From Diplonema japonicum (taxonomy: Eukaryota; Protista; Euglenozoa: Diplonemea): DNA of 64,000 nt. Where the stretch lies: contig OZ025681.1 of the NCBI GenBank assembly GCA_964019335.1, forward strand, positions 310,001 to 374,000. Reading direction: 5' to 3'. Both the position numbers and the translations under genes were made by a program. The notes under the pieces are model-generated. The model searched no databases, was not told the origin of the DNA, and saw only the letters and a program-made list of their open reading frames with translations. Below are positions 1 to 64,000 of this stretch, piece by piece. Each line of letters starts with the position of its first letter. Within the stretch, counting starts at the first letter, position 1.

Positions 1-1213
1 AAGTGTGACTCGATATAATATAGCCCCCCAACGCAGCTGATCCGGACCACCCTAACGACGTCACTCTCCGCAAAGACGACCATCTTCCACGAGTTTCCTT
101 AGTAGCAAAGTCCATCATAATGGACCGTCTTACAGCTCCAGTCGAGTTCAGCACAACACATCGGAGTAGGTACAAGACTATAATAACGCACCTGTTGAGA
201 GGCTCGTGGTTGTACCTGTTGGCGTAGCCCATTGCTACGATACCCGCGGAGGAGGCGATGCCGATGTACCAGTAAAATAGTTCGGCTTGAACCCTCCCAA
301 GCTTCCCGGAAAGATGTCTGAGCAGCGTGGTGGAAGGGATCCCTAACAAAGGTCGGATAGTGATGATCGACATTACTGTAAACGGGGATAACACCAGCTT
401 GGATTGTAGAAATATCGGAAAGAACTTCACCGTCATCCCGCTTCCGATCGACCAGAAGAAGTTCGAAACAGTGATGCATGCGGGTACAAAATGATGGACA
501 GACCGCTTCCTACCTTCTGTGGCGTTCGGGGCACAACTGACTGCAGAGCTCACAGCGCCCAAGGACTTTTCGTCTCTAAAGCGAAAGCAAGCTGCAACCA
601 TGAAAACTCTCATGAAGCATCCCAACACTATGATAGGCACAATGTGGCTTTCAGTCCATGTGTCGCCGTAGGTTAGAAACACAACGGAGCAGATTGCAGG
701 GCCCACACACCTGCATCCCATGTTCCATTTTTGCAAAGAAGAGTAAAACGGCAGGCGAAGCCCCGTTTTGAGAGAGTCTGCTAGGATTGCCTCAGAAGCG
801 GCGTCCCCTACAGATTCAAACAACAGCACAATACCTACAGAGGCGGTCACATAGTAGAATATGAGTTCTTTTCTCTGTTCATCGGAGCACAGGGTGACAG
901 ACACCAGCAACAGAGATATTCCCAACAAACCCCCTGTTCCGGAGTACCGAATCACCTTCTCCCGTCCTGTTTTCCCGTCCGCCATGAAGCCGCCGGCTAT
1001 GCCCGGAAGCAGAGTTACCAATCCTAGTGCACCTTCGGAAATGCCAACCATGGTGGTATCGCTGTCTGTCAGCAGAAACAGGTAGCAGGCGGTGAGGCCT
1101 GAGAACAACATACTGTTCGAGATAGAAAGGAAGGTGCTGTACACGACATATGTAAGGGAGTTGGGGCTGGAACTGAGGTCGCCGAAGTGCCAATTTATGA
1201 GCTTTTGCAACAT
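1..1213 (-). CDS. Major facilitator superfamily (MFS) transporter, 3'-partial (runs off the window start; absent from the ORF track)
   Basis: Manual translation from ATG 1213 gives MLQKLINWHFGDL...GGFMADGKTGREKV...SEAILADS...GSGMTVKFFPIF...RSIMMDFATKETRGRWSS...GWSGSAALGGYII with no stop before position 1. It has many hydrophobic helices and MFS motif-A-like loops. Confidence 0.85.
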   Translation of the reverse strand, partial: MLQKLINWHFGDLSSSPNSLTYVVYSTFLSISNSMLFSGLTACYLFLLTDSDTTMVGISEGALGLVTLLPGIAGGFMADGKTGREKVIRYSGTGGLLGISLLLVSVTLCSDEQRKELIFYYVTASVGIVLLFESVGDAASEAILADSLKTGLRLPFYSSLQKWNMGCRCVGPAICSVVFLTYGDTWTESHIVPIIVLGCFMRVFMVAACFRFRDEKSLGAVSSAVSCAPNATEGRKRSVHHFVPACITVSNFFWSIGSGMTVKFFPIFLQSKLVLSPFTVMSIITIRPLLGIPSTTLLRHLSGKLGRVQAELFYWYIGIASSAGIVAMGYANRYNHEPLNRCVIIVLYLLRCVVLNSTGAVRRSIMMDFATKETRGRWSSLRRVTSLGWSGSAALGGYIISSHT

Positions 1214-1334
1214 TTATGTTCTTTTTCTTTTTTATCTTTTGTAACATGGCGGGTGGGGGAGAACAGCTAAAAAGAAAGAAGAAGAAAAAAGATTCACTAC
1301 GAAAGGAAACGAAGTAGCTAGCATGAAAAAAAAA

Positions 1335-2543
1335 CTCAAAGTGCAGGACAAACCCCCTCATGGAGGGCCGCCCTTGGGTGGGTTGGGGGGGGCTATCTAT
1401 TTATACTCCTCCTGGAGCATTGCTTTCGTTCCAATCGAGGCCCTGAGCGTCTTGCGGAGTCATGTGATGCGGTCTCGCTTGTAAGCGGCTTTCAGTTCCA
1501 TCAGCTTGTCGTGCGTGGAGTGGAAGATGGGCCTCCTGGCGAAACCCATAGCCGTCTTCCCACCTATTGCGACGAGGGACTTCACTCTCTTCTGTTCATC
1601 AGCTGGGAAGGGGCGTGGCTTCTTCCGTGCCCTGCATGCCGCGTTCAGCTTTTCTCATCAGTGCTTTGATCTTGCGAGCCCTATCTTCCAGCAGACCTCC
1701 CAGTAACTTGCCTGTCGTCCATTCGAAGTCGATGGCCAATTCCACCGCTGACACTTCAGAGCTGGTGTCCTCCTTCACCCATCGTAGCTGTGACAACCAC
1801 TGCAGCAGCGGGTTCAAGAATTCTGCGACGATTCCTCCCACTCCTTCGAGCTCCCCCGCCGTTGGCACGAGGCATCTCCTTCCCTCCACATTGCGTACCC
1901 ACGGCAGCGGCTGTGTGCTGGCGTTGTCTATTTGCATGAGCTCCACATCCCGTTTCCCGACCACAGCCATGTATCGCTGCAGCTTCTCCAGGTGTGCGAA
2001 GACATGCCCCCTCGGCAGTATCGCGTGCAGCTCCAGACATAGGGGCCATCCTGATCTGTTGCGCAACGGCTCCATTCCGTCTAGTGCCAGTTCCTCTTGT
2101 GCACAGGCGCACTCATACAGCTGATGGCGGAGTAAGGTCACCGTGTCCGGGTGTGGAGACTTGCACAGGTCGCATCTGAATCCTTGCGTGTGCGATACCT
2201 CCGTCGTTGGTGCCTGGCCCATGTTCTCCTCGTCGTCACCGTTGTCGTCACCTTCAGGCGCCAGTGGGACGCTCTTTCGGTTCGCATTTGCGTGCGGGTT
2301 TAGGTAGGGAACCCTTCCTGCGATCACTCGTCTCAGGCTGTAGGACATGAGCAGGTCCTTGGCCGTCCTCCATAATCGGTTCGTCTTGGGGTCCGCCCCC
2401 GGCTCTATCCCGCTTATCGTGCTCCTCTCGACCGCCAGCGTCCTACTTCGGGCCTTCCTCACCACCTCTCTAAAGATGTGTCCGCGTTCGGCCCAAGATG
2501 TGTTGCAACCTAGTAGCTGCGCCCAACTCCATCCTATTCGGGG
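1335..2543 (-). mobile_element. 5'-truncated non-LTR retrotransposon 3' fragment (C-terminal CCHC zinc-knuckle region)
   Basis: ORF 1599..2741 contains CDLCK...HQLYEC, LQWLSQLRW and VELAIDFE, collinear with CDVCD...HALWEC, LKWLRGLRW and MELAIDYE downstream of the RT at 50612..51763. It continues past an internal stop as RVKSLVAIGGKTAMGFARRPIF. Confidence 0.8.
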
Positions 2544-3091
2544 AAAAAAAAAAATAGAAAACAAAAAAAAATAAAATAGTAAAATAAAAAAGAGTGATCT
2601 CAACATATTCCCACAATTCTTGCTGGAAAAAAAATGGGGGGGAAAATATATAGATCGGAGGCGAGTGATCAGCGTAAGGGAGGGGTGGGTGAAAAAGAAA
2701 TCCGAGCCCCGTTCTGGGGGGACTCGAGTGTTCGTCCCCAACCCTTCATCATCTGCCTATGATACCACAGACAGCTACACAGCACATCAAAACAAAATTC
2801 AACACTGTCTTTAGTCTCAACAATAGAGTTGCCAAAACACACAATATTTTCCTCAAAATTGTTTGTTTTATAATCTCGACAAGTCGAGACGATAGACCTT
2901 CGGGTACCACATAATTCTCTTCATAAGAAAGAGAGAAAAAAAAGGGGAAAAAAAGAGATGAGATAAAGGAGGTTCCTGTTTGGAACGTCCCCCTTGTCTC
3001 TACTTATCTACCCCTTTCTCCCTTCTGGGGCCTCGGCCTTTCTTTCTTTTAAAAAAAGAGTCTTGTTTTTCTTTTTCAAGCAACAAAAAAA

Positions 3092-3205
3092 AAAACTAGT
3101 TTGGCGCTCCATTTGTTTGTGCGCACGAGCGGAATTTTACCAAATAAAATAGCTCATTACGCTGCCATCAACTAGTTTTTAGTCTCGACAATAATATTGT
3201 TAAAA

Positions 3206-3207
<2 letters not shown>
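3092..3207. repeat. ~115-bp dispersed repeat (MITE-like), copy 1
   Basis: Near-identical to 10530..10643, with inverted aaaactagtt...aactagtttt ends. Confidence 0.8.
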
Positions 3208-3238
<31 letters not shown>

Positions 3239-3347
3239 CGCGCTTTCCGACACCTCACCTTACTTGAGTCGGCAAAATAGAACTGTTAAAAATAAAAAGA
3301 CGGAGGGGACAATTCTTAAAAAGTCTCGTTTTTTCTTTTTTAGAAAT

Positions 3348-3482
3348 TTGATAAACTTCGGTGTGCGGGTGGGTGCTCACCGTTCAGGGAGTAACTCACA
3401 ACGCTGCTCTGCGGGTGCTGTCTGACCTTACCTCCGTTCGAATTCGACAGCTCCAGCACTGTGTGCGGCTTCCCCGTGGCCA
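3348..3482 (-). repeat. Short retroposon 3'-terminal remnant
   Basis: gataaacttcggtgtgcgggtgggtgctcaccgttcagg resembles the terminus of the RT element at 50548 (gataaaaatttcagtgtgcatgggggtgctcactgttcagg). Confidence 0.6.
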
Positions 3483-4457
3483 AAAAAAAAAAAAAAGTTA
3501 GGCCGCGATTTATTTCCAAAAAGGGGTAAATAGAATAAGTCTTTTCTTTTCCTCCGTTGTGAGTTCTTTTTCTTTCTTTTTTTTTTCTTTTTGATTTTCA
3601 ATTAAATTCTCGATAAAAATCACAATATTTTGTGTCCGACTTTATTGAAAAATCTAAAATCGGGTAAAAATCGCGGAACTACTATTACTGTACATGTGGT
3701 AAGTAGTAAAAAAAAAGAAATACGGGTTAAAAGGAAAGCTTTGTGAGACGCCCCCTTGTTCTCATCTTCTACCTGCGCCTATCCCCTTTCAACTGCTCTT
3801 CTTTGGTTCAGCAGGGAAGGCCCTCCTTCTTTTTACCTTCATTACTCTGAAGGACTTCCGGGTCACGTTTTCGAAGTCCAGTGCCAGCTCCAGTAAGAAA
3901 TAAATCAAAGTAAAAAAAAAACCTGGGGTCGAAGTTCTTCTTTAGAGGACCGTCTGACAAAAGTAGCGACTAGAAGAAAAAAAAGAAAAAAAAAGAAGAA
4001 AAAAAGAATTTCTAAGAACTACTTTCCCCTACCTTTTTTTGAAACAAAAAGAAAAAGAACTATTTTCTTTCGGCGCTTTTGTTCGCTTGAATAATAATAA
4101 TAAAAAAGAAAAACAATAACAAGAAATGAATTGTTGTTGCAGTAGGGGGGGGGGGGGGGGGGGGATGAGGATACGTTCTGTTTTCAGCATGAGCTCGTCT
4201 TTTAAGCTTTTCAGTGCCTCTCCACTTCTTCCTGTGCAGTTCTTGGCCCAGGTTAAGGTGAATATTCTGAGAGAAGGAACCGTTAGCATTTCAATTCTTT
4301 CGAACTCATATCTTCATTTTTCTGTTCTTTCCCTCCCCTCCCTTTTTTTTCTTCTTCTTTACTTTCAGTTCTCTTTTTTCACAGAGTTCGCAGAATCGAA
4401 CCCTGGGTTGGCGGGGGGGAGGGAGTCCTTCCTTTTTTTTTTTCTTCTTCTTCTTGT

Positions 4458-4494
<37 letters not shown>

Positions 4495-4529
4495 AAACAA
4501 AAAACACACAGAAACACACAAAAAAACAC

Positions 4530-5744
4530 TTACTTGCAACTTTGGTGAATAGTCGGCTGCGACGCCCACCGTGCCTTGGCCTCCTCCACATTGCATTTAT
4601 CCGGGTAGGTTAATTTGAAGTCCCCGCATAGCCAGTTTACAAGGATATCAGCCTCCATTTTCACCACTTTCTGCCCGTAGTGAATCCCATCGCTGCTGAC
4701 CTCGAAGGGGGAGAGGCCTTTCACAGGGTTCCCGAATGCGTATGAAGTAAGAGCGGTGAATTCAAAAACAGGAACACCAGCGCAAGCTGCGGCAATGTAG
4801 CCCGCCTCACGGTAGGCATCAACTTTGACAGGGTCGGAGCACCTATAGCATAGACGTTCTCCCCTCGGGGTGTAACACCGCGTCCGATTGACATGATGAA
4901 CAGGGAACATTGCGAAGGGTTTGTTGAGCTGCTTAAACGTCTTCAGAACGACGATTAACTCATCTAGGTACGTGTTGATGTGTGTTTGGAGGAGACCCAT
5001 GTCCCACAGCCCTCCCCCGTAGACAATGATGTCAGACTCCGATACAGCACGCGTACGAGATTGCGAGAGTATGTGTGTGTTCGACAGGTATTGCTTGTTC
5101 AAGGTTGGTGATTTTAAAAACCTAAAGGTACCGTTTCTGCCCACGCTCCACTGGTACTGGTCGGCGTCGAATTTTCCTATTTGAAAAGGTCTTCTTCTGA
5201 CCCGCATTTCAAACGTCTCAGAAAGTTGTCTGAGGAGTGAATCACCGATTAGCAACACCTTCTTGTCCGACAAGCACGTTTCAATGTCGAACTCTTCGCT
5301 TGTTCTTAACCTGCATTTCTCTGGTTCCCACAGAAGCCAAGGTGATTGCTTGTCGTTTACAACACCATTGTTTGTTTGAGACTGTTCCGTGCACACCGGG
5401 AGCTTCATTCTGTCACCGTGAGTGATTTCAAGAGGGGGGACTGGAGGGAAAACTTCCAACGGTTTAATCAATGGTGGCGGTGTGGCCACTGGTGGAGGAA
5501 GTACAGGAGATGGAGGTATCGTGGGTCGGACGACTGCCGCCAAGACCTCACGCATCATGTTCTCAAGAATTCCTATTCGTTTGTTTGTGACATCGAGCTT
5601 CATCGCTAAGTCATCTCTCTCTTCCATCAATTGAATTTCGATTTTCGGTTTTGTCTTGCCCTGCTTGCCCTTCGGCTCCACCCCGTACTTCATGAGAAGA
5701 GTGGTTGCCCCCAATAGTAAGAGCACGCCTATGAGCTTCTTGTC

Positions 5745-5750
<6 letters not shown>
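4530..5750 (-). CDS. SGNH-fold PC-esterase/TBL/NXPE-like protein with N-terminal membrane anchor (putative glycan O-acetyltransferase/esterase)
   Basis: N-terminal hydrophobic helix, coiled-coil and Pro-rich stem, WEPEKCRL, then catalytic-type motifs LLIGDS, GGGLWD and DGIH (DxxH). Confidence 0.75.
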
Positions 5751-5775
<25 letters not shown>

Positions 5776-5856
5776 CCCTCCCCTCTCTTTGGTGGAAAAA
5801 AAGCTAGAAAATGAGGATGTAATATTTAAAAAAAAAAAAAAAAACTATTCTGTTAA

Positions 5857-6806
5857 CCCATAACACTCCAAGGCGCAAATATTTGTCGTTTTGAAAAATC
5901 GTTTTTTTCTCTATGTACTTTTTCGTCCCCACGACCTGGATCTCCAAGAACGACAAAAGTGAGGAGTTATTTTCAACTGCATTTCATGCTGCGCTGCATC
6001 ACTTTACATTGTTATCCACCCACCAAGTGGGTCCCAAATCCGAGTAGATAGGCTAAAAACGCAAAATAACGGGTGTGCATACTGTGCCCAAATTGTTCCC
6101 AAAAAACGCAAAGGTAAAGCCAAAACAGCTACGGACGAGGTCCAACCTTCATGGGTAAGGGAGTTGGTACCCATAGAGACCATAAAATAGACCAGTGGGG
6201 AGAAAAAAAGCTGTCCCGTGGTACGCAGAAACCTGACGACGCAAAATGGTTATTCCTTCGGTTTTTTTATAAGAAGCTCACAGGCGTCATCCAAGAAGAG
6301 ACAAACAAGCAAAAGGACGCTGGGATTGATAAAATTTCGACCCAGGACTCCACCGCTTACTCGGATTGAGCATTGCGATGGGTTTACGGCGTGCCCAGAA
6401 TCAGCAGTCGTATTGGTCCACAGGACCCATGAAAATCCCCCTTTTCAGTAACACGATGCCCAGGAGACGCTACCGGGAAATCAAAAGTAGCCTCCACTTC
6501 ACTCACACAGAAGAGTCAAACGGTGATGTGTTGTGAAGATGAGGGTTTCTGGACAGAATTGGTGACAAGTGGGCAAAAGCAGCAGTGCCAGGAAAATATT
6601 TAAGCATTGACGAGACACTCGTACCTTCACGGGGCAATTGGGGGGCTGCGGGTCTACTGTCCTCTCAAGCGCAAAAGATATAGCATAAAGATCTACTGCC
6701 TAACTGCACGAGCACGGGTTATCTTTTGCGTTTTCACATCCACGCCACCAAAACCGAGGGGCACGCACCTGAAGATTTCAGTGTTGTGGAAAAGGCGGTG
6801 CTGGGG
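5857..6806 (+). mobile_element. piggyBac-family transposon relic (internally deleted, frameshifted transposase)
   Basis: Plus-strand translation gives YWSTGPMKIPLFSNTMPRRRYREIKSSLHF, PGKYLSIDETLVP and LRVYCPLKRKRYSIKIYCL (piggyBac DDD motifs). It is flanked by TTAA|CCC at 5853-5859 and GGG|TTAA at 6804-6810. Confidence 0.8.
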
Positions 6807-6934
6807 TTAACGGAGCCTTTCCGGGGAAATGACAACACGGTAGTTTGCGAGCTACTTTTCGGTTGATTGTTGTTTGTGCACAGCCGGTAAGCAGTTCAAG
6901 TTTTTCACCTTCAAAGGGGATGGCAACAGACATT

Positions 6935-6991
6935 TTTTGTTTGTGCACAGCCGGGATTAACCTGTATAAGGATAAGCCCAACAATGCTACC
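6935..6991. repeat. Dispersed ~55-bp repeat (core ataagcccaacaatgctacc); further copies at ~11205..11239 and ~11538..11591
   Basis: An identical 20-nt core occurs in three places, with similar upstream gtgcacag.cggga.t..cctgta. Confidence 0.75.
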
Positions 6992-7189
6992 ACTACTCTT
7001 TTTAGCAATAACAATTCATTGTCAATATATTGTTTTTCTTGTTCATGCAAAAAAAAAAAGGATTTTTTTTTTTTTGTTCTCCCTTCATGAATAAACAATA
7101 AACAGTCAGTTTGGTTTGACGGGATTTTACAAAAAAAAAAAATAATAATAATAATGCTTTTATGACTATATGTCTTTGTTGTTCGCGCG

Positions 7190-7228
<39 letters not shown>

Positions 7229-7369
7229 TTAAAAAAAAGCTGCGATTTTTTTTTCTTTCTTTTTTTTTTTTTTTTGTTCGGCACAAGTTGCATATAGCTT
7301 ATAAAATCATTTTTTCTTTTCTTTTTTTTTTTTGAAAGGTAAATTATTTGTAACAAAAAAAAACTATTC

Positions 7370-7585
7370 TTTTAACGCCCGTTGTCCCCGTTCTGGGGGC
7401 TCTGGCGGGTTCCTACTGCGGTAGTCATACTGCGGGACAGCCTTGTCGGAGTCCTGCGACAAGTACCTACTCATGGTTCGTTCCGGGAGTACTGGCCTCC
7501 TGTCATACCCGTGTGTGGTCGGTCCTCCGATACAGCGTAGGGAGTTGACGCGCTCCACTCCGCGCCGCTGGGAACGCTACCCCTC
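7370..7585 (-). mobile_element. Non-LTR retrotransposon extreme 3' fragment
   Basis: Encodes RVNSLRCIGGPTTHGYDRRPV, matching RVHTLRHLGAPTAHGYDRRPL at the end of the RT element (50599..50835). Confidence 0.75.
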
Positions 7586-8105
7586 AAAAAAAAAAAAGTG
7601 GACTAGAAAAAAAAAGGGAAAAAAAAAAAAAAAGAAACTTTCAACACCGCAAACAACTTCTTCAACTACTAGTATTGCACACTCTATAATGATGTGTTAG
7701 TAAACTCGTCCAGTATGTAAGACGTGGAAAGAAGGGGAAGAAAAAACTCAATTGTGTGTCATACATGCAAGCTCCTGGAAGGGGTCAAAGGTGCTTTATT
7801 TGGAATCTTCGAATAGCCTTCGACCCGAAAAAGTATCGTATCATATAATGTGGGCCCTTTTTCGGTCCCCAATATATTATTTACCGTACTAGGTAGCTCT
7901 CAGTTGCAGAATTATCTCTCAACTCCTCCAGGTGCTCTTCAGAGGCACCCTTCAACGGCTCCCACTAGCAGCAGGGTTGGGGAAGCTACTATTCCGGAAA
8001 AAAAAAAGAGAAGAAAGAAAAAAAAAAAAAAAAAGAAGAGAGAAATTAAAAAAAAAAAAAAAAAAAACGATGGGAGAATTCTTTTTTTTTTTTTTTTTTT
8101 TTTTT

Positions 8106-9275
8106 TTATTTCCCATTGACAACAGGGATCCGGTTTCTCATGTGCTTTGCGACGCCCATCCCTCCCCGTGTGTCTGAACAGCAAAGCAGACAATCTCTTA
8201 TCTTCCTAGTAACAGGCACCGGCGGGAGACCTTTTTCAATAACAGCGATGGTGGCAGCGAACTTCCCAGGCGGTTTCCCGTCGTAGGCCGTCTGGTAAGG
8301 GTGCCTATTCATCCCGTCTTTAATATTACAACTCGCGCCTTTTGACATGAGAAAGGAAACGACGTCGGCGTAAGCGCCGACAGTGGCAAGGTGTAAGGGT
8401 GTCATGCCAGACGTGTCACGTATGTTCCTCGGAGTTTTCGGTGTAAGCTTTTTAACCATCTCAAGGTCACCATTTCCTGCGGCAATGTGAAGCGGTGTCT
8501 GCCCACGAAAATCCCGTTCACTAACAAGAGCTTTCGACTCAATGAGAAAATCCACCACGTCTGCCTGCCCTGCTGCCACAGCATGATGGACGGGCATCCG
8601 CTTGTTCCAGTCCAATAAATTTAACCTAGCATGTTTGCGAACAAGCTCCTTCACACGGTCTAGATCGTTGACAGCAAGATGAAGCGGGGTTTGCTTCTTT
8701 ATCTTATCGACACGATTCACGTCAAACCCAAAGCCAACCAACAAAGCAACATGTGATGCTTCACACACGTGCAGAGGTGTCTCCCCGTCAACACTTCGGT
8801 ACCATGACGAAGAGCGGACGCAGGATTTATTTTTCAACACTGCGGTGAAGAGGGAAGCGAGGCTGGGGTCGTCTACCGGAGACCTCGCGTTTTGAACCGC
8901 CTCGTTGAGCATGGACTCATACGGCGCGACACCTGCAGAGAGGAGTAGAGCAACCGTGCTCCCATTAAGTTCTCGCACGGCGTTTTGTAGTGAAGCGTGT
9001 TCTATCGGAATTGATAACTCGGAGAGTTTGTTTTCTGCTGATTTCTTTTCGTAGCCGGTGATGAGGTCGAAGGCGGTTACTTCTGCGAACTCGTCTAGAG
9101 TCGCGTGCATTCCGACCACCTCGCTGCCTGCGAACAGCCGGGTGTCCTCATGATCCACGTCTTTGAAACCCATTGCTTCTAGCGCCCTTTTGCATACCTC
9201 CCTTCCTGTCTCGTTTCCTTCCACTGTTAGCTCGCATGTTGCGGTGCCTTGCTCTGCTGTGACCGTTATGTCCAT
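8106..9275 (-). CDS. Ankyrin-repeat protein with a possible N-terminal ubiquitin-like domain
   Basis: Repeated G.TPLH.A motifs (GETPLH, QTPLHLA, GQTPLHIA, GMTPLHLA). The first ~75 aa show a beta-grasp-like pattern (ITVTA...LTVEGNET...TRLFAG). Confidence 0.85.
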   Translation of the reverse strand: MDITVTAEQGTATCELTVEGNETGREVCKRALEAMGFKDVDHEDTRLFAGSEVVGMHATLDEFAEVTAFDLITGYEKKSAENKLSELSIPIEHASLQNAVRELNGSTVALLLSAGVAPYESMLNEAVQNARSPVDDPSLASLFTAVLKNKSCVRSSSWYRSVDGETPLHVCEASHVALLVGFGFDVNRVDKIKKQTPLHLAVNDLDRVKELVRKHARLNLLDWNKRMPVHHAVAAGQADVVDFLIESKALVSERDFRGQTPLHIAAGNGDLEMVKKLTPKTPRNIRDTSGMTPLHLATVGAYADVVSFLMSKGASCNIKDGMNRHPYQTAYDGKPPGKFAATIAVIEKGLPPVPVTRKIRDCLLCCSDTRGGMGVAKHMRNRIPVVNGK

Positions 9276-9371
9276 TATGTTGTTGTGTTTTCTTTTTTCT
9301 GTGTTTGGATAACTAAGTGGGGGTGGGGGGGTGGGGGTGCTTTTTTTTTTTGGTCAGCTTTTTTTTTTTTT

Positions 9372-9375
<4 letters not shown>

Positions 9376-9414
<39 letters not shown>
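9376..9414. repeat. (GA)n microsatellite
   Basis: Uninterrupted gagaga run. Confidence 0.95.
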
Positions 9415-9418
<4 letters not shown>

Positions 9419-9537
9419 TTTTTAAACAAAGAGCGAGGGGAAAAATAAGAAAAAAGAAATTAAAGGAGAGGTAAGTGCCGGTAGCGACTCCTGCCCCGCC
9501 CCGCTATCACCTTTTTTTTTTTTTTTTTTTTTTTTAA

Positions 9538-10050
9538 TTTCACTCCCCAGTTTCATTTTCTTCACTCACTAGGGGCCTCATAATTTAACGCGAAATCGCC
9601 ATAATTTAACTAGTTAAATTATGAGATTTTCGAGTTAAATTATGGGGCTTCAGAGTGAAAAAATGGGTCTTGTCGTGGAAAAAAATGTACCCAACCCCTT
9701 GAAAAATCTTTTTGGGGACGGGGTATTTTTGGGCCATCTGAGGCCATTCCAGCCCTTAAAAGTGGGAATAAGTGCTTTACTTCCCCTTTAAATGCCACGG
9801 CGAAATAGCAACCCCATATTACCTTAGGAAATCCCCAAAAGGCTGACCTGCGTGAAAAAAAAAAACAGCAGTGAAATCAGTGAAGAGTGAGTGACTCAAA
9901 TGACGAAGAGTGAAATAAAACGACTTACTTGCCGCCAAATGAGCCATTATTTAACTCTCGTTACCGTTTTTTTGCCCTGCGGGCCCTCGTGCAAAAAATT
10001 CGGGACTCGAGTTAAATAATGACTCATAATTTGTTGGCAATAAATAGCTA
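9538..10050 (-). mobile_element. Non-autonomous hairpin-rich element (Crypton-like family), copy B
   Basis: Internal inverted repeats of ataatttaac/gttaaattat and terminal ttgttggcaataaatagcta. The reverse complement aligns with 36622..37372 and 57270..57345. Confidence 0.6.
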
Positions 10051-10529
10051 GTTTTCCAGAAGGCAAAGAACCCACCTGTGATAGGAAACGAAGTGGTTAG
10101 CACGGCCCACTGAAACTTTTGTTCAATTTTTATTGACACAATGGCCATCCTTGTGAAAGCCACCGTGTAAAATAAAAGAGGAGAGGTAAAAAAGAAAAAG
10201 CTTTTGAAACAGGGAGAGAAACAGAAAGCAATTAAACCAACTGGGGAAGGCATGCTTCACTGGCACTAGGCCGCAGAGAGGCTATCTCTTGTACGAAAAC
10301 CTTGGCCTTCTTCTGTTACCCACTGTGCTAATAATGGCATCCATGAGAGGGCAAAAATGCACAGATTCTCTCGCATTTCGACTCGCTTAAGGGGAGGTGT
10401 CATCAAGTACCTGAGACGTAGGCCCGAAGACCTTGGTCCTGCTGCCCCCGCAAGAAGAAAAAAAGAAATTAGTCCTTTGCGGACCTTTTCTTTTTCTCTT
10501 TCTCCGGTCTTTGGAGAAACTAAAAAAAA

Positions 10530-10643
10530 AAAACTAGTTTGGCGCTCCATTTGTTTGTGCGCACGAGCGGAATTTTACCTAATAAAATAGCATTACGCTG
10601 CCATTAACTAGTTTTTAGTCTCGACAATAATATTGTTAAAACA
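10530..10643. repeat. ~115-bp dispersed repeat (MITE-like), copy 2
   Basis: Near-identical to 3092..3207. Confidence 0.8.
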
Positions 10644-12047
10644 AAAAAAAAAAAAAAAAGAAGAAGAAAAAGAAGAATGCCTTTGGTTGCTTCATAAACC
10701 GCCTGGCGTACGAGCAACTACTTTACCGCGCAAGCGGATGTTGCTACCCTTCTGTGCTGAAGGATGCATGGCAGCGGGAAGGGTGGACTGCGTTCTGGTT
10801 GATTGTTGTACTTTGCAGTCAGGCACGAAGGGGTCGGACCACTCTTTTCTCTGTGCAGTCGGTACTGCACATTATCTTTCTAGTAAAAAAAAAATAAAAG
10901 AATAACTTTTAATAGTTCACTTCAGGGGGCAGGCCGGTCATCGAAAAAAAAAAAAAAAGGAAAAAAAAAAAAAAAAAAAGAAACTAGTCACGCATGAGTG
11001 GTGTTTTAACTAGTTTTTTTTTTTCTTTTTTTTTTTTTTCTTCTTTTTTTTTTTTTTTTTCGACAATTAAATTGAAATAGAACTTCTTTGCTCGGGCATA
11101 AAAGAAAAGGGGACAGGAAAGTTAACAAGAAAAAAAGGGGGGGAGAAAGAACGAAAATATCTACTAGGTCCGAAGTATCAGCAACGACCCAACAGCACGG
11201 GGTAGCCCTGTAGAAAGGATAAGCCCAACAATGCTACCACAAGTCTTATACAAAAAAGGTTTAGACCCACGCAAAGCGGCGCCTTGAACTAGGTAATATT
11301 GCTTCGTGGCGGGGGGGGGGGGGGGTATTTTATCTATCTAACGCGTAACCCCCAATTTTCATACCAGGAATGAAGACCAGTAGAGTCAAGCTACCCCAGA
11401 CACCAACACGAAAGAAAAAATCGGAAAAGAGGAAGGGCGGAGGTTCTTGGAAAAGAACAGAGAATATATGCGCTGCTTAAGAAGGTCTGAGGTACGACCT
11501 ACTTTTTCTTTTATTCTTTCTTTCTTTTTTTTATTTTGTTTTGTGCACAGACGGGAATAGCCTGTAGAAGTATAAGCCCAACAATGCTACCCACATTTTT
11601 CTTTTCTTCTTTTCAAAAAAAAGAAAGTAACTGAAGAGTATCAGCACACGCTAGACGGAGCATCAGCAACGAGACAACTGGTGGGCAAGGGAAAAATAAA
11701 TCTCTTTAACATCAAAGGTGCACAAGTCACAAGGGTCACACTCGGCTCCAAAAGGTAGTCTCTTCTCTTTCCAGTATTGTACACAAGATTCTTCCCCTGA
11801 TTCTCCCTGATTTTCTTTTTTTTTTTTTTTTTTTTTTTTAAAAAATGAGGAAGGAAGAACCTCTCCTCCTTCCCCGGTCCTTGAGTGCCAATCTGAAATT
11901 GAAACAAAAAACGAGAACTTTCGTGTCGAGATATCCTTCATCTTCCATCAAATCAGAAAAACAAAACAAAAAACAAAAGATTCACAATGATAGGAAACGA
12001 AGTGTAGGTACCCCCCGTGCACGATTCCGCTTGGACAAAAAAAAATA

Positions 12048-12088
<41 letters not shown>

Positions 12089-12170
12089 AGAGAGAGAAAA
12101 AGTAAATTTATTTCTCGTGCTTTTTTGTGGGTTTCTCCGTTTTGGACAATTCCAAAGTAAAACCCGCAGA

Positions 12171-12201
<31 letters not shown>

Positions 12202-12644
12202 GAGAAAATGAAATACACACGAGTTAAAAGGAAGTTTTTGTGAGATCTCCCCGTTGTTCTCATCTTAAAGAACAAGAAAGAAAAAAAAGAAAAACGAACT
12301 TGGCCGTTATGCCGTGCCCGGAAGAAAGGAAACCTGGATTGGTTTTATAAATCCGTAGACACGTTGCCAAAGACTCGTTCTTGCAAGAAAGGGCAATTCA
12401 CTTGCTACAACCTTTTTTTCTGATGATGAACTGAAACACTAGTTATTGTTGCGTTACGAAAAAAAACTTTGTTTTTTTTTATATTAGGAACAGAAAGTGT
12501 TTGCAACCATTGCGCACAAAAACGAAGAATATGGTAAGCAACGGGGCGACAAAAAAAAACTCAAAGTGCAGGGAAAAAAAAAAAATGAACTATGTTAAGG
12601 AGAGATCCCTGCTTTTTTTTTTTTTTTTTTTTTTTTTCTCCTCT

Positions 12645-13195
12645 TCACCTGCATGTGCTTCTCTTGTTACATGTTTTGTTGCTTTGTACGTGAAATCGGA
12701 TCTTTGTATCAGGAAACCTTTGCAAAACAGTCCGCGTATGCCTGATCAAGGAGGCCTTTGTCTCCTTATCATCAGCTTGCTTCGAACAATCAGCGCTTAT
12801 CGTCAACAGGCCATCTAAAAACACAGGCAGCGTGGTCTTGTAGGGTTGTTCTGGATTGCCCACATTCCATTTGAAACCTGCCGTCTTGTTGCTGGCACCG
12901 ATTCCTTCTGCAATGACAGCGGGGTCCAACGACAGGCAGACGTTGGCAGGAGACTTCTCACTCGCACTGACTACGAAAGCTGCCCCCCGATGCACTCTAT
13001 CAGGAAATTCCCGGTGCTGGCTGCCATGTCGGACGACGTGCGGGTGGCTCAGTTGCGCAATTTCTTTTACCACGCACGACCTCTCCGTGTCTCTGTCCAC
13101 CGCCTGCGACACCATTCCCGCAATCGTTCTGTTCCCAAAAACACGGGTAATAGGAACGTCAGCCGAAGAGTCGCCGAACTTCGTTGCCCCGGAGC

Positions 13196-13199
<4 letters not shown>
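12645..13199 (-). pseudogene. Probable degenerate Ser/Thr protein kinase gene
   Basis: MGSG start; VSQAVDRDTERSCVVKEIAQLSHPHVVRH resembles subdomains I-IV with a deletion. FLIECIGG (subdomain V-like) is in a shifted frame and SPANVCL resembles KPxNxL. No intact HRD or DFG. Confidence 0.45.
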
Positions 13200-13228
<29 letters not shown>

Positions 13229-13265
13229 CCCTGTGCGGATTTTTTTTTTTTTTTTTTCCCCCCCG

Positions 13266-13317
<52 letters not shown>

Positions 13318-13326
13318 AGGTTTTTT

Positions 13327-14634
13327 TTATTCGGCTGCGTGGACGCGTGGTTTTCCGTCTATTCCACTGGCGAGTTCTATGTCGTGGTCGGACGGTTTCC
13401 CGTACAGAGACTCCTCTACATCTGATGGTTTGACATAGGTATGATCAGCGTTGGTGTAGTCCTGGTCGTCTGTGGGAAGTAAGTCTTGAGAAAGCCCTGC
13501 CATCCTCATCTCACCATCGTACTCAATGCTTCGGAGGTCGGAGTTCGACACGGGGAGGGACCAAGGGTCCAACCTGGCCTGGATCGTTTGGTCCCGCGCC
13601 TTCGTCGAGAGGAAGTCCTCCTGCGCACCGTAGAACCCTCTTCTCCGTGCCTCTTCGAGGATCGGCCTCATGGCGTCTCCTTCCTCTTCGACCTCACGTT
13701 CAAACGCTTCGTCACGGCTATGCTGCACCGCCTGAGCAAGGCTCATCAACATGTCGTATTGAAGAAGTTGTGTTGGAGAGGATTCTGACAAAGGGATCAA
13801 CATTGAGGATGCTGTGTGCATAGAAAACAACGGTGCGCCAACAGAAAACGATACCAGGGTTTTCCCCACTTCGTCCAATACAGAGCAAATGTGGTAGAGA
13901 AGTTCTGCGGAATCAATGGCGTTCGAGGCGTTGCGAGCGATGAGCCGGACCCTTTTGTTTTCGTAAAGCAGCGAACAGATCTCTTCGCACTTGACAATGA
14001 GATCTTTTGTTTGGATGTTCGCTCTGATGGAATATTCCTCGATGTGCTGTTCTCTGTCGGAGTTCAACTGTTTTTGAGAGGATTCCAGGGCGATCCGCGA
14101 ACGAGCGGTTCTTACCAGAAACGGTTGTAAGTGTCGCAGCCTACAATAGGCGTGATCTGCCTGTTCGTTTAATGCTGTTAAACATAACGACATTTTCAGC
14201 TCGTTTTCGTATTGTAATGCTGATTTTCGGGTCATTTCAACGTCGGTAACCTTTTCGTCGTAGCCGTCCAGCGTGCCGATATGGGTGATTGTGATTTTAC
14301 CGACGCTTGCAGGTATCTCGTCCCCGATTAGCATTTCTTCTTTGATGGTGTCAATGGTGTCGGACATCTGTGTTCGAACCTCGTTTGCTATCTCCGCTGC
14401 TCTGATCTTTCCCTCCAGCTGTCTGCTGAGTCTTTCTTCCATCACCTTTACCTGTGCGCGTCCCACGGGTTCCTCTTCCTTGCTGAGTATCCTGATGTCT
14501 TTATTATGCTTCATGTGACGCATCATTGGGTCTGAAAAATCCATTTCATCATTTGGGTCTGTTCCATGGACAGATGGAAAATCCCTATGGTCACTGCGTA
14601 CTGTAGAAACATATCGTATTAGTGTTCGTCTCAT
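13327..14634 (-). CDS. Hypothetical protein, 435 aa, possibly mitochondrial
   Basis: Long ORF with an A-rich leader. MRRTLIRYVSTVRS resembles a short euglenozoan mitochondrial presequence. No domain recognised. Confidence 0.75.
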   Translation of the reverse strand: MRRTLIRYVSTVRSDHRDFPSVHGTDPNDEMDFSDPMMRHMKHNKDIRILSKEEEPVGRAQVKVMEERLSRQLEGKIRAAEIANEVRTQMSDTIDTIKEEMLIGDEIPASVGKITITHIGTLDGYDEKVTDVEMTRKSALQYENELKMSLCLTALNEQADHAYCRLRHLQPFLVRTARSRIALESSQKQLNSDREQHIEEYSIRANIQTKDLIVKCEEICSLLYENKRVRLIARNASNAIDSAELLYHICSVLDEVGKTLVSFSVGAPLFSMHTASSMLIPLSESSPTQLLQYDMLMSLAQAVQHSRDEAFEREVEEEGDAMRPILEEARRRGFYGAQEDFLSTKARDQTIQARLDPWSLPVSNSDLRSIEYDGEMRMAGLSQDLLPTDDQDYTNADHTYVKPSDVEESLYGKPSDHDIELASGIDGKPRVHAAE

Positions 14635-14800
14635 TTTTTTTTTCTTTTGTACTCTTTAATATTTTTTTTTCCCCCCCGGGTGAAAAAAAACAAAACAAAA
14701 CAAAAAAAAAGAGAGAAATGATGGGGATTGGGGGAAAAGAGAATTTGATCAAACTGGTTTTCCGACAACACTAAACTTTTCTTTTTTAAAAAATCTTCTT

Positions 14801-15169
14801 TTATTCCTTCTCCACATCAAACAGGGCCTGCAGTTTCGATCGCACTCTTTCAGGTCGGATAAAACCGATAGAGAAAGTAGCCGGTGGTAGTTGTTGTGTC
14901 ACAGGCTCCCTTTTTTTCTCGGGCTTCTTCTGGACCTTCAACAATTCGTTCGGCAGGTTGTGGTGCCCCGCGACGGCAGACCCCTCGTTCATTCTCACTC
15001 GGTCCCTCTCCGACCGCTCCTTTTGGTACTGAATATTCTCCACTTTCTCGAGATTTTTCGCCAACACAGAAGTTTTCAATTTATGCTTTCTTTGCACCGC
15101 AGATTTCTTTGACCGTGCCCGCCACTGGTCACGAGGGGTCTTACTTCCACTGTGAGCTGGCGCGCCCAT
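14801..15169 (-). CDS. Small basic hypothetical protein, 122 aa
   Basis: The ORF fills the non-homopolymer block between two spacers, has an A-rich leader before ATG and is K/R-rich. Confidence 0.7.
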   Translation of the reverse strand: MGAPAHSGSKTPRDQWRARSKKSAVQRKHKLKTSVLAKNLEKVENIQYQKERSERDRVRMNEGSAVAGHHNLPNELLKVQKKPEKKREPVTQQLPPATFSIGFIRPERVRSKLQALFDVEKE

Positions 15170-15267
15170 ATTTCTTTTTTTTTTTTTTTAAAGATGTGCT
15201 GTAGGGGTTACACATACTATTCAAGACAAAAAAAAAAACAAAAAAAAAAAAACAAAAAAAAAGAAAT

Positions 15268-15870
15268 TCACAAAAACTTCTGAACTAACAAAGCCACGGT
15301 ATGGAAGGTGAGCACCGTTATAAACACGAGAAACCCTGCCCACCAGTAATATTTCGCTTTGCTGGAATCAGGTCGGGTAGATGCGGATAAGAGAAGAATA
15401 AACTGGTATCCTGCTATGCACCACAGAGCAATGGTGATCAAAAGGTTGAAGAAGCGATGGCTTCTTTTATGCACTGTCTTTTTCTCGAAGTGTGTTTGGG
15501 TTGTAGTGGTGGTGGTGGTGGTGGTGGTTCTAGGTCCTTCATCACGGACAAGGGGCTGCAACGCCAGAGGAGCCGAAGAAGATGTAGGAAATTGTTTCTC
15601 TATTGGATTGAGCATAGGTACCTTCACAGCCGATGCTCTCATTGGCTGTCTACTCAGAACGGATGACATAACTGCCTGTGGAGCGGGGCTAATTGGTATG
15701 GCCATCACAGGTCTCATCACAGGCGACAACGATACTGGAGAAAGAGGACGTTCCCCATAGCTTAAAAACTCTATAATTGGAGGGGCCGGGCTAAGCCTCC
15801 CGCTCCCATCTTCTTCCCACTTGCCGGTGACCTCTGCTTTGTTTTCGATCGATGGGGTTTGGAGTGTCAT
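15268..15870 (-). CDS. Hypothetical membrane protein (S/P/T-rich N-terminus, two C-terminal TM helices)
   Basis: FFNLLITIALWCIAGYQFILLL and YYWWAGFLVFITVLTFHTVALLV are hydrophobic segments. Confidence 0.75.
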   Translation of the reverse strand: MTLQTPSIENKAEVTGKWEEDGSGRLSPAPPIIEFLSYGERPLSPVSLSPVMRPVMAIPISPAPQAVMSSVLSRQPMRASAVKVPMLNPIEKQFPTSSSAPLALQPLVRDEGPRTTTTTTTTTTQTHFEKKTVHKRSHRFFNLLITIALWCIAGYQFILLLSASTRPDSSKAKYYWWAGFLVFITVLTFHTVALLVQKFL

Positions 15871-16307
15871 TTACATTTCCCTAAGTGAAGCTTATGGATG
15901 GGCGGGGGAGGGGGAAACAGAAAGAAATCTCACAAACCGAATTCGTGTGGCATACTGATGAAAGAAAGAAAAAATATAAAAAAAAAAAAAAAAAGCCTTG
16001 ACGAACGCTTTTTTTTTTTTTCCTTCTAAAAAAATGTGGGGAAGGGGGGGGGGGACTATTTAGATATGAGCATGTTGGCGGTCTTGTGGGGGGCCTTCTC
16101 CCCCCCTAATAAAACTTTTTTGGATTGCAACACTGTTGCAATTTAAACACTGCATTTCTTTCTTCCCCCCCCCCCCCCCCCCCCCTTCCCCACACCCTTC
16201 GTGCCCTTCATAAACAAAAAACAGAAAGAAAACGCAGGTTCTGAAATGGAAATGGAAAACGCGGGTTCCAAACCTACTGCCAACAAGCCATTGTCTACTT
16301 AAACATG

Positions 16308-19300
16308 TCAGAAATCATCATAATAACCAGTTGCTTGCTGATGCTGGGTGGGTAGAGCCACGCCCTGTGCTGCTTGCATCTGCATCCAGCTCTGTTCGCC
16401 TTGCTGTGGATGGTACCCCTGGGGCTGCTGGCGATATTGTTGCTGTGGCTCGCTACGCCCTTGCCCCTGTTCTTGCATAAGAGGCGAAGCAACATTTGTG
16501 AAGTTCTGCGGTGTGCTTCCACTCGCGGGAGGAGCCTCGCCACCTGTGTAGGAACGCTGCGCAGGTTGAACAGACGGCTCGTTGTGCGGGACATTCGTGT
16601 AACCTTGGCTTGCATCAGATCGTGTATTGACGTATTGCTGCGACGACCCATGAGCGGGGGGCGGTACTGGTGGGACGTTAGTGCTCTGGTACCCATGAGC
16701 AATCGTGCTCTGAGCTTGTGGTGGTGCACTCGACTGTTGATTCTCACTGACGTTCTGCTGATGGGTATTGACGATCGTTTGATGGCCATTTGCGTGTTGA
16801 TAGGGATTGACGTTCTGCTGATGCCCATTGACATTGTTGTGCTGATGTCCATTGACACTTTGCTGATGCCCATTGACACTGTGCTGATGCCCATTGACAT
16901 TGTTGTGCTGATGGGTATTGTCGATCGTTTGATGGCCATTTGCGTGTTGATAGTGATTGACGTTCTGCTGATGCCCATTGACATTGTTGTGTTGATGTCC
17001 ATTGACACTTTGCTGATGCCCATTGACACTGTGCTGATGCCCATTGACATTGTTGTGCTGATGGGTATTGTCGATCGTTTGATGGCCATTTGCGTGTTGA
17101 TAGCGATTGACGTTCTGCTGATGCCCATTGACACTGTGCTGATGGGTATTGACACTGTGCTGATGCCCATAAACGTTCTGCTGATGGGTATTGACGCTCT
17201 GCTGATTCCCATTGACACTGTGTTGATGCCCATAGACGTTCTGCTGATAGGGACTGACGTTATTGACGTTTTGCTGGTGTCCTTCGACATGCTGCTGCGA
17301 CTGTCCCTCCACCCTGCGCTGTGGTATGTCTTGTGTCTGTGACACACCAGCCCTCTCTTGCGTCATCTCACCCTGCCGACTCACATAGTTCTGCTGTGGC
17401 GTGTATGACGATACTTCTTGCCGTACATTCGGGTGGTAATTTGTGTAGCAAGCCTCTACGGGCGGGCGGCTGCCTGGGTTTGCAGGTACCACACCTTGCA
17501 TGCTTGTTGGCGTTGCGGTCCCTAGTTCACTGATTCCCTTCATTTCTGCCCGCACGGTCCCGTTCTGCAGGGCACCTTGCTCGCCTACGAGTGGAGTGTC
17601 CGATGATGTGTTCCTCTGTGGCTGGGGACATGGCGTGGCACTCTGCATATGGACGTCAGTTTGTCGTATTTGCGTCGTGGGGTGCTGCACAGGGCTTTCT
17701 GAGTATCTTTGGTTTACGTGCATCACATTCGGTTGGCTTTGCGGTGTACTCACCTGGGGTTGTCCGGCATGCGTTTCACTGGGATGCGCCTGTTGTTGGT
17801 AGCCACTCTGCGGCACACTTGCTCTCTCTTGCCACATCCCGTACTGCGGTGCATTCGCGAAGCTCTGAACAGGACGCATCATTTGTGGCCCGCTGGCATA
17901 GCCCTGTGGCGGCACATTGCCATTGCTATTCTGTTGACCATTCATGCTGTAGCTGCTCGGTTCTTGAGACTGCGGCAAACTTGATGTGCCTTGCAACGGC
18001 CCGCTCAGTCTGTTTACGTGACTTTGCCCTATGCCTCCCTCGTGTCCCTGTGCGGTTGTCAACCCGCTATACTGCCCGTTTGCTATTCCTTGATGTTGCG
18101 GTGCATAGCCGCAATTTTGCTGCACAGGAGGAAGAGCGTGTGCCGTCGACGGGGTAGAATATGGTGATTGCGGGTGTCCGTTAGCTATTCCCTGACTCTG
18201 CGGTGCATGACCTTGACTTTGCGGGACCCGTGTCTCATTGGAAACATGGCTGTGCTGCAACTGCAGGTAACGTGGTGGTTCCACGTGCTGCGGCTGGGAT
18301 GGGGGACCTTGGCTGTGCGGCTTTTGCACAACAACATTATCATAGCCCAAAGCCGGGGTATATTGCACAGGGGTCTGGCAGGTTGCATCTGGTACATCTG
18401 GCGCTGATGTTACTTGTTGGACCGGCGGTAAAGGTTCTCTGCGCGCTTCTTGCATTTCCTTCATGGGGGCAAGGGCAAGGGTGTTAACGCTGACGAATCG
18501 TGAGACCGCCATGCCCTTGGCGTCGCTGTAGTTCCGAATCTCAGATCGCATTGTCTGTTGGGTGACCTCGGGGACTTTGTCGCGCAGCTCGATGGGGGTC
18601 TCTTCCACGACGAAAGAGAAATTGAAGCGTTCGCTGAGGACGACAATGGCGCTGTTTTGCAGGGCGAGGTTCTTTGTGGCCCAACCCTGCCCATGTGGGG
18701 TCTTCCGAGGTGGGTAGGGAGTACGGCGCCCCTGGGCATCATTGGTGCCAAAGTCCTTCCTGTTGACAAGCGTTATATTACACAACCAACCCTCAATAGT
18801 CTCCTCGGTAACGGCATCGATCTCGTACGTCTTGCTAGTCAGCTCACTGAGCTTGTCAATAGGTGTTCGTTGGAACTGCCAAGTCTCCTGGGTGTAGACC
18901 ACTGTGGCTTCGGAGTCTGTGAAACTGACGACTGCGGTGTTCTGCGTTTCGAACATCTTCATCGGAATTTTCTGGTTGTTCTTGTGGTAGTGCTTTACGC
19001 GGTCGATGAGGTTCTCTTTAACCAAGTACCCGCACACCTTGTACATCAATTTGCTAACGGCCTGCTTTACAGCTGTGCCGTGGGCCTCAAACTTCATCGA
19101 TGCTGTCCCCACGTGGCATGTGATGAGAGCTGTCCATCCCGCTTCGCCGCCGTCTACGTAATAAATGCAAGGGAAAGGTGTGGCGTATTCGCGCTTGTTC
19201 TGCTCGGCGAACCCTGAGACAAGACGTTCCGCGTACAAAGGGTCTTCGTACCACAACGCTCTGGTGTCTTGAAGCTCTTGTCCTGGGAGCTCGCGGATTT

Positions 19301-20906
19301 TATTCATGATATTTGAGAAATCGAGGTTTCCTTTGGCTTTTCTCTCATCGGCGTCAGACTCGACCATCAGGACGAATCGGGCGTTTGCACGACGGGCCCT
19401 ACCCCTGCATTGGTTCAGCGCCACGATGTTATAGTTGCTCATGAAAAATCTAATGACAAGGGAGCAGGTTGGGATGTCGATGCCTTCCTCGTACACTGTA
19501 GTGCAAATGATAACCTTCGTGGCTCCTTCTTCAAATTCAGCGATCCGTGCGGGTTTGTCAGCGTGCCCATAGTCAACGCATACATCCGCCAGGGTAGGGT
19601 GGCTCCCGAATGTCCCTTTGAGCTTCTCTTGAAGTCTAGAACATGCAACTTTCGTTTCAACGAAGACAAGGACACGCATTGTGTCTCCAGACCGGGCCTT
19701 CTCCTCGGCTATGATGTCTGTGATAGCTTGCTCCTTTGATCCGATTGGTTCATTCAGACTGCCGAACATTTTACACACGGAAAAGAGGACCTGGTTGAGG
19801 TACTCAGCGGTTTGCTTCGGACGGACCTTCTTCTCGAACTCAGTTTTTTGTTTTTCCCAGTGGAGCCCGGCTGCCTTGACTCCAATGTTTTCAGTCAACT
19901 GCAGCACCACAATGACGTTCATCACGAGGAGTGCCAGGGCTTCGATGTCGTGACAGTTGTTCAAGTGCGCCGTGTTTTGGATTTCCTGCAACAGCGGCCT
20001 TTCGTTGGCGATGTTGGGGTTTTCCAAATAGGCCCGGACCTTTTTGCAAGTATCCATGCTCGGGTCTATGTTATGCTCCTCGATACACATGGTCATGATC
20101 TGCTTGCTGTTCGACTGTATTTTCAAGAGCTCGGTCTTCACGTACTGCTCGCAGTCAGAGGGCGAGACGTTGTAGAAAATCGGTGCGCCCCTCGCCTCGT
20201 GTTCCTCCATTTCCTTGATGTTTTCCTCGATAGTTACCGTGCAAAGCTTTGCACCGAGGATGGAGCAAAGCTTGTTAATGTTGTCTTCTAAGTTCGCGAT
20301 TTGAAACACAGGTGTTGCGGTCAGCCCGAGGATAAATGGGCGGGAGTCTTCCAGCTGCTGGTAGTGGTTCTTCATGACTGACGCTCCTGGCGACTTCTTG
20401 TTGACGTTGTGTGCTTCATCAAAAATTACCAGGCAAAAGTCCGACAGCTTTGCTGTGTTGTCACGAAGCATTTCTGAGAAAGCCCCTGTTACACCAAATA
20501 CATATTCGAAGTTTCTTATGCTGCGCAAGTCGGTGGTTTTATCCTGTAAGCTGACGATGCCCCCTGCTTGCATGTAGTGAGAGGTCATGAGTGCCACACA
20601 ACTTCTGTACTGTTGGCACGCCAAAGCCCTCGTTTGGGTCAGAAAAAGGACGGGTTTCGGTTTGTTCCTCTTCATTGCGCTACCTCTTACGTGCTCTGCG
20701 ATGCAAAATGATACCTGTGTCTTGCCGGTCCCGGTCGGCATAACTAGCAACGTGCCTTGGTTGTTGCAGCTTTTTTTGAAGGCCTCCTTCTGATACTCCC
20801 TGAGGCTTGCGTAGATTTTGTCGCGAAAATAGTGTGGGTTTTGCATGGACCACTCCATGACCTGCATCTCGTTCTGCTTGCGCTGCTGAAAATTCTGCAT
20901 CATCAT
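16308..20906 (-). CDS. Dicer/RIG-I-family SF2 DExD/H RNA helicase with DUF283-like and dsRBD-like domains and a Q/H/N-rich repeat tail
   Basis: Motifs LREYQ (Q), PTGTGKT (I), DEAH (II), LTATP (III), VLVFV (IV), EEGIDIPTCSLVIRF (V) and QCRGRAR (VI), plus a Hel2i-sized helical insert. KQAVSKLMYKVCGYLVKENLID is a DUF283-like end; TPIDKLSEL...GQGWATKNLALQNSA is dsRBD-like. Confidence 0.9.
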   Translation of the reverse strand: MMMQNFQQRKQNEMQVMEWSMQNPHYFRDKIYASLREYQKEAFKKSCNNQGTLLVMPTGTGKTQVSFCIAEHVRGSAMKRNKPKPVLFLTQTRALACQQYRSCVALMTSHYMQAGGIVSLQDKTTDLRSIRNFEYVFGVTGAFSEMLRDNTAKLSDFCLVIFDEAHNVNKKSPGASVMKNHYQQLEDSRPFILGLTATPVFQIANLEDNINKLCSILGAKLCTVTIEENIKEMEEHEARGAPIFYNVSPSDCEQYVKTELLKIQSNSKQIMTMCIEEHNIDPSMDTCKKVRAYLENPNIANERPLLQEIQNTAHLNNCHDIEALALLVMNVIVVLQLTENIGVKAAGLHWEKQKTEFEKKVRPKQTAEYLNQVLFSVCKMFGSLNEPIGSKEQAITDIIAEEKARSGDTMRVLVFVETKVACSRLQEKLKGTFGSHPTLADVCVDYGHADKPARIAEFEEGATKVIICTTVYEEGIDIPTCSLVIRFFMSNYNIVALNQCRGRARRANARFVLMVESDADERKAKGNLDFSNIMNKIRELPGQELQDTRALWYEDPLYAERLVSGFAEQNKREYATPFPCIYYVDGGEAGWTALITCHVGTASMKFEAHGTAVKQAVSKLMYKVCGYLVKENLIDRVKHYHKNNQKIPMKMFETQNTAVVSFTDSEATVVYTQETWQFQRTPIDKLSELTSKTYEIDAVTEETIEGWLCNITLVNRKDFGTNDAQGRRTPYPPRKTPHGQGWATKNLALQNSAIVVLSERFNFSFVVEETPIELRDKVPEVTQQTMRSEIRNYSDAKGMAVSRFVSVNTLALAPMKEMQEARREPLPPVQQVTSAPDVPDATCQTPVQYTPALGYDNVVVQKPHSQGPPSQPQHVEPPRYLQLQHSHVSNETRVPQSQGHAPQSQGIANGHPQSPYSTPSTAHALPPVQQNCGYAPQHQGIANGQYSGLTTAQGHEGGIGQSHVNRLSGPLQGTSSLPQSQEPSSYSMNGQQNSNGNVPPQGYASGPQMMRPVQSFANAPQYGMWQERASVPQSGYQQQAHPSETHAGQPQVSTPQSQPNVMHVNQRYSESPVQHPTTQIRQTDVHMQSATPCPQPQRNTSSDTPLVGEQGALQNGTVRAEMKGISELGTATPTSMQGVVPANPGSRPPVEACYTNYHPNVRQEVSSYTPQQNYVSRQGEMTQERAGVSQTQDIPQRRVEGQSQQHVEGHQQNVNNVSPYQQNVYGHQHSVNGNQQSVNTHQQNVYGHQHSVNTHQHSVNGHQQNVNRYQHANGHQTIDNTHQHNNVNGHQHSVNGHQQSVNGHQHNNVNGHQQNVNHYQHANGHQTIDNTHQHNNVNGHQHSVNGHQQSVNGHQHNNVNGHQQNVNPYQHANGHQTIVNTHQQNVSENQQSSAPPQAQSTIAHGYQSTNVPPVPPPAHGSSQQYVNTRSDASQGYTNVPHNEPSVQPAQRSYTGGEAPPASGSTPQNFTNVASPLMQEQGQGRSEPQQQYRQQPQGYHPQQGEQSWMQMQAAQGVALPTQHQQATGYYDDF
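16745..17290 (-). repeat. Coding hierarchical tandem repeat (21/24-bp units inside a 150-bp higher-order unit)
   Basis: gatcgtttgatggcc recurs at 16773, 16923 and 17073. Units encode HQ(Q/H)(S/N)VN(G/T). Confidence 0.9.
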
Positions 20907-21368
20907 TTTTTCTTTTTTTTCGTTCTGGTTGTTCCCCCTCCCTCCCCCTCCCCCCCACCGCCCTCCTTTTCGTGTCGTGTGGGAGAAATATTATATGAGT
21001 TAAAGGAGGCCGGTGTTGGCGGCGCCCTTAATATTATAAAAAATGTGAGATGGATTTTAGTAGCATGTAACACAGTTTCCACCACGCATAGGGTGTCTAG
21101 GTTTTCCCCAAATGAAAAGTGCACAGTTTTCTCACTTTTTTTTACTATTTGAGGCGGCCTGCCCCCCCCCCCCCCCCCCCCCATGAACAACTGAATAAAA
21201 AAGAAAAAACACACTCTTTTGTTAAAAAAAACACTTTTTGTTTCACTATTTTCTTTTTTTTTTGAATTTTCATTCTTTTTTTTTCCTCTAGGGGGGGTTT
21301 CTTTTTTGGTTAATGGTGCTTGTGCAGGGTGCCCCCACCGGCTTCCTTTAAATCATCGAGTTTTTTTT

Positions 21369-22271
21369 TCATTCCTTCACAGCGTTTTTTTTAAGGTGGC
21401 GGTGATAGAGATCAGCGCAAACGTGGCACATTTCACCGCACACTCGGCAATGGTTATAAAACAGTTCGGGCTTGTTTGGATAGTTTCTGCAGCACGCGGG
21501 GCAAGTTCGTCCGGATCCGGACAGGGGCAAGGGGCAGAGAACCCCGGGAGTGATAATATAAGAGAAGAAAAGGTTGTAGTCGGGACGGAGCTTCTCAACT
21601 GAGGTTAGAAGTGACGAGTACTCCATAGAAGCTGCAGACAAGAGATTCTTGAAGGAGTGGGAGGCAGGGCAAACAAGGTTAGTGTAGAGGGGGAAAAGAG
21701 ACAAAACGTCGACTGCAGCGTAAAGAAGAACCTCGTGAGCGATGGGGCGGACGGTCCAGTCGACTTCTGTGATGGAAACTGCGGATTTTAAATCAGTCAG
21801 GCGGTGGAGAGTTTCGTCGGTTTCGGATAATAATTGCAAGGTCTTCCGCAGCCCGACTACACGTGGATACCCTTCCACGCCCTTTCGTTTGATATAAGGC
21901 TTAGCCATGTGTTTCTTCTGCAATGTATCTGCAAGCTGCAGATCGACGATGTTGTTCACGTCCATTCCTAGAAAGTGTTTCAAGACGTCGCAGTCCCTTC
22001 TGCAATCCCACATCAGCACCTCTACATTAGCGTCTTCGAACAATTCTTGTAGTACTTGAGATCCCTCGGTGCCTACAGTTCGTATATCCACGATCAGTAC
22101 CTCTTCTTTCCCCTCGATCCCGATCTGTACCAGTTCTAACGTGCCTTCGCGGGACATTCTTATGCCTTCGCAGTCCAAAGCGATTCTGTTTGCGCCCTTG
22201 ACATCGGCGATGGCGCCGCGGAGGTCTTCAGCACTATCGATCAGTTTGTAACTCACATCCGTCGTGGCCAT
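21369..22271 (-). CDS. DEDDy 3'-5' exonuclease, EXD1/Egalitarian-like, with C-terminal Cys cluster
   Basis: ExoI IALDCEG, LVQIG, ExoII WDCRRD, DLQLA, ExoIII WTVRP...YAAVDV; tail CPACC...CRVCGEMCHVC. Confidence 0.9.
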   Translation of the reverse strand: MATTDVSYKLIDSAEDLRGAIADVKGANRIALDCEGIRMSREGTLELVQIGIEGKEEVLIVDIRTVGTEGSQVLQELFEDANVEVLMWDCRRDCDVLKHFLGMDVNNIVDLQLADTLQKKHMAKPYIKRKGVEGYPRVVGLRKTLQLLSETDETLHRLTDLKSAVSITEVDWTVRPIAHEVLLYAAVDVLSLFPLYTNLVCPASHSFKNLLSAASMEYSSLLTSVEKLRPDYNLFFSYIITPGVLCPLPLSGSGRTCPACCRNYPNKPELFYNHCRVCGEMCHVCADLYHRHLKKNAVKE

Positions 22272-22805
22272 ATTTTATTCTTTTTTTTTTTTTTCTCGCT
22301 TTGTCTCCCCCCCTTTTTTTTTTCGACCTCAGTTTAGCTCTTCATGCAAAAAAAGAAAAAAAGAATAAAAAAAAATAAAATAAGAAAATCACGCACAATA
22401 CCTACGAGGGAGGCAGAAGAAAAAAAGAAGAGAAAAAGTGGACGAACGCTGACACACCAGGAACCTTGGGTCGCTAATGAACTCGTTTGTTGGCTTTGCA
22501 AGAAAGAAAAAGGGGGAGGAGAAAAAAAAAAGAAAATAAAGGAAAGGTCAAGATAAGGCGTGGAGGGCGGTCTCACGGTTGGGTGGGAAGGGTAGAAAAG
22601 AAGAGCAAAAGGAAAGTTAACATGGAGCCTCCTTTTTTTTCTTTTTTTTTTTTTTCTGCTCTCTTTTTTCTTCTTGTATCCCTTTTCTCCCCATCCATTA
22701 CCCCATCATAGGGGATGTAACCATATATTTACTAAAGTTTTCTTTTCTTTTTTCTTTTTAGGAAAGAACAAATAGACGAGAATAACGCTCCACTTCTTCC
22801 TCTTA

Positions 22806-25166
22806 TCATGGCTTGTAGGTGTAAGAAAGCCTTCCTTGGGTAAGAAGGTTCGAGCAGTCGACTGTGGCAGTGGTTGGGATGTGGAGGCCCTTGGCACCGT
22901 TGTTGAAGGTGCAGAAGTTCTCAGCGGCCCCCTGCTCTTGGTGCTGCGCCGAGGGCGGACAGGGGTAGCTCGCAGGAGGCGACACAGACCCGTCCCAGAT
23001 GTAGCTGAAAGAGTTCTCCTTGGGCCAGTAGCTGCAGTCAGCGTTCAGGGACTGCGGGGGAGGGATGATCACCCCGTTGGTGTTGTTCCTCCACTCACAG
23101 GTGCGGGTTCCGTCGGTGTTGTTGGTGACAACGGTTTCAGGAGGGCAGGTTGGCTGCGGCATCGGAGCACCGCCCTGCACGAAGGCCAGCGTGGGGGCCG
23201 AGGTGATCCCGCACTGGTTACTGCCCCTCTCGAGCCTGAGGTACCCTTCCTCGCCCCAGTCAGTCCCCCAAGAGTTCTTGATAAGCCAGTACTTGGTGCC
23301 CTGGTCCACACCGTACCCCACCAGCAGCACTGCGTGGTCGGGTTCATGGTTGCAGCACCCTGTCATGATGCCCCCTGTGTACGGCCACCACAGCTGCGTC
23401 ATCGCATCCACCGTGATGGACACAGGGCCGTACTTCACGAGGGCGGCCGCCATGGCTGCCTCGCTGTTGTTCACACCGTAGTATCCGGTCACCTTGACGT
23501 CTGCCATGGTGTGCCCCGAGGTGCACTGGGGGACATTCCCCTCCCCTGACACGTATGGGTAGCTCTCCTCCGTGGCGTCCCCGTTTTGCTTCACATACTC
23601 GATCGCAAGGTACGGCCACCCGCCGTCGCACCCGTCGCAGTTCTTTTCGCAGCTCACAAGCTCCTGCTCCGAGAGGCTCTGCAGGGGGTTGCCCGCCATC
23701 GCCCACGCCCCCTCGATCACACCGGTGGTGCTGAACGACCAGCACGACCCACATTGGGCCTGGTTCTTCACAGGGGTGACGACACCCTTCGTCCTCCAGT
23801 CGATGGACTCGGGGAGGTTTCTGACGTCCTCGTCGGTGATGGTGAGCTCCTTCGGGAGGGGCGCCACAGCACCCTCGGGCGTCTTCCTTGCACAGTCCCT
23901 GTAGTGTAGCTCATACTCTGCCTTCGACCAATCCGCCAGGCTGTTCGGCATTTTGTTGTCCACTTCCGCCGTTCTGAGGAAGGCACTCAAGTGCTTCCTG
24001 AAGTTCTGGAACCTCCGCGCCTCCTCCACGGAGTTCGCATACTGCTTGTTGTTGTGGGCCTTCCACTTCTGGAACATCTCCTGGTGCCTGTTCAGGGTGT
24101 GGGTGCGGTCAACAGGCTCCTCCAAAGGCGCAGGCCTCTTCTTCCAGTCCGGAAGCTGCTTCGATGTCCCGAAGATCGTCCTGTTGGCGGCGAGGGCTGT
24201 GCTGATGGAGAAGGAGGCGGCGCCGAACTGCATCTCGCAGGTGAACTCCGTGTTGGGAGGGAGCACGAAGTAGCAGCCGCCCCTGTTCCCGAAGTCGTTC
24301 CTGTTTGAGCCCCACGCGCAGACGTTTGCCCCGCCGATCCCGCAGTGGAAGGAGTTATAGTCGCCGTTAGTGCTGGATGAGGTGACCATCACGACGAGAT
24401 CCCGGTCGTTGTGGTTGTTTGTGTAGGCACAGTCGCACATGTTGGGCTTGGGGTAGGACACCAGGGGGCAGTCCCACTTGGTCTCGACGGCGGCGTTAGA
24501 CGAGAGGTAAGGCTGCTTGAATGATAGGGCGGCAGAGGTTCGCATGTTGATGCTGCCCTGGGCACGGCAGGTCATAGACGCCTTTGCGGGGAGGATGTAC
24601 CCGCAGGAGTAGCCACCCGTCCCGTTCACAGCGTAGCTGCAAAGCGTCATAGTCGCTCCGGAGTTCGTGTACGTGCAGTCGTATGTGTTGTGCGAGCCCC
24701 CAGAGGCCTCGAAGGACTGTGCCACCCACATGTCCGCGGACTCGGTGTTGGTGAAGGTACATGAGCCGCCCGAGCAAGGAACCGGCTTCTGATCGGTCGA
24801 AAGGACCGAACCGGTCAGAGGGGCCGTGTGGGCACCGATAAAGTGGAAGGTCCCCTGCGACTGGCACTGAAACTCGCTCCCAGCAGGGAGGATGAAGTAG
24901 CAGTCCCCGGCGCTGTAGCTGTCGGCCGCCACCCATTTCCTGCTGCAGTACGTCATCTGCTCGTCGCTGCAGGTGAAGGAGCCCTCCGTCTCCCCAGAGG
25001 CGAGCTCAACCTGGAAGAACAAGCTCACAGCCTCGTCGGCACTCCCGGTGTTCCTGTAGTTGCAGTTCCCGTTGCTCCCAGAAGGGCAGTTGATGGACGC
25101 CCACTCCATCGCCTGTGCTGAGACTGCTAGCAGCAAGGCCAGCATCGGTGCCCGTGTGGCAACCAT
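22806..25166 (-). CDS. Secreted/lysosomal cathepsin L-like cysteine protease (C1A + I29) with long Cys-rich N- and C-terminal extensions
   Basis: Signal peptide; I29 prodomain (FQKWKAHNNKQY...EEARRFQNF); DWRTKG, QAQCGSCWSF (catalytic Cys), DHAVLLVGYG (His) and IKNSWG (Asn). Confidence 0.93.
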   Translation of the reverse strand: MVATRAPMLALLLAVSAQAMEWASINCPSGSNGNCNYRNTGSADEAVSLFFQVELASGETEGSFTCSDEQMTYCSRKWVAADSYSAGDCYFILPAGSEFQCQSQGTFHFIGAHTAPLTGSVLSTDQKPVPCSGGSCTFTNTESADMWVAQSFEASGGSHNTYDCTYTNSGATMTLCSYAVNGTGGYSCGYILPAKASMTCRAQGSINMRTSAALSFKQPYLSSNAAVETKWDCPLVSYPKPNMCDCAYTNNHNDRDLVVMVTSSSTNGDYNSFHCGIGGANVCAWGSNRNDFGNRGGCYFVLPPNTEFTCEMQFGAASFSISTALAANRTIFGTSKQLPDWKKRPAPLEEPVDRTHTLNRHQEMFQKWKAHNNKQYANSVEEARRFQNFRKHLSAFLRTAEVDNKMPNSLADWSKAEYELHYRDCARKTPEGAVAPLPKELTITDEDVRNLPESIDWRTKGVVTPVKNQAQCGSCWSFSTTGVIEGAWAMAGNPLQSLSEQELVSCEKNCDGCDGGWPYLAIEYVKQNGDATEESYPYVSGEGNVPQCTSGHTMADVKVTGYYGVNNSEAAMAAALVKYGPVSITVDAMTQLWWPYTGGIMTGCCNHEPDHAVLLVGYGVDQGTKYWLIKNSWGTDWGEEGYLRLERGSNQCGITSAPTLAFVQGGAPMPQPTCPPETVVTNNTDGTRTCEWRNNTNGVIIPPPQSLNADCSYWPKENSFSYIWDGSVSPPASYPCPPSAQHQEQGAAENFCTFNNGAKGLHIPTTATVDCSNLLTQGRLSYTYKP

Positions 25167-25365
25167 TTTCTTATCTTATATGTGTTTAGGTTTAGTGCTG
25201 TGTGTTTCTTTTTTCTTTTCCCCTCTTTTTTTACGAAAAGGGCTTCCGGAACATAAAGCAAGGCAACTTGAACTGACAATTCTTTTTTTTTTTTTCTCTT
25301 ACTTGAAAAAGAAAGAAATATGTTTTCCCCCATTCTGGGGGGTTTTTTTTTTCCCTTTTGTCTGC

Positions 25366-28300
25366 TTACGTGTTGAGCATCGGCAGCTCTAGGATCTGTT
25401 GCAAAGGCTTATGCTTCAAGATGTTAGCGTATTGCTGTCTTTGGAATATCGACCGCGACACGCTCCAGTCGGTGTCGCGGGGGTTCCCCCAAAGTGAAAG
25501 GCGGCGTGGCTGCAAGATTGCAGGCGGAGAAGGAGGGGAAGGAAGCATCACGATCCTGGCAGACTCAACCACAACACACAGAGCTGCTGTTATCGCACTG
25601 CGCAACGTAACCTTTTTAGTCTTTCGATGCGGAGGTGGAGGTGGAGGTGGAGGTGGAGGCGACGCTGGCTTCGGCTCTGGTTCGACTGGTTGTTCAACAG
25701 GCATATTCCGAGGGCTACCTGCGTTCAAAGGAGAACGATCCCGTCTGTGTGGCTGAGGCGATCGAGGGTATTGCTGACTCTTCAGCATGAAGTACCTCCT
25801 CCGCCATTCATGGTCGAGTTCGCGGAGTTCAAGCTGATGCCGTCGGTGCAGCTCATGGATACGCCGAGCGGCCACCAGCTCTCGAGAGAGGTTAGTAGGG
25901 GAAGTCTGCCTACCTGGCATACGGTTTCCTCTAGACGTTTGAACAGAAATCCCTTGCTTGGCACACTCTGCACACGTTTCATTCTTCAGCATTGATATCA
26001 ACGCTGTCAGCCTCGGGTCAAGCTCCCGTTTGTCCTTTTCATTCGTCGCGATTTTCTTTGCAGTGTCAACGATGTCGCCATGGTGGTTCAGCACGCTCTC
26101 CCATGTCCATTCAGCGCCCGTCGGGGTGAAGTTGACTGGCTGTTTGTATACCCGTCTGCGGTGCTCAAGAGGGATATGAGCTATGACACGAGTTCCCTTT
26201 TTAAACCCCAACAATGCCGAAGTCACGTCTGGTTGCGCATTTGCCTGGTTGTTGCTGGTTGTTGTTCCCACACGGTCTTCCCCTTCCCTGGAGAACTCGT
26301 GTTGCATCTCACTGACATGTTGCGAGTGAATGATCTTCACGCTCGTGTTGCACTTTCGCATGATCGCTTTCCTCGCTGCCAAACAGTTCAGCATCGGCCC
26401 GAGGACCCGGACTACCGTGTCACCGTTTGGAGCGCTCAGGATCTCGTGGTTTTGCGCCCCCATCTTTTCGAAGATGGAGGAGGTTCGCAGGATGCTCCTG
26501 ATGTTCTTGCCCCCTGAGACGCCCAGGGTCATGTCAGTTTTCTTCTTATCATCATGTGTGATATTATCGATGACACCACGCGACAAGGCCATTGTGTGTA
26601 GTGCGGTAACATCTTTAGGGATGGCTTGAGGTATCGCGAAGTTGGCGCCGTCTTCGCCGGCAATTTCCATCACGGCTTCTTCTGCGTTGTACAGGAACGA
26701 TTTTACAGCGTGCTGTTGATTGGCACGTGTTACGGTGATGCCGCCGTCGTGGTCTCGAACGGTTATGAGGTTCCCGTCGCTGTCCTGCATCGCTACTGAG
26801 CTCATGGACTCGTTTGTCTCGGGGATGAACGCAGAAAACGGGTCGTCAAGCATGTCATCTGGGTACACCGCAGCAAGTGCTTCCTTAGCGCACGACCCGA
26901 ACGGCGCCTGTGTCAAAACATCTCCTTCTGTTTCATGAACCATCGGCATTTGTTCTTTATTAATGTGAGTCGCACGTAACACTCCAAACGCCCTTCTGAT
27001 TACATTCCGTCTTTTCTGCCATCTTTCCCCGCCAGCGCCTTCAGTTTCAAGGACCTGCTGCACTTCGGTGTCCGTTAAATTCAACTCGAGCCCCGTTTTG
27101 AACTTCTCCGCGATCCTCGTTGTCCGAATACGGTTTTTAATGGTCTCGAAGGTGGATCGCATCCGGCTGTTCGCGAGGATTTTTAACGACGAGAGGTAAT
27201 CGACGAGTGATGCCACCTCGGCTTTCGTTTCCAAAAGGGATTCCATGTAGTTCTCCTCGTTCAAGATGGTCCCCCTCGACGACGCGAATGGGAGGCGGAG
27301 CTGTCCCCTGATCGACTCGACCAACGAGAGCACATCACGGTTCATCACATCAAGGAATTGCAACAGGCTTTGCCACTGCAGGGCAAAGGCTTCTAGATCA
27401 GACGTGTCATCAACATCGTCCACCAAGCTTCTAGGGGACTCGACAGGTTTCTTTTTAACTGCCGCGTTGCCGACGTTCGGCAGCTGTGATTCACTGTTCG
27501 TTTTTTTCATAGGCTGACCCAAGCGCTGTACTGCCGGGGACTTCTTGGTTCGCGCGCCGTTCGTTGTTTTCCCCCCCGCACGCTTGGTTGCCATCTTGCC
27601 GTGCTCCAATTTCAACGTAAACTTTTTAAGCTGGAAGATTGGACCTCTCAACACACAAGGCACTGTGTTCACTGATGCATCTACCATCACACAAGGTGCG
27701 GGCTCCGAATTTGTTGAAGACAAGTTACTTGTTTCCTCCGAGCTCATCTCTGAGGTGCAAGAAGTTCCTGCAGAGGGTGACTCAGAGCTTTCGTTGTCAC
27801 TGTGTTCGAGATTTATCGCTGGTTCGGTGATGTGTAGCTCTATGTCATTGTTTTCAAAAGCGCTGATCGCCTGCTGGATGGCGGACTCAATAGCTACCGG
27901 GGTCTGGGCCTCAAGGAAGTTTTTCTTGAGATTCTCAGGCATTTGCGACAGGACAGGCTCTAATGCAACAAGGCTCTTATTCCTTTCCTCCGCGGACTGA
28001 AATTTAACATCAAGTGATTTACTACTTAAGGGAAGCGGGCTCGGGCTGAGTTCATCAGAGAGCGTCGAAGTTGTGTCGTGCCGTGAGTAGCAACTCTGGA
28101 TGCGACTCAACTGCTTCAACAAGATTTGCTTCCTGTCCTTTACGAAAACTGGAGAATCGACTTGCTTTGAATTTTGAATGTTGTTTTTTGATTTTAACCT
28201 TGACCGACCCTTACCGGGGCGCCTCTTGCCGCGTCTGTCAGGTGGTTCTCTTGGCTCTTTGGACCTCCGGTTATCGTTGGTGGCAGACAGCTCGTTTGAT

Positions 28301-30561
28301 TGGATCAGCATCTTGGCTTCCATGTTGGACATCAACCGGAAATGTGCATCGGGCATCGCAATCGGGAAGCTGACCTGAATACCGCCGAACGGCAATGAAT
28401 TGAGGTCCATCGATTGCTCCTGTGATCTTTCTTGCAGGCTGTAGCCATCTGGAAGCAAACATGGTTCCCACGCGTTCCAGACTTCTTGCGGTTCTGTACC
28501 GGCGTCAGACGTTTGTGGTTTTCGATGTGAAATTACAACGGGGTCGCTCCGTGTATGAGAGGCTTGTGGCGGCGCGGAGTCGAATAGTTCCTTCAACCTT
28601 GCTGCTTCGGCCTTTGACTGCTCGAGCTCTTGATTTCTCCGTGCGATCTCCCGCTTCGCGAGGATGATGAGCGTTTGGGTGTCCTGCACCATGCGGTCCC
28701 TCACGGACTTTTGAACGACCTTAGTCTGGTCGTCGTTCATTGTTCGGTACCTTTTCATGGCGGGCTGGTGCGTCAGCTTCTGAATCGTTTCCGTGGTCCG
28801 CTTGATGGTGCTGTTGATGAATCCTTCCGCTGCGAGGTTACCTTGCAACCATGTCTCGCATAAGGACTCCAACCATTCCATCCCTTTGGGGAGGATGGTC
28901 ACGGTGCAGATGCGTCTCAACTGTTTGACGTGTTTATCCTCACCGAAATCGTTGAGCTTCATGTTTTGCTGGGCTTCCTCTTTTCTCTCAGCGGGTTTGA
29001 CCTTTGGGTCGCAGGTTGCCATTGAAGCTCTTTCCGTGTGAGCGGTTACCTTTAAAGCCATGATTAGCTCGTACTTATAGTATTTCAAAGAGCGTTTTAA
29101 GCGTTTGTTTTCGTCGGAAAAACTGTCCGATTCGAATTTTAACTTGGTGACCTCTGCGGTGAGGTGTCGGACGCGGTCCTCGTGCGCGCGTTTCATGCTT
29201 TGGATGTCGGTGTCATTGAGGACCCGTTTTAGATCGCAGGATATCTTCTCGACATGCTCGTGGGTGATCCGCTGGCTTTTGAGGTGGTCGTCCTGTCTGC
29301 TTTGTAATAATTCGTTTTCCACTTGCAGGCTTTCCAGTTCATGGTTTAACACGTCGATGTCGTTGCCTCGTTCTTGTTCAGATCTTTGAATGGTCACCGC
29401 TTCACGCTTTGCACGGTGCAACGACCTTTCAAGTTTCATGTTTGATGTGAGAAGGTCCTGGTTTTTTGCCGATAATTCCGTATTAGCTTCGTGGGCTCTG
29501 TTGAACTGTTCTTGTATGTCGTTGTATTTATCCTGTATAAAGGCGAGCTCCGCTTCCTTCGCATGGAGTGAGGATAGTGCGGCAGAGGTTTCTTCTCGAA
29601 GTGTTTTGCGAGTAGAGTTCCGTACACGCGACAACTTGGGGGATAGGTTGTGGTGTGTTGGAGATCCTTCTTGTTCTTGTTCTTGTTCTTGTTCTTCTTC
29701 TTCTTCTTCTTCTTCTTCTTCCTCCTCTTCTTCTTGTTGATGGTCCGCAGCCGCGTCTTGGTTGGATTTTGTTTTCGTTTTTCTTTTGAAGCGTTTTTGT
29801 ATATTGATCATCCCTTTCATACGGTCGAAGTTGGCGATTGTACTGTTGATTTCCAGGGTATCGATTTGTATGGGTTCGAGATCGTCGACGGGGGCGGCAT
29901 CGGCGATCGCTTCGAGAATACCGCGGACTTTATCGTAGTTTGAATACGTGTTGAACGCTCCGCCTTTTGCCAGCGAGTACGGGAGAACGAGGTATTTCAG
30001 GGTTTTCAGATGAAGCGTAAGAGGCTTTCTGAAAAAATGATCGAACCCAGCTGCAATTACAGACCTGATGGAGTCCTCTTTGCACGTTAAAGCCGCGATT
30101 GGTATTTTCGCCCCGAATTTTGTTTTTCGCAGGTATTTAACCAGTTCGAATGCGTTGAAGTCATCGATTGCTGTGTCAATTAAAACAGCGGAGTACTTGT
30201 GGCCATCGTTTTGGTAAAGCTGGAAGGCGTCGCGGCCGTTGCAGGCTGAGCGGATTTTGATGCCCATTCTTGAAAAGACGAATTGCATAGTGGAGTTTAC
30301 TAAGGGGGATTTGCCTACGTGGAGAAGTGTTGGTGACTCTGTTTTTTTGATCTTGGCGGAGAACAGCTCGAAGCTCCACACGTTGCTCACGTCCTCGCCG
30401 AGCGTTTGCATGAACTCTAAATTGTTCTGTTCTTTTGCCTTTACTTCCGCTTCCTCAGCCTGCATTGTGCGCTGCGCCGTGTCTGCATCCGCCACCGCTC
30501 TCAACCATGAGCTGGTTCGCCGCTTTAAACGTTGCTCTTGTTTTTCTTTCGTTGTATTCAT
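25366..30561 (-). CDS. Large protein with N-terminal response-regulator receiver domain, coiled coil and a KH-like segment
   Basis: ACNGRDAF...YSAVLID...FELVKYLR...IPIAALT...AGFDHFFRKPL is a CheY-like receiver. Poly-E and heptad-rich regions follow. GVSGGKNIRSI...VRVLGP...AARKAI is KH-like. Confidence 0.85.
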   Translation of the reverse strand: MNTTKEKQEQRLKRRTSSWLRAVADADTAQRTMQAEEAEVKAKEQNNLEFMQTLGEDVSNVWSFELFSAKIKKTESPTLLHVGKSPLVNSTMQFVFSRMGIKIRSACNGRDAFQLYQNDGHKYSAVLIDTAIDDFNAFELVKYLRKTKFGAKIPIAALTCKEDSIRSVIAAGFDHFFRKPLTLHLKTLKYLVLPYSLAKGGAFNTYSNYDKVRGILEAIADAAPVDDLEPIQIDTLEINSTIANFDRMKGMINIQKRFKRKTKTKSNQDAAADHQQEEEEEEEEEEEEEEQEQEQEQEGSPTHHNLSPKLSRVRNSTRKTLREETSAALSSLHAKEAELAFIQDKYNDIQEQFNRAHEANTELSAKNQDLLTSNMKLERSLHRAKREAVTIQRSEQERGNDIDVLNHELESLQVENELLQSRQDDHLKSQRITHEHVEKISCDLKRVLNDTDIQSMKRAHEDRVRHLTAEVTKLKFESDSFSDENKRLKRSLKYYKYELIMALKVTAHTERASMATCDPKVKPAERKEEAQQNMKLNDFGEDKHVKQLRRICTVTILPKGMEWLESLCETWLQGNLAAEGFINSTIKRTTETIQKLTHQPAMKRYRTMNDDQTKVVQKSVRDRMVQDTQTLIILAKREIARRNQELEQSKAEAARLKELFDSAPPQASHTRSDPVVISHRKPQTSDAGTEPQEVWNAWEPCLLPDGYSLQERSQEQSMDLNSLPFGGIQVSFPIAMPDAHFRLMSNMEAKMLIQSNELSATNDNRRSKEPREPPDRRGKRRPGKGRSRLKSKNNIQNSKQVDSPVFVKDRKQILLKQLSRIQSCYSRHDTTSTLSDELSPSPLPLSSKSLDVKFQSAEERNKSLVALEPVLSQMPENLKKNFLEAQTPVAIESAIQQAISAFENNDIELHITEPAINLEHSDNESSESPSAGTSCTSEMSSEETSNLSSTNSEPAPCVMVDASVNTVPCVLRGPIFQLKKFTLKLEHGKMATKRAGGKTTNGARTKKSPAVQRLGQPMKKTNSESQLPNVGNAAVKKKPVESPRSLVDDVDDTSDLEAFALQWQSLLQFLDVMNRDVLSLVESIRGQLRLPFASSRGTILNEENYMESLLETKAEVASLVDYLSSLKILANSRMRSTFETIKNRIRTTRIAEKFKTGLELNLTDTEVQQVLETEGAGGERWQKRRNVIRRAFGVLRATHINKEQMPMVHETEGDVLTQAPFGSCAKEALAAVYPDDMLDDPFSAFIPETNESMSSVAMQDSDGNLITVRDHDGGITVTRANQQHAVKSFLYNAEEAVMEIAGEDGANFAIPQAIPKDVTALHTMALSRGVIDNITHDDKKKTDMTLGVSGGKNIRSILRTSSIFEKMGAQNHEILSAPNGDTVVRVLGPMLNCLAARKAIMRKCNTSVKIIHSQHVSEMQHEFSREGEDRVGTTTSNNQANAQPDVTSALLGFKKGTRVIAHIPLEHRRRVYKQPVNFTPTGAEWTWESVLNHHGDIVDTAKKIATNEKDKRELDPRLTALISMLKNETCAECAKQGISVQTSRGNRMPGRQTSPTNLSRELVAARRIHELHRRHQLELRELDHEWRRRYFMLKSQQYPRSPQPHRRDRSPLNAGSPRNMPVEQPVEPEPKPASPPPPPPPPPPHRKTKKVTLRSAITAALCVVVESARIVMLPSPPSPPAILQPRRLSLWGNPRDTDWSVSRSIFQRQQYANILKHKPLQQILELPMLNT

Positions 30562-30849
30562 GGTTTTATGTTTTATGTTCTCTGTTGTCGGGGGGGGTTT
30601 TTTTTCTTTCTTTTTTTAAATTAGAAAAATGGAGAGAATAAAAGAGAAGGGGGAAGGGGACAGGAAGACGAAGAAACAAATACAAAAAAAAAAAAAAGAT
30701 GTCTTTGAAGGGAACCTGCAGTATGTGACAGGATCGCCTAAAAAAGAAAAAAAAAGGTTACTTATTACAACGAATGAAAAAAAAAGAATTTCTTTCCCCC
30801 CCCCCCCCCTGTCACGTCGAGTTGAAAAATAATAATAAAAATATAAAAA

Positions 30850-31040
30850 CTCGATTTATTTCTTTTTGGTGTGCGGCTGGTCGGTGGACCGGGGTTCCCA
30901 CCATTCTGCGGTTGCATCCTGGTGCTGTTGGTACTCAGAATAATCGGTTGTAGTCCTTCCAGATAAGGAGCTGTTTGGGTAGACGAGAACAGGGGTCTCT
31001 TGTTGTAGCCAATGTACTCTTATTTACTCGGGTGACAGGA
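30850..31040 (-). mobile_element. Non-LTR retrotransposon extreme 3' fragment
   Basis: Minus strand encodes GYNKRPLFSSTQTAPYL versus GYDRRPLFSSSQTPPYL in the RT element, with the same aaaactcgat terminus. Confidence 0.75.
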
Positions 31041-31639
31041 AAAAAAAATTCAATTTTTTTTTTCTCTCGGTGTGAATAAAGTGGTCATATTTTTACTCTC
31101 CCTCATTTTTTTACTCCATATCTTTCCAGTTATCCCAGTTAAAAGGGTCAACGAATAATGTCGGACGGAAGAATTCTCGGACAGAAAAACTCCCGGACAC
31201 CAAAAAAACCCGGACATTTTTCCGTCCGGGAGTTTTTCTGGGAAGAAGTTTTTTTACTTAAGGGGGGGTAGCAGCTCCCACCACGTTTGCCTGGAAGGGC
31301 TTTATTCCTTGTGCAGAGCCAAAATGTTTACCCTGCGTGGCAGTTTGAATTTTTCTTCCCCTTTCAATGCACCAGCAAACAGCCCACGGGATCTTTAACT
31401 TCTCATAAACCCGTACTTCTTTCGTCAAATTAACCAGTTCGCCCAAGGCACGTTGAGCAGCTGGCTTGAGGGGCCCAACTTTGGTGCTGACACCCCCGGC
31501 CAGCTCACCCCCGAGAGGTGGAGGAGATAAACTCCTTACACCGGGCCAGTACAAACCCCCGAAAGCAGCTTGGCGGCCTCTGCCTCGGTCAGAAGACGGC
31601 AGCAACAGGTTCAACAGAGCCCCCAGTTTCTTCCAGACG

Positions 31640-32050
31640 GAAATACTGGACGTTGCTATTCACCCTACCACACCCTGGCCGCCGCGACGCCGTGATAGCA
31701 GCGTATCGCCCAATACGGGATTTAGCATCCTTCGGGGGCTGAAAGGTTTTTGCTTGAGTCGATAGGTAAAACGGGCTTGGCGAGCTTATCCCAGCACAAC
31801 AAATATGCACCTATGCAGAAGGGCTGCTGCGCGCCAATCCAGCCCGAAAGACAAACTTGGCAGACTTTGGTGGAGCACTGTCCTTTTCCGTTGACTAGGC
31901 TAACAAAACTTTGCAGCAAGAAAGACAAAAGCCGCAAGCCACCTCCGGAAAGCCCGAAACGAGAAGGACAACGAGGGCACGCTGTTTCACCATGGAATTC
32001 AGGTCCATAATCGACACCCATAAAGTAAGGCCGGAATTGGTCTGGAATAC
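31640..32050 (+). mobile_element. pogo/Tigger-like transposase relic (CENP-B HTH to start of DDE domain)
   Basis: Plus frame: QQICTYAEGLL...LADFGGALSFSVD*ANKTL...ATSGK...FRSIIDTHKVRPELVWN. It has an in-frame stop and is truncated just before the first catalytic Asp. Confidence 0.55.
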
Positions 32051-33454
32051 AGGGTTAGTTTTCGTTTTACAGTATTTCTTTCTCCTTTTTTTTTCTCTTT
32101 TTTTTCTTTTTTTTTTTTTTTGCCTAAAGTAAGAATCAAAAAAACAATGTTTTTAAAAGGACCGGAAAGCGCTTGTGAAAAAGACTTTATCGGGTTTTAC
32201 AGTTATTTCTTTTTTTTTATGACCTTATAGTTTTTTTTTTTTTCTCTTTCTCTTTTTCTTTTTAAATGGTGAGCACTCACCCGCACACCGAAAATTATCA
32301 AAAAAAAACTTTTCTCTTCAGAATTGCCGATGTCTTTCTTTGAAGGACCCCTTTTTTTTTTTGCATAGGGTATAAGATCATTTTCTTTTAAAAAAAAAAA
32401 AAAAACAAAAAACAAGGTTTGAAAAAAAATGAGGAAAAAAAAAAAACCAAATAACAAATGGATGACTAATCTTTGGGGGGGGTTGTTTTTTTCTTTTCTT
32501 TTCTTTTCTTTTCTTTTCTTTTCTTTTTTTTTCTCTTTTTTTTCTTTCTTCGGAAGCATGCAAAAAGAAAGAAAAAGTTATTTATTCACAACACGAAAAA
32601 AAAAAAAAAACAATAATGAACTCTCCTATCTCAATGACATAAAAATTCATCACCCGCGAGTGACAGAAATTTAGTTGAGTTCTACTCAGTAATCCCCCCC
32701 TTTCTGCAGTGAAAATAAAATTGAGAGTAAAAAAAAAAACACTTTCCCTTTTTTTTCACCCCCCACTCCTATGGAGCTATCAAATGCTGAGCTATAAAAA
32801 AAAAAGAAAAATCTCCCTCTCTGTGTCCTTCGTCCAATCGTTGCCAAGGACAGTTTTCAACAATCCGCCCCGAAATAAAGAACACACTCTCCTCTGGCTA
32901 CAACAAAAATTCACGCCCCCAGCCAAAGGGGAGTCAAGTTAAAAAGAAATTCACTATGATGGGAACGAAGTGGTTAGCAACGGCCCTCCAAAAAAAAAGA
33001 AAAAGAAATAGGGCTTTGATTGCAACACTAGGTGGCGTTAAGCGTGCAATGAAGCACGAACTACCTACTTGATTACAGGGGGCGCTCCTCGGCCGAGCAG
33101 TATCATCTTCTGCGTTCCGCGTCGTGTCCTTAATGCGTGCGGTGTGCTCAACCCTAGCCAGGGCGTCCCGGGAAACCAAGATTCTGCTCTCGTGCAGTTT
33201 GCTGCCTGTTCGTCACCCTGAGCATCTGCGTTACGTTCTTCCACTCGGGCGCTACCGGTGATAGCGAACAACACATCTGATGTACTTCTTATATTTTCAT
33301 GTTATCCCCACCACCTAAAAAAATCATTTTCGCACCAAAAAAAAAAAAAAAAGAAAAGAAAAAAGCACAATTGAAAATTCTGGGGGCGAAAGAACAATTT
33401 CTTTTATTTAATTCTGAGCAGCTCTCTTAAAGAATTTAGGCTAGAAGATATAAA

Positions 33455-34137
33455 TCAGGTTTCACTTTATATCACGCCCAGACCTGGAAAATAAAGTATC
33501 TGATTTTTTTCCTCATGTTTTTAAGCCGAACGTTGCTGGGCGTGAAAATCAGGCACTTTATTTCACGCCCACAGTCATTTTCTAGCAAAATGGGAAGAAA
33601 ACCGAAGGCGACCGGGAAGCGAGCCAAGGGCATCGAGCCTCGAGAAAGAGGCCAAAACTGTGATGGAAGACACACTTCCAACGGCAAGCAAAATGGCCTA
33701 CAGGAAGGAGTGGGAGAGGTTTTGCACCTACCACTCGATCAAACCCAATAGAACACGGCCAACTGTTGAACAAACACAGCAGTCCCCTGCAACGCCCACT
33801 TCAGCCCTGCCCCTTCGACACAGCCCACTACTTCAGCAGTGCACAGGATCACGTTTGACATAAACGTCAACATCAATTCGCCGAATTGATCATACCAAAC
33901 CCAGTACCGTGTTCAGTAAAGAGTCGCATGGTGCCGCAAGCAGGCAGCAGCGAAGCCACACTCAGCACCCAAATTCTTTGCAAGAGCAGCTCATCATTAA
34001 ATAAAATGCAGTATTGAATAAAATCAGAGCATGATTTCACTTTGTGGGGTCCCCTTTTTTTGACTCGTTTTTTTTTACTTCACTACTTCCCACAAGTGAA
34101 ATCAGGCCATCTGATTTTCATTTAATAAATAGCTATT
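33455..34137 (+). mobile_element. Crypton-like relic with a fragment of a tyrosine-recombinase core-binding domain
   Basis: MEDTLPTASKMAYRKEWERFCTY resembles the N-terminal helices of Crypton/DIRS recombinases. It has internal inverted repeats (tcacgcccag/ctgggcgtga) and the family terminus aataaatagcta. Confidence 0.45.
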
Positions 34138-34409
34138 TTTTTTTTCTTCCTGTGTGGGTAATCGTAAAAAAGCGGATCGACCCAGTTGGAACCGACCTGG
34201 GAGCCACCCACCTGAAGCCTGTTCGGGAAGCCTCTAAGCCTCCAACTGAGTTTCCAGGTTATCACCCACCAGCAGTAACAAGTCATTGTTAATTTCTAAA
34301 GAATAAATAACCCCCCCCCCCCGTTTTACACTTTTTTTCTTCTTTTTTTTATTTTTCTTTTTTTTTTCCCGTAAACACTTTCTTTTCTTTAGAGGCAATC
34401 GGAGGGATG

Positions 34410-34453
<44 letters not shown>

Positions 34454-34763
34454 ATTCTTTTCGTGCGCGCGACTGTGCTGTTTTCTCTCATCACGGAACA
34501 CTACTTTTTTGTTTTCATCAAATTTTTCATGATTTCTTTCCACCCAAATCTTTTTGTGTGTTGTTTTAAGAGTCAAAACACCGCCCCACAGCATTTGACT
34601 TTTTTTTTTCTTATTCTTTTTTTTTTTTTTTTTTTTGCCGTGCCCAGAAAAAAAAAAAAAAAAAATGATGATTCCACATTATCATCTGGGGAGGGGAAAA
34701 GGGTGGGGAGGGGGAGGGAAAAAAAAAATCCAATTTCCGATTCAAAAAATACTCTCAAACTTT

Positions 34764-36479
34764 TCAAACCGCCTTGCCATATAAGTGCGACCAGTTACAC
34801 CTCTCAAATGCAGGACGGCACGTCTCGTTCTCCTTAATCCACGTGCAGAAAGCATCGGCCCCACAACGTTCCTTGTTTTCAATCTCCGAACAGCGTGCTT
34901 CCCGTTCTACCACAGCAAACGAGATAAGAGGTATCATCCGCGGAACAGGCGACAAGGTCTGTACCTCAGAATGCGAGACCTGCTTCCTAAAAGCCACCGT
35001 AGGTATCGTAGGATCCTCATGACTAAGGAAGATCAACGGGGAGCAGTACGTCATCGACCAACCTTCTTGAAGAAGAACCTCAATGAGCCCTCCATTCGCA
35101 GATGAAGGACAGTTTGAACACAAGTCGAGAATAATAAATAAATCACATATTTCACTGCAACATCCGAACTCGATCATTGTGTCTACTGGTACAGGGAGGT
35201 TGTTGGGGGTTACAAACTGCGCTCCGGTGAGCCACGATGGAACGTTGACTAGCTTCGAACCAACAATGCTAGGCCACAATTTCACACCGCTGTACACCTC
35301 ACGCTTTTTGGTGTCGAGTAGGTTTGTTCCAAATCGTAGGACAAGCCCGCATGTTGGCGGGCTTGGTGTTTCAGGAGGCGGTGGTTCCGGGGTAGGTTCC
35401 GGGGTCGGCATTGGTGTTTTCGGGGGCAACGTTCTCCTTTTCGGTGCCCTCGCTCTTTCCAACGCGCTTATCGCAATTTCAAGCGGGACATCCTGAACCT
35501 TCGGGGGCAGCACGTCAATCACCTCCAACATCCCCCTCGTCGCGAGCAACGCCGTGAACTCAATCACAACAACAGACCTCGCCGGTTCGAGCGTTTCTCT
35601 AAATCCCCATTTTCTCGGTTTCGCGGGATCTCGTACATCCACCACAAATAACCCTTTAACTGTCGCAACGTATAAATACCCTCTGAACCATACTACACTG
35701 TTCACTGTCGATTCGCAAGCAATGTCGGAAACATAAATCGGTGGTTCTCCGGTTTTTAAGAGATACATGAAAACGCGGTCGCCCGCACCGATGTACAAAA
35801 AGTCGCGGAAGCAGTCCAACGACCTTCCTTCAAGAGGATCGTCGTCGGTTCCCACAATTACTTTTGAGATGGGTGTCCACACCTTGGGCCGTGTGATGTC
35901 AAATGAGTAGATACGGCCTGCCTTGGTGATGGCGTGAAGCGTTCGTTCTACTATTACCGAAGAGACAACCTTGCCCTCGAGATTCATTTTCGTCAGGAAA
36001 AAGGGATGTGATACATCAGTGACGTCTGCAATAACCACCGACGACTGTGGTTTGGGTTCTGATGCGTGAAGGAACATATATGCGTAGTTTTTATATTTCG
36101 CGACGCATGTGGTGGCGCCTTCTTGTCTTCTCACTGTGAAGGTTTTCACCTTCTCTGGGATTTTGTCCTCGTTGATGGAGTAGATTACCATTCCGTCTTC
36201 GCCGGCTGCTACTAGTGCTACTTTTTCGTCGTGGTCTACCCACAGTCGATCGGCGTCTGTGTCGACCGTCCACTTGTTTTCTACTGCGGGCCTTACGGGA
36301 TGGTGGTCCATCTTTCCTAGTTTTAGTACCACGCCTCTTCGTTCGCCCAAGCCGTAGACCTTCCCCTTCGTTAGGCTGAGCATTGTTACTCCCAGATCCA
36401 AAGCGTTCAGCTTATCTAAGTATGCTGCCGTCGCCGCGGTCAAGGTGTAGCATAGTAAGATTGATTTTAATATTTTCAT
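34764..36479 (-). CDS. Secreted LVIVD-repeat beta-propeller protein with Pro-rich linker and Cys-rich C-terminal domain
   Basis: Signal peptide; repeats such as YLYVATVKGLFVVDVRDPAKP and VVIADVTDVSHP; PTPEPTPEPPPP linker. Confidence 0.8.
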   Translation of the reverse strand: MKILKSILLCYTLTAATAAYLDKLNALDLGVTMLSLTKGKVYGLGERRGVVLKLGKMDHHPVRPAVENKWTVDTDADRLWVDHDEKVALVAAGEDGMVIYSINEDKIPEKVKTFTVRRQEGATTCVAKYKNYAYMFLHASEPKPQSSVVIADVTDVSHPFFLTKMNLEGKVVSSVIVERTLHAITKAGRIYSFDITRPKVWTPISKVIVGTDDDPLEGRSLDCFRDFLYIGAGDRVFMYLLKTGEPPIYVSDIACESTVNSVVWFRGYLYVATVKGLFVVDVRDPAKPRKWGFRETLEPARSVVVIEFTALLATRGMLEVIDVLPPKVQDVPLEIAISALERARAPKRRTLPPKTPMPTPEPTPEPPPPETPSPPTCGLVLRFGTNLLDTKKREVYSGVKLWPSIVGSKLVNVPSWLTGAQFVTPNNLPVPVDTMIEFGCCSEICDLFIILDLCSNCPSSANGGLIEVLLQEGWSMTYCSPLIFLSHEDPTIPTVAFRKQVSHSEVQTLSPVPRMIPLISFAVVEREARCSEIENKERCGADAFCTWIKENETCRPAFERCNWSHLYGKAV

Positions 36480-36621
36480 TTTTTTTTTCTTTTTTTGTTG
36501 TTTTTTGTTTTTTTGGTCTCTCTCCAGGCCCCCCTGCCCTCCTCCCCTCCCCCGCCCCGCCCCCTGGTGGTTTTTGTTGTTTTTAAAAGAATCAATAAAG
36601 AAGAAATATTTAAAAAGAAAA

Positions 36622-37372
36622 ATAGCTATTTACTGCCAACAAGTAATGACTTTACCGTTACCTCGAGGTTCCGCATTTTACCGTCGAGGGCCCACAGGGC
36701 CCGAGATTGTAAAATGCGGAACCTCGAGGTCGGTAAAGCATTACTTGGCGGTAGGTAAGTGGTTTTATTTCACGACACTCTGAAATTACTTCACCACGAG
36801 GGGCACAACAGGGTGATAAGGGGTACAACAAGAGAGGGGTTACAAAGGTTACAATACAAGTTGTTTTTCCTCCTTTTGTTGACTAAGAGCTGCCGCTGTC
36901 GCTGGCATTGCCACTGTCACCATCTCTAATCAGGCCTTCCCATACCTAGCGCGGCCGCTGGCTCCTTTTTTTCTGCTGCTTCGGTATTTTGAAGTCATTT
37001 GGGGTGCTTGGGTAAGCTGACTAAGTTACCCTTACCCACAGAAGAGTACTGGGAACAAGGCCTAGCCAAAAGTGGGCAAATTGGGAGGAAAAAGTAGTCC
37101 AACTTGGAACTGAGCCGAGGCAAGAGTTGGCCAATTGAGCTGAACCTGGGGGGAAATAGCAAACTGAGAGGAAAAAGTAGCCCCACTGGGAACCGAACCG
37201 AGGCAAAAATTGGCCCACCGAGGCATATTATTTAACGGAAACCCCCTATTACTTCACGGAAAACAGGCCATTATTTCACCGTGAAGTAATGAGATTTAGC
37301 GTGAAGTAATGAGATTTAGCGTGAAGTAATGGGCCCCCCAGTGCGTGAAGTAATTTCTGAAGAGTGAAATAA
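36622..37372 (+). mobile_element. Non-autonomous hairpin-rich element (Crypton-like family), copy A
   Basis: Starts tagctatttactgccaacaag. It has a perfect 22-bp stem (36660-36681/36709-36730) and tandem gtgaagtaatgagatttagc repeats near 37281-37330. Confidence 0.65.
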
Positions 37373-37566
37373 AGAAAAAAAAAAGAACTCCACTTGACAG
37401 AACAAGCTCTATCCATTAATGCGTTTTCCTTTTTTTGAAGCATAGCGTTTCGTTTTTAGACTGCAGCGCCTTTCGGAGCCGTGTCACCTGACCCCTTTTG
37501 TTGGATGTCCTGCTCAGCTCCTCTGGCAGCGTCGGAAAACACTATCTCCTTTACTTGTGTAGATAT

Positions 37567-40500
37567 CTAAGGACTCCCTTCGATGAAAAACTTCGATGTA
37601 CCGACTGCTGAAAAAGGGGGCTGCAGCCTCAGCAGCATGAACGAACAGTGAGTGATGTCATCTGCCTCCTCTTTCTCCGACTTGTAGGAAGCGAAGCTGT
37701 CTTCGCTTTCAAAGCCACACATGTCGTCTCGGTCTTCCACCTTCTTTTCTTCCGCTGACGCATAGACGGTGAAGCATCGCAAATCACTCTTTTTGAGGGG
37801 TTCTGAAAACCTCATTTCGAACTTAGAGTATGTGTGGAGGATCCAAGCAACGTCAGTGGCATCCCTCGCAGCGTCGTGGGAGAGGAACACATAGACCCCG
37901 AACAAGCTGTCCTCCCCCTCTAAGAGATTCTCAAGCACGCTCTTCGGGTCGGATGATGATGCGAGCCGCTCTGCCGTCTCGACAGAGAGGACAACCTGTG
38001 CGAATCTTGTCGGGCGGTACCCCTCCCCAGAGCTGCTCCACACCTGGCACTCCAGGACCACCTCCGCGGTTCCTCCTCCTTCGCATCGCATCTCCCTTGT
38101 TGTGAGCAGTACAGGTTTTGGTTTTGTTGCTTCTTCATCAGCCGGCTGCCCGTACTCGCATAGCTGTTCTTGTGACACGGTGAGCGTGTGCCACCTTGGG
38201 ACGAATGAATACCGCCCTGCTGCCTTCTCCGGCTTCTCGAGGATCTCCAGCAGGTGCATCCCGTGGAAGTTCTTCGAGAAGAGCTCCGTCTTCCCCTGCG
38301 AGAAGTGGTGCCTCATTATCCTCATGCGTGTCTTGAAGGGCAGCGTGCTCCACAGCGACAGACTTCGCGCGTACGGGAACTCCCAAGGAGAGAACTTCCT
38401 GCACTCCACCAACAGTTTGCAGCCCGTCGGAAGGTCCGCCGCCACGAAATTGCTGTCTTCATCGTCCGCCTTCGGGACGTCGGGGGTCGTTGCGCTCGGA
38501 ACCACCTCCTGCAGGTACTTCTCTTCGTCAGGAGACCCTTCCATCATCCCGACTCCTATTGCAATGTGACCCATCGCGATTGCTGCCTGCACGCCCTCTA
38601 CTCTCGTGTCGTCGTCGTCGATATATTTCTCTGCAACCAGGGCCAACTCCCTTCCCCACTTGCACGCCTCCAGGAACGCCTTCCTCCCGTGCTTTTCAAG
38701 GACTTGCCTGTGCTTCTTCAGACCCGCCCCGCGGTCGGTGGGGTGCCGTATTGCTGCTTTGATCACGCCCTCCATGAAGTCCTTTCCGAAGTCCTCCTCC
38801 TTCTCTACGAGGCTCAGGCTCATCTCGGGGAAGAGCCTCTCCGCCTCCGGGAGGCCTAGCCACGACACGTAGCGAACGTAGAGCCCGCGGTGTTCACGGG
38901 GGATCTCCTTGTCCTGCACAAGGTGGAGGAAGATCGTCTTCGCCTTGCGCAGCGTCACATAAAAGAGTATGTTCTCCAGATGCGTCCCGTACTTGTGCGG
39001 GAGGTCGTCGTAGCCGATCGATTCTTCGGCGGGGAAGCACAACCTGAACAGCGGGAGGTGGTCGTGTGCAATGCTCTGGGATAGCAGCGATGTCTGGAAT
39101 CGTGCCATGCTCGCGATGTAGTGCCCGAGGTGCCTTGGCTCGATCTCTTCCTCCCTCCCTTCCAGGATCTTCGTGCACTTCTCCACAAGCCCATAGTGAT
39201 ACACCGCAGCTGTGGCAGGAGACCAATCAACCTCGGATACCCGTTCTGCTGTTTGCCATTGGTCCCCAGCTGCAGGACCTGCCACGATGCTCAACGGACC
39301 TTTTCTGACCGCTCTCATCAGTTCCACCGCTTTCGCGGGAGATCGGAGGTGGTAGGTGCAGAGCCAGGCGGCCCCCAAGCCGTCCCTTCGAACCGCAGCA
39401 AGGAACGGCGACCTGGTGTTCCCCACCCACATCGCTGTTTTCAGCATCCTCTTGCAAACAGAGGCGAGGGCAATCCACTCCCCCCTCTCCAGCCACTCGA
39501 ACACCTTCACCCAGCACTCCTCGTCGTTGGGCGTCCGCAGCTCAACCTCCCACTCCTTCATCAAGGGGCTCACCACAGTGCCTTCCCTTTGTCTAGACGT
39601 GTACACCTTCACCGAGCGTTCTGTTTCGGAGAAGAGGTTAGGATTTCCCCGGTTCAGCACCACCCCAGCCTGGGCACCGTGTTTCAAAATCATCTTCTTG
39701 CGCCCCTCCAAGGTCCCCTCCACAACACCCGCTCCGTTGTACTGTAGAGTGTCGATCCTCGAGGGCGACGGCCCTGCATAGAAATGGTACTTCAACATCT
39801 TCCTGATGAGTCTGTCGTGTCCGTGAGGGAGATATGTCGCTGCCGCCGCCAGTACCGGTTCCTTGCTGTGAGCAACTGCCATCAGAACTCTCGTGTCGGA
39901 GAAGAGAACCTGCAGGTGGGCCGCATCACGGTTCATGGCCACCTCTAGAACGGCTTTCTCGATATTTTTTGTATCGAGGTGGGCCAGCTCGCAGTGGTCC
40001 AAGCACACCTGTGCTGTGAAACCCGACCTCCGAAGCAGGTTGGGGACGCATTCCCGTGCAGAAGGGTCTGCCCACAGGACCAGCCGCTTCCCGGAGAGGA
40101 AGTCCAGGCATTGGGGGGAACCCTGCACACATGACACTTCCACGGGATTCTTTAGCACTCCCCGCTCTTGGAACCCCTTCACCACTTCCACACGATCGTG
40201 CCTTATCACCTCCCGCACCTCCTCAGTTGTTGGTCCAGGCAAGGACAACAGGAAGGTGTCGGAGCGGAGACGGGCACCCAACGAGACAGCCGTCAGTCCT
40301 ATGTAGTCCCTCGCCTCTGAATCGTGAGAGGCTACCTCCTCCGGTGTGGGAACGCTATCTTGCAAGGCATGGACGAAGAGCCCGTCTCGTCCTGTGCCTC
40401 CTGATATTGTGTCAACTTCTCCCGTCCTGATAACCACTGCCGGCCCGGTGTAGCTCTGGTGTCTCGGTCTCGTCTTACTCTTACTGTTACCATTTACACG

Positions 40501-43500
40501 TTCAGCTTGGCCATTTTCGTACATGCATGCCAGATGTTCATCATCCAAAAACACGTCTTTAGTGGGAAGCCACCTGCGCTCGGGAGCCGCTACGTCATGC
40601 AGGCATAAAGAATGTTCTTCCTCCACACTCACATCTCTCCAGCCCTTCCTGTGCTGGAACCAGAAAGGGGCCTGCACGCAGGACTCCATTATCACACGAG
40701 CATCTTTTAAAGACCAATTGAACTCCAACAACAAAGGGTGATGTACGACGTGCTTCGAGGTAGTTATATCAAGAACCTCTAATGTTGGGAGCTTCTCGCA
40801 TCCTTCTAAGAAGCCAGCACCTACCTTGCTCAGAGGAAGGTAATCGCCCACCGCTTGTTTGGCTTGCGGAAAGGTCACAACTTCGAGAGAGGTGCAGTCC
40901 CCCAGAAAGCAGTCACCTATGACGGTCACCTTGGCCAAGGGAGTCAGATCGATGACTTGGAGGGAGCTGCATTTTGACAAGAAACCACTCTCGATGGTGG
41001 TTATGTTGCAGAGGGGAGTCAAGCTTATGGTTTGGAGGGAGCTACACGAGGCCAAGAAGAACTCACCTACAGCAGTCAGGAACGACAAGGGGGACAGATC
41101 GATTGAGCGGAGGGAGCTGCAGTTGTCCAAAAAGCAGTCACCGATGCTGGTGACTCCCGAAAGAGGGGTCAAGTCGATGTCCTGCAAGGAGTTGCTGCCT
41201 GCAAGAAAACTCTTCCCGATCGAGGTCACTGTTGTAAAGCTGGATAAATCGATCCTTCCTACAGAACTACAACCTTCCATAAAACTGTCCTCTATGGCGG
41301 TGACCTTCGAGAATGAAATAGGTTCAATGGACAGGAGGGAACTACATCCTGCTAAAAAGCTCCCACGAACAATGGTCAGGTTGTCGAAGCACACAGACGT
41401 AGCTGACTCGAGTGAGGTGCACCTGAACATGAAATGCTCTCCGATGTCAGCCACGTTGTAGAAGGGTGTCAAGTCAACTGTCCGAAGGGCGCCGCAGAAT
41501 GACATAAAACTCTTGCCGACAACGGTCACTTTTGAAAAGGGAACCAAATCCACGGACTCGAGAGCGCTGCACCTCGACAAGAACCCGTTGCTAATACAGC
41601 CCACCTCGTAAAAAGGAGCAAGGGAAACAGCGTGCAGAGAGCTGCAGTTTGACATAAAAGATGATCCGACGCCTGTCACACACCCATCTCCCGTGAAGAC
41701 CACAGACTGCACCTCATGGCGGCCCCTCAAGAACCCATCCCCAATGCAAACAGGGGCGACAATCGAGACGCTCACATGCCGTATAATCGAGTCTGCGATA
41801 CTGTTCTCATCTTTCTCACCCTCTTCGTCATCCTCGGAAGCAGCCAAGAAGCCTTCCGCGATGTCTCCTCCAACTCCGTCGACTTTCACATACTTGAACT
41901 TCAGAACAAAGGGAACGTACTGCCTCTCGATTGTAACATTGCTCGCCCCCGTAAAGTCAATGACAAGGGTCTCTGCATTTCCCAAATCCAACCCTGCAAG
42001 CTGCTCAAGTTCGTCGTGTTGCACCACCATGTTGAGCTTTGATAGCAGCTCTTTCAGGCACCTCTTGATGGGACCAACATTGGCCAGTATCTTCAGCCTC
42101 TCCGAGTCCTCGATGCAGTCGGCTTTTACTACTTGTAGTACTTCAGAGTTGTGGTCGACAAGCCCCCCTTGGAAAGAGCAAGTGACTGTGAGGTAGTATG
42201 GGTTGTCGTCCAAGACGGAGTCAGTGCGGAACTCGGACATGGGGGGGAGGAGGAGCTCGGACTCCTTTTCGTATTTCGAGATCTTCTGCAAGGGAAGCCC
42301 CTGTTGAACCTTTCGGATCGTGAACAGAACCCCCCTCCCCCTCTTCTTGTTCTCGTCCCCTTTCACAGCATTCGCCGCGTCCCCCGAGATGTAGTCCCTG
42401 CTCACAGAGGGGTCGAAGGCACAGCTGGAGGGTGCTCCCCACCGGAACACGGCCCCCTTCTCCAGTTCCCCGTGGAAGGCCACCACATCCGGAGGAAGGT
42501 TCGCGAGCCCCCGCGCCAGCTCCAGTTCGTTTTCGGTGCTCTTCTTCCCGCTTCGGAACGGCTTCGAGGCCACGCGTGCTATCACCATGATGAAGTTTGC
42601 CCACCGGCGCAGAACAGCGAACTGCTCCTCGTCGAAGGGTGCCGTTCGGATGGCCCAGTTCACGGACGAGAAGATCGCCCCATTCCGCTTCTTCGAGTGC
42701 TCCGCCTCGTACGCCTCCCACCCTGCCTTGTCGCTCTCGTAGCTCTCGGGAATCCCTTCGAACGTCATCAGCCTGTCGATGTCCGGCCCCGCCATCGTGT
42801 ACAACCGCATCACCAAAAGTTCCACCCTCGTGCTCCCTTTGTAGTGCTCTCGAGAGGTCTTCCACAGCTGCGAGGTGGCGAGGGACAGGATCTGCAGCTT
42901 CTGCGACTCCGACACCCCAGCAGGCGCCACCAGGTTCTCCAGCAGCTCGTCCAGAATGGTCGACGACTTCTCTTGGTAGGCCTTCACAATCCACTCGTAA
43001 GTCTTCCCCTCCGGCGAGACATCCCCGATCCTTTTGTCCCTCAGAGGACTCGCTTCCCACAAGGGCAGCAACCCCGTTGCGATGGACTCTAGCTGGTCTT
43101 TCGACAGCGGGTTCGCGTTCAACTCCTCCCCCAAGCTGTCCATTCGCTGTTCCCATTCAATGAGCTTCCTCTTGCTGGCATAAGCACGGCTGCCACCTGC
43201 TTTCTTCCGGTCTGCTTCCCACTGTGCCACCCCTTTTAGCAGCAACGTTTCTTTTTTTTGAAGCTCTTGTTTTACAGTGTCAAGCGCCGTCTTCATCTCT
43301 TGTCTGATCTGTTCCCGCAGCAGGTCGGCAGCCAAGTTTACGCTCGCTTTGTCTCTCAGTTGTGCGCCAGCCGCATTCAACCCTTCACGAAACCCCTCCA
43401 GCCGTTCCACCGAGCTCCCAACTGCCGTGTACCCCGTATCATCTGCATTGTGATCTGGGTTCTCGCACTTAACACGAACCAGCCTCAGTTTCGTTGGGCA

Positions 43501-43518
43501 ATGCTGATCCCAACTCAT
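37567..43518 (-). CDS. ADP-ribosyltransferase (ARTC/R-S-E type)-LRR fusion protein, long form with F-box-like motif and helical/ankyrin-like C-terminal region
   Basis: LARG, WGAPSSC, GVLFTI and SKYEKESELLLPP are ART motifs. About twelve 24-aa LRRs (FLxxCSSLxxIDLxPLxxVTxIG) follow. PNDEECWVKVFEWL...LASVCKRM is F-box-like. Confidence 0.85.
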   Translation of the reverse strand: MSWDQHCPTKLRLVRVKCENPDHNADDTGYTAVGSSVERLEGFREGLNAAGAQLRDKASVNLAADLLREQIRQEMKTALDTVKQELQKKETLLLKGVAQWEADRKKAGGSRAYASKRKLIEWEQRMDSLGEELNANPLSKDQLESIATGLLPLWEASPLRDKRIGDVSPEGKTYEWIVKAYQEKSSTILDELLENLVAPAGVSESQKLQILSLATSQLWKTSREHYKGSTRVELLVMRLYTMAGPDIDRLMTFEGIPESYESDKAGWEAYEAEHSKKRNGAIFSSVNWAIRTAPFDEEQFAVLRRWANFIMVIARVASKPFRSGKKSTENELELARGLANLPPDVVAFHGELEKGAVFRWGAPSSCAFDPSVSRDYISGDAANAVKGDENKKRGRGVLFTIRKVQQGLPLQKISKYEKESELLLPPMSEFRTDSVLDDNPYYLTVTCSFQGGLVDHNSEVLQVVKADCIEDSERLKILANVGPIKRCLKELLSKLNMVVQHDELEQLAGLDLGNAETLVIDFTGASNVTIERQYVPFVLKFKYVKVDGVGGDIAEGFLAASEDDEEGEKDENSIADSIIRHVSVSIVAPVCIGDGFLRGRHEVQSVVFTGDGCVTGVGSSFMSNCSSLHAVSLAPFYEVGCISNGFLSRCSALESVDLVPFSKVTVVGKSFMSFCGALRTVDLTPFYNVADIGEHFMFRCTSLESATSVCFDNLTIVRGSFLAGCSSLLSIEPISFSKVTAIEDSFMEGCSSVGRIDLSSFTTVTSIGKSFLAGSNSLQDIDLTPLSGVTSIGDCFLDNCSSLRSIDLSPLSFLTAVGEFFLASCSSLQTISLTPLCNITTIESGFLSKCSSLQVIDLTPLAKVTVIGDCFLGDCTSLEVVTFPQAKQAVGDYLPLSKVGAGFLEGCEKLPTLEVLDITTSKHVVHHPLLLEFNWSLKDARVIMESCVQAPFWFQHRKGWRDVSVEEEHSLCLHDVAAPERRWLPTKDVFLDDEHLACMYENGQAERVNGNSKSKTRPRHQSYTGPAVVIRTGEVDTISGGTGRDGLFVHALQDSVPTPEEVASHDSEARDYIGLTAVSLGARLRSDTFLLSLPGPTTEEVREVIRHDRVEVVKGFQERGVLKNPVEVSCVQGSPQCLDFLSGKRLVLWADPSARECVPNLLRRSGFTAQVCLDHCELAHLDTKNIEKAVLEVAMNRDAAHLQVLFSDTRVLMAVAHSKEPVLAAAATYLPHGHDRLIRKMLKYHFYAGPSPSRIDTLQYNGAGVVEGTLEGRKKMILKHGAQAGVVLNRGNPNLFSETERSVKVYTSRQREGTVVSPLMKEWEVELRTPNDEECWVKVFEWLERGEWIALASVCKRMLKTAMWVGNTRSPFLAAVRRDGLGAAWLCTYHLRSPAKAVELMRAVRKGPLSIVAGPAAGDQWQTAERVSEVDWSPATAAVYHYGLVEKCTKILEGREEEIEPRHLGHYIASMARFQTSLLSQSIAHDHLPLFRLCFPAEESIGYDDLPHKYGTHLENILFYVTLRKAKTIFLHLVQDKEIPREHRGLYVRYVSWLGLPEAERLFPEMSLSLVEKEEDFGKDFMEGVIKAAIRHPTDRGAGLKKHRQVLEKHGRKAFLEACKWGRELALVAEKYIDDDDTRVEGVQAAIAMGHIAIGVGMMEGSPDEEKYLQEVVPSATTPDVPKADDEDSNFVAADLPTGCKLLVECRKFSPWEFPYARSLSLWSTLPFKTRMRIMRHHFSQGKTELFSKNFHGMHLLEILEKPEKAAGRYSFVPRWHTLTVSQEQLCEYGQPADEEATKPKPVLLTTREMRCEGGGTAEVVLECQVWSSSGEGYRPTRFAQVVLSVETAERLASSSDPKSVLENLLEGEDSLFGVYVFLSHDAARDATDVAWILHTYSKFEMRFSEPLKKSDLRCFTVYASAEEKKVEDRDDMCGFESEDSFASYKSEKEEADDITHCSFMLLRLQPPFSAVGTSKFFIEGSP

Positions 43519-43697
43519 TTAAACGTCCTGCGGTAGTGTGATGTGTCAATAAAGCAGTTTCAGTGTAATCAAAAAGATATTAGTTACTCAACAATCAAAA
43601 GGAAATAAGTACATAGTGCTCGAAAGAGACACTTAAACAGTTACGTTGACATGAACCTCGATGTACAGCCTGTCTGACAGCCGTGAAATGGGAAGCT

Positions 43698-46520
43698 TCA
43701 AGAGTCGTCCCCTTTATGTTGCCCGCATCCTTCTAAGAAGCCAGCACCTACCTTGCTCAGAGGAGGGTGCTTCAGGTCTGCAATGGAGCTGCAGTTCTTC
43801 AAAAAGTAATCGCCAACCGCCAGTTGTTTGGTGGTTTGCGGAAAGGTCACAACTTCGAGAGAGGTGCAGTCCCCCAGAAAGCAGTCACCTATGACGGTCA
43901 CCTTGGCCAAGGGAGTCAGATCGATGACTTGGAGGGAGCTGCATTTTGACAAGAAACCACTCTCGATGGTGGTTATGTTGCAGAGGGGAGTCAAGCTTAT
44001 GGTTTGGAGGGAGCTACACGAGGCCAAGAAGAACTCACCTACAGCAGTCAGGAACGACAAGGGGGACAGATCGATTGAGCGGAGGGAGCTGCAGTTGTCC
44101 AAAAAGCAGTCACCGATGCTGGCGACTCCCGAAAGAGGGGTCAAGTCGATGTCCTGCAAGGAGTTGCTGCCTGCAAGAAAACTCTTCCCGATCGCGGTCA
44201 CTGTTGTAAAGCTGGATAAATCAATGCTACTCAGGGAGCTGTCTTCTAGAAAGCAATCGCCGACTGTGGTAACTTGGGATAATGGAACGAGATCGACGGA
44301 GAGGAGGGAGCTGCATCCTGCCAAAAAGCTGCCATCAATTCTGGTAACATTCGAAAAGGCGTAGAGCGAAATCTTTTGAAGGGAGGCACATCCTGCAAAG
44401 AAGCTCCCACTGACAGTAGTCACGCAAAAGCAGTTGGAAAATGTTACAGACTCGAGTGAGGTGCATCTGAACATGAAATGCTCTCCGATGTCAGCCACGT
44501 TGTAGAAGGGTGTCAAGTCAACTGTCCGAAGGGCGCCGCAGAATGACATAAAACTCTTGCCGACAACGGTCACTTTTGAAAAGGGAACCAAATCCACGGA
44601 CTCGAGAGCGCTGCACCTCGACAAGAACCCGTTGCTAATACAGCCCACCTCGTAAAAAGGAGCAAGGGAAACAGCGTGCAGAGAGCTGCAGTTTGACATA
44701 AAAGATGATCCGACGCCTGTCACACACCCATCTCCCGTGAAGACCACAGACTGCACCTCATGGCGGCCCCTCAAGAACCCATCCCCAATGCAAACAGGGG
44801 CGACAATTGAAATTGTAAATGTTAGCACCTTCGAAGTAAGGTCGTCTCCTTCATCTTCATCCTCGGAAGCAGCCAAGAAGCCTTCTGCGATGTCTCCTCC
44901 AACTCCGTCGACTTTCACATACTTGAACTTCAGAACAAAGGGAACGTACTGCCTCTCGATTGTAACATTGCTCGCCCCCGTAAAGTCAATGACAAGGGTC
45001 TCTGCGTTTCCCAAATCCAACCCTGCAAGCTGCTCAAGTTCGTCGTATCTTACTTTTAGTCGCATATTCGACCTGAGATACTTCAGACCTTTCTTGATGG
45101 GACCAACATTGGCCAGTATCTTCAGCCTCTCCGAGTCTTCGATACAGTTCATCTTCACGATGTTAATTACCTCTGCGTTCTGGTCGACAAGCCCCCCTTG
45201 GAAAGAGCAAGTGATTGTGAGGTAGTATGGGTTGTCGTCCAAGACGGAGTCAGTGCGGAACTCGGACATGGGGGGGAGGAGGAGCTCGGACTCCTTTTCG
45301 TATTTCGAGATCTTCTGCAAGGGAAGCCCCTGTTGAACCTTTCGGATCGTGAACAGAACCCCCCTCCCCCTCTTCTTGTTCTCGTCCCCTTTCACAGCAT
45401 TCGCCGCGTCCCCCGAGATGTAGTCCCTGCTCACAGAGGGGTCGAAGGCACAGCTGGAGGGTGCTCCCCACCGGAACACGGCCCCCTTCTCCAGTTCCCC
45501 GTGGAAGGCCACCACATCCGGAGGAAGGTTCGCGAGCCCCCGCGCCAGCTCCAGTTCGTTTTCGGTGCTCTTCTTCCCGCTTCGGAACGGCTTCGAGGCC
45601 ACGCGTGCTATCACCATGATGAAGTTTGCCCACCGGCGCAGAACAGCGAACTGCTCCTCGTCGAAGGGTGCCGTTCGGATGGCCCAGTTCACGGACGAGA
45701 AGATCGCCCCATTCCGCTTCTTCGAGTGCTCCGCCTCGTACGCCTCCCACCCTGCCTTGTCGCTCTCGTAGCTCTCGGGAATCCCTTCGAACGTCATCAG
45801 CCTGTCGATGTCCGGCCCCGCCATCGTGTACAACCGCATCACCAAAAGTTCCACCCTCGTGCTCCCTTTGTAGTGCTCTCGAGAGGTCTTCCACAGCTGC
45901 GAGGTGGCGAGGGACAGGATCTGCAGCTTCTGCGACTCCGACACCCCAGCAGGCGCCACCAGGTTCTCCAGCAGCTCGTCCAGAATGGTCGACGACTTCT
46001 CTTGGTAGGCCTTCACAATCCACTCGTAAGTCTTCCCCTCCGGCGAGACATCCCCGATCCTTTTGTCCCTCAGAGGACTCGCTTCCCACAAGGGCAGCAA
46101 CCCCGTTGCGATGGACTCTAGCTGGTCTTTCGACAGCGGGTTCGCGTTCAACTCCTCCCCCAAGCTGTCCATTCGCTGTTCCCATTCAATGAGCTTCCTA
46201 TTGCCTTGTGCTCGCTCATCCATTCGCTTGTAACATTTCGCTTTCCATTTTGCTACTTCTTTCAATAGTCTTTCTTCTCGTTTTCGAAGCTCGTGTGTTG
46301 CCGCGCTCAAGGCTGCCGCTGTCCTTTCTTTGATCTGTTCCCGCAGCACGTCAGCAGTAGCTTCCACGTTCTTCTCCTTAATGGAAGGTACCAACGCCAT
46401 ATCCACAAAGCGCGCTGCCTCTGCCGCGTACCCGACCGCCCCCGCGTCGGGCACATGTTGCGCCTCGCATTTCATGCACCGCAGCGTGAGCTCGTAAGTT
46501 CCTTCACATGTGTTGGTCAT
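43698..46520 (-). CDS. ADP-ribosyltransferase-LRR fusion protein, short form (tandem paralog)
   Basis: Same ART core (identical amino acids over ~320 residues) and LRR array as 37567..43518, ending right after the LRRs. Confidence 0.85.
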   Translation of the reverse strand: MTNTCEGTYELTLRCMKCEAQHVPDAGAVGYAAEAARFVDMALVPSIKEKNVEATADVLREQIKERTAAALSAATHELRKREERLLKEVAKWKAKCYKRMDERAQGNRKLIEWEQRMDSLGEELNANPLSKDQLESIATGLLPLWEASPLRDKRIGDVSPEGKTYEWIVKAYQEKSSTILDELLENLVAPAGVSESQKLQILSLATSQLWKTSREHYKGSTRVELLVMRLYTMAGPDIDRLMTFEGIPESYESDKAGWEAYEAEHSKKRNGAIFSSVNWAIRTAPFDEEQFAVLRRWANFIMVIARVASKPFRSGKKSTENELELARGLANLPPDVVAFHGELEKGAVFRWGAPSSCAFDPSVSRDYISGDAANAVKGDENKKRGRGVLFTIRKVQQGLPLQKISKYEKESELLLPPMSEFRTDSVLDDNPYYLTITCSFQGGLVDQNAEVINIVKMNCIEDSERLKILANVGPIKKGLKYLRSNMRLKVRYDELEQLAGLDLGNAETLVIDFTGASNVTIERQYVPFVLKFKYVKVDGVGGDIAEGFLAASEDEDEGDDLTSKVLTFTISIVAPVCIGDGFLRGRHEVQSVVFTGDGCVTGVGSSFMSNCSSLHAVSLAPFYEVGCISNGFLSRCSALESVDLVPFSKVTVVGKSFMSFCGALRTVDLTPFYNVADIGEHFMFRCTSLESVTFSNCFCVTTVSGSFFAGCASLQKISLYAFSNVTRIDGSFLAGCSSLLSVDLVPLSQVTTVGDCFLEDSSLSSIDLSSFTTVTAIGKSFLAGSNSLQDIDLTPLSGVASIGDCFLDNCSSLRSIDLSPLSFLTAVGEFFLASCSSLQTISLTPLCNITTIESGFLSKCSSLQVIDLTPLAKVTVIGDCFLGDCTSLEVVTFPQTTKQLAVGDYFLKNCSSIADLKHPPLSKVGAGFLEGCGQHKGDDS

Positions 46521-46591
46521 AAGTTCTTGTGTTCCTGAGAAGAACTTACTTCAGGATCGGGTTAAAAAGAGGAGGGAATAGTATATCTTAA

Positions 46592-48940
46592 CTAATCGCA
46601 GACAATCTCTAGGAGGAAGCCGGGGATATAGTCCGGCTGTGGTTCGTACTGCTGTTGTTTGAGGCCGGCAGCGATCTTTCGCAAAGCCGACGGGGTGCGG
46701 AAGAAGAAGGACACGAAGGAGACTGCTCTACCGGACGCCGAAACAGCGCGCTGCCAAGCACGGTGCTCAGCAGAAATGTACATTAAGATATCTATCACAA
46801 GCTTCAACACGATTAAATTCATGGCGGTAATGGCAAGATTCCCAGCGGTGGCTGCGGACCAGTGTTCGGTAGGTTTCTGCACGCCCAAAGCCGTGATGAT
46901 GCACCCGGTCATGACCATCTCGACAATCAAAATAAGCATTTCGAAAACCGTTTCGTACGTGGCAAGATAAGGCCCTCTTGAGACGGCCAGCACGCCAATG
47001 TATATTATAATGAAACACAGCACAACAATGCTCTTCGCCCTGCATTGTTTATGGGTCAGCGGTTCGTACGCTTCAATAACCCCAACGGCCGCAGTGAACC
47101 CAAGGTCCCATAGCAGAAGGTAGTGTAATCCTGGTTTGAAGCAGTCGAATACAAGTTTGTGCCGGTTCATCCACTTCTCCTCATCGGGGTTCTTCTCAAC
47201 CCATTCAAGGGCGCCGGTAAAGAAAGCGTTCTTCGAACGAATCGCAATAGTGATTGCGCGGTGTCTGGCTTTCTCACATGTTGAGTAAACGTAATACAGA
47301 AAAAACGGGGGGAACACAGCAAGATCGGTAGCAGCGATGACATTGTATGGGAAGGAGGAATAGAAGACGCAAGAGGTGCAGGAAACAGCCGCGGACCCGA
47401 ATAGAAAAACCAATGGAATCGAAATCCAACCGGAACGGTCAGGAAACATCAAAGCAAGGCACGCAACAAGAATCTGCATACACACATTGCTCAGAACGGC
47501 TCCGTTGACGTCGGTCATTTTAGGGTCATCGCCAAGCTGCAGGCGAAAGGGGTTTGTGAGTCGGTCGACTTCTATTCGGCCGTCCTTCGGGCAGTACATA
47601 CCCATGGTTAGGATAACGACCTTCATAACCGCGCCTCCCCCGCCCACTGACGCAGGGACTAACCCCGCTGTCCCTAGCATCACTGCCCCTCCGACTGTTG
47701 TCACAACCCTTACTGCCTTTTCATTGGGCATTTCAGACGGTTGTGACTGCAGGTGTATCTCGGCAATGCACTGTTTATTGCATTTGCATGTTAGTCTATC
47801 TTCTCCATTGTCATCAGTGCAGATGGAATCGTAAACAGTATCAGGAAAGATGGCTGAAGGGAGCTTCACAGTTATATCCTCGCTCATCGGGGCGTACGCG
47901 CGGAAGCCCCCATCACTCAAGGAGACTCCCAACACCCGTTTGTCGTCCCCGTGAACGATTTTCAAAAAGTCCGGGTTTTTTGAGAATGTTGCGGCGAAAC
48001 CAGTGGGGTTGAAGCTGGGCGGCACGTTGGTTGTCATTTCGATGCATGGGTCTTGGCACGGATTCGGCACGCTTGAACCACCACCAGGCCACGCTACAGA
48101 AATACCCCGTGGAGTGGTGAGATTGCGTGTTGTATTCAAAAGCTCGAATGTGATCACCACCCCGGTTTCATGAACAAACAACGCATCAACATACGGGGTT
48201 CGAAGGGTGAACACCGCCCCGGGCTCTGCAGGGGGAAGCACAGGGGGCTCGCTGATATCATTAGCCAGCATGACAACCTCCTCTTTCGTCAAACAGCTCC
48301 CGTACATCCCCACATCATCAAACCTCCCTGAGACGTTGGCCCCGAAAAGCAGCGTTGTGGGAAACGACATAGAAACACCGCTTCCGGCTGGAGGTTCCAC
48401 GGCATCCCCTGGCTTACCATCGAGGTACAATAGAACCTCAGGGTTTCGATCGTCGGAAAAGTTTAAAGTCGTTGCGATGTGCACCCACCTCCCTGTTGGT
48501 GTGTCTTGAACCGATCGTTGCACGACTTTCTGCTTGTATCTTGTTTCAAGTACACTGTTTGCGCTTGGGTCAAGTTGGATAGAAACCTCCGGCTCCGATA
48601 CCGACAGGATGCTTGAGGTGAGGCCTGTAGCAATGGAGTTCAGGAACACCCACACAACAAGGGAAAACCCGGCTGTGGTGCCGCGGGGTTTGAGGTGGAC
48701 GGTCACAGCATCGTTGCTGCCGTTGAAGGCCGCTGAAGAGTTCGCTCTGTCCCTTCTGTCCTCGGTGTAGCCTGTGAATGCCTTGCCCACCGATACCACA
48801 TCTACTAGATTCCCGGCTTGGCCGTCAGCCGTGTTGCCATCCAGTGAAAACTCAACCAACAACCCGTCGCTTATCCTTGCACACGACCTAACTGTGAGCA
48901 GGATCAGTAAAAAAGGTACCCATAGTTTTTTTTTAGGCAT
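46592..48940 (-). CDS. Surface protein with signal peptide, LamG/concanavalin-A-like domain and multi-pass C-terminal TM region
   Basis: Likely start MPKKKLWV at 48940; the upstream in-frame part is homopolymer spacer. FSLVVWV, GRWVHIATT, LYLDGK and GRFDDVGMY are LamG-like; there are 7 or more hydrophobic helices at the C-terminus. Confidence 0.8.
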   Translation of the reverse strand: MPKKKLWVPFLLILLTVRSCARISDGLLVEFSLDGNTADGQAGNLVDVVSVGKAFTGYTEDRRDRANSSAAFNGSNDAVTVHLKPRGTTAGFSLVVWVFLNSIATGLTSSILSVSEPEVSIQLDPSANSVLETRYKQKVVQRSVQDTPTGRWVHIATTLNFSDDRNPEVLLYLDGKPGDAVEPPAGSGVSMSFPTTLLFGANVSGRFDDVGMYGSCLTKEEVVMLANDISEPPVLPPAEPGAVFTLRTPYVDALFVHETGVVITFELLNTTRNLTTPRGISVAWPGGGSSVPNPCQDPCIEMTTNVPPSFNPTGFAATFSKNPDFLKIVHGDDKRVLGVSLSDGGFRAYAPMSEDITVKLPSAIFPDTVYDSICTDDNGEDRLTCKCNKQCIAEIHLQSQPSEMPNEKAVRVVTTVGGAVMLGTAGLVPASVGGGGAVMKVVILTMGMYCPKDGRIEVDRLTNPFRLQLGDDPKMTDVNGAVLSNVCMQILVACLALMFPDRSGWISIPLVFLFGSAAVSCTSCVFYSSFPYNVIAATDLAVFPPFFLYYVYSTCEKARHRAITIAIRSKNAFFTGALEWVEKNPDEEKWMNRHKLVFDCFKPGLHYLLLWDLGFTAAVGVIEAYEPLTHKQCRAKSIVVLCFIIIYIGVLAVSRGPYLATYETVFEMLILIVEMVMTGCIITALGVQKPTEHWSAATAGNLAITAMNLIVLKLVIDILMYISAEHRAWQRAVSASGRAVSFVSFFFRTPSALRKIAAGLKQQQYEPQPDYIPGFLLEIVCD

Positions 48941-49582
48941 GCTGGTTGGGGGGGGGGGGGGGGGTGTTATGCAATACGATAAATAAAAATCTAAAAGGAG
49001 AGAACTCCAAAAAAACGTTTTTTTTTTTTTCCTGAATAAAAAAAAGCAGGTCTTTTGGAATGGAAAACAAGTCAAAAAGACCTGTTGAAAAAAAAAAAAA
49101 AAAGAGAAAGGAAAAGGGAAACATGAGAGGGAACAAGTAAAAGACTATTGAGAAAGAAGAAAGGGGGAAAACAGTGGGGGGGGGGGGGGTGAGAAAAGAA
49201 AACCCTTTAGAACTCAGCCCTTATTCTTTTTTTCTGCTCCAGTGGACGACAGAATAGGAAATAGGGAGAAAAGGAAAATACTCGAAAAATTCACCATGAT
49301 AGGAATGAAGCGGTTAGCAACGGCCCGCCGAAAAAAAAAACCCCATCCGACAAAAAAAAGAAAAGAAAACGTTAACATGGGAGGGCTTGAAAAAAAGAAA
49401 GTTAGATTCTACGTTCTATCCATTTTTTTTTCTCATTTTTTTTTTTTTTTTTTTTTTCGTTGTGTTGTAAATAAGAACTCCCATAAAAAAATTTCAAAAA
49501 AAAAAAAGGGTCAAAAGACTCGGTTTAAAAAAAAAACACTCTTTTGACCTTACCCGCGGGGGCAGAAAACACTGTACTGTGC

Positions 49583-49618
<36 letters not shown>

Positions 49619-50547
49619 AAGAAAAAAAAGAAGAATTGTGTCATTTTTTTTTCTTTTTTTTCTTTTTCCCCCCGGCCAATCAGGGTAGTGATTCGGTAAA
49701 ATGAATGGGAGGGGGGGAAAAAAAAGAAAAAAAAAAAAAAAAAAAAAAAGGTTCATATCGTGCCGTGATCGATGGTATAAAATGTGGTGGGTCGAGTGGA
49801 GTGAAATAAAAATTGGAACATTGGCATTGTAAAATTAAATTTAGAAAAGTGTTGTTGTAAAAACCATATCACTGGGATATAGTTTATGTCAACCCGACCT
49901 GAAGCCACCACCCTTTTCGCGGTAGAATATGTAAAAAAAAAGGGGGGGGGGTGAGGGAAAAGGGAGGTGAGTAAAGAACGGAAACAAAAATAACTAATAT
50001 TAAAAGTACACCCACCCAACGTGAGAAAAAGGAATTCAACCTTTACTACGTGTGACTTACATCATGCATTCAGGCACGATTGTGGCTGCTCTTTTTTCGC
50101 TCTTTTTTTTTTTTTTTTTTTTATTTTTCTTCTGGCGTTTTGTGCGCACCAGCACCTTTTAGTTTAAAGAAAAAAAGAAAAAAAGGAGGAAACATTGTCT
50201 TTGAAAGGAGCCTGCCTGACATCTCTTGTGTTTGACCCTATCTGTAGAGTTGTAAAAAAAAAAAAAAAAAAAAAGAAGAAGAGGGGAAAATAATAAAAGT
50301 TGTACCCTTGCAAAAGGTCTCCCCCTTCCCCCGGCTTAAAGCCCGGGAAAAAAAAAAAAGGAAAAAAAAAAAAAAGAAAACTCGATAATAAATGTGCGAG
50401 ACAAAGGAAGCCGGTGTTGGTGGCGCCCTATATGAGCTCGGCCGGATTAAATGTCAACACTTTTTTTTTTTTTTTTTGGCAATTCGAAAAATTTTTGTTT
50501 GATTATTTGAGATTTGTAATTTCCAAAAACCAAAAAAAAAAAAAAAA

Positions 50548-53500
50548 CTCGATAAAAATTTCAGTGTGCATGGGGGTGCTCACTGTTCAGGTAGAAATTC
50601 ACACTAATCGGTCACCGTTCTGCGGTTGCTGTCTGGTGCCTGCGGTGGCTGTTTGTCGCGATGAGATGGACGGCATCTGGGCGAGAAACATTGCTTGGAG
50701 TCGTGCTAGGTAGGGGGGGGTTTGGCTCGAGGAGAAGAGTGGTCTCCTGTCGTAGCCGTGTGCCGTCGGGGCCCCAAGATGTCGAAGGGTATGCACCCTT
50801 GATTTGGCGTTGGCGGGGGAAGGCTGACCTTCCACAGCGTGCTGAGCATTTCTGGATGCGACCCAAGATGTATCGCATCCTTGCGGCCTTCTCCGTGAGC
50901 AGGTCTTGATCGTCGAGGGGACCTATGAGCGACCGGCGGGTGGTCTGCTCATAGTCTATGGCGAGTTCCATTGTCGTGACGGAAGTTTTCTTCTTACCAT
51001 CGTACCATCGTAGGCCTCTTAGCCACTTGAGGACGTTCTTCAAATGAAAGGTCAGGACCGCGCCTGACGCCCCGTTCGCCTTCAACAACGCTTCCGTCGG
51101 AACATCATGTTGCCTCCCTGTCGTTACCTCATCCCAAGGGTTGGAGGTGAGCACTCTCTTGCTTTTTTCCGCTGCTCTGGCGTCACGGACCGTCACTACT
51201 TTCAGGAGGTATTGTTGCACCATCCTGGCACGTTCTTTCCCTGCTTTGTCGGCTCCTCTTGGGACTATCCCGTGAAGGGCTGTGGCAGCTGGGAGGCCTT
51301 CTCGCTTCACCTCTGCGTATTGCTCGCTTTCCAACACACTCCTTGCCGGCTCGCACTCCCACAGTGCATGCTCCGTCATGCTGGTCGTTGTCTGGGACCG
51401 GTGGTCGCAAACGTCACACGCTAATGCTGGGTTTTCCACACCAGGGCCATCCAATTTTCTCCCCCACACCCTCGGGTGAGTCGTGAACACTGCACCACTA
51501 ATGATGCGCCGCAACCTAAAGGACACCAACGGTCTCCGGGCCTGGAGCTTTTTCCACCAATAGTTCGTGGACGGGCACGCCCCTGCCTCCATCCCCACGA
51601 AGGTTGATCTCTTCTCGATCAGCCTCTTCGCAACTGCCGGTCTGATGGCTTGCCTCACTTTGTGAGCCACCGCTGTATCTCCGTGCAGGTCGGCCACAAA
51701 GGACCATCCCTTCCCCAGAAAGGGGAGCCATCTGTTCCGCAGGACTCCAATCGGACCCATCACCTCATCGTCATCACGGTCCTGGTATAGACCAATGATC
51801 TCACCAACACGCGTAGATGACCTTCGACAACGGATGTGCCGTATGCCCTGGCAGCAGAACGTTCAGTACAGACACGGGGTTTCTCATCCCGAACTGGGGC
51901 CCCACAAGGAGATCACTGCCCCTGTACACATCTTCTTCAGCTGGTCGTCCGAGGGTGCCGCATACGTCGCTCCGTATGCTCGTCAACATCGTCGACTTGT
52001 TCTCAAACCCTAGTGGCAAAGCTCCGAGACGGGTCAGGCGTCCCTCCGCTGCGTCCAGCTTGTCCAGCCTGTGATTCCCATCCATGTTCAGGTTCACGCC
52101 AAGTGATTTGATCTCCCTAGCTACCTTGAACGAGGAACCGGTGCATACTAAACTAGGGCCGATCTCGTTTTTCGTCGAGAATCCCTGCGACTTCTTTCCG
52201 TTGAGGCGCATCTCTGTCCGGTCCCCGAACTCGATCACCTTGTTGGTCGCCCTTGTCAGGACCTCCGCTAAACGCGCCAGGAGGTACACGTCATCCGCGT
52301 ACGAAAGTGACCAAGCTCCTGGTACTTCCGTCATCACGCACTTCACCATCACCGACACCAAGGCGTTCACCATGATTACCGAGATGGGGCACCCTTGCAG
52401 GATACCATTCGTCACTCGGAACTCTGAGCCAACACCTGTCGGGAAACGGAATCGCCGCTTCAGGTTCGCATACATAGCTTTCAAGGGGGTCAGTATCCGC
52501 TCGTGCAAACCGAGATCTTGCATCAGGCCAAAAGCTATCTGCTGTGGGACTCTGTCGAAGCACTTGACAAAATCCAACGCAATGCCGTTGAGAGGGGTGC
52601 CTGTCAACAGCGCCTCTTCGAGCTGTGTACTGAGCTCCATCAGAATGCTATCCGTGCCTCTCTTCGGTCTGAAACCATGCTGAGAGTCGTCGATCCACTT
52701 CTCTTGCCACAGCGTGATGTCACGCAGCCTCGCACATGCCCACAGCCGATAGACCGCGCTCGTGACTGTGATCGGCCGATGGTTCAGAGGAGTTCTCTCG
52801 CCACCCTTCGGGATCAACGTCACCAGCGCTGTCAGGAGTGCTTTCGGCCACTTCCCTGTCGTCTCGATTGCGTTGAACAGCTCGGCCCAAGCATCCAGCA
52901 GTACTACCGGCATGGCACGCAGTTCCGCCCATCCATCCACCCCTGGAGCCGTTCTCGTTGACTTCTTGGCCAACACCGCCCTCAGATCCTCTCCTGTAAG
53001 TGGTCGAAGTTCCATCTTCTGCGACACGATGTACTCCCTGTACCTCGTTCTAAAGGCGTTGTACTGCGGCTCTCCTCGATCCCCACCGTACAGCTGAAAA
53101 ATAGGGTCCCACTCCTTGTGCATCATCTTGTCCATCTCTTCAAGATCTGCCGTGAGAACCCCGTCGCCTTCCACTGCCTGCGTTGCTGATGCCGTTGTGC
53201 CCTTCGCGAAGGCGGTCACCCTCTTCCGTTCCTCCCTGAAGTGGGTGTTGATCCTCTCTTCATACTTCCTTTCACGCTCGACCCTCGCGTCCTTTGCGAT
53301 CACTCGCGCCAGAGCGGACAGGTCGTCGTCTAGGCGTTGAAGTTTGATGATAATCGTTTCAAAATTGTCCTTCATCAGACCCACCTCGCATCTCGGAAGC
53401 TGCGGGAGCTTCGCTAGCACCTTTATAGCATTCGCCCAAGTCCTCAGCAGCTGCTCCGGCATGTTGCTTGCTAGTCCCCTGTCGAGCAGATCTTGGACTC

Positions 53501-53558
53501 CCGCAAGGATGTGCGAGACTTTCCGCTTCACCTCGGCGATGCACTTCTGCCAGCCCAC
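50548..53558 (-). mobile_element. 5'-truncated, frameshifted non-LTR retrotransposon (RT plus C-terminal CCHC domain)
   Basis: RT motifs APGVDG, LIPK, RPITV, QHGFRP, LDFVKCFD, GILQGCPIS, YADD and LGV in 51801..53558. CCHC knuckle in 50612..51763. No endonuclease is seen (5' end missing); frameshifts lie near 51950-51770 and 50800. Confidence 0.92.
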
Positions 53559-54489
53559 TAAAAAAAAGAAACCGTTCTAAAAAAGATGTTTTTGCACACG
53601 CGTTTTAAAAAATAAAACAAACGGCGAGCATTTTGACCATAGCCTAGACCGCAATTCTGCACACAAAGTGGTGTCGGACTACTTTTCTAAGAGGGTCATT
53701 ATTTGTAGACATTTTTTTTCCGGACGAGCTCATATTTAAAAAAAAAAAAAGGAAAAAAGGAAAAGAGAAGGAACAGAGGGGAAGAAAAGCAAGCCCTTTT
53801 TTTTTTTTCTTTTTTGTTTTCCTCTTTCTTCTTCTCCCTCTTCCGCCCTCTTTAACTTGGCTGTCACAAAACATATTCTCATTTACAATTCTCATTATTG
53901 TTTATTTTCTTTTTCTTCTTTTTCTCTTCTTTTTATTCGTTCTTGTTCAAAGCAAAAAAAAAAAAAAAAAAAAGGGACCGAATGTCTTCAACACTTCCTT
54001 TAGGTCAAATAGGATAGGTAGCTCCTCCGCTTTGTCCGAGCTGCGAAAGCGAAGTGCCCTTTTTTTTTTTCCTTTTTTTTTTTCGGTTCGTTTTCCTCTT
54101 CTTTTTTTGTTTTCTTTTGTGTGTCAAGGTTAGGGAGATAAAAAAAAAAAAGTGATACTAAAAGATGTCCTTAAAGAGAACCTGCAGTATTCGACAGGTC
54201 CGCCTGACGACAGTCAACAAAAAAAATAAAATAAAAATAAAATCGAAAAAGTTCTCATTCTTCCTCCTTCTCTCTTTCGTTCGATAAAAAAGAATAGAAA
54301 GAAAAGGGGGAAGAGAGAGTTTCTTTCGATTGATGGCGCATAAAGTAAAGAGAGGGAATAAATAAAAAATAGAATTCGATAAAAATTCATCAGTGCAGGG
54401 GGGTGCTTACCAGAGAAAAAAAAAGTGAGTTAAAAAAAAAACAAATGGGCTAGATAGCTTTTGTTTTTCTTCTCTTTCTCCAAATACTT

Positions 54490-56724
54490 CTAAATGGTAC
54501 CTTCCTGAGCATCTGTTGGGCTGGCAGGACCAGTCATAGAGAAAGAAGGGTACTGCGAAGGTCCTGTGGGGGACTGGAAGGGCGCATTCTGCGGGGATCC
54601 AGAAGTATAAGGATTCGCAGCAATCTGCGTCCCATTCCCAGCAGGGGATCCGGAGGTATAAGGGTTGCCTGATGGTGGTGGCACGTACCCAGGGGAGGCA
54701 GGGGCTACAGGAAGCCCGGGTGGACCGGGAGCAGGGAGTTTTGGAGGATCAACCTGTCCAGGAGGAGCAGAAGGGATTGGACCCTGAGGGAGTCCGGGAG
54801 GGCCAGGAGCCCCCGGAGGGGAAGCAGGGGGAACATATCCCCCTTGCTGCTGCTGCTGCTGCGGCCTGTAAGCCACGCTGCTGGGATCATAGTTTGATCC
54901 GCTGTCAGGGAAGAGGTCGAACTTTGTGTCATTAACATCGTAAGGAGCAGAGGAGGAGACCTGAGGGATCTGATCGAAGCCCTTCTGGCTCAGGGACTTC
55001 CTGATCGCAAACAGCAGCGACACCAACGAGTGCGACTTGTTCTGCTGGGTGGCGACGAGGAAGGCGGAGGTGAGGGCCCCACCGGCCTTGTTGTCCGCCA
55101 GCTCCACGAACGCCTTCCCCACCGCCTGCACATCTGCAGAAGTCGAGGCATCCTCGCACCCTGAGATCATGATCGCATCGCAGTCGATTCTGTTCTTCTC
55201 TGACATCTGGTCCCCCATCATCTTGCACTTCTTCTCTGTCTCCGATGCGATCGCGTAGTACGGCAGGTCCAGTACCGTCCCGCTGTGGCAGCAGTCCATG
55301 ATGGAGAGCAGCCTGTTCCCCCTGGGGATCCGCTTCACCAGGTCGTGCTGCAGCTCGTCGTCCGAGATCATCCCCTCCGTCTCGTAGTCCACAGGGCAGA
55401 TCGTCTCGTCCAGACCGTCGATCTCGTCCCCAGTCTCGTCCTTCTCCTGCGACCCGTGGCCCGAGAAGTGCATGAACAGGGTCTTGTTGTCGTTCGTCGA
55501 CACCCCTTCCACGAGCCACGCCATCCCCCTCTGGATGTTCGCCTTCGTCGGCTGCTTCACGTAGTCCTGCTCGTCGTCCGTCAGCACCCTGATCTCGTAC
55601 GCCCCGTGCAGCCGCTGTGCCAGTCGGTTCACATCGTTGATGCACCCCGACAGCTCGCCCCCTGTCCCGTAGTAGTTGATCCCCACAAGCAGAGCCTTTC
55701 GGTTGCTCGGGCCGTAGCAAGTAGGAGGAGGGACAGGGGCAGGTGTGAAGTTCTGGATGTTGTTGTTGTTCAGCCTCAAACGAGGGCGGTTGCCCCCTAA
55801 GATGTCCAACAGCATTTCAGCCATGATGAGGTCCACAGCATGCTGTGGGAGCAAAGGGTGGCTCTGCTCCTGGACAGTGACGAGCTTTGTTTTGACCAAA
55901 CCAATCCAAAACCCGTGTGCCCCCACCAACCACGCGGCGATGAACAAGTAGAACCCATACCCGAACTTGAAACTGTTCCCCAGTTTGGCATCCCCGCAGT
56001 CCTTCACTTTCTTGTACAGCAAAATCACAGCAAGAGCCAACAGAGCACAATTGGCACAGAATGAAATGGTTGCCGCGAAGGCACGGAGGTTCTTGCGGTA
56101 GTTCCATTCCCGCTTCGGTGGGCTGGCGATGAGGTACGTCAGGACAATGAGGATGTAGACACCCATCGAGACCAGTGAGATGATGAAGATGTTCTCTGCC
56201 CAGAACCAGATGCTGTCGAACTCAGAGGGCGAGCACCCGGGGATACTGGACTTCAATAAGTTCACAATATCTTTTCGCGAGGAAAGCAACCCGATATCAT
56301 CGATTTGTGCAGTCGAGGGGTCGGGCGCCTGAGTTGATGGGGCACGTGTGGTGCCTGCCGGTTGGGGTGTTGTCCTTGGGGCAGCTGTGAGCTTCCTAAT
56401 CTCATCCTTGAATGAAGGTGCGTCGAAAATAGGAGCATCATAAATAGGTGCGGACCAAACAGGTGCAAGGTTAGACTCATCGTAGCCACCATTGTTACCA
56501 CCACCACCATTGTTACCCCCACCACCGTTACCCCCACCACCACCACCACCACCACCGCCGTTGTTGCCACCATTATTCCCACCTCCATCAGTATCCCCAT
56601 CATACTTGAAAAGCGCCCCCTCACGACCCCCTATCCCCAGCAGGACCATGGCCACCACAACGGCGACTACCTTCCTTGCCAGGGCTATTTTGTCGAGGCC
56701 CCTTTCATGGCGGGTGTATGCCAT
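54490..56724 (-). CDS. Amastin/claudin-like four-TM domain fused to metacaspase (peptidase C14B) with Pro-rich tail, copy 1
   Basis: Four hydrophobic helices ending FGYGFYLFIAAWLV, then RKALLVGINY, LSGCINDV, HFSGHG (His), DCCHSG (Cys), SGCED...SAD and QIPQVSS. Confidence 0.9.
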   Translation of the reverse strand: MAYTRHERGLDKIALARKVVAVVVAMVLLGIGGREGALFKYDGDTDGGGNNGGNNGGGGGGGGGGNGGGGNNGGGGNNGGYDESNLAPVWSAPIYDAPIFDAPSFKDEIRKLTAAPRTTPQPAGTTRAPSTQAPDPSTAQIDDIGLLSSRKDIVNLLKSSIPGCSPSEFDSIWFWAENIFIISLVSMGVYILIVLTYLIASPPKREWNYRKNLRAFAATISFCANCALLALAVILLYKKVKDCGDAKLGNSFKFGYGFYLFIAAWLVGAHGFWIGLVKTKLVTVQEQSHPLLPQHAVDLIMAEMLLDILGGNRPRLRLNNNNIQNFTPAPVPPPTCYGPSNRKALLVGINYYGTGGELSGCINDVNRLAQRLHGAYEIRVLTDDEQDYVKQPTKANIQRGMAWLVEGVSTNDNKTLFMHFSGHGSQEKDETGDEIDGLDETICPVDYETEGMISDDELQHDLVKRIPRGNRLLSIMDCCHSGTVLDLPYYAIASETEKKCKMMGDQMSEKNRIDCDAIMISGCEDASTSADVQAVGKAFVELADNKAGGALTSAFLVATQQNKSHSLVSLLFAIRKSLSQKGFDQIPQVSSSAPYDVNDTKFDLFPDSGSNYDPSSVAYRPQQQQQQGGYVPPASPPGAPGPPGLPQGPIPSAPPGQVDPPKLPAPGPPGLPVAPASPGYVPPPSGNPYTSGSPAGNGTQIAANPYTSGSPQNAPFQSPTGPSQYPSFSMTGPASPTDAQEGTI

Positions 56725-56821
56725 TTACTTTTTTGTTTTTTGTTTTTCTTTTTGTAATTCCTTTTTATACTTTTGATGCATTTGGTCCAGGGAATGCCTC
56801 ACTGAAAAAAAATATAAGAAA

Positions 56822-56857
<36 letters not shown>

Positions 56858-57269
56858 ACGAGAAGACAGGGGGAAAATGGAAAGGAACGGAAGATAAGAT
56901 AACAGTCCCCTCCCCCCCTTCCCCTCTCCACTGGTTTTGCTTCTTATTTCTTTTCCCTTTTTTTTCTTTCCATTCTTTTTTAAAAAAAATATTAAAAAAA
57001 ATCGGTCGGACGACTTTCAAAAGTATATCGTGGCAATGGACAATATACCATAATGGGTGAATTGGATTTATATGGAAAAAAAAAAAAAAAAAAAATCTCT
57101 AGTAATAAAAAACTAAAGATAGTGTGCTGAAGAAAGATAAACTCAAAGTTTAAAAAATAAAAAAAAGACAAAACTCCACTACAGGACTGTCTCTTGCGTG
57201 ACGCGGAGCTTTAATCTGTGGTAATGCTTCCCTTCTGGGACATAAACCATCTTGTAGAAAAAAAAAATA

Positions 57270-57345
57270 ACTATTTATTACCAACAAAGTAATGAGTCGT
57301 AATTTTAACGAGAGTCAAATTGTGGCTCATTTGGTGGTAAGTCAT
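57270..57345 (+). repeat. Short remnant of the Crypton-like hairpin family
   Basis: ctatttattaccaacaaagtaatgagtc...aacgagagt...ggctcatttgg.ggtaagt matches the reverse complement of 9925..10050. Confidence 0.6.
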
Positions 57346-57638
57346 TTTTTTTTTTTTTTTGAACCCTTTCGTTATTTGATTCACTACTTGACCAAATTGC
57401 TAGTAATCTGCGACAAGAAATAAAAAACTTAAAAAAAGATTGAAAAGAAAAGGTGTATCAGACACCAGTTTCGACTCCGTGAACTCAAATCTTTTTTTGT
57501 TTTTTTTTTTTTTTTTTTTTTTTTTTTGTCTTCTACTAGAAATATGAGGGTCACAATGTAAGCGAAGAAAATGACGAATGGGGTGTAAAGTAAAGTAAAA
57601 AGAAAATTATGTTTGAATTGGATTTATGTCATTTTAAA

Positions 57639-57670
<32 letters not shown>

Positions 57671-57980
57671 CAACCTGTCTTACCTTAAGTTACTCATAGA
57701 GTCAATATTTAAAAACAGGTGAGCAGTAAAGGTAACAACTTAATGAACGACTTCTGCGACGGGCCCTTGTGCCAATATGCGACACTAATATACAATCACA
57801 ACAACAAAAAATTTAAAAAAAAAAATAAAATAAAAAAGAAAATATCATCCGACTGATGGCGCCATCAAACCTTGTGTTCATGGCACGCAGTTTTACTTCC
57901 TGTCTGTTAGTAGAAGAAGGAAAAGGGGTGGGGAGAAAAAAACCAAACAAAGGGTTAGAAATGTTTTATTTTCTTCTTTA

Positions 57981-60092
57981 TTAAATAGTCCCTTCCTCCA
58001 ATGTCGGGCCTGGGCTCCCCGCCATAGAGAAAGAAGGGTACTGCGAAGGTCCTGTGGGGGACTGGAAGGGTGCATTCTGCGGGGACCCAGAAGTATAAGG
58101 ATTCTCAGCAACCCTTGCCCCCCGGCCTGCAGGAGGTACAGGTGCTCCCCGCCCTGCAGAAGGCACAGACGAGCCGTTTGTGTAAGGATTGCTAGCCGGG
58201 AGTGGCATTGCTCCGAAATTAGGTATCCCCTGGGTCAGCATAGGGAGCCCGGGGGGGCCAGGAGCCCCCGGAGGGGAAGCAGGGGGAACATATCCCCCTT
58301 GCTGCTGCTGCTGCTGCGGCCTGTAAGCCACGCTGCTGGGATCATAGTTTGATCCGCTGTCAGGGAAGAGGTCGAACTTTGTGTCATTAACATCGTAAGG
58401 AGCAGAGGAGGAGACCTGAGGGATCTGATCGAAGCCCTTCTGGCTCAGGGACTTCCTGATCGCAAACAGCAGCGACACCAACGAGTGCGACTTGTTCTGC
58501 TGGGTGGCGACGAGGAAGGCGGAGGTGAGGGCCCCACCGGCCTTGTTGTCCGCCAGCTCCACGAACGCCTTCCCCACCGCCTGCACATCTGCAGAAGTCG
58601 AGGCATCCTCGCACCCTGAGATCATGATCGCATCGCAGTCGATTCTGTTCTTCTCTGACATCTGGTCCCCCATCATCTTGCACTTCTTCTCTGTCTCCGA
58701 TGCGATCGCGTAGTACGGCAGGTCCAGTACCGTCCCGCTGTGGCAGCAGTCCATGATGGAGAGCAGCCTGTTCCCCCTGGGGATCCGCTTCACCAGGTCG
58801 TGCTGCAGCTCGTCGTCCGAGATCATCCCCTCCGTCTCGTAGTCCACAGGGCAGATCGTCTCGTCCAGACCGTCGATCTCGTCCCCAGTCTCGTCCTTCT
58901 CCTGCGACCCGTGGCCCGAGAAGTGCATGAACAGGGTCTTGTTGTCGTTCGTCGACACCCCTTCCACGAGCCACGCCATCCCCCTCTGGATGTTCGCCTT
59001 CGTCGGCTGCTTCACGTAGTCCTGCTCGTCGTCCGTCAGCACCCTGATCTCGTACGCCCCGTGCAGCCGCTGTGCCAGTCGGTTCACATCGTTGATGCAC
59101 CCCGACAGCTCGCCCCCTGTCCCGTAGTAGTTGATCCCCACAAGCAGAGCCTTTCGGTTGCTCGGGCCGTAGCAAGTAGGAGGAGGGACAGGGGCAGGTG
59201 TGAAGTTCTGGATGTTGTTGTTGTTCAGCCTCAAACGAGGGCGGTTGCCCCCTAAGATGTCCAACAGCATTTCAGCCATGATGAGGTCCACAGCATGCTG
59301 TGGGAGCAAAGGGTGGCCCTGTTCCTGGACAGTGACGAGCTTGTCCTGTACCAAACCAATCCAAAACCCGTGTGCCCCCACCAACCACGCGGCGATGAAC
59401 AAGTAGAACCCATACCCGAACTTGAAACTGTTCCCCAGTTTGGCATCCCCGCAGTCCTTCACTTTCTTGTACAGCAAAATCACAGCAAGAGCCAACAGAG
59501 CACAATTGGCACAGAATACAATGGTTGCCGCGAAGGCACGGAGGTTCTTGCGGTAGTTCCATTCCCGCTTCGGTGGGCTGGCGATGAGGTACGTCAGGAC
59601 AATGAGGATGTAGACACCCATCGAGACCAGTGAGATGATGAAGATGTTCTCTGCCCAGAACCAGATGCTGTCGAACTCAGAGGGCGAGCACCCGGGGATA
59701 CTGGACTTCAATAAGTTCACAATATCTTTTCGCGAGGAAAGCAACCCGATATCATCGATTTGTGCAGTCGAGGGGTCGGGCGCCTGAGTTGATGGGGCAC
59801 GTGTGGTGCCTGCCGGTTGGGGTGTTGTCCTTGGGGCAGCTGTGAGCTTCCTAATCTCATCCTTGAATGAAGGTGCGTCGAAAATAGGAGCATCATAAAT
59901 AGGTGCGGACCAAACAGGTGCAAGGTTAGACTCATCGTTGCCACCATTGTTACCACCACCACTCGGGCCATCATACTTAAAAAGGACTCCATCACGAGCC
60001 CCGACCCACAGCAGTACCCCAGCTATCACCACCGCTATGACCTTTCTTGCCAAGGCAAGTTTATCAAGCCTGCTAACGACACGTGTTACCAT
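57981..60092 (-). CDS. Amastin/claudin-like four-TM domain fused to metacaspase, copy 2
   Basis: First ATG at 60092 (MVTRVVSRLDK). Nearly identical to copy 1 at a 3455-bp offset except for the N-terminus and tail. Confidence 0.9.
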   Translation of the reverse strand: MVTRVVSRLDKLALARKVIAVVIAGVLLWVGARDGVLFKYDGPSGGGNNGGNDESNLAPVWSAPIYDAPIFDAPSFKDEIRKLTAAPRTTPQPAGTTRAPSTQAPDPSTAQIDDIGLLSSRKDIVNLLKSSIPGCSPSEFDSIWFWAENIFIISLVSMGVYILIVLTYLIASPPKREWNYRKNLRAFAATIVFCANCALLALAVILLYKKVKDCGDAKLGNSFKFGYGFYLFIAAWLVGAHGFWIGLVQDKLVTVQEQGHPLLPQHAVDLIMAEMLLDILGGNRPRLRLNNNNIQNFTPAPVPPPTCYGPSNRKALLVGINYYGTGGELSGCINDVNRLAQRLHGAYEIRVLTDDEQDYVKQPTKANIQRGMAWLVEGVSTNDNKTLFMHFSGHGSQEKDETGDEIDGLDETICPVDYETEGMISDDELQHDLVKRIPRGNRLLSIMDCCHSGTVLDLPYYAIASETEKKCKMMGDQMSEKNRIDCDAIMISGCEDASTSADVQAVGKAFVELADNKAGGALTSAFLVATQQNKSHSLVSLLFAIRKSLSQKGFDQIPQVSSSAPYDVNDTKFDLFPDSGSNYDPSSVAYRPQQQQQQGGYVPPASPPGAPGPPGLPMLTQGIPNFGAMPLPASNPYTNGSSVPSAGRGAPVPPAGRGARVAENPYTSGSPQNAPFQSPTGPSQYPSFSMAGSPGPTLEEGTI

Positions 60093-60164
60093 GTTATATC
60101 CTTTTCTTAACTTTATTTCACATTTGACAAGGGGCAAAAAAAAAAGAGGGAGAAAGGGGTAATC

Positions 60165-61505
60165 CTAGATTCTAGACAGCTTAGTTAACATCTCTCGCGC
60201 TTTTTCGGCCACACCGACACCGTGCTGGGATGCCCGGGATGTTTCTAGAATCTCCATAAGCTTCTGCGACGAGACGGGCCGGGAGTCTGCGAAAAGAAAA
60301 TTTGCAACGGGAAGCATGACGTCGCGAGGGGCGTCTTGTTCTAACGCAGAGAGAAGCACTTCGCAGAGAAGATGCGCAGGGACCCCGACTATCGAAGGGG
60401 AGCGAGAGACACATGTGATGAGAGATAGGGGTACGTCTGTGTGGAGGGAACGGAGCGAAGAGACCACAGATGATAAAAGCAAAGCATCTTTGGAGGTTTG
60501 AGAACATATGGATCGGAGCAGTGTGTCCATCACCTCGGGGTGGAAGAAAGTGTGCTTGGAGAAAAGCTTACAAATTTCATCGCAGGTGTTCAGAGGGATC
60601 ACGGTTTTTTGATGCGCGTCTGCTAAGAAACGGCAACACGCATCGAGGAGCTTTCTGTCATTTGAAGCAAAACCTGCCGACAGTACACCGGGGCTTTCCT
60701 CGGTTTTGAATGTGCGGTTTTCCATTTTTGTTATAAGCACTTCGCTGAATAATTTCATTGCGGTGTTTTCTCGATTCACGCGGAGCCGCGCTGCGGACCA
60801 CAAGCAAGCCGAGGTATACGCATTGTCGATTCTCCCGGTCGATTTGATGTAGTTTAGAATGAAATCCCTGCCGTTGAAATCGACAGCAGCTTTTGCAAAG
60901 CAATGCAGGGTGCCGATGCAATCCTCGAGGTTTGGCCGTGGTCCGAACTGTATCTTCTTCCTGCCCAGGGATCTGGGAAGCGCGTCGCCCGGGATGTTAG
61001 AAAGAAGGAAGAAACACGGTTTCAAAGTAACCGCACCGGGGTGGTTTGAGACAATCTCTGTCAACAGCGCGTTGTCGCCACCGATTCTGTTAAGCTCAGA
61101 GCGTGCGGACAGCTCTGAAAGGGACCATGTTAGTTCGCAGAGGTCCGGGATATTTAGCCCTTTGGTTGAAATGACCGATTCTACTAGACGAGGTACCGGG
61201 CCTGTTTTGACAGAGTACTTCGCAAAGCCGGACAACGCTGACAGCATTTCCGTTGAATTGTGGGGGACTTTCTTTCTGTGCAGCAGTGCAGCGATGGCTG
61301 TGGCCTTTTCCTTCCCCGCTACTCTGCATATTTCAGCGAGATCTCTTGCGGCGTACCTTGTGAGATCCCTCAGCTCTAGCTTTCGCACAATGTCCTCTGC
61401 TTCTTTGATCTTCCCCTGCGTGCGCGCCCTTCGGACCCATTGGGGTATTTCCCCCTTTCGCACTTCCGTTAAAACCGCTTGCTTCGCTTGATGCGACGTT
61501 TGCAT
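60165..61505 (-). CDS. Helical-repeat protein (OPR/HPR/FASTK-like), putative organellar RNA-binding
   Basis: Likely start MQTSHQ at 61505. Recurring ~35-40 aa units: EMLSALSGFAK, DLCELTWSLSEL, DCIGTLHCFAKA, YTSACLWSAARL. Confidence 0.65.
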   Translation of the reverse strand: MQTSHQAKQAVLTEVRKGEIPQWVRRARTQGKIKEAEDIVRKLELRDLTRYAARDLAEICRVAGKEKATAIAALLHRKKVPHNSTEMLSALSGFAKYSVKTGPVPRLVESVISTKGLNIPDLCELTWSLSELSARSELNRIGGDNALLTEIVSNHPGAVTLKPCFFLLSNIPGDALPRSLGRKKIQFGPRPNLEDCIGTLHCFAKAAVDFNGRDFILNYIKSTGRIDNAYTSACLWSAARLRVNRENTAMKLFSEVLITKMENRTFKTEESPGVLSAGFASNDRKLLDACCRFLADAHQKTVIPLNTCDEICKLFSKHTFFHPEVMDTLLRSICSQTSKDALLLSSVVSSLRSLHTDVPLSLITCVSRSPSIVGVPAHLLCEVLLSALEQDAPRDVMLPVANFLFADSRPVSSQKLMEILETSRASQHGVGVAEKAREMLTKLSRI

Positions 61506-61766
61506 GTTTTCTTTTTTTTTTTTTTTCCTCTTTTTTTTCTCAATTTGTATATCTTTTTTTTTATCTTTGTCCTTCCCCCCGTTACTTTTTTTTTCTTCTC
61601 CCCGTGGGTGTGTGGAAATAGTTCCTATTAGTAAGTATGCGGGTTTGCTCGTGCGAACAATCAAGGAAAAAAAAAAAAAAAAGAGAGAGAGAAAAAAAAA
61701 AGGAGGAAAAAGAGCCGGCCACCCCCCCCCCCCCCCCCCCCTAGTTGCACTCGAAAACATATATTA

Positions 61767-62306
61767 CATTGCCTGCACGTTATACTGATACCAATCAGGT
61801 ATTTTAATCGGTTCGGGTATTTAAATAGTGCAAAAATTGGCCGTGGCACGCAGAGGTCCTCTGTACCCCCGCAGATGTCGAGATGGGGTCCAGAAACACA
61901 AAATATGACCCACGGGGACAATGGACATGGGTTACTCATCAGCTAAAGGTTAGTTATAAGCTATTTTACGTTATTTCTTTTTTAATCGGTGAAAGTTTGG
62001 AGAAATAATGAGAAGACGCTGTTTCAAGAATGCAACAGGGAGGGATAAGAGACTAAGGGTGAGCTAGAGAGGTACTTCTGGGTGTTTAGAAGGCATGGCT
62101 ACCAGAGATGCATGAAGGAACAGCGCTTTGCTCCTTCTATCGTAAGCGTGGAGAGCCCATCCTACGTGTGGCTCAACGGAGTCCGCTTATTTGCACGAAT
62201 AAAAATAACGTTATTATAACGGGGTACGTAATAAGAGTATGGGCCCTTTTTTGCGTTATGGTATTTGTTGATAACGTTATGCTTGCGTTATAACGTGCAG
62301 GCCATG
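61767..62306. mobile_element. hAT-type MITE (~540 bp)
   Basis: 18-bp TIRs cattgcctgcacgttata / tataacgtgcaggccatg (1 mismatch). Flanking 8-mers atatatta / atatatga form a 7/8 TSD. Subterminal ataacg repeats. Confidence 0.75.
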
Positions 62307-62807
62307 ATATATGAATAAATTATATGAGTTGGTCCAGTCCGGGTCAATTCCGATATGAGGCCTATCCTTGGCGTGTAGTGTAAGATAAAAAAAGGTTAGC
62401 AAGAAAAATGAGTTGAAGAAATCTTCGAGAGACGTGTTCTCAACCACTACTCTTGTTCTTTTTAGCATTTGCCGTTTATTGTGCCGAAGGGGACCCCTCT
62501 TTTCTTCATCCTTTGTTTCTTTTTCATTGTTGCTCCGCCAAACAATAGTTTTTTTTTTTTTTGCTACCCGGCCTTCCACTTTCGGTTTCAACGCAAAGAG
62601 GGGTTACTTTCCTCTGGAAACATAGAACTCCTTTTTTTATTCGTTTACATTAGCCAACGAGGTTCAGTTCTCCTTTGGAAAGAAAAAGAAAAAAGAAGGG
62701 AGGGGGGAGGCAGCTATGCTGGCAAGAAAGGGGGGGGGGGGGGGGGGGAGAGCTTTGCAGGAAGAAATTTCGCCACATCGCAAAGAGAGGGAAAAAAAAA
62801 AAAGAAA

Positions 62808-63401
62808 CTCGATAAAATTTCAGTGTGCATGGGGGTGCTCACTGTTCTGTAAAGAAAAAAAAAAAAGAGACATTTAAGGGTATGTGACAGGTCTCAATCT
62901 ATCTCTTGATCGAACCTTTCTGCTGTGGTGTGGCCTTCGGCCCCTCGTTCACCCTCCTCGGTACCTTAGGTATGAAACCCTCAACCGAGTTGGTAAGGAC
63001 ACAATAGTAGTACAGTTGTTTCTCAAGGATGTGGCGGGTCGCCGGGGAGGCGAATACCGGTCTAGAGGAGTAGCCCCTTGTGAGCTGTTGTAGTAACCCA
63101 ACGTGCGTAGGGAGTGGACAGAAACTACTGACGCTGCTGGGAGTGGATGCGTTCTAGTACCGTTATTACCCGGCCTATTACACGCGCAGTCACTTGGATG
63201 TCCTCACCCTCTTCACAAGGCGAGAGCCCCTAGTCTATGGCCAGCTCAAGCCTGGAGACCTGTCAGCCATCGGATGATGGTACGGGATAAGCCGTGGGAG
63301 GACTGTTGCCTCAAACCATTGTCGTAGTACCACCTCAGTGACCGTGGCTTAAGCAAACTCCCCTTCTCGCAAGGCCTGTTCCACAGGTGAACGCTGAAGT
63401 C

Positions 63402-63405
<4 letters not shown>
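62808..63405 (-). mobile_element. Non-LTR retrotransposon 3' fragments
   Basis: 62808..62848 is almost identical to the terminus at 50548. Minus-strand VHSLRTLG and GYSSRPVF (frameshifted) match the family C-terminal motif. Confidence 0.65.
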
Positions 63406-63437
<32 letters not shown>

Positions 63438-64000
63438 ATAAAGGGGGGAAAAACTCAAAGTACGGGACAATTTCCCTGATAGAGGGCTGCCCTATATGGA
63501 TGGAAAAAAAAAACTCTGTTTTTGTAAAGGAGACTCTTTCTTTCTTATTTTTTTCAATGTTATAGCTGTGATGCCATTCCTCGCAAAAGAAAAACAAAGG
63601 GGGGGGCTATGCTGGCAAGAAACGGGGAAAACGTTTCCGTATCCGTTTCCTTTTGTTTTTCAAGATACTTAAGGAAACGGCCCCAAAATAAAAGGAAACG
63701 TTTCTGTTCCCTCATTTTCAAAAAAAAAAAAAAAAGAAAAATCTTGGAAACGCGTTTCCTTGCCAGCATATACAAAGTCCCAAGGGAGGGGGGGAAGGTT
63801 TTTGGGTCCATTTTCTTTTTTCTTCCTCTCTTTTTCTTTCTGTTCACCTCAACTTACAAAGCCTTCTCTATTGAGTTTTCTTTTTCTTTCTTTTTTATCT
63901 CACTTTTTCAGAAATTTCTTCACTCCGGAAGCCCTATTATCTTATTGGCCATGTCTCATGATTTGATTTTTGGGGCTATAATTTGATCGCAACAAATAGC

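What the first reader, a model, noticed from the sequence alone, without database searches (positions are those of the whole stretch)
16308..22271. Stand-alone Dicer/RIG-I-like helicase next to an EXD1-type exonuclease: candidate dsRNA-sensing or silencing module
Seen: a full SF2 helicase whose motif V/VI wording (EEGIDIPTCSLVIRF, QCRGRAR) is of the Dicer/RIG-I type. It is followed by a DUF283-like segment (~18990-19250) and a second dsRBD-like segment (~18630-18870), with no PAZ, RNase III, CARD or RLR Zn-CTD that I can recognise. The gene immediately upstream (462-bp gap, same strand) is an intact DEDDy exonuclease. Established: trypanosomatid Dicers (DCL1/2) lack a helicase domain and rely on DnaQ-family cofactors RIF4/RIF5; EXD1 and Mut-7 act in animal small-RNA pathways. 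Inference: this could be the detached helicase half of a split Dicer, or an RLR-like viral RNA sensor working with the exonuclease. Adjacency in polycistronic units does not by itself imply shared function.
Basis: partly seen in the sequence, partly recalled or inferred. Interest (0 to 1): 0.82.

Follow-up and report, generated by a model that had tools for sequence, protein, structure and literature searches.

The report
Stand-alone Dicer-type helicase in a diplonemid
A marine protist (Diplonema japonicum) expresses a gene for the helicase half of a Dicer enzyme, with two dsRNA-binding-type folds but no cutting domains; it belongs to an undescribed diplonemid family, and nothing links it to the exonuclease gene next door.

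Summary
Window 16308-20906 (-) is an intronless, transcribed 1532-aa ORF. Residues about 30-550 form an intact SF2 helicase of the RIG-I/MDA5/Dicer clade, with Hel1, a helical Hel2i insert, Hel2 and a pincer. Two dsRBD-fold modules follow. The first sits where Dicer's DUF283 sits and superposes on it. A species-variable Q/P/S/N/H-rich tail of about 730 aa ends the protein. I found no RNase III, PAZ, CARD or RLR C-terminal domain.

Full-length relatives are few. The named ones are all Diplonema species. The D. papillatum ortholog is annotated 'hypothetical' and is absent from that genome's published RNAi list. Phylogeny cannot place the family within the Dicer/RLR group, and a position at its base, next to archaeal Hef, is not rejected.

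The upstream 300-aa gene is a DEDDy exonuclease with an intact active site. Its closest solved relative is trypanosome TbRND, not EXD1: it has no Lsm domain and its catalytic residues are all present. The two genes lie in a same-strand run of unrelated genes.

Earlier notes of this scan report related helicases elsewhere in this genome. Verdict: a new variant of a known kind (a Dicer-related helicase). The 'module' claim is unsupported.

The parts
16308..20906 (-). Complete CDS (1532 aa) of the stand-alone Dicer/RLR-clade helicase
   Evidence: ORF. Identical to D. japonicum transcript P0026 apart from repeat copy number.
20169..20819 (-). Hel1 (RecA1), aa 30-246, with motifs I, II (DEAH) and III
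   Evidence: Pfam ResIII/DEAD; motif positions; AF2 model.
19680..20156 (-). Hel2i-type all-helical insertion, aa 251-409
   Evidence: Seven helices between Hel1 and Hel2 in the AF2 model, pLDDT mostly above 85. Aligns contiguously with MDA5 residues 308-822.
19356..19679 (-). Hel2 (RecA2), aa 410-517, with motifs V and VI
   Evidence: Pfam Helicase_C; motifs at aa 473 and 499.
19257..19355 (-). Pincer-like helices and linker, aa 518-550
   Evidence: Helices 518-528 and 530-539 in the AF2 model.
19002..19256 (-). dsRBD-fold module 1, in the position of Dicer DUF283, aa 551-635
   Evidence: AF2 models. VIA: DHX9 dsRBD2 Z 9.1; ancestral Dicer DUF283 Z 8.1 (92 aligned); mouse Dicer residues 618-713 Z 8.0. 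No Pfam hit.
18606..18917 (-). dsRBD-fold module 2, aa 664-767; lacks the canonical KKxAK basic motif
   Evidence: VIA: Dus2 dsRBD Z 10.0 (rmsd 2.2, 79 aligned); DCL4 dsRBD2 Z 8.6; Staufen dsRBD5 and TRBP/Loqs dsRBD3 Z 7.5-8.3. Family alignment.
16311..18509 (-). Low-complexity tail, aa 800-1532 (Q 17%, P 9%, S 9%, N 9%, H 7.5%); not conserved between species
   Evidence: Composition. No Pfam domain. Absent from the D. ambulator protein and replaced by other low-complexity regions in relatives.
16748..17248 (-). Tandem repeats (21-nt and 150-nt periods) encoding the H/Q/N/V repeats; copy number differs between genome and transcriptome assembly
   Evidence: TRF; BLASTP gaps against P0026.
20907..21368 (-). 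462-bp intergenic spacer with homopolymer runs
   Evidence: Sequence printed.
21369..22271 (-). Complete CDS (300 aa) of a DEDDy 3'-5' exonuclease, TbRND-like
   Evidence: ORF. The exact sequence is present in a transcriptome-derived collection. PDB phmmer: 7c45/7c42 TbRND E 2e-14 over aa 7-292.
21675..22247 (-). Exo domain, aa 9-199, with intact D33, E35, D89, Y184 and D188
   Evidence: Pfam PF01612; residue positions; alignment to TbRND.
21396..21539 (-). Cys/His-rich C-terminal region, aa 245-292, aligned to the first zinc knuckles of TbRND but with non-canonical spacing
   Evidence: HMMER alignment; sequence.

Best explanation
The 1532-aa gene encodes an expressed, diplonemid-specific, stand-alone member of the RIG-I-like/Dicer helicase group, the duplex-RNA-activated ATPases. 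It has the 'base' of a Dicer: Hel1, Hel2i, Hel2, a pincer and a DUF283-like dsRBD. A second, probably non-canonical, dsRBD fold and a long disordered Q/P/H/N-rich tail follow. It has no nuclease.

Shown: the domain architecture, the intact ATPase motifs, expression, and conservation of aa 20-775 in other diplonemids.

Inferred: it clamps and translocates on double-stranded RNA using ATP, as the Dcr-2 and DCL1 helicase-DUF283 rings do. It works as an accessory factor in the organism's small-RNA or dsRNA-surveillance machinery, with dsRBD 2 and the tail recruiting partners.

The upstream 300-aa gene is a catalytically intact RNase D-type (DEDDy) exoribonuclease. It is closest to trypanosome TbRND, an Exo domain plus zinc-knuckle enzyme that trims U-tails. 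It is most likely an independent neighbour in a polycistron-like gene run, not a dedicated partner of the helicase.
For: Helicase class:
- PDB phmmer ranks MDA5, an ancestral Dicer helicase, RIG-I, DCL1 and DRH-1 at the top, above Hef.
- The AF2 model of aa 1-800 has pLDDT 84.7. Its Foldseek top 50 are all DRH-1, MDA5, RIG-I, LGP2 or Dicer, at 1e-23 to 1e-21.
- Among 1.84 billion representatives, the nearest non-family hits are Dicers carrying RNase III motifs and RLR-like proteins.
- Archaeal Hef separates with 100% SH-aLRT in two trees.

dsRBD modules.

Family:
- Six representatives match over the helicase plus dsRBD region. They are D. japonicum, D. ambulator, D. papillatum DIPPA_29454 ('hypothetical') and three unnamed ENA assemblies.
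- The gene is expressed and intronless.

RNAi context:
- The genome has three Piwi-domain genes.
- The D. papillatum paper lists DCLs, Agos, Piwis and an RdRP with an N-terminal helicase, but not this protein.
- No locus in this genome combines a Dicer-type helicase with a Pfam-detectable RNase III domain.

Exonuclease.

Neighbours are unrelated genes on the same strand.
Against: - No functional data exist for any family member.
- The helicase's position inside the Dicer/RLR group is unresolved. Grouping with other euglenozoan stand-alone helicases has only 71-89% support. Alliances with Dicers (p-AU 0.33), with RLRs (0.36), or a basal position next to Hef (0.44) are not rejected. Eukaryotic FANCM/Mph1 was not in the tree.
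- Neither dsRBD module reaches a Pfam threshold, and both lack the canonical KKxAK motif, so RNA binding by them is uncertain.
- Three paralogs of the exonuclease in this genome are fused to MOV10-like RNA helicases. This shows that the exonuclease subfamily does work with helicases, and it slightly favours a link that I rate as unlikely.
- That the diplonemid DCL1 lacks a helicase rests on earlier unchecked notes and on analogy with T. brucei. I could not locate DCL1 myself.
Confidence: 0.6

Rival explanations
1. The helicase and the adjacent DEDDy exonuclease work together: the helicase engages dsRNA and the exonuclease trims or degrades the strands or small-RNA 3' ends. The pair forms a silencing or dsRNA-sensing unit.
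For: The two genes are adjacent on the same strand with a 462-bp gap. DEDDy exonucleases recur in small-RNA pathways; EXD1 is one example (PMC4712191). In this genome three paralogs of this exonuclease are covalently fused to MOV10-type SF1 RNA helicases, so coupling of exonuclease and helicase is a local theme.
Against: Diplonemid genes lie in long same-strand runs of unrelated genes. Here the neighbours are a papain-family protease, a small membrane protein and a large coiled-coil protein. The flanks of the paralogous loci are equally unrelated. The other Dicer-type helicase loci (C17, C47) have no exonuclease neighbour. The word search found the exonuclease only in D. japonicum and Rhynchopus, but the helicase in D. 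japonicum, D. ambulator and D. papillatum. The fused helicases belong to a different superfamily.
Confidence: 0.13
2. Naturally split Dicer. The protein is the detached helicase-DUF283 base of Dicer and acts in trans with a trypanosome-type, helicase-less DCL to load or thread long dsRNA.
For: It has a Dicer-like order of domains, with the helicase followed at once by a DUF283-like dsRBD. No helicase-RNase III fusion was detected in the genome. There are precedents for relocated Dicer helicases: Dictyostelium Dicers lack the helicase and the RdRPs carry it (PMC2175303), and the D. papillatum RdRP has an N-terminal helicase. Earlier notes say DCL1 here is Tpt1-like + RNase III + primase-polymerase.
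Against: The tree does not place the family inside the Dicer clade. The genome has two more Dicer-type helicases, DjC17 and DjC47, that could equally fill this role. There is no interaction evidence. I did not verify the DCL1 architecture here.
Confidence: 0.2
3. RLR-like innate sensor. The protein detects viral dsRNA and signals or restricts independently of RNAi, like RIG-I, MDA5 or nematode DRH-1.
For: The top sequence and structure matches include MDA5, RIG-I and DRH-1. An RLR alliance is not rejected.
Against: It has no RIG-I_C-RD zinc domain and no CARD or other signalling domain. It lies outside the well-supported metazoan RLR clade. No downstream pathway is known in Euglenozoa.
Confidence: 0.1
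4. FANCM/Hef/Mph1-type DNA translocase acting on branched DNA, not on RNA.
For: These helicases belong to the same wider clade. A basal position next to archaeal Hef is not rejected (p-AU 0.44).
Against: Hef scores about 40 bits lower than MDA5, and FANCM is not among the best 60 PDB hits. No FANCM or Hef appears in the Foldseek top 50. There is no ERCC4, HhH or FANCM-specific Pfam domain. The helicase is followed by two dsRBD folds, which is an RNA-protein hallmark.
Confidence: 0.04

Closest known systems
Dicer N-terminal 'base' module (helicase + DUF283), e.g. Drosophila Dcr-2, Arabidopsis DCL1/DCL4, reconstructed ancestral Dicer helicase (PDB 9mw6/9mx3)
   Same: Same order of parts: Hel1, Hel2i, Hel2, pincer, then a dsRBD-fold domain directly after the helicase. 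Intact ATPase motifs. Sequence E about 1e-24 and structural matches.
   Different: No platform, PAZ, connector or RNase IIIa/b. The second dsRBD comes straight after the first. Long disordered tail. Not placed within the Dicer clade in the trees.
Dicer-related helicases and RIG-I-like receptors (C. elegans DRH-1/DRH-3; RIG-I, MDA5, LGP2)
   Same: Stand-alone helicases of the same clade without nuclease domains. DRH-1 and MDA5 are the top Foldseek matches.
   Different: RLRs and DRHs carry a zinc-binding C-terminal RNA-end-recognition domain (PF11648), and often CARDs or other N-terminal domains. Here the C-terminal RNA-binding role is taken by dsRBD folds.
Dictyostelium HelF (dsRBD + helicase; knock-out makes cells hypersensitive to RNAi) and the Dicer-type helicase domains on Dictyostelium and D. 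papillatum RdRPs
   Same: The host's Dicers lack the helicase, which is encoded elsewhere. HelF combines a helicase with a dsRBD (PMC4894637; PMC2175303).
   Different: HelF has its dsRBD at the N-terminus. I did not test its relationship to this family, because no HelF sequence was available from the tools.
Other euglenozoan or protist stand-alone helicase + DUF283/dsRBD proteins (this genome's C17 gene; Euglena gracilis EG_transcript_789; Namystynia P0032; unnamed P0040, P0051)
   Same: Helicase of the same clade followed by a weak Dicer_dimer or dsrm hit, and no RNase III. They group with the family at 71-89% support.
   Different: One C-terminal dsRBD-like domain, not two. Closer to RIG-I and Dicer in sequence (E 3e-46). 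The grouping with the window's family is not significant.
Trypanosoma brucei TbRND (PDB 7C42-7C4C), for the neighbouring exonuclease
   Same: DEDDy Exo domain followed by a Cys/His-rich C-terminal region. Full-length alignment, E 2e-14. The Exo + zinc-finger combination is described as unusual (PMC7797062).
   Different: TbRND has four canonical CCHC knuckles and a predicted mitochondrial signal. Here there are about 50 residues with non-canonical Cys/His spacing and no evident presequence. Orthology was not established.

Membership tests
RIG-I-like/Dicer helicase clade (duplex-RNA-activated ATPases) | Intact SF2 motifs I, II (DExH), III, V, VI | tested here: met
   GTGKT at aa 59-63, DEAH at 163-166, TAT at 196, EEGIDIP at 473, QxRGRxRR at 499. 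These motifs are invariant or nearly invariant across 58 aligned homologs.
RIG-I-like/Dicer helicase clade (duplex-RNA-activated ATPases) | All-helical Hel2i insertion between the RecA domains, and pincer helices after Hel2 | tested here: met
   The AF2 model shows helices at aa 251-409 between Hel1 and Hel2, and helices 518-539 after Hel2. Contiguous alignment to MDA5. Pfam RIG-I_C (Hel2i) is not detected by sequence.
RIG-I-like/Dicer helicase clade (duplex-RNA-activated ATPases) | Closer to RLR/Dicer than to FANCM/Hef | tested here: met
   Met by similarity only: PDB phmmer gives MDA5 90 bits against Hef 52 bits, and the Foldseek top 50 are all RLR, DRH or Dicer. By phylogeny it is unsettled: Hef splits off at 100% SH-aLRT, but a basal position next to Hef is not rejected (p-AU 0.44), and eukaryotic FANCM was not sampled.
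Dicer (bona fide) | Tandem RNase IIIa/IIIb domains | tested here: not met
   No Pfam RNase III hit at E<=1 in the core or the tail. No RNase III signature motif by regex (the D. japonicum transcript P0026). The transcript ends at the same stop codon.
Dicer (bona fide) | Platform-PAZ end-binding module | tested here: not met
   No Pfam PAZ hit. Residues 800-1532 are low complexity.
Dicer (bona fide) | DUF283 (dsRBD fold) directly after the helicase | tested here: met
   Met by structure only: Z 8.0-8.1 to the DUF283 of the ancestral and mouse Dicers, over 89-92 residues at the equivalent position. Pfam Dicer_dimer is not detected in this protein, but is weakly detected in the relatives P0032 and P0051.
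RIG-I-like receptors / DRH-1 | Zinc-binding C-terminal regulatory domain (PF11648) | tested here: not met
   Absent here. Present in the control RLR-clade proteins P0064 and P0085, scanned with the same method.
RIG-I-like receptors / DRH-1 | N-terminal signalling domains (CARD) | tested here: not met
   The helicase starts at about aa 30, and there is no CARD hit.
FANCM/Hef/Mph1 | ERCC4-type nuclease or pseudo-nuclease, HhH2 or FANCM-specific domains | tested here: not met
   None detected by Pfam. The archaeal Hef hits carry PF02732 and PF21210.
EXD1 | N-terminal Lsm domain that binds the Tdrd12 helicase | tested here: not met
   The Exo domain begins at aa 9 of 300. The definition comes from PMC4712191.
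EXD1 | Catalytically inactive DEDD site | tested here: not met
   D33, E35, D89, Y184 and D188 are all present and align with the TbRND catalytic motifs.
TbRND-type RNase D (Exo + zinc-finger domain) | DEDDy Exo domain with intact site | tested here: met
   Pfam PF01612 E 4e-19; alignment to 7c45.
TbRND-type RNase D (Exo + zinc-finger domain) | C-terminal CCHC zinc-finger domain | tested here: inconclusive
   A Cys/His-rich region at aa 245-292 aligns with the first TbRND knuckles. The canonical C-x2-C-x4-H-x4-C spacing is not kept, and it was not folded.
TbRND-type RNase D (Exo + zinc-finger domain) | Mitochondrial location and U-tail-specific trimming | not testable with these tools
   No localisation predictor or assay was available. 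The N-terminus has no obvious extension before the Exo domain.
TbRIF4 | DEDDh (DnaQ-H) C-terminal exonuclease | tested here: not met
   The window's enzyme is DEDDy (Y184) with an N-terminal Exo domain. TbRIF4 is DEDDh and C-terminal (PMC3359990).

The most novel reading that the evidence does not exclude
Diplonemids carry a naturally 'exploded' Dicer. The nuclease core (a trypanosome-type, helicase-less DCL) and the helicase-DUF283 base are separate genes. They act in trans to select and thread dsRNA. The window's protein would then be a bona fide missing RNAi core factor, and its disordered tail would target it to silencing bodies.
Probability: 0.2. Interest if true: 0.75.

Novelty: new variant of a known kind. 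Interest (0 to 1): 0.5.

Why it matters
Euglenozoan RNAi is known for Dicers without helicases. How those enzymes recognise and process long dsRNA is unclear. TbRIF5, the one known DCL1 cofactor, has no recognisable domain and no diplonemid counterpart.

An expressed, conserved helicase + DUF283 + dsRBD protein that the published diplonemid RNAi inventory missed is a concrete candidate for that role. It can be tested directly in the tractable relative Paradiplonema papillatum, where the ortholog is DIPPA_29454. It also adds a deep-branching eukaryotic lineage to the Dicer/RLR helicase family, whose early history is still debated.

The claim should stay modest. Stand-alone Dicer-related helicases are already known in animals, the function here is inferred, and the link to the exonuclease that made the finding look like a 'module' is not supported.

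Tried and rejected
The single metagenome scan returned only distant matches to the N-terminal RecA lobe, at 26-38% identity (one short 36-residue segment at 50%).

2. Finding the organism's DCL1, to check that it lacks a helicase.
- Pfam RNase III models hit only two small ORFs.
- PTS_2-RNA and Prim-Pol searches did not find a large DCL-like ORF.
- I therefore rely on indirect evidence and on unchecked earlier notes.

3. Identifying the C-terminal 1126 aa of the C47 helicase protein. No Pfam, PDB or homolog match was found. A Pfam RdRP search of the genome was blank, but its controls were blank too.

4. Resolving the helicase's place in the tree.
- A 91-row mixture-model run did not finish.
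- The LG+G4 tree and the 45-row PMSF tree leave the backbone unresolved.
- AU tests reject none of the four placements tried.

5. Experimental localisation. DIPPA_29454 was not found in the held supplements of the P. papillatum subcellular proteome or genome papers.

6. Rfam found nothing in the window.

7. Readings rejected on the evidence:
- EXD1 membership.
- RIF4 homology of the exonuclease.
- A FANCM-type DNA helicase.
- A mitochondrial role for the helicase. This is less certain: the D. papillatum ortholog has a 520-aa Q/P-rich N-terminal extension, which argues against a presequence.


Full report
**Organism and gene models**

Earlier notes of this scan name the genome Diplonema japonicum. 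A 62.3-Mb assembly of that species is published (PMC13598402). My own check agrees. A protein from the EukProt D. japonicum transcriptome (P0026, EP01064) is identical to the window's helicase ORF over all non-repeat sequence, and differs only in the number of 50-aa repeats. The exact 300-aa exonuclease sequence is also in that collection. Both ORFs are therefore complete, intronless and transcribed. They lie in a run of minus-strand genes with unrelated products: a papain-family protease at 22806-25166, a 1731-aa coiled-coil protein, a small membrane protein, and an ORF without Pfam hits.

**The observation**

- The helicase ORF is 16308-20906 (-). The motifs are GTGKT, DEAH, TATP, EEGIDIPTCSLVIRF and QCRGRARR.
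- Pfam finds only ResIII/DEAD/Helicase_C, at aa 34-508.
- Against all PDB sequences, the best hits are MDA5 (7.5e-25), a reconstructed ancestral Dicer helicase, RIG-I, Arabidopsis DCL1 and C. elegans DRH-1. Archaeal Hef is at 4e-13, and FANCM is not in the best 60.
- An AlphaFold model of aa 1-800, built on a 58-sequence alignment, has mean pLDDT 84.7. It shows Hel1, a seven-helix insertion at aa 251-409 (Hel2i), Hel2 and two pincer-like helices.
- Its 50 best Foldseek matches are all DRH-1, MDA5, RIG-I, LGP2 or Dicer/DCL chains, at 1e-23 to 1e-21.

**The post-helicase region**

Residues 530-800 were folded separately with the family alignment (pLDDT 79). They contain two alpha-beta-beta-beta-alpha modules.
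- Module 1 (aa 551-635) superposes on DHX9/MLE dsRBD2 (Z 9.1 and 8.6). It also superposes on the DUF283 domains of the ancestral Dicer helicase (Z 8.1, 92 residues) and mouse Dicer (Z 8.0), and it occupies the same position relative to the helicase.
- Module 2 (aa 664-767) superposes on the Dus2 dsRBD (Z 10.0, rmsd 2.2 A) and DCL4 dsRBD2 (Z 8.6). It also matches several protein-binding dsRBDs: Staufen dsRBD5 and TRBP/Loqs dsRBD3.

Neither module reaches a Pfam threshold. In the family alignment, the start of helix 2 reads G-[WYF]-x-T-x3-A-x-Q-N-S-A-L, not the basic KKxAK motif. Whether module 2 binds RNA or a protein partner is therefore open; that is my inference. Residues 800-1532 are Q/P/S/N/H-rich with tandem repeats. 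They have no domain and are not conserved.

**Relatives**

A profile search of 1.84 billion representatives found 5018 helicases at E<=1e-3. Only six matched across the helicase and both dsRBD modules (E 0 to 1e-102). The next hit drops to 7e-52. The six are D. japonicum, D. ambulator, D. papillatum KAJ9455105.1 ('hypothetical protein DIPPA_29454', with a 520-aa Q/P-rich N-terminal extension) and three unnamed ENA assemblies. All have low-complexity extensions, at varying ends.

The D. papillatum genome paper lists DCL1, DCL2, five Piwis, three Agos, an RdRP with an N-terminal helicase and a RIF4 homolog. DIPPA_29454 does not appear in it or in its held supplements. Literature searches found no description of such a euglenozoan protein.

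**Phylogeny**

The helicase cores of 91 proteins (LG+G4) and of 45 proteins (LG+C20 PMSF) give the same picture.
- Archaeal Hef is split off at 100% SH-aLRT.
- The diplonemid family is monophyletic at 100%.
- Canonical Dicers (98-99%) and animal RLRs (95-99%, including proteins with CARD and RIG-I_C-RD) form their own clades.
- The family groups at only 71-89% with a set of other stand-alone 'helicase + DUF283/dsRBD' proteins. These are a second D. japonicum gene on contig 17 (best PDB hit RIG-I, 3e-46), Euglena gracilis EG_transcript_789, a Namystynia protein, and two unnamed ones.

AU tests do not reject an alliance with Dicers (p 0.33), with RLRs (p 0.36), or a basal position next to Hef (p 0.44). 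Membership of the Dicer/RLR group therefore rests on similarity, fold and domain context. Placement inside the group is unresolved, and eukaryotic FANCM was not sampled.

**Genomic context for RNAi**

The genome has three Piwi-domain genes. A protein search of the whole genome found three Dicer-type helicase loci: this one, contig 17 (about 813 aa), and contig 47 (1745 aa, with a C-terminal 1126 aa that matches nothing). None contains a detectable RNase III domain. The only Pfam RNase III-like hits are two small ORFs elsewhere.

Earlier notes of this scan say the following.
- DCL1 of this genome is a 2002-aa Tpt1-like + RNase III + primase-polymerase protein of the trypanosome type.
- Another helicase is fused to a dead RdRP.
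- A further stand-alone helicase with dsRBD-like domains exists on another piece of the genome.

I could not locate DCL1 myself, so these remain leads. Published text confirms that T. brucei, Tetrahymena, Giardia and Dictyostelium Dicers lack the helicase, and that in Dictyostelium it sits on the RdRPs (PMC2175303). Dictyostelium also has HelF, a dsRBD + helicase protein whose loss makes cells hypersensitive to RNAi.

**The exonuclease**

The 300-aa protein has a PF01612 Exo domain at aa 9-199 with D33, E35, D89, Y184 and D188 intact.
- Its best solved relative is T. brucei TbRND (7c45/7c42, E 2e-14, aligned over aa 7-292). The alignment includes a Cys/His-rich C-terminus opposite TbRND's first zinc knuckles. 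Egalitarian follows at 2e-9, and EXD1 structures do not appear.
- TbRND is a mitochondrial, U-preferring RNase D with an unusual Exo + CCHC zinc-finger architecture (PMC7797062).
- EXD1 is defined by an Lsm domain and a dead active site (PMC4712191). Neither applies here.
- TbRIF4 is DEDDh and C-terminal, and RIF5 has no known domain (PMC3359990).
- The only other close homolog found is a 322-aa Rhynchopus humris protein carrying an automatic KEGG EXD1 label.

**Is the pair a module?**

Evidence for:
- The two genes are adjacent.
- The three genomic paralogs of this exonuclease are N-terminal Exo domains fused to Upf1-like SF1 RNA helicases, and two of the three also show a MOV10-type beta-barrel. 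This exonuclease subfamily therefore does work with helicases in this organism.

Evidence against:
- Adjacency carries little weight in polycistron-like arrays. The flanks of the paralogous loci and of the contig-17 helicase are equally unrelated genes.
- The other Dicer-type helicases have no exonuclease neighbour.
- The fused helicases belong to a different superfamily.
- Co-occurrence across species is not evident.

**Verdict**

The helicase is a real, expressed, diplonemid-specific, stand-alone Dicer-related helicase with a DUF283-like dsRBD and a second dsRBD. It is a new variant of a known kind, missing from the published RNAi inventory of its relative. It is a good candidate accessory factor for helicase-less euglenozoan Dicers. 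Its function, and any tie to the TbRND-like exonuclease next door, remain inference.

Noticed in passing
G000:C72:485521-488652 (+) = L043:4521-7652; G000:C59:2867-6160 (-) = L044:1867-5160; G000:C33:459926-463405 (+) = L045:4926-8405: Three large genes (1043, 1097 and 1159 aa) fuse an N-terminal DEDDy 3'-5' exonuclease to an Upf1-like SF1 helicase (AAA_11/AAA_12). The exonuclease part is 29-30% identical to the window's 300-aa protein. Two of the three also have a MOV-10 beta-barrel. The combination resembles RNA-silencing helicases with a built-in exonuclease.
   Followed up: partly
G000:C17:265284-267776 (+) = L011:7285-9777: A second stand-alone Dicer/RLR-type helicase of about 813 aa. Its best PDB hit is the RIG-I helicase at 3e-46. 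It has a very large Hel2i insert and a weak C-terminal dsrm-like hit. It groups with Euglena and Namystynia proteins.
   Followed up: partly
G000:C47:511911-517148 (+) = L014:3912-9149: A 1745-aa protein with a Dicer-type helicase at aa 160-600 and a C-terminal 1126 aa that matches no Pfam family, PDB chain or database protein.
   Followed up: partly
window 22806-25166 (-): A 786-aa papain-family cysteine protease (Peptidase_C1 with I29 propeptide). It has a roughly 340-aa Cys-rich N-terminal extension made of repeated segments, and a Cys-rich C-terminal extension.
   Followed up: no
window 12846-13433 and the 20907-21368 spacer: Long homopolymer runs lie in the intergenic regions: poly-T and poly-A around 13200-13300, and a G21 run plus several A/T runs in the helicase-exonuclease spacer.
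   Followed up: no
G000:C22:508879-509757 (-) = L012:5879-6757; G000:C54:501602-502255 (-) = L013:5603-6256: These two small ORFs (292 and 217 aa) are the only Pfam-detectable RNase III-like domains in the genome. They are probably organellar or ribosomal RNase III-like proteins and not Dicers.
   Followed up: no

Follow-up and report, generated by a model that had tools for sequence, protein, structure and literature searches.

A tandem gene pair in Diplonema japonicum predicted to join an amastin-like tetraspan to a type I metacaspase

Membrane-bound metacaspases are known. MCA4 and MCA3 of Trypanosoma brucei are membrane-associated by acylation (PMC3220528). PMC10896300 mentions TM-bearing orthocaspases and type I metacaspases in prokaryotes and a few green algae, and describes Chlamydomonas CrMCA-II as a zymogen that is attached to the plasma membrane and enters the cytoplasm under stress. 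The amastins are reported to be a pan-euglenozoan family (PMC6366073).

We analysed a stretch of 64,000 nucleotides from Diplonema japonicum (the window), in which a first-pass annotation had noted a tetraspan domain fused to a metacaspase and knew of no description of such a fusion. A full-text literature search likewise found no description of an amastin-like tetraspan-metacaspase fusion, and neither the fusion nor either half was found in the protein collection. Our analysis makes it quite likely that each copy is one gene for a multi-pass membrane-anchored type I metacaspase.

Organisation of the gene pair

In each copy a low-complexity loop separated TM1 from TM2-TM4, and a linker of 23 residues led on to an intact type I metacaspase with a P/Q/Y-rich tail (Table 1). 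The first-pass annotation had reported two tandem copies with one uninterrupted ORF each. Both minus-strand ORFs were intact, and ORF listing, Pfam and hydropathy recovered every element in each copy, with a real in-frame fusion to an intact metacaspase. The junction had been placed correctly at 55824 and 59279, the first bases of the Met301 codon in copy 1 and the Met272 codon in copy 2. The open frame of copy 2 reaches an upstream TTG at 60137, for a total of 718 aa (57981-60137, minus strand).

Table 1. Features of the gene pair in window positions (aa, residues of the respective copy)
Feature	Position	Strand	Basis
Copy 1 ORF, complete, 744 aa, ATG start; tetraspan, metacaspase and P/Q/Y-rich tail	54490..56724	-	ORF listing, Pfam
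Copy 1 possible spliced-leader acceptor (inferred): pyrimidine tract then AG, ~78 nt upstream of ATG	56802..56820	-	sequence only
Copy 1 TM1, aa 13-37, after K/R-rich N-terminus	56614..56688	-	hydropathy; dN/dS
Copy 1 outer loop, aa 38-178: G/N repeat, T/P-rich stretch, degenerate IGLLSSRK, Cys164	56191..56613	-	hydropathy, alignment
Copy 1 TM2-TM3-TM4, aa 179-277; K/R-rich inner loop; Amastin-matching region	55894..56190	-	Pfam, hhalign
Copy 1 cytosolic linker aa 278-300, helix MAEMLLDILGG 301-311, basic motif NRPRLRLNNNN 312-322	55759..55893	-	alignments
Copy 1 metacaspase catalytic domain, aa 342-597	54934..55701	-	Pfam; PDB sequence matches
Copy 1 P/Q/Y-rich low-complexity tail, aa 598-744	54493..54933	-	sequence, alignment
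Copy 2 ORF, complete, 703 aa from first ATG	57981..60092	-	ORF listing, Pfam
Copy 2 TM1, aa 12-36	59985..60059	-	hydropathy, dN/dS
Copy 2 outer loop, aa 37-149, G/N repeat shorter	59646..59984	-	alignment, hydropathy
Copy 2 TM2-TM4, aa 150-248	59349..59645	-	Pfam, hydropathy
Copy 2 linker, helix and NRPRLRLNNNN motif, aa 249-293	59214..59348	-	alignment
Copy 2 metacaspase domain, aa 313-568	58389..59156	-	Pfam
Copy 2 P/Q/Y-rich tail, aa 569-703, diverged from copy 1 tail	57984..58388	-	alignment
Homogenised core of duplication, tetraspan and protease as one unit	54787..56507	.	99.4% DNA identity to 58242-59962

The two proteins were 84% identical overall. Beyond the homogenised core the gene ends had diverged, and the intergenic DNA between the copies was unalignable; this 1.2-kb spacer was AT-rich with homopolymer runs. 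The domain junction was bridged by independent DNA contigs in copy 1 (54800-56721; X5 record 11) and in copy 2 (58255-60101; X8 record 31). The junction-spanning contigs came from three independent studies and behave like DNA assemblies, their kind being unrecorded. Because independent contigs cross the junction, an assembly artefact was excluded; the annotation had cited the presence of two copies against one. A reverse-transcriptase ORF (51801-53558) adjoins the gene pair, and there were signs of a structural variant without copy 2.

Between the copies, TM1 codons showed 73.5% nucleotide identity and a dN/dS of 0.15, with 20.5 synonymous and 16.5 non-synonymous changes (binomial p 1e-4). A ratio this low despite such nucleotide divergence shows that the N-terminus is translated and constrained.

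By their sequence, both copies are type I metacaspases (Peptidase_C14, MEROPS C14B). Pfam Peptidase_C14 (PF00656) scored 123.9 and 124 bits (E 1.1e-35 and 9.7e-36) against a cut-off of 21.4, and the catalytic domain matched the PDB sequences of Yca1 (4f6o, 3e-52) and TbMCA2 (4afr, 1e-48). The His-Cys dyad was present (copy 1 HFSGHG, aa 419-424, and MDCCHSG, 476-482); both motifs aligned with those of Yca1 and were invariant in alignment A3. An acidic Ca-site-like stretch, DETGDEIDGLDETICPVD at copy 1 aa 429-446, was conserved, as were GCINDV and SDDE. The p20 and p10 regions were contiguous and not permuted, with no long type II linker: Pfam matched a single stretch (aa 342-592), and the TbMCA2 alignment was continuous over query 42-300. 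The protease would be expected to need Ca2+ and to cleave after Arg/Lys. Its P/Q-rich low-complexity extension recalls Yca1 and kinetoplastid MCA5. The first-pass annotation had labelled the enzyme MCA5-type and likened its first residues to Leishmania-type MCA; the searches retrieved no MCA5 from a trypanosomatid.

The tetraspan anchor and its relatives

In copy 1, hydropathy placed TM2 at aa 179-199, TM3 at 215-237 and TM4 at 255-277. TM4 opens with the motif SFKFGYGFYLF and contains FGYGFYLFIAAWLV, and the second outer loop carries Cys243. The N-terminus and the TM2-TM3 loop were K/R-rich and the outer loop was acidic; the predicted topology has a cytosolic N- and C-terminus, a large first outer loop and a small second one. 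TM1 might act as a signal anchor or be cleaved off as a signal peptide; in both cases the C-terminus would be cytosolic. The first-pass placement of the protease on the cytosolic face agrees with this prediction from hydropathy and charge distribution.

Fusions of the same layout were found in Rhynchopus humris (P0003/P0121) and Lacrimia lanifica (P0006, a complete ORF), each on a single Trinity transcript, and in one further genome (P0004). Apart from these four sequences, none of the 155 retrieved relatives carried several TM helices ahead of the protease. The fusion reading frame was continuous in four species, two of the relatives carrying both halves on one transcript. On these sequences, the architecture is not unique to D. 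japonicum and recurs in other Diplonemidae. In public diplonemid data the fusions lie unannotated.

Pairwise similarity between the window N-termini and those of the other diplonemid fusions was weak (E 0.03-0.5; hhalign 73%). All fusions and their closest stand-alone forms made up one clade with 99% support; Trypanoplasma borreli P0018, the sole kinetoplastid in the tree, fell outside it. Neither a sister grouping of the window fusion with the other fusions nor one with the stand-alone forms was rejected (AU p 0.505 and 0.63). The closest stand-alone paralogues in the same genome, L021 (MGDLISICCDCEE...) and L022 (MGDSLSSLVDCCGCCGC...), start with MG and cysteine clusters, which suggests lipid anchoring by N-myristoylation and palmitoylation. 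Because of these N-termini, the clade as a whole seems to be membrane-tethered, in the fusions by a tetraspan. The hydrophobic helix and basic motif that follow the linker also occur in stand-alone paralogues.

Amastin was the best Pfam family for the N-terminal part of both copies, with a match collinear across TM2-TM4. It scored 21.0 bits in copy 1 (aa 176-267; E 3.4e-4) and 20.0 bits in copy 2; a scan of the genome gave 24.5 and 23.6 bits, and all four values lie below the gathering cut-off of 27.2 bits (PF07344). P0003, P0004 and P0006 gave no Amastin match at E <= 1. The genome holds at least 11 stand-alone amastin-like tetraspans, and the amastin-like ORFs found were 200-364 aa long. Ten of these ORFs (nine above the Pfam cut-off, two identical to PF07344-carrying transcripts) served as the hhalign target. 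Against this family the pooled fusion N-termini reached 94% with a score of 57, the other diplonemid fusions alone 76%, and the window copies alone 24%. The reversed control scored 24, the 12 block shuffles at most 44, and the eight column-shuffled controls also fell below 57.

Four features ran in one order through fusions and genome amastins: G-[LFV]-[LFY] in loop 1, one Cys ahead of TM2, another behind TM3, and SF.[FL]G.GFY at TM4. The loop-1 signature of the genome amastins, C-G-[LM]-[FY]-x-C, was missing in copy 1; the aligned site, IGLLSSRK, keeps only the Gly and the hydrophobic pair, and the later Cys before TM2 was retained. With the tetraspan as query, phmmer found no match among 1.84 billion proteins. 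A claudin/PMP22-like fold would be a bundle of four helices whose outer loops form a beta-sheet. A low-confidence AF2 model of the anchor (pLDDT 55.6) had no strands; its best Foldseek E was 0.87, and VIA-align found only generic helical hairpins (Z ~9).

Alternative readings and a possible mode of action

The anchor probably belongs, as a divergent member, to the amastin-like (claudin-like) family of euglenozoan tetraspans. The first-pass assignment to amastin/claudin had moderate support, with the four TMs, the pooled hhalign match and the aligned motifs in its favour and the sub-threshold Pfam scores and the result for the window copies alone against it. Those two shortfalls would fit a four-TM anchor unrelated to amastin, either convergent or from another tetraspan family, in which the signal reflects shared hydrophobic composition. 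The missing Pfam matches in the other three fusions, the empty phmmer search, the lost loop-1 Cys pair and the scores of up to 44 from block-shuffled controls point the same way. Such an origin is possible but rather unlikely: the real score exceeded those of all reversed, column-shuffled and block-shuffled controls, Amastin was the top, collinear Pfam family in both copies, four motif-level features aligned in order, and the expanded amastin-like family of the genome offers a possible donor.

The remaining alternatives concern what the locus makes and does. An internal spliced-leader acceptor or start at Met301 or Met272 might yield a soluble stand-alone metacaspase, besides or instead of the fusion. 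Met301 lies about where the stand-alone paralogues begin their hydrophobic helix, and 17 nt before its ATG the coding sequence CCACCCTTTGCTCCCACAG is pyrimidine-rich and ends in AG. Pro/Leu codons explain this stretch, however, and the junction reads as normal GC-rich coding DNA, unlike the AT-rich spacer between the copies; given also the frame continuity in four species, the two relatives with both halves on one transcript and the purifying selection on TM1 codons, we regard such a product as unlikely. The annotation had likened the protein to a one-component receptor-protease. In such a protein an external ligand bound by the outer loop would switch on the cytosolic protease by way of the tetraspan. 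In D. japonicum this idea was unsupported: the outer loop consists of low-complexity sequence, a G/N repeat and a T/P-rich stretch, and holds no recognisable Pfam domain; loop length also differs between the copies, and tetraspans of the amastin or claudin type are not known to transmit signals by any mechanism. The loops of the Rhynchopus, Lacrimia and P0004 fusions suit it better, being 200-280 residues long and Cys-containing, and that of P0003 was predicted to be beta-rich at low confidence (pLDDT 40-50); overall we judge a receptor improbable. The least likely reading is an assembly chimera or decaying pseudogene, to which the neighbouring reverse-transcriptase ORF and the signs of a variant missing copy 2 might point. 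It was effectively refuted by the two intact ORFs with all catalytic motifs kept, the spanning contigs, the purifying selection on TM1 and the comparable fusions in other species.

In the membrane-anchored metacaspase that we favour, the N-terminal 277 residues would form a four-helix anchor with both termini cytosolic. The catalytic domain would sit on the cytosolic membrane face, joined to TM4 by the 23-residue linker, the hydrophobic helix and the N-R-P-R-L-R motif. The enzyme may be kept there as a zymogen until a local rise in Ca2+ activates it to cleave membrane-proximal substrates, and self-cleavage at the conserved basic motif may release the catalytic domain. As a speculative extension, this could be an ancient diplonemid metacaspase on an amastin-like tetraspan that acts as a plasma-membrane sensor-effector of Ca2+ influx or damage, activated locally and self-freed at N-R-P-R-L-R. 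If so, swapping between lipid and tetraspan anchors within one clade would tune the site and mode of release, and a modular anchor for cytosolic enzymes would be the first function for the amastin-like tetraspan fold.

Comparison with known systems

With the amastin family (PF07344) the window proteins share a predicted topology of four TMs, a large and a small outer loop and cytosolic termini; their loop cysteines can be aligned with those of the amastin-like proteins of the genome, as can the TM4 motif F.[FL]G.GFY... They differ in scoring under the family threshold, in having lost the loop-1 Cys pair and in the 467 residues of enzyme and tail that come after TM4. The catalytic domain, His/Cys motifs, acidic Ca-site stretch and contiguous p20-p10 are those of yeast Yca1/Mca1 (4f6o) and T. 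brucei MCA2 (4af8/4afr), whereas a 277-residue four-TM module replaces the usual soluble pro-domain.

Like T. brucei MCA4 and MCA3, the window proteins would place a metacaspase on the cytosolic membrane face, and their nearest stand-alone paralogues bear the same type of N-terminus, with MG and a Cys cluster. The window anchor is predicted to be an integral tetraspan and not a lipid, and both copies retain the His and Cys motifs, whereas MCA4 is a pseudopeptidase. The prokaryote and green-algal enzymes similarly combine a caspase-fold protease with predicted TM helices; as far as PMC10896300 describes them, they are not reported as amastin/claudin-like tetraspans, and are set apart by description only. 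CrMCA-II of Chlamydomonas (PMC10896300) is a precedent for the hold-and-release behaviour proposed here, but is a type II enzyme without a TM domain, with a protective role independent of proteolysis. Compared with these membrane-bound metacaspases, anchoring by an amastin-like tetraspan would be new.

Two tandem genes and the reality of the fusion

All elements that the first-pass annotation had listed for the tandem genes were found in place, including both junctions (55824, the codon of Met301 in copy 1, and 59279, that of Met272 in copy 2). Each copy carried one strong Pfam domain, Peptidase_C14 (E 1.1e-35 and 9.7e-36). Matches to the protease part were yeast Yca1 (4f6o) at E 3e-52 and T. 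brucei MCA2 (4afr) at E 1e-48; its His (HFSGHG) and Cys (MDCCHSG) motifs aligned, as did the acidic stretch DETGDEIDGLDETICPVD.

Coordinates of the gene pair, its neighbours and related loci (window positions unless a locus, contig or aa is named)
Feature	Position	Strand	Remark
Copy 1 ORF	54490-56724	-	744 aa
Copy 2 ORF	57981-60137	-	first ATG at 60092, giving 703 aa
Four hydropathy helices	aa 13-37, 179-199, 215-237, 255-277
Duplication core	54787-56507 vs 58242-59962		1.72 kb
Public run X5, record 11	54800-56721		spans copy 1 junction
Public run X8, record 31	58255-60101		spans copy 2 junction
Reverse-transcriptase ORF	51801-53558	-	585 aa; RVT_1, E 2.6e-20
ORF after the RVT_1 ORF	50612-51763	-	383 aa
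ORF upstream of copy 2	60165-61760		531 aa
Stand-alone metacaspase L021	L021:1216-2499, contig C11	+	N-terminus MGDLISICCDCEE
Stand-alone metacaspase L022	L022:1468-2517, contig C5	-	N-terminus MGDSLSSLVDCCGCCGC
Permuted metacaspase L025	G000 C56:105287-106168		p10-like part before p20 part
Na/Pi cotransporter L035	L035:3351-7565, G000 C95	+
Amastin-family ORFs (L004-L015)	contigs C26, C27, C20, C93, C78, C59, C58		PF07344 above cut-off
Local arrays of amastin-family ORFs	C93 78-87 kb; C59 138-163 kb

The tetraspan-metacaspase fusion is real. The domain junction was crossed by contigs of independent public runs from three studies; the four runs used consist of contigs whose kind is unrecorded and which behaved like DNA assemblies. 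An assembly artefact was rejected on the strength of these junction-spanning contigs. The two copies share a duplication core of 99.4% identity, and as this core spans tetraspan and protease together, both have been homogenised as one unit. Outside it, the coding ends have diverged between the copies and the intergenic DNA could not be aligned. Over 40 codons around TM1, in the diverged 5' end, 20.5 synonymous and 16.5 non-synonymous differences separated copy 1 from copy 2 (dS 1.44, dN 0.22, ratio 0.15, binomial p 1e-4). The N-terminus is therefore translated and constrained in both copies, and a pseudogene was rejected on this constraint. Bacterial or viral origin was also rejected, the best matches being diplonemid throughout.

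The alternative to a single fused product, a minor internal spliced-leader site before Met301, was considered quite unlikely. Such a site is conceivable because a pyrimidine-rich stretch ending in AG sits 17 nt ahead of Met301, but the junction reads as normal coding sequence and differs from the AT-rich spacer of 1.2 kb that separates the copies. Two relatives, Rhynchopus humris and Lacrimia lanifica, have both halves on one transcript, as seen in their Trinity assemblies. A junction-centred search and exact look-ups in the protein collection returned no full-length, Met301-start or Met272-start product; the genome's own stand-alone metacaspase paralogues were equally absent. The absence of this locus says nothing for or against.

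Several features of the surrounding DNA were also recorded. One contig of run X6 links 56999 to 60131 through 36 unrelated letters, and loose ends lie at 56989 and 60136 in runs X3, X5 and X6. The join resembles a one-copy allele, with a haplotype or strain that would lack copy 2, although the runs showing the join or the ends also cover copy-2-specific segments. Immediately downstream of copy 1, the reverse-transcriptase ORF marks what looks like a retroelement adjoining the metacaspase pair. On the other side, the stop of the 531-aa ORF, which matched no Pfam family, is separated from the copy 2 ATG by 72 nt (60093-60167), mostly a pyrimidine tract. Either the 3' UTR of this ORF is extremely short or overlapping, or its C-terminus is not real.

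The tetraspan anchor and the amastin family

The N-terminus and the TM2-TM3 loop were rich in K/R and the long loop was acidic; under the positive-inside rule, this distribution predicts a cytosolic location for the N-terminus and for all that follows TM4. The protease would be cytosolic even if TM1 were a cleaved signal peptide. Its earlier placement on the cytosolic face agrees with this prediction and with hydropathy. The accompanying idea of a receptor-protease was not borne out in D. japonicum, where the outer loop consists of a G/N repeat and a T/P-rich stretch, differs in length between the copies and contains no Pfam domain.

Amastins form a large family of surface proteins in euglenozoans and are not known to have a defined function. 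The Pfam Amastin profile aligned over TM2-TM4 with E 3.4e-4 and 6.9e-4 (21 and 20 bits), under the cut-off of 27.2. In a PF07344 scan of the genome, at least 11 stand-alone ORFs (200-364 aa) exceeded the cut-off, and the fusion copies came just under this group (24.5 and 23.6 bits). Two of the family's ORFs, L009 and L013, both on contigs other than that of the window, matched D. japonicum EukProt transcripts (P0123 and P0122, respectively) from end to end at 100% identity, and the family is thus expressed.

Profile comparison with hhalign, using ten of the genome's own amastin-like paralogues as reference, gave a probability of 94% (score 57) for the pooled fusion N-termini, 76% for the other diplonemid fusions and 24% for the window copies alone; window copies matched the other diplonemid fusions at 73%. 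Control scores were 24 for the reversed profile, at most 12 for column shuffles and at most 44 for block shuffles. Joint alignment of fusions and paralogues revealed four features in identical order: a near-invariant Gly plus two hydrophobic residues in loop 1, where the paralogues have CG[LM]F.C; a Cys ahead of TM2; a Cys directly after TM3; and SF.[FL]G.GFY at the start of TM4. The loop-1 Cys pair of amastin-like proteins is lost in the fusions.

The fusion proteins of other diplonemids (P0003, P0004 and P0006) had no Pfam Amastin match, and phmmer with tetraspan residues 131-300 found 0 matches among 1.84 billion representatives. A profile of the own amastin-like proteins matched three diplonemid transcripts and nothing else. 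The AF2 model of the anchor was poor (pLDDT 55.6), with generic helical matches in Foldseek and VIA-align; leads from the ESM Atlas all lay below 0.9 and comprised tetraspans, a cluster bearing Amastin (rank 7) and one of claudins (rank 28). Under a strict test of membership, the fusion protein does not qualify as an amastin. The first-pass amastin/claudin assignment stood in part: the pooled hhalign result and the ordered features speak for it; the sub-cut-off Pfam scores, the lost Cys pair, the lack of Pfam matches in the other fusions and of phmmer matches, the poor AF2 model and the mere leads of the ESM Atlas speak against it. We regard descent of the anchor from the amastin family as moderately probable. 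Amastin-like proteins are reported to be older than kinetoplastids (PMC6366073).

Elsewhere in the genome, L035 and five similar ORFs (1177-1464 aa) encode an SLC34-type Na/Pi cotransporter of about twice the usual length. The examined L035 ORF contains Na_Pi_cotrans, a phytase-like domain (E 6.5e-9), three C-terminal TM helices and 'GLGLWEMC' about 85 residues past a TM helix at about aa 525-543. It had no Amastin match in Pfam and reached only 1.7 bits against the profile of the own amastin-like ORFs. Reading it as carrying a tetraspan is plausible, not proven.

Diplonemid fusions and their stand-alone relatives

Proteins of the same layout were found in three further diplonemid lineages: P0003 and P0121 (889 and 891 aa; P0121 is the R. 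humris transcript), P0006 (720 aa, a complete ORF from L. lanifica) and P0004 (945 aa, from an ENA genome). Of the 155 relatives retrieved, these four alone had multiple hydrophobic helices preceding the protease. In the common layout, a long outer loop separates TM1 from a Cys and TM2-TM4, which close with SF.[FL]G..FY. A linker of some 30 residues then leads to a hydrophobic helix and a basic motif; the metacaspase comes next, with a low-complexity tail behind it. The outer loop of the relatives is larger and Cys-containing. In P0003 (aa 60-205) about nine beta strands were predicted at pLDDT 40-50, with no Pfam match, and this loop may be an unrecognised extracellular domain, replaced in D. 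japonicum by low-complexity sequence. The full-length AF2 model of P0003 had a pLDDT of 48.8, the protease domain alone being confident.

The maximum-likelihood tree had one clade, supported at 99%, that united the window pair with the other fusions and with the nearest stand-alone metacaspases (own L021 and L022, P0001, Lacrimia P0002 and Flectonema P0005). Every member shares two elements that precede the catalytic domain, a hydrophobic helix and a basic motif of the form [RK].R[LYH]NN...F.P.P[VI]PPP. The tree did not settle branch order within the clade, and AU tests rejected neither grouping of all fusions together (p 0.505) nor grouping of the window pair with stand-alone forms (p 0.63). 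A single origin of the fusion is the simpler reading of these sequences, not a proven one. The genome also holds a metacaspase ORF of permuted order (L025).

Proposed mechanism and known systems

Metacaspases are ancient relatives of caspases, and their role is believed to depend on their cellular location. To our knowledge, membrane association of eukaryotic metacaspases is documented mainly via lipid modification (T. brucei MCA4 and MCA3) or by unknown means (Chlamydomonas CrMCA-II). We propose that the fusion would hold a zymogen on the cytosolic face of a membrane, likely the plasma membrane by analogy with amastins, and that a local Ca2+ rise would switch it on to cut nearby substrates. 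Cleavage in the conserved Arg-rich motif may bring about self-release, with precedents in the known processing and release of T. brucei MCA4/MCA3 (PMC3220528) and translocation of CrMCA-II (PMC10896300).

The fusion had been put forward as undescribed, and a full-text literature search likewise gave no paper that connects metacaspases to amastin, and none on a metacaspase fusion in diplonemids; the fusion is already present, unannotated, in public transcriptomes. TM domains have been noted for orthocaspases and type I metacaspases of prokaryotes and, in rare cases, for those of green algae (PMC10896300), so a TM-bearing metacaspase as such is not new. The new element is the predicted use of an amastin-like tetraspan as metacaspase anchor, conserved across Diplonemidae. 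Such an integral fusion would fix topology and stoichiometry, and would offer a clean system for asking if local Ca2+ entry activates a membrane-tethered metacaspase. For amastins, it would mean that an amastin-like module anchors an enzyme facing the cytosol. In practical terms the find is of modest importance, as the host is a free-living marine flagellate and the fusion is known here from sequence.

With the fusions tetraspan-anchored and the own paralogues acylation-patterned, membrane tethering, by lipid or tetraspan, seems to run through the entire clade. The N-termini of L021 and L022 are predicted to be N-myristoylated and palmitoylated, a dual-acylation pattern like that of T. brucei MCA4, which is anchored in this way to the flagellar membrane (PMC3220528).
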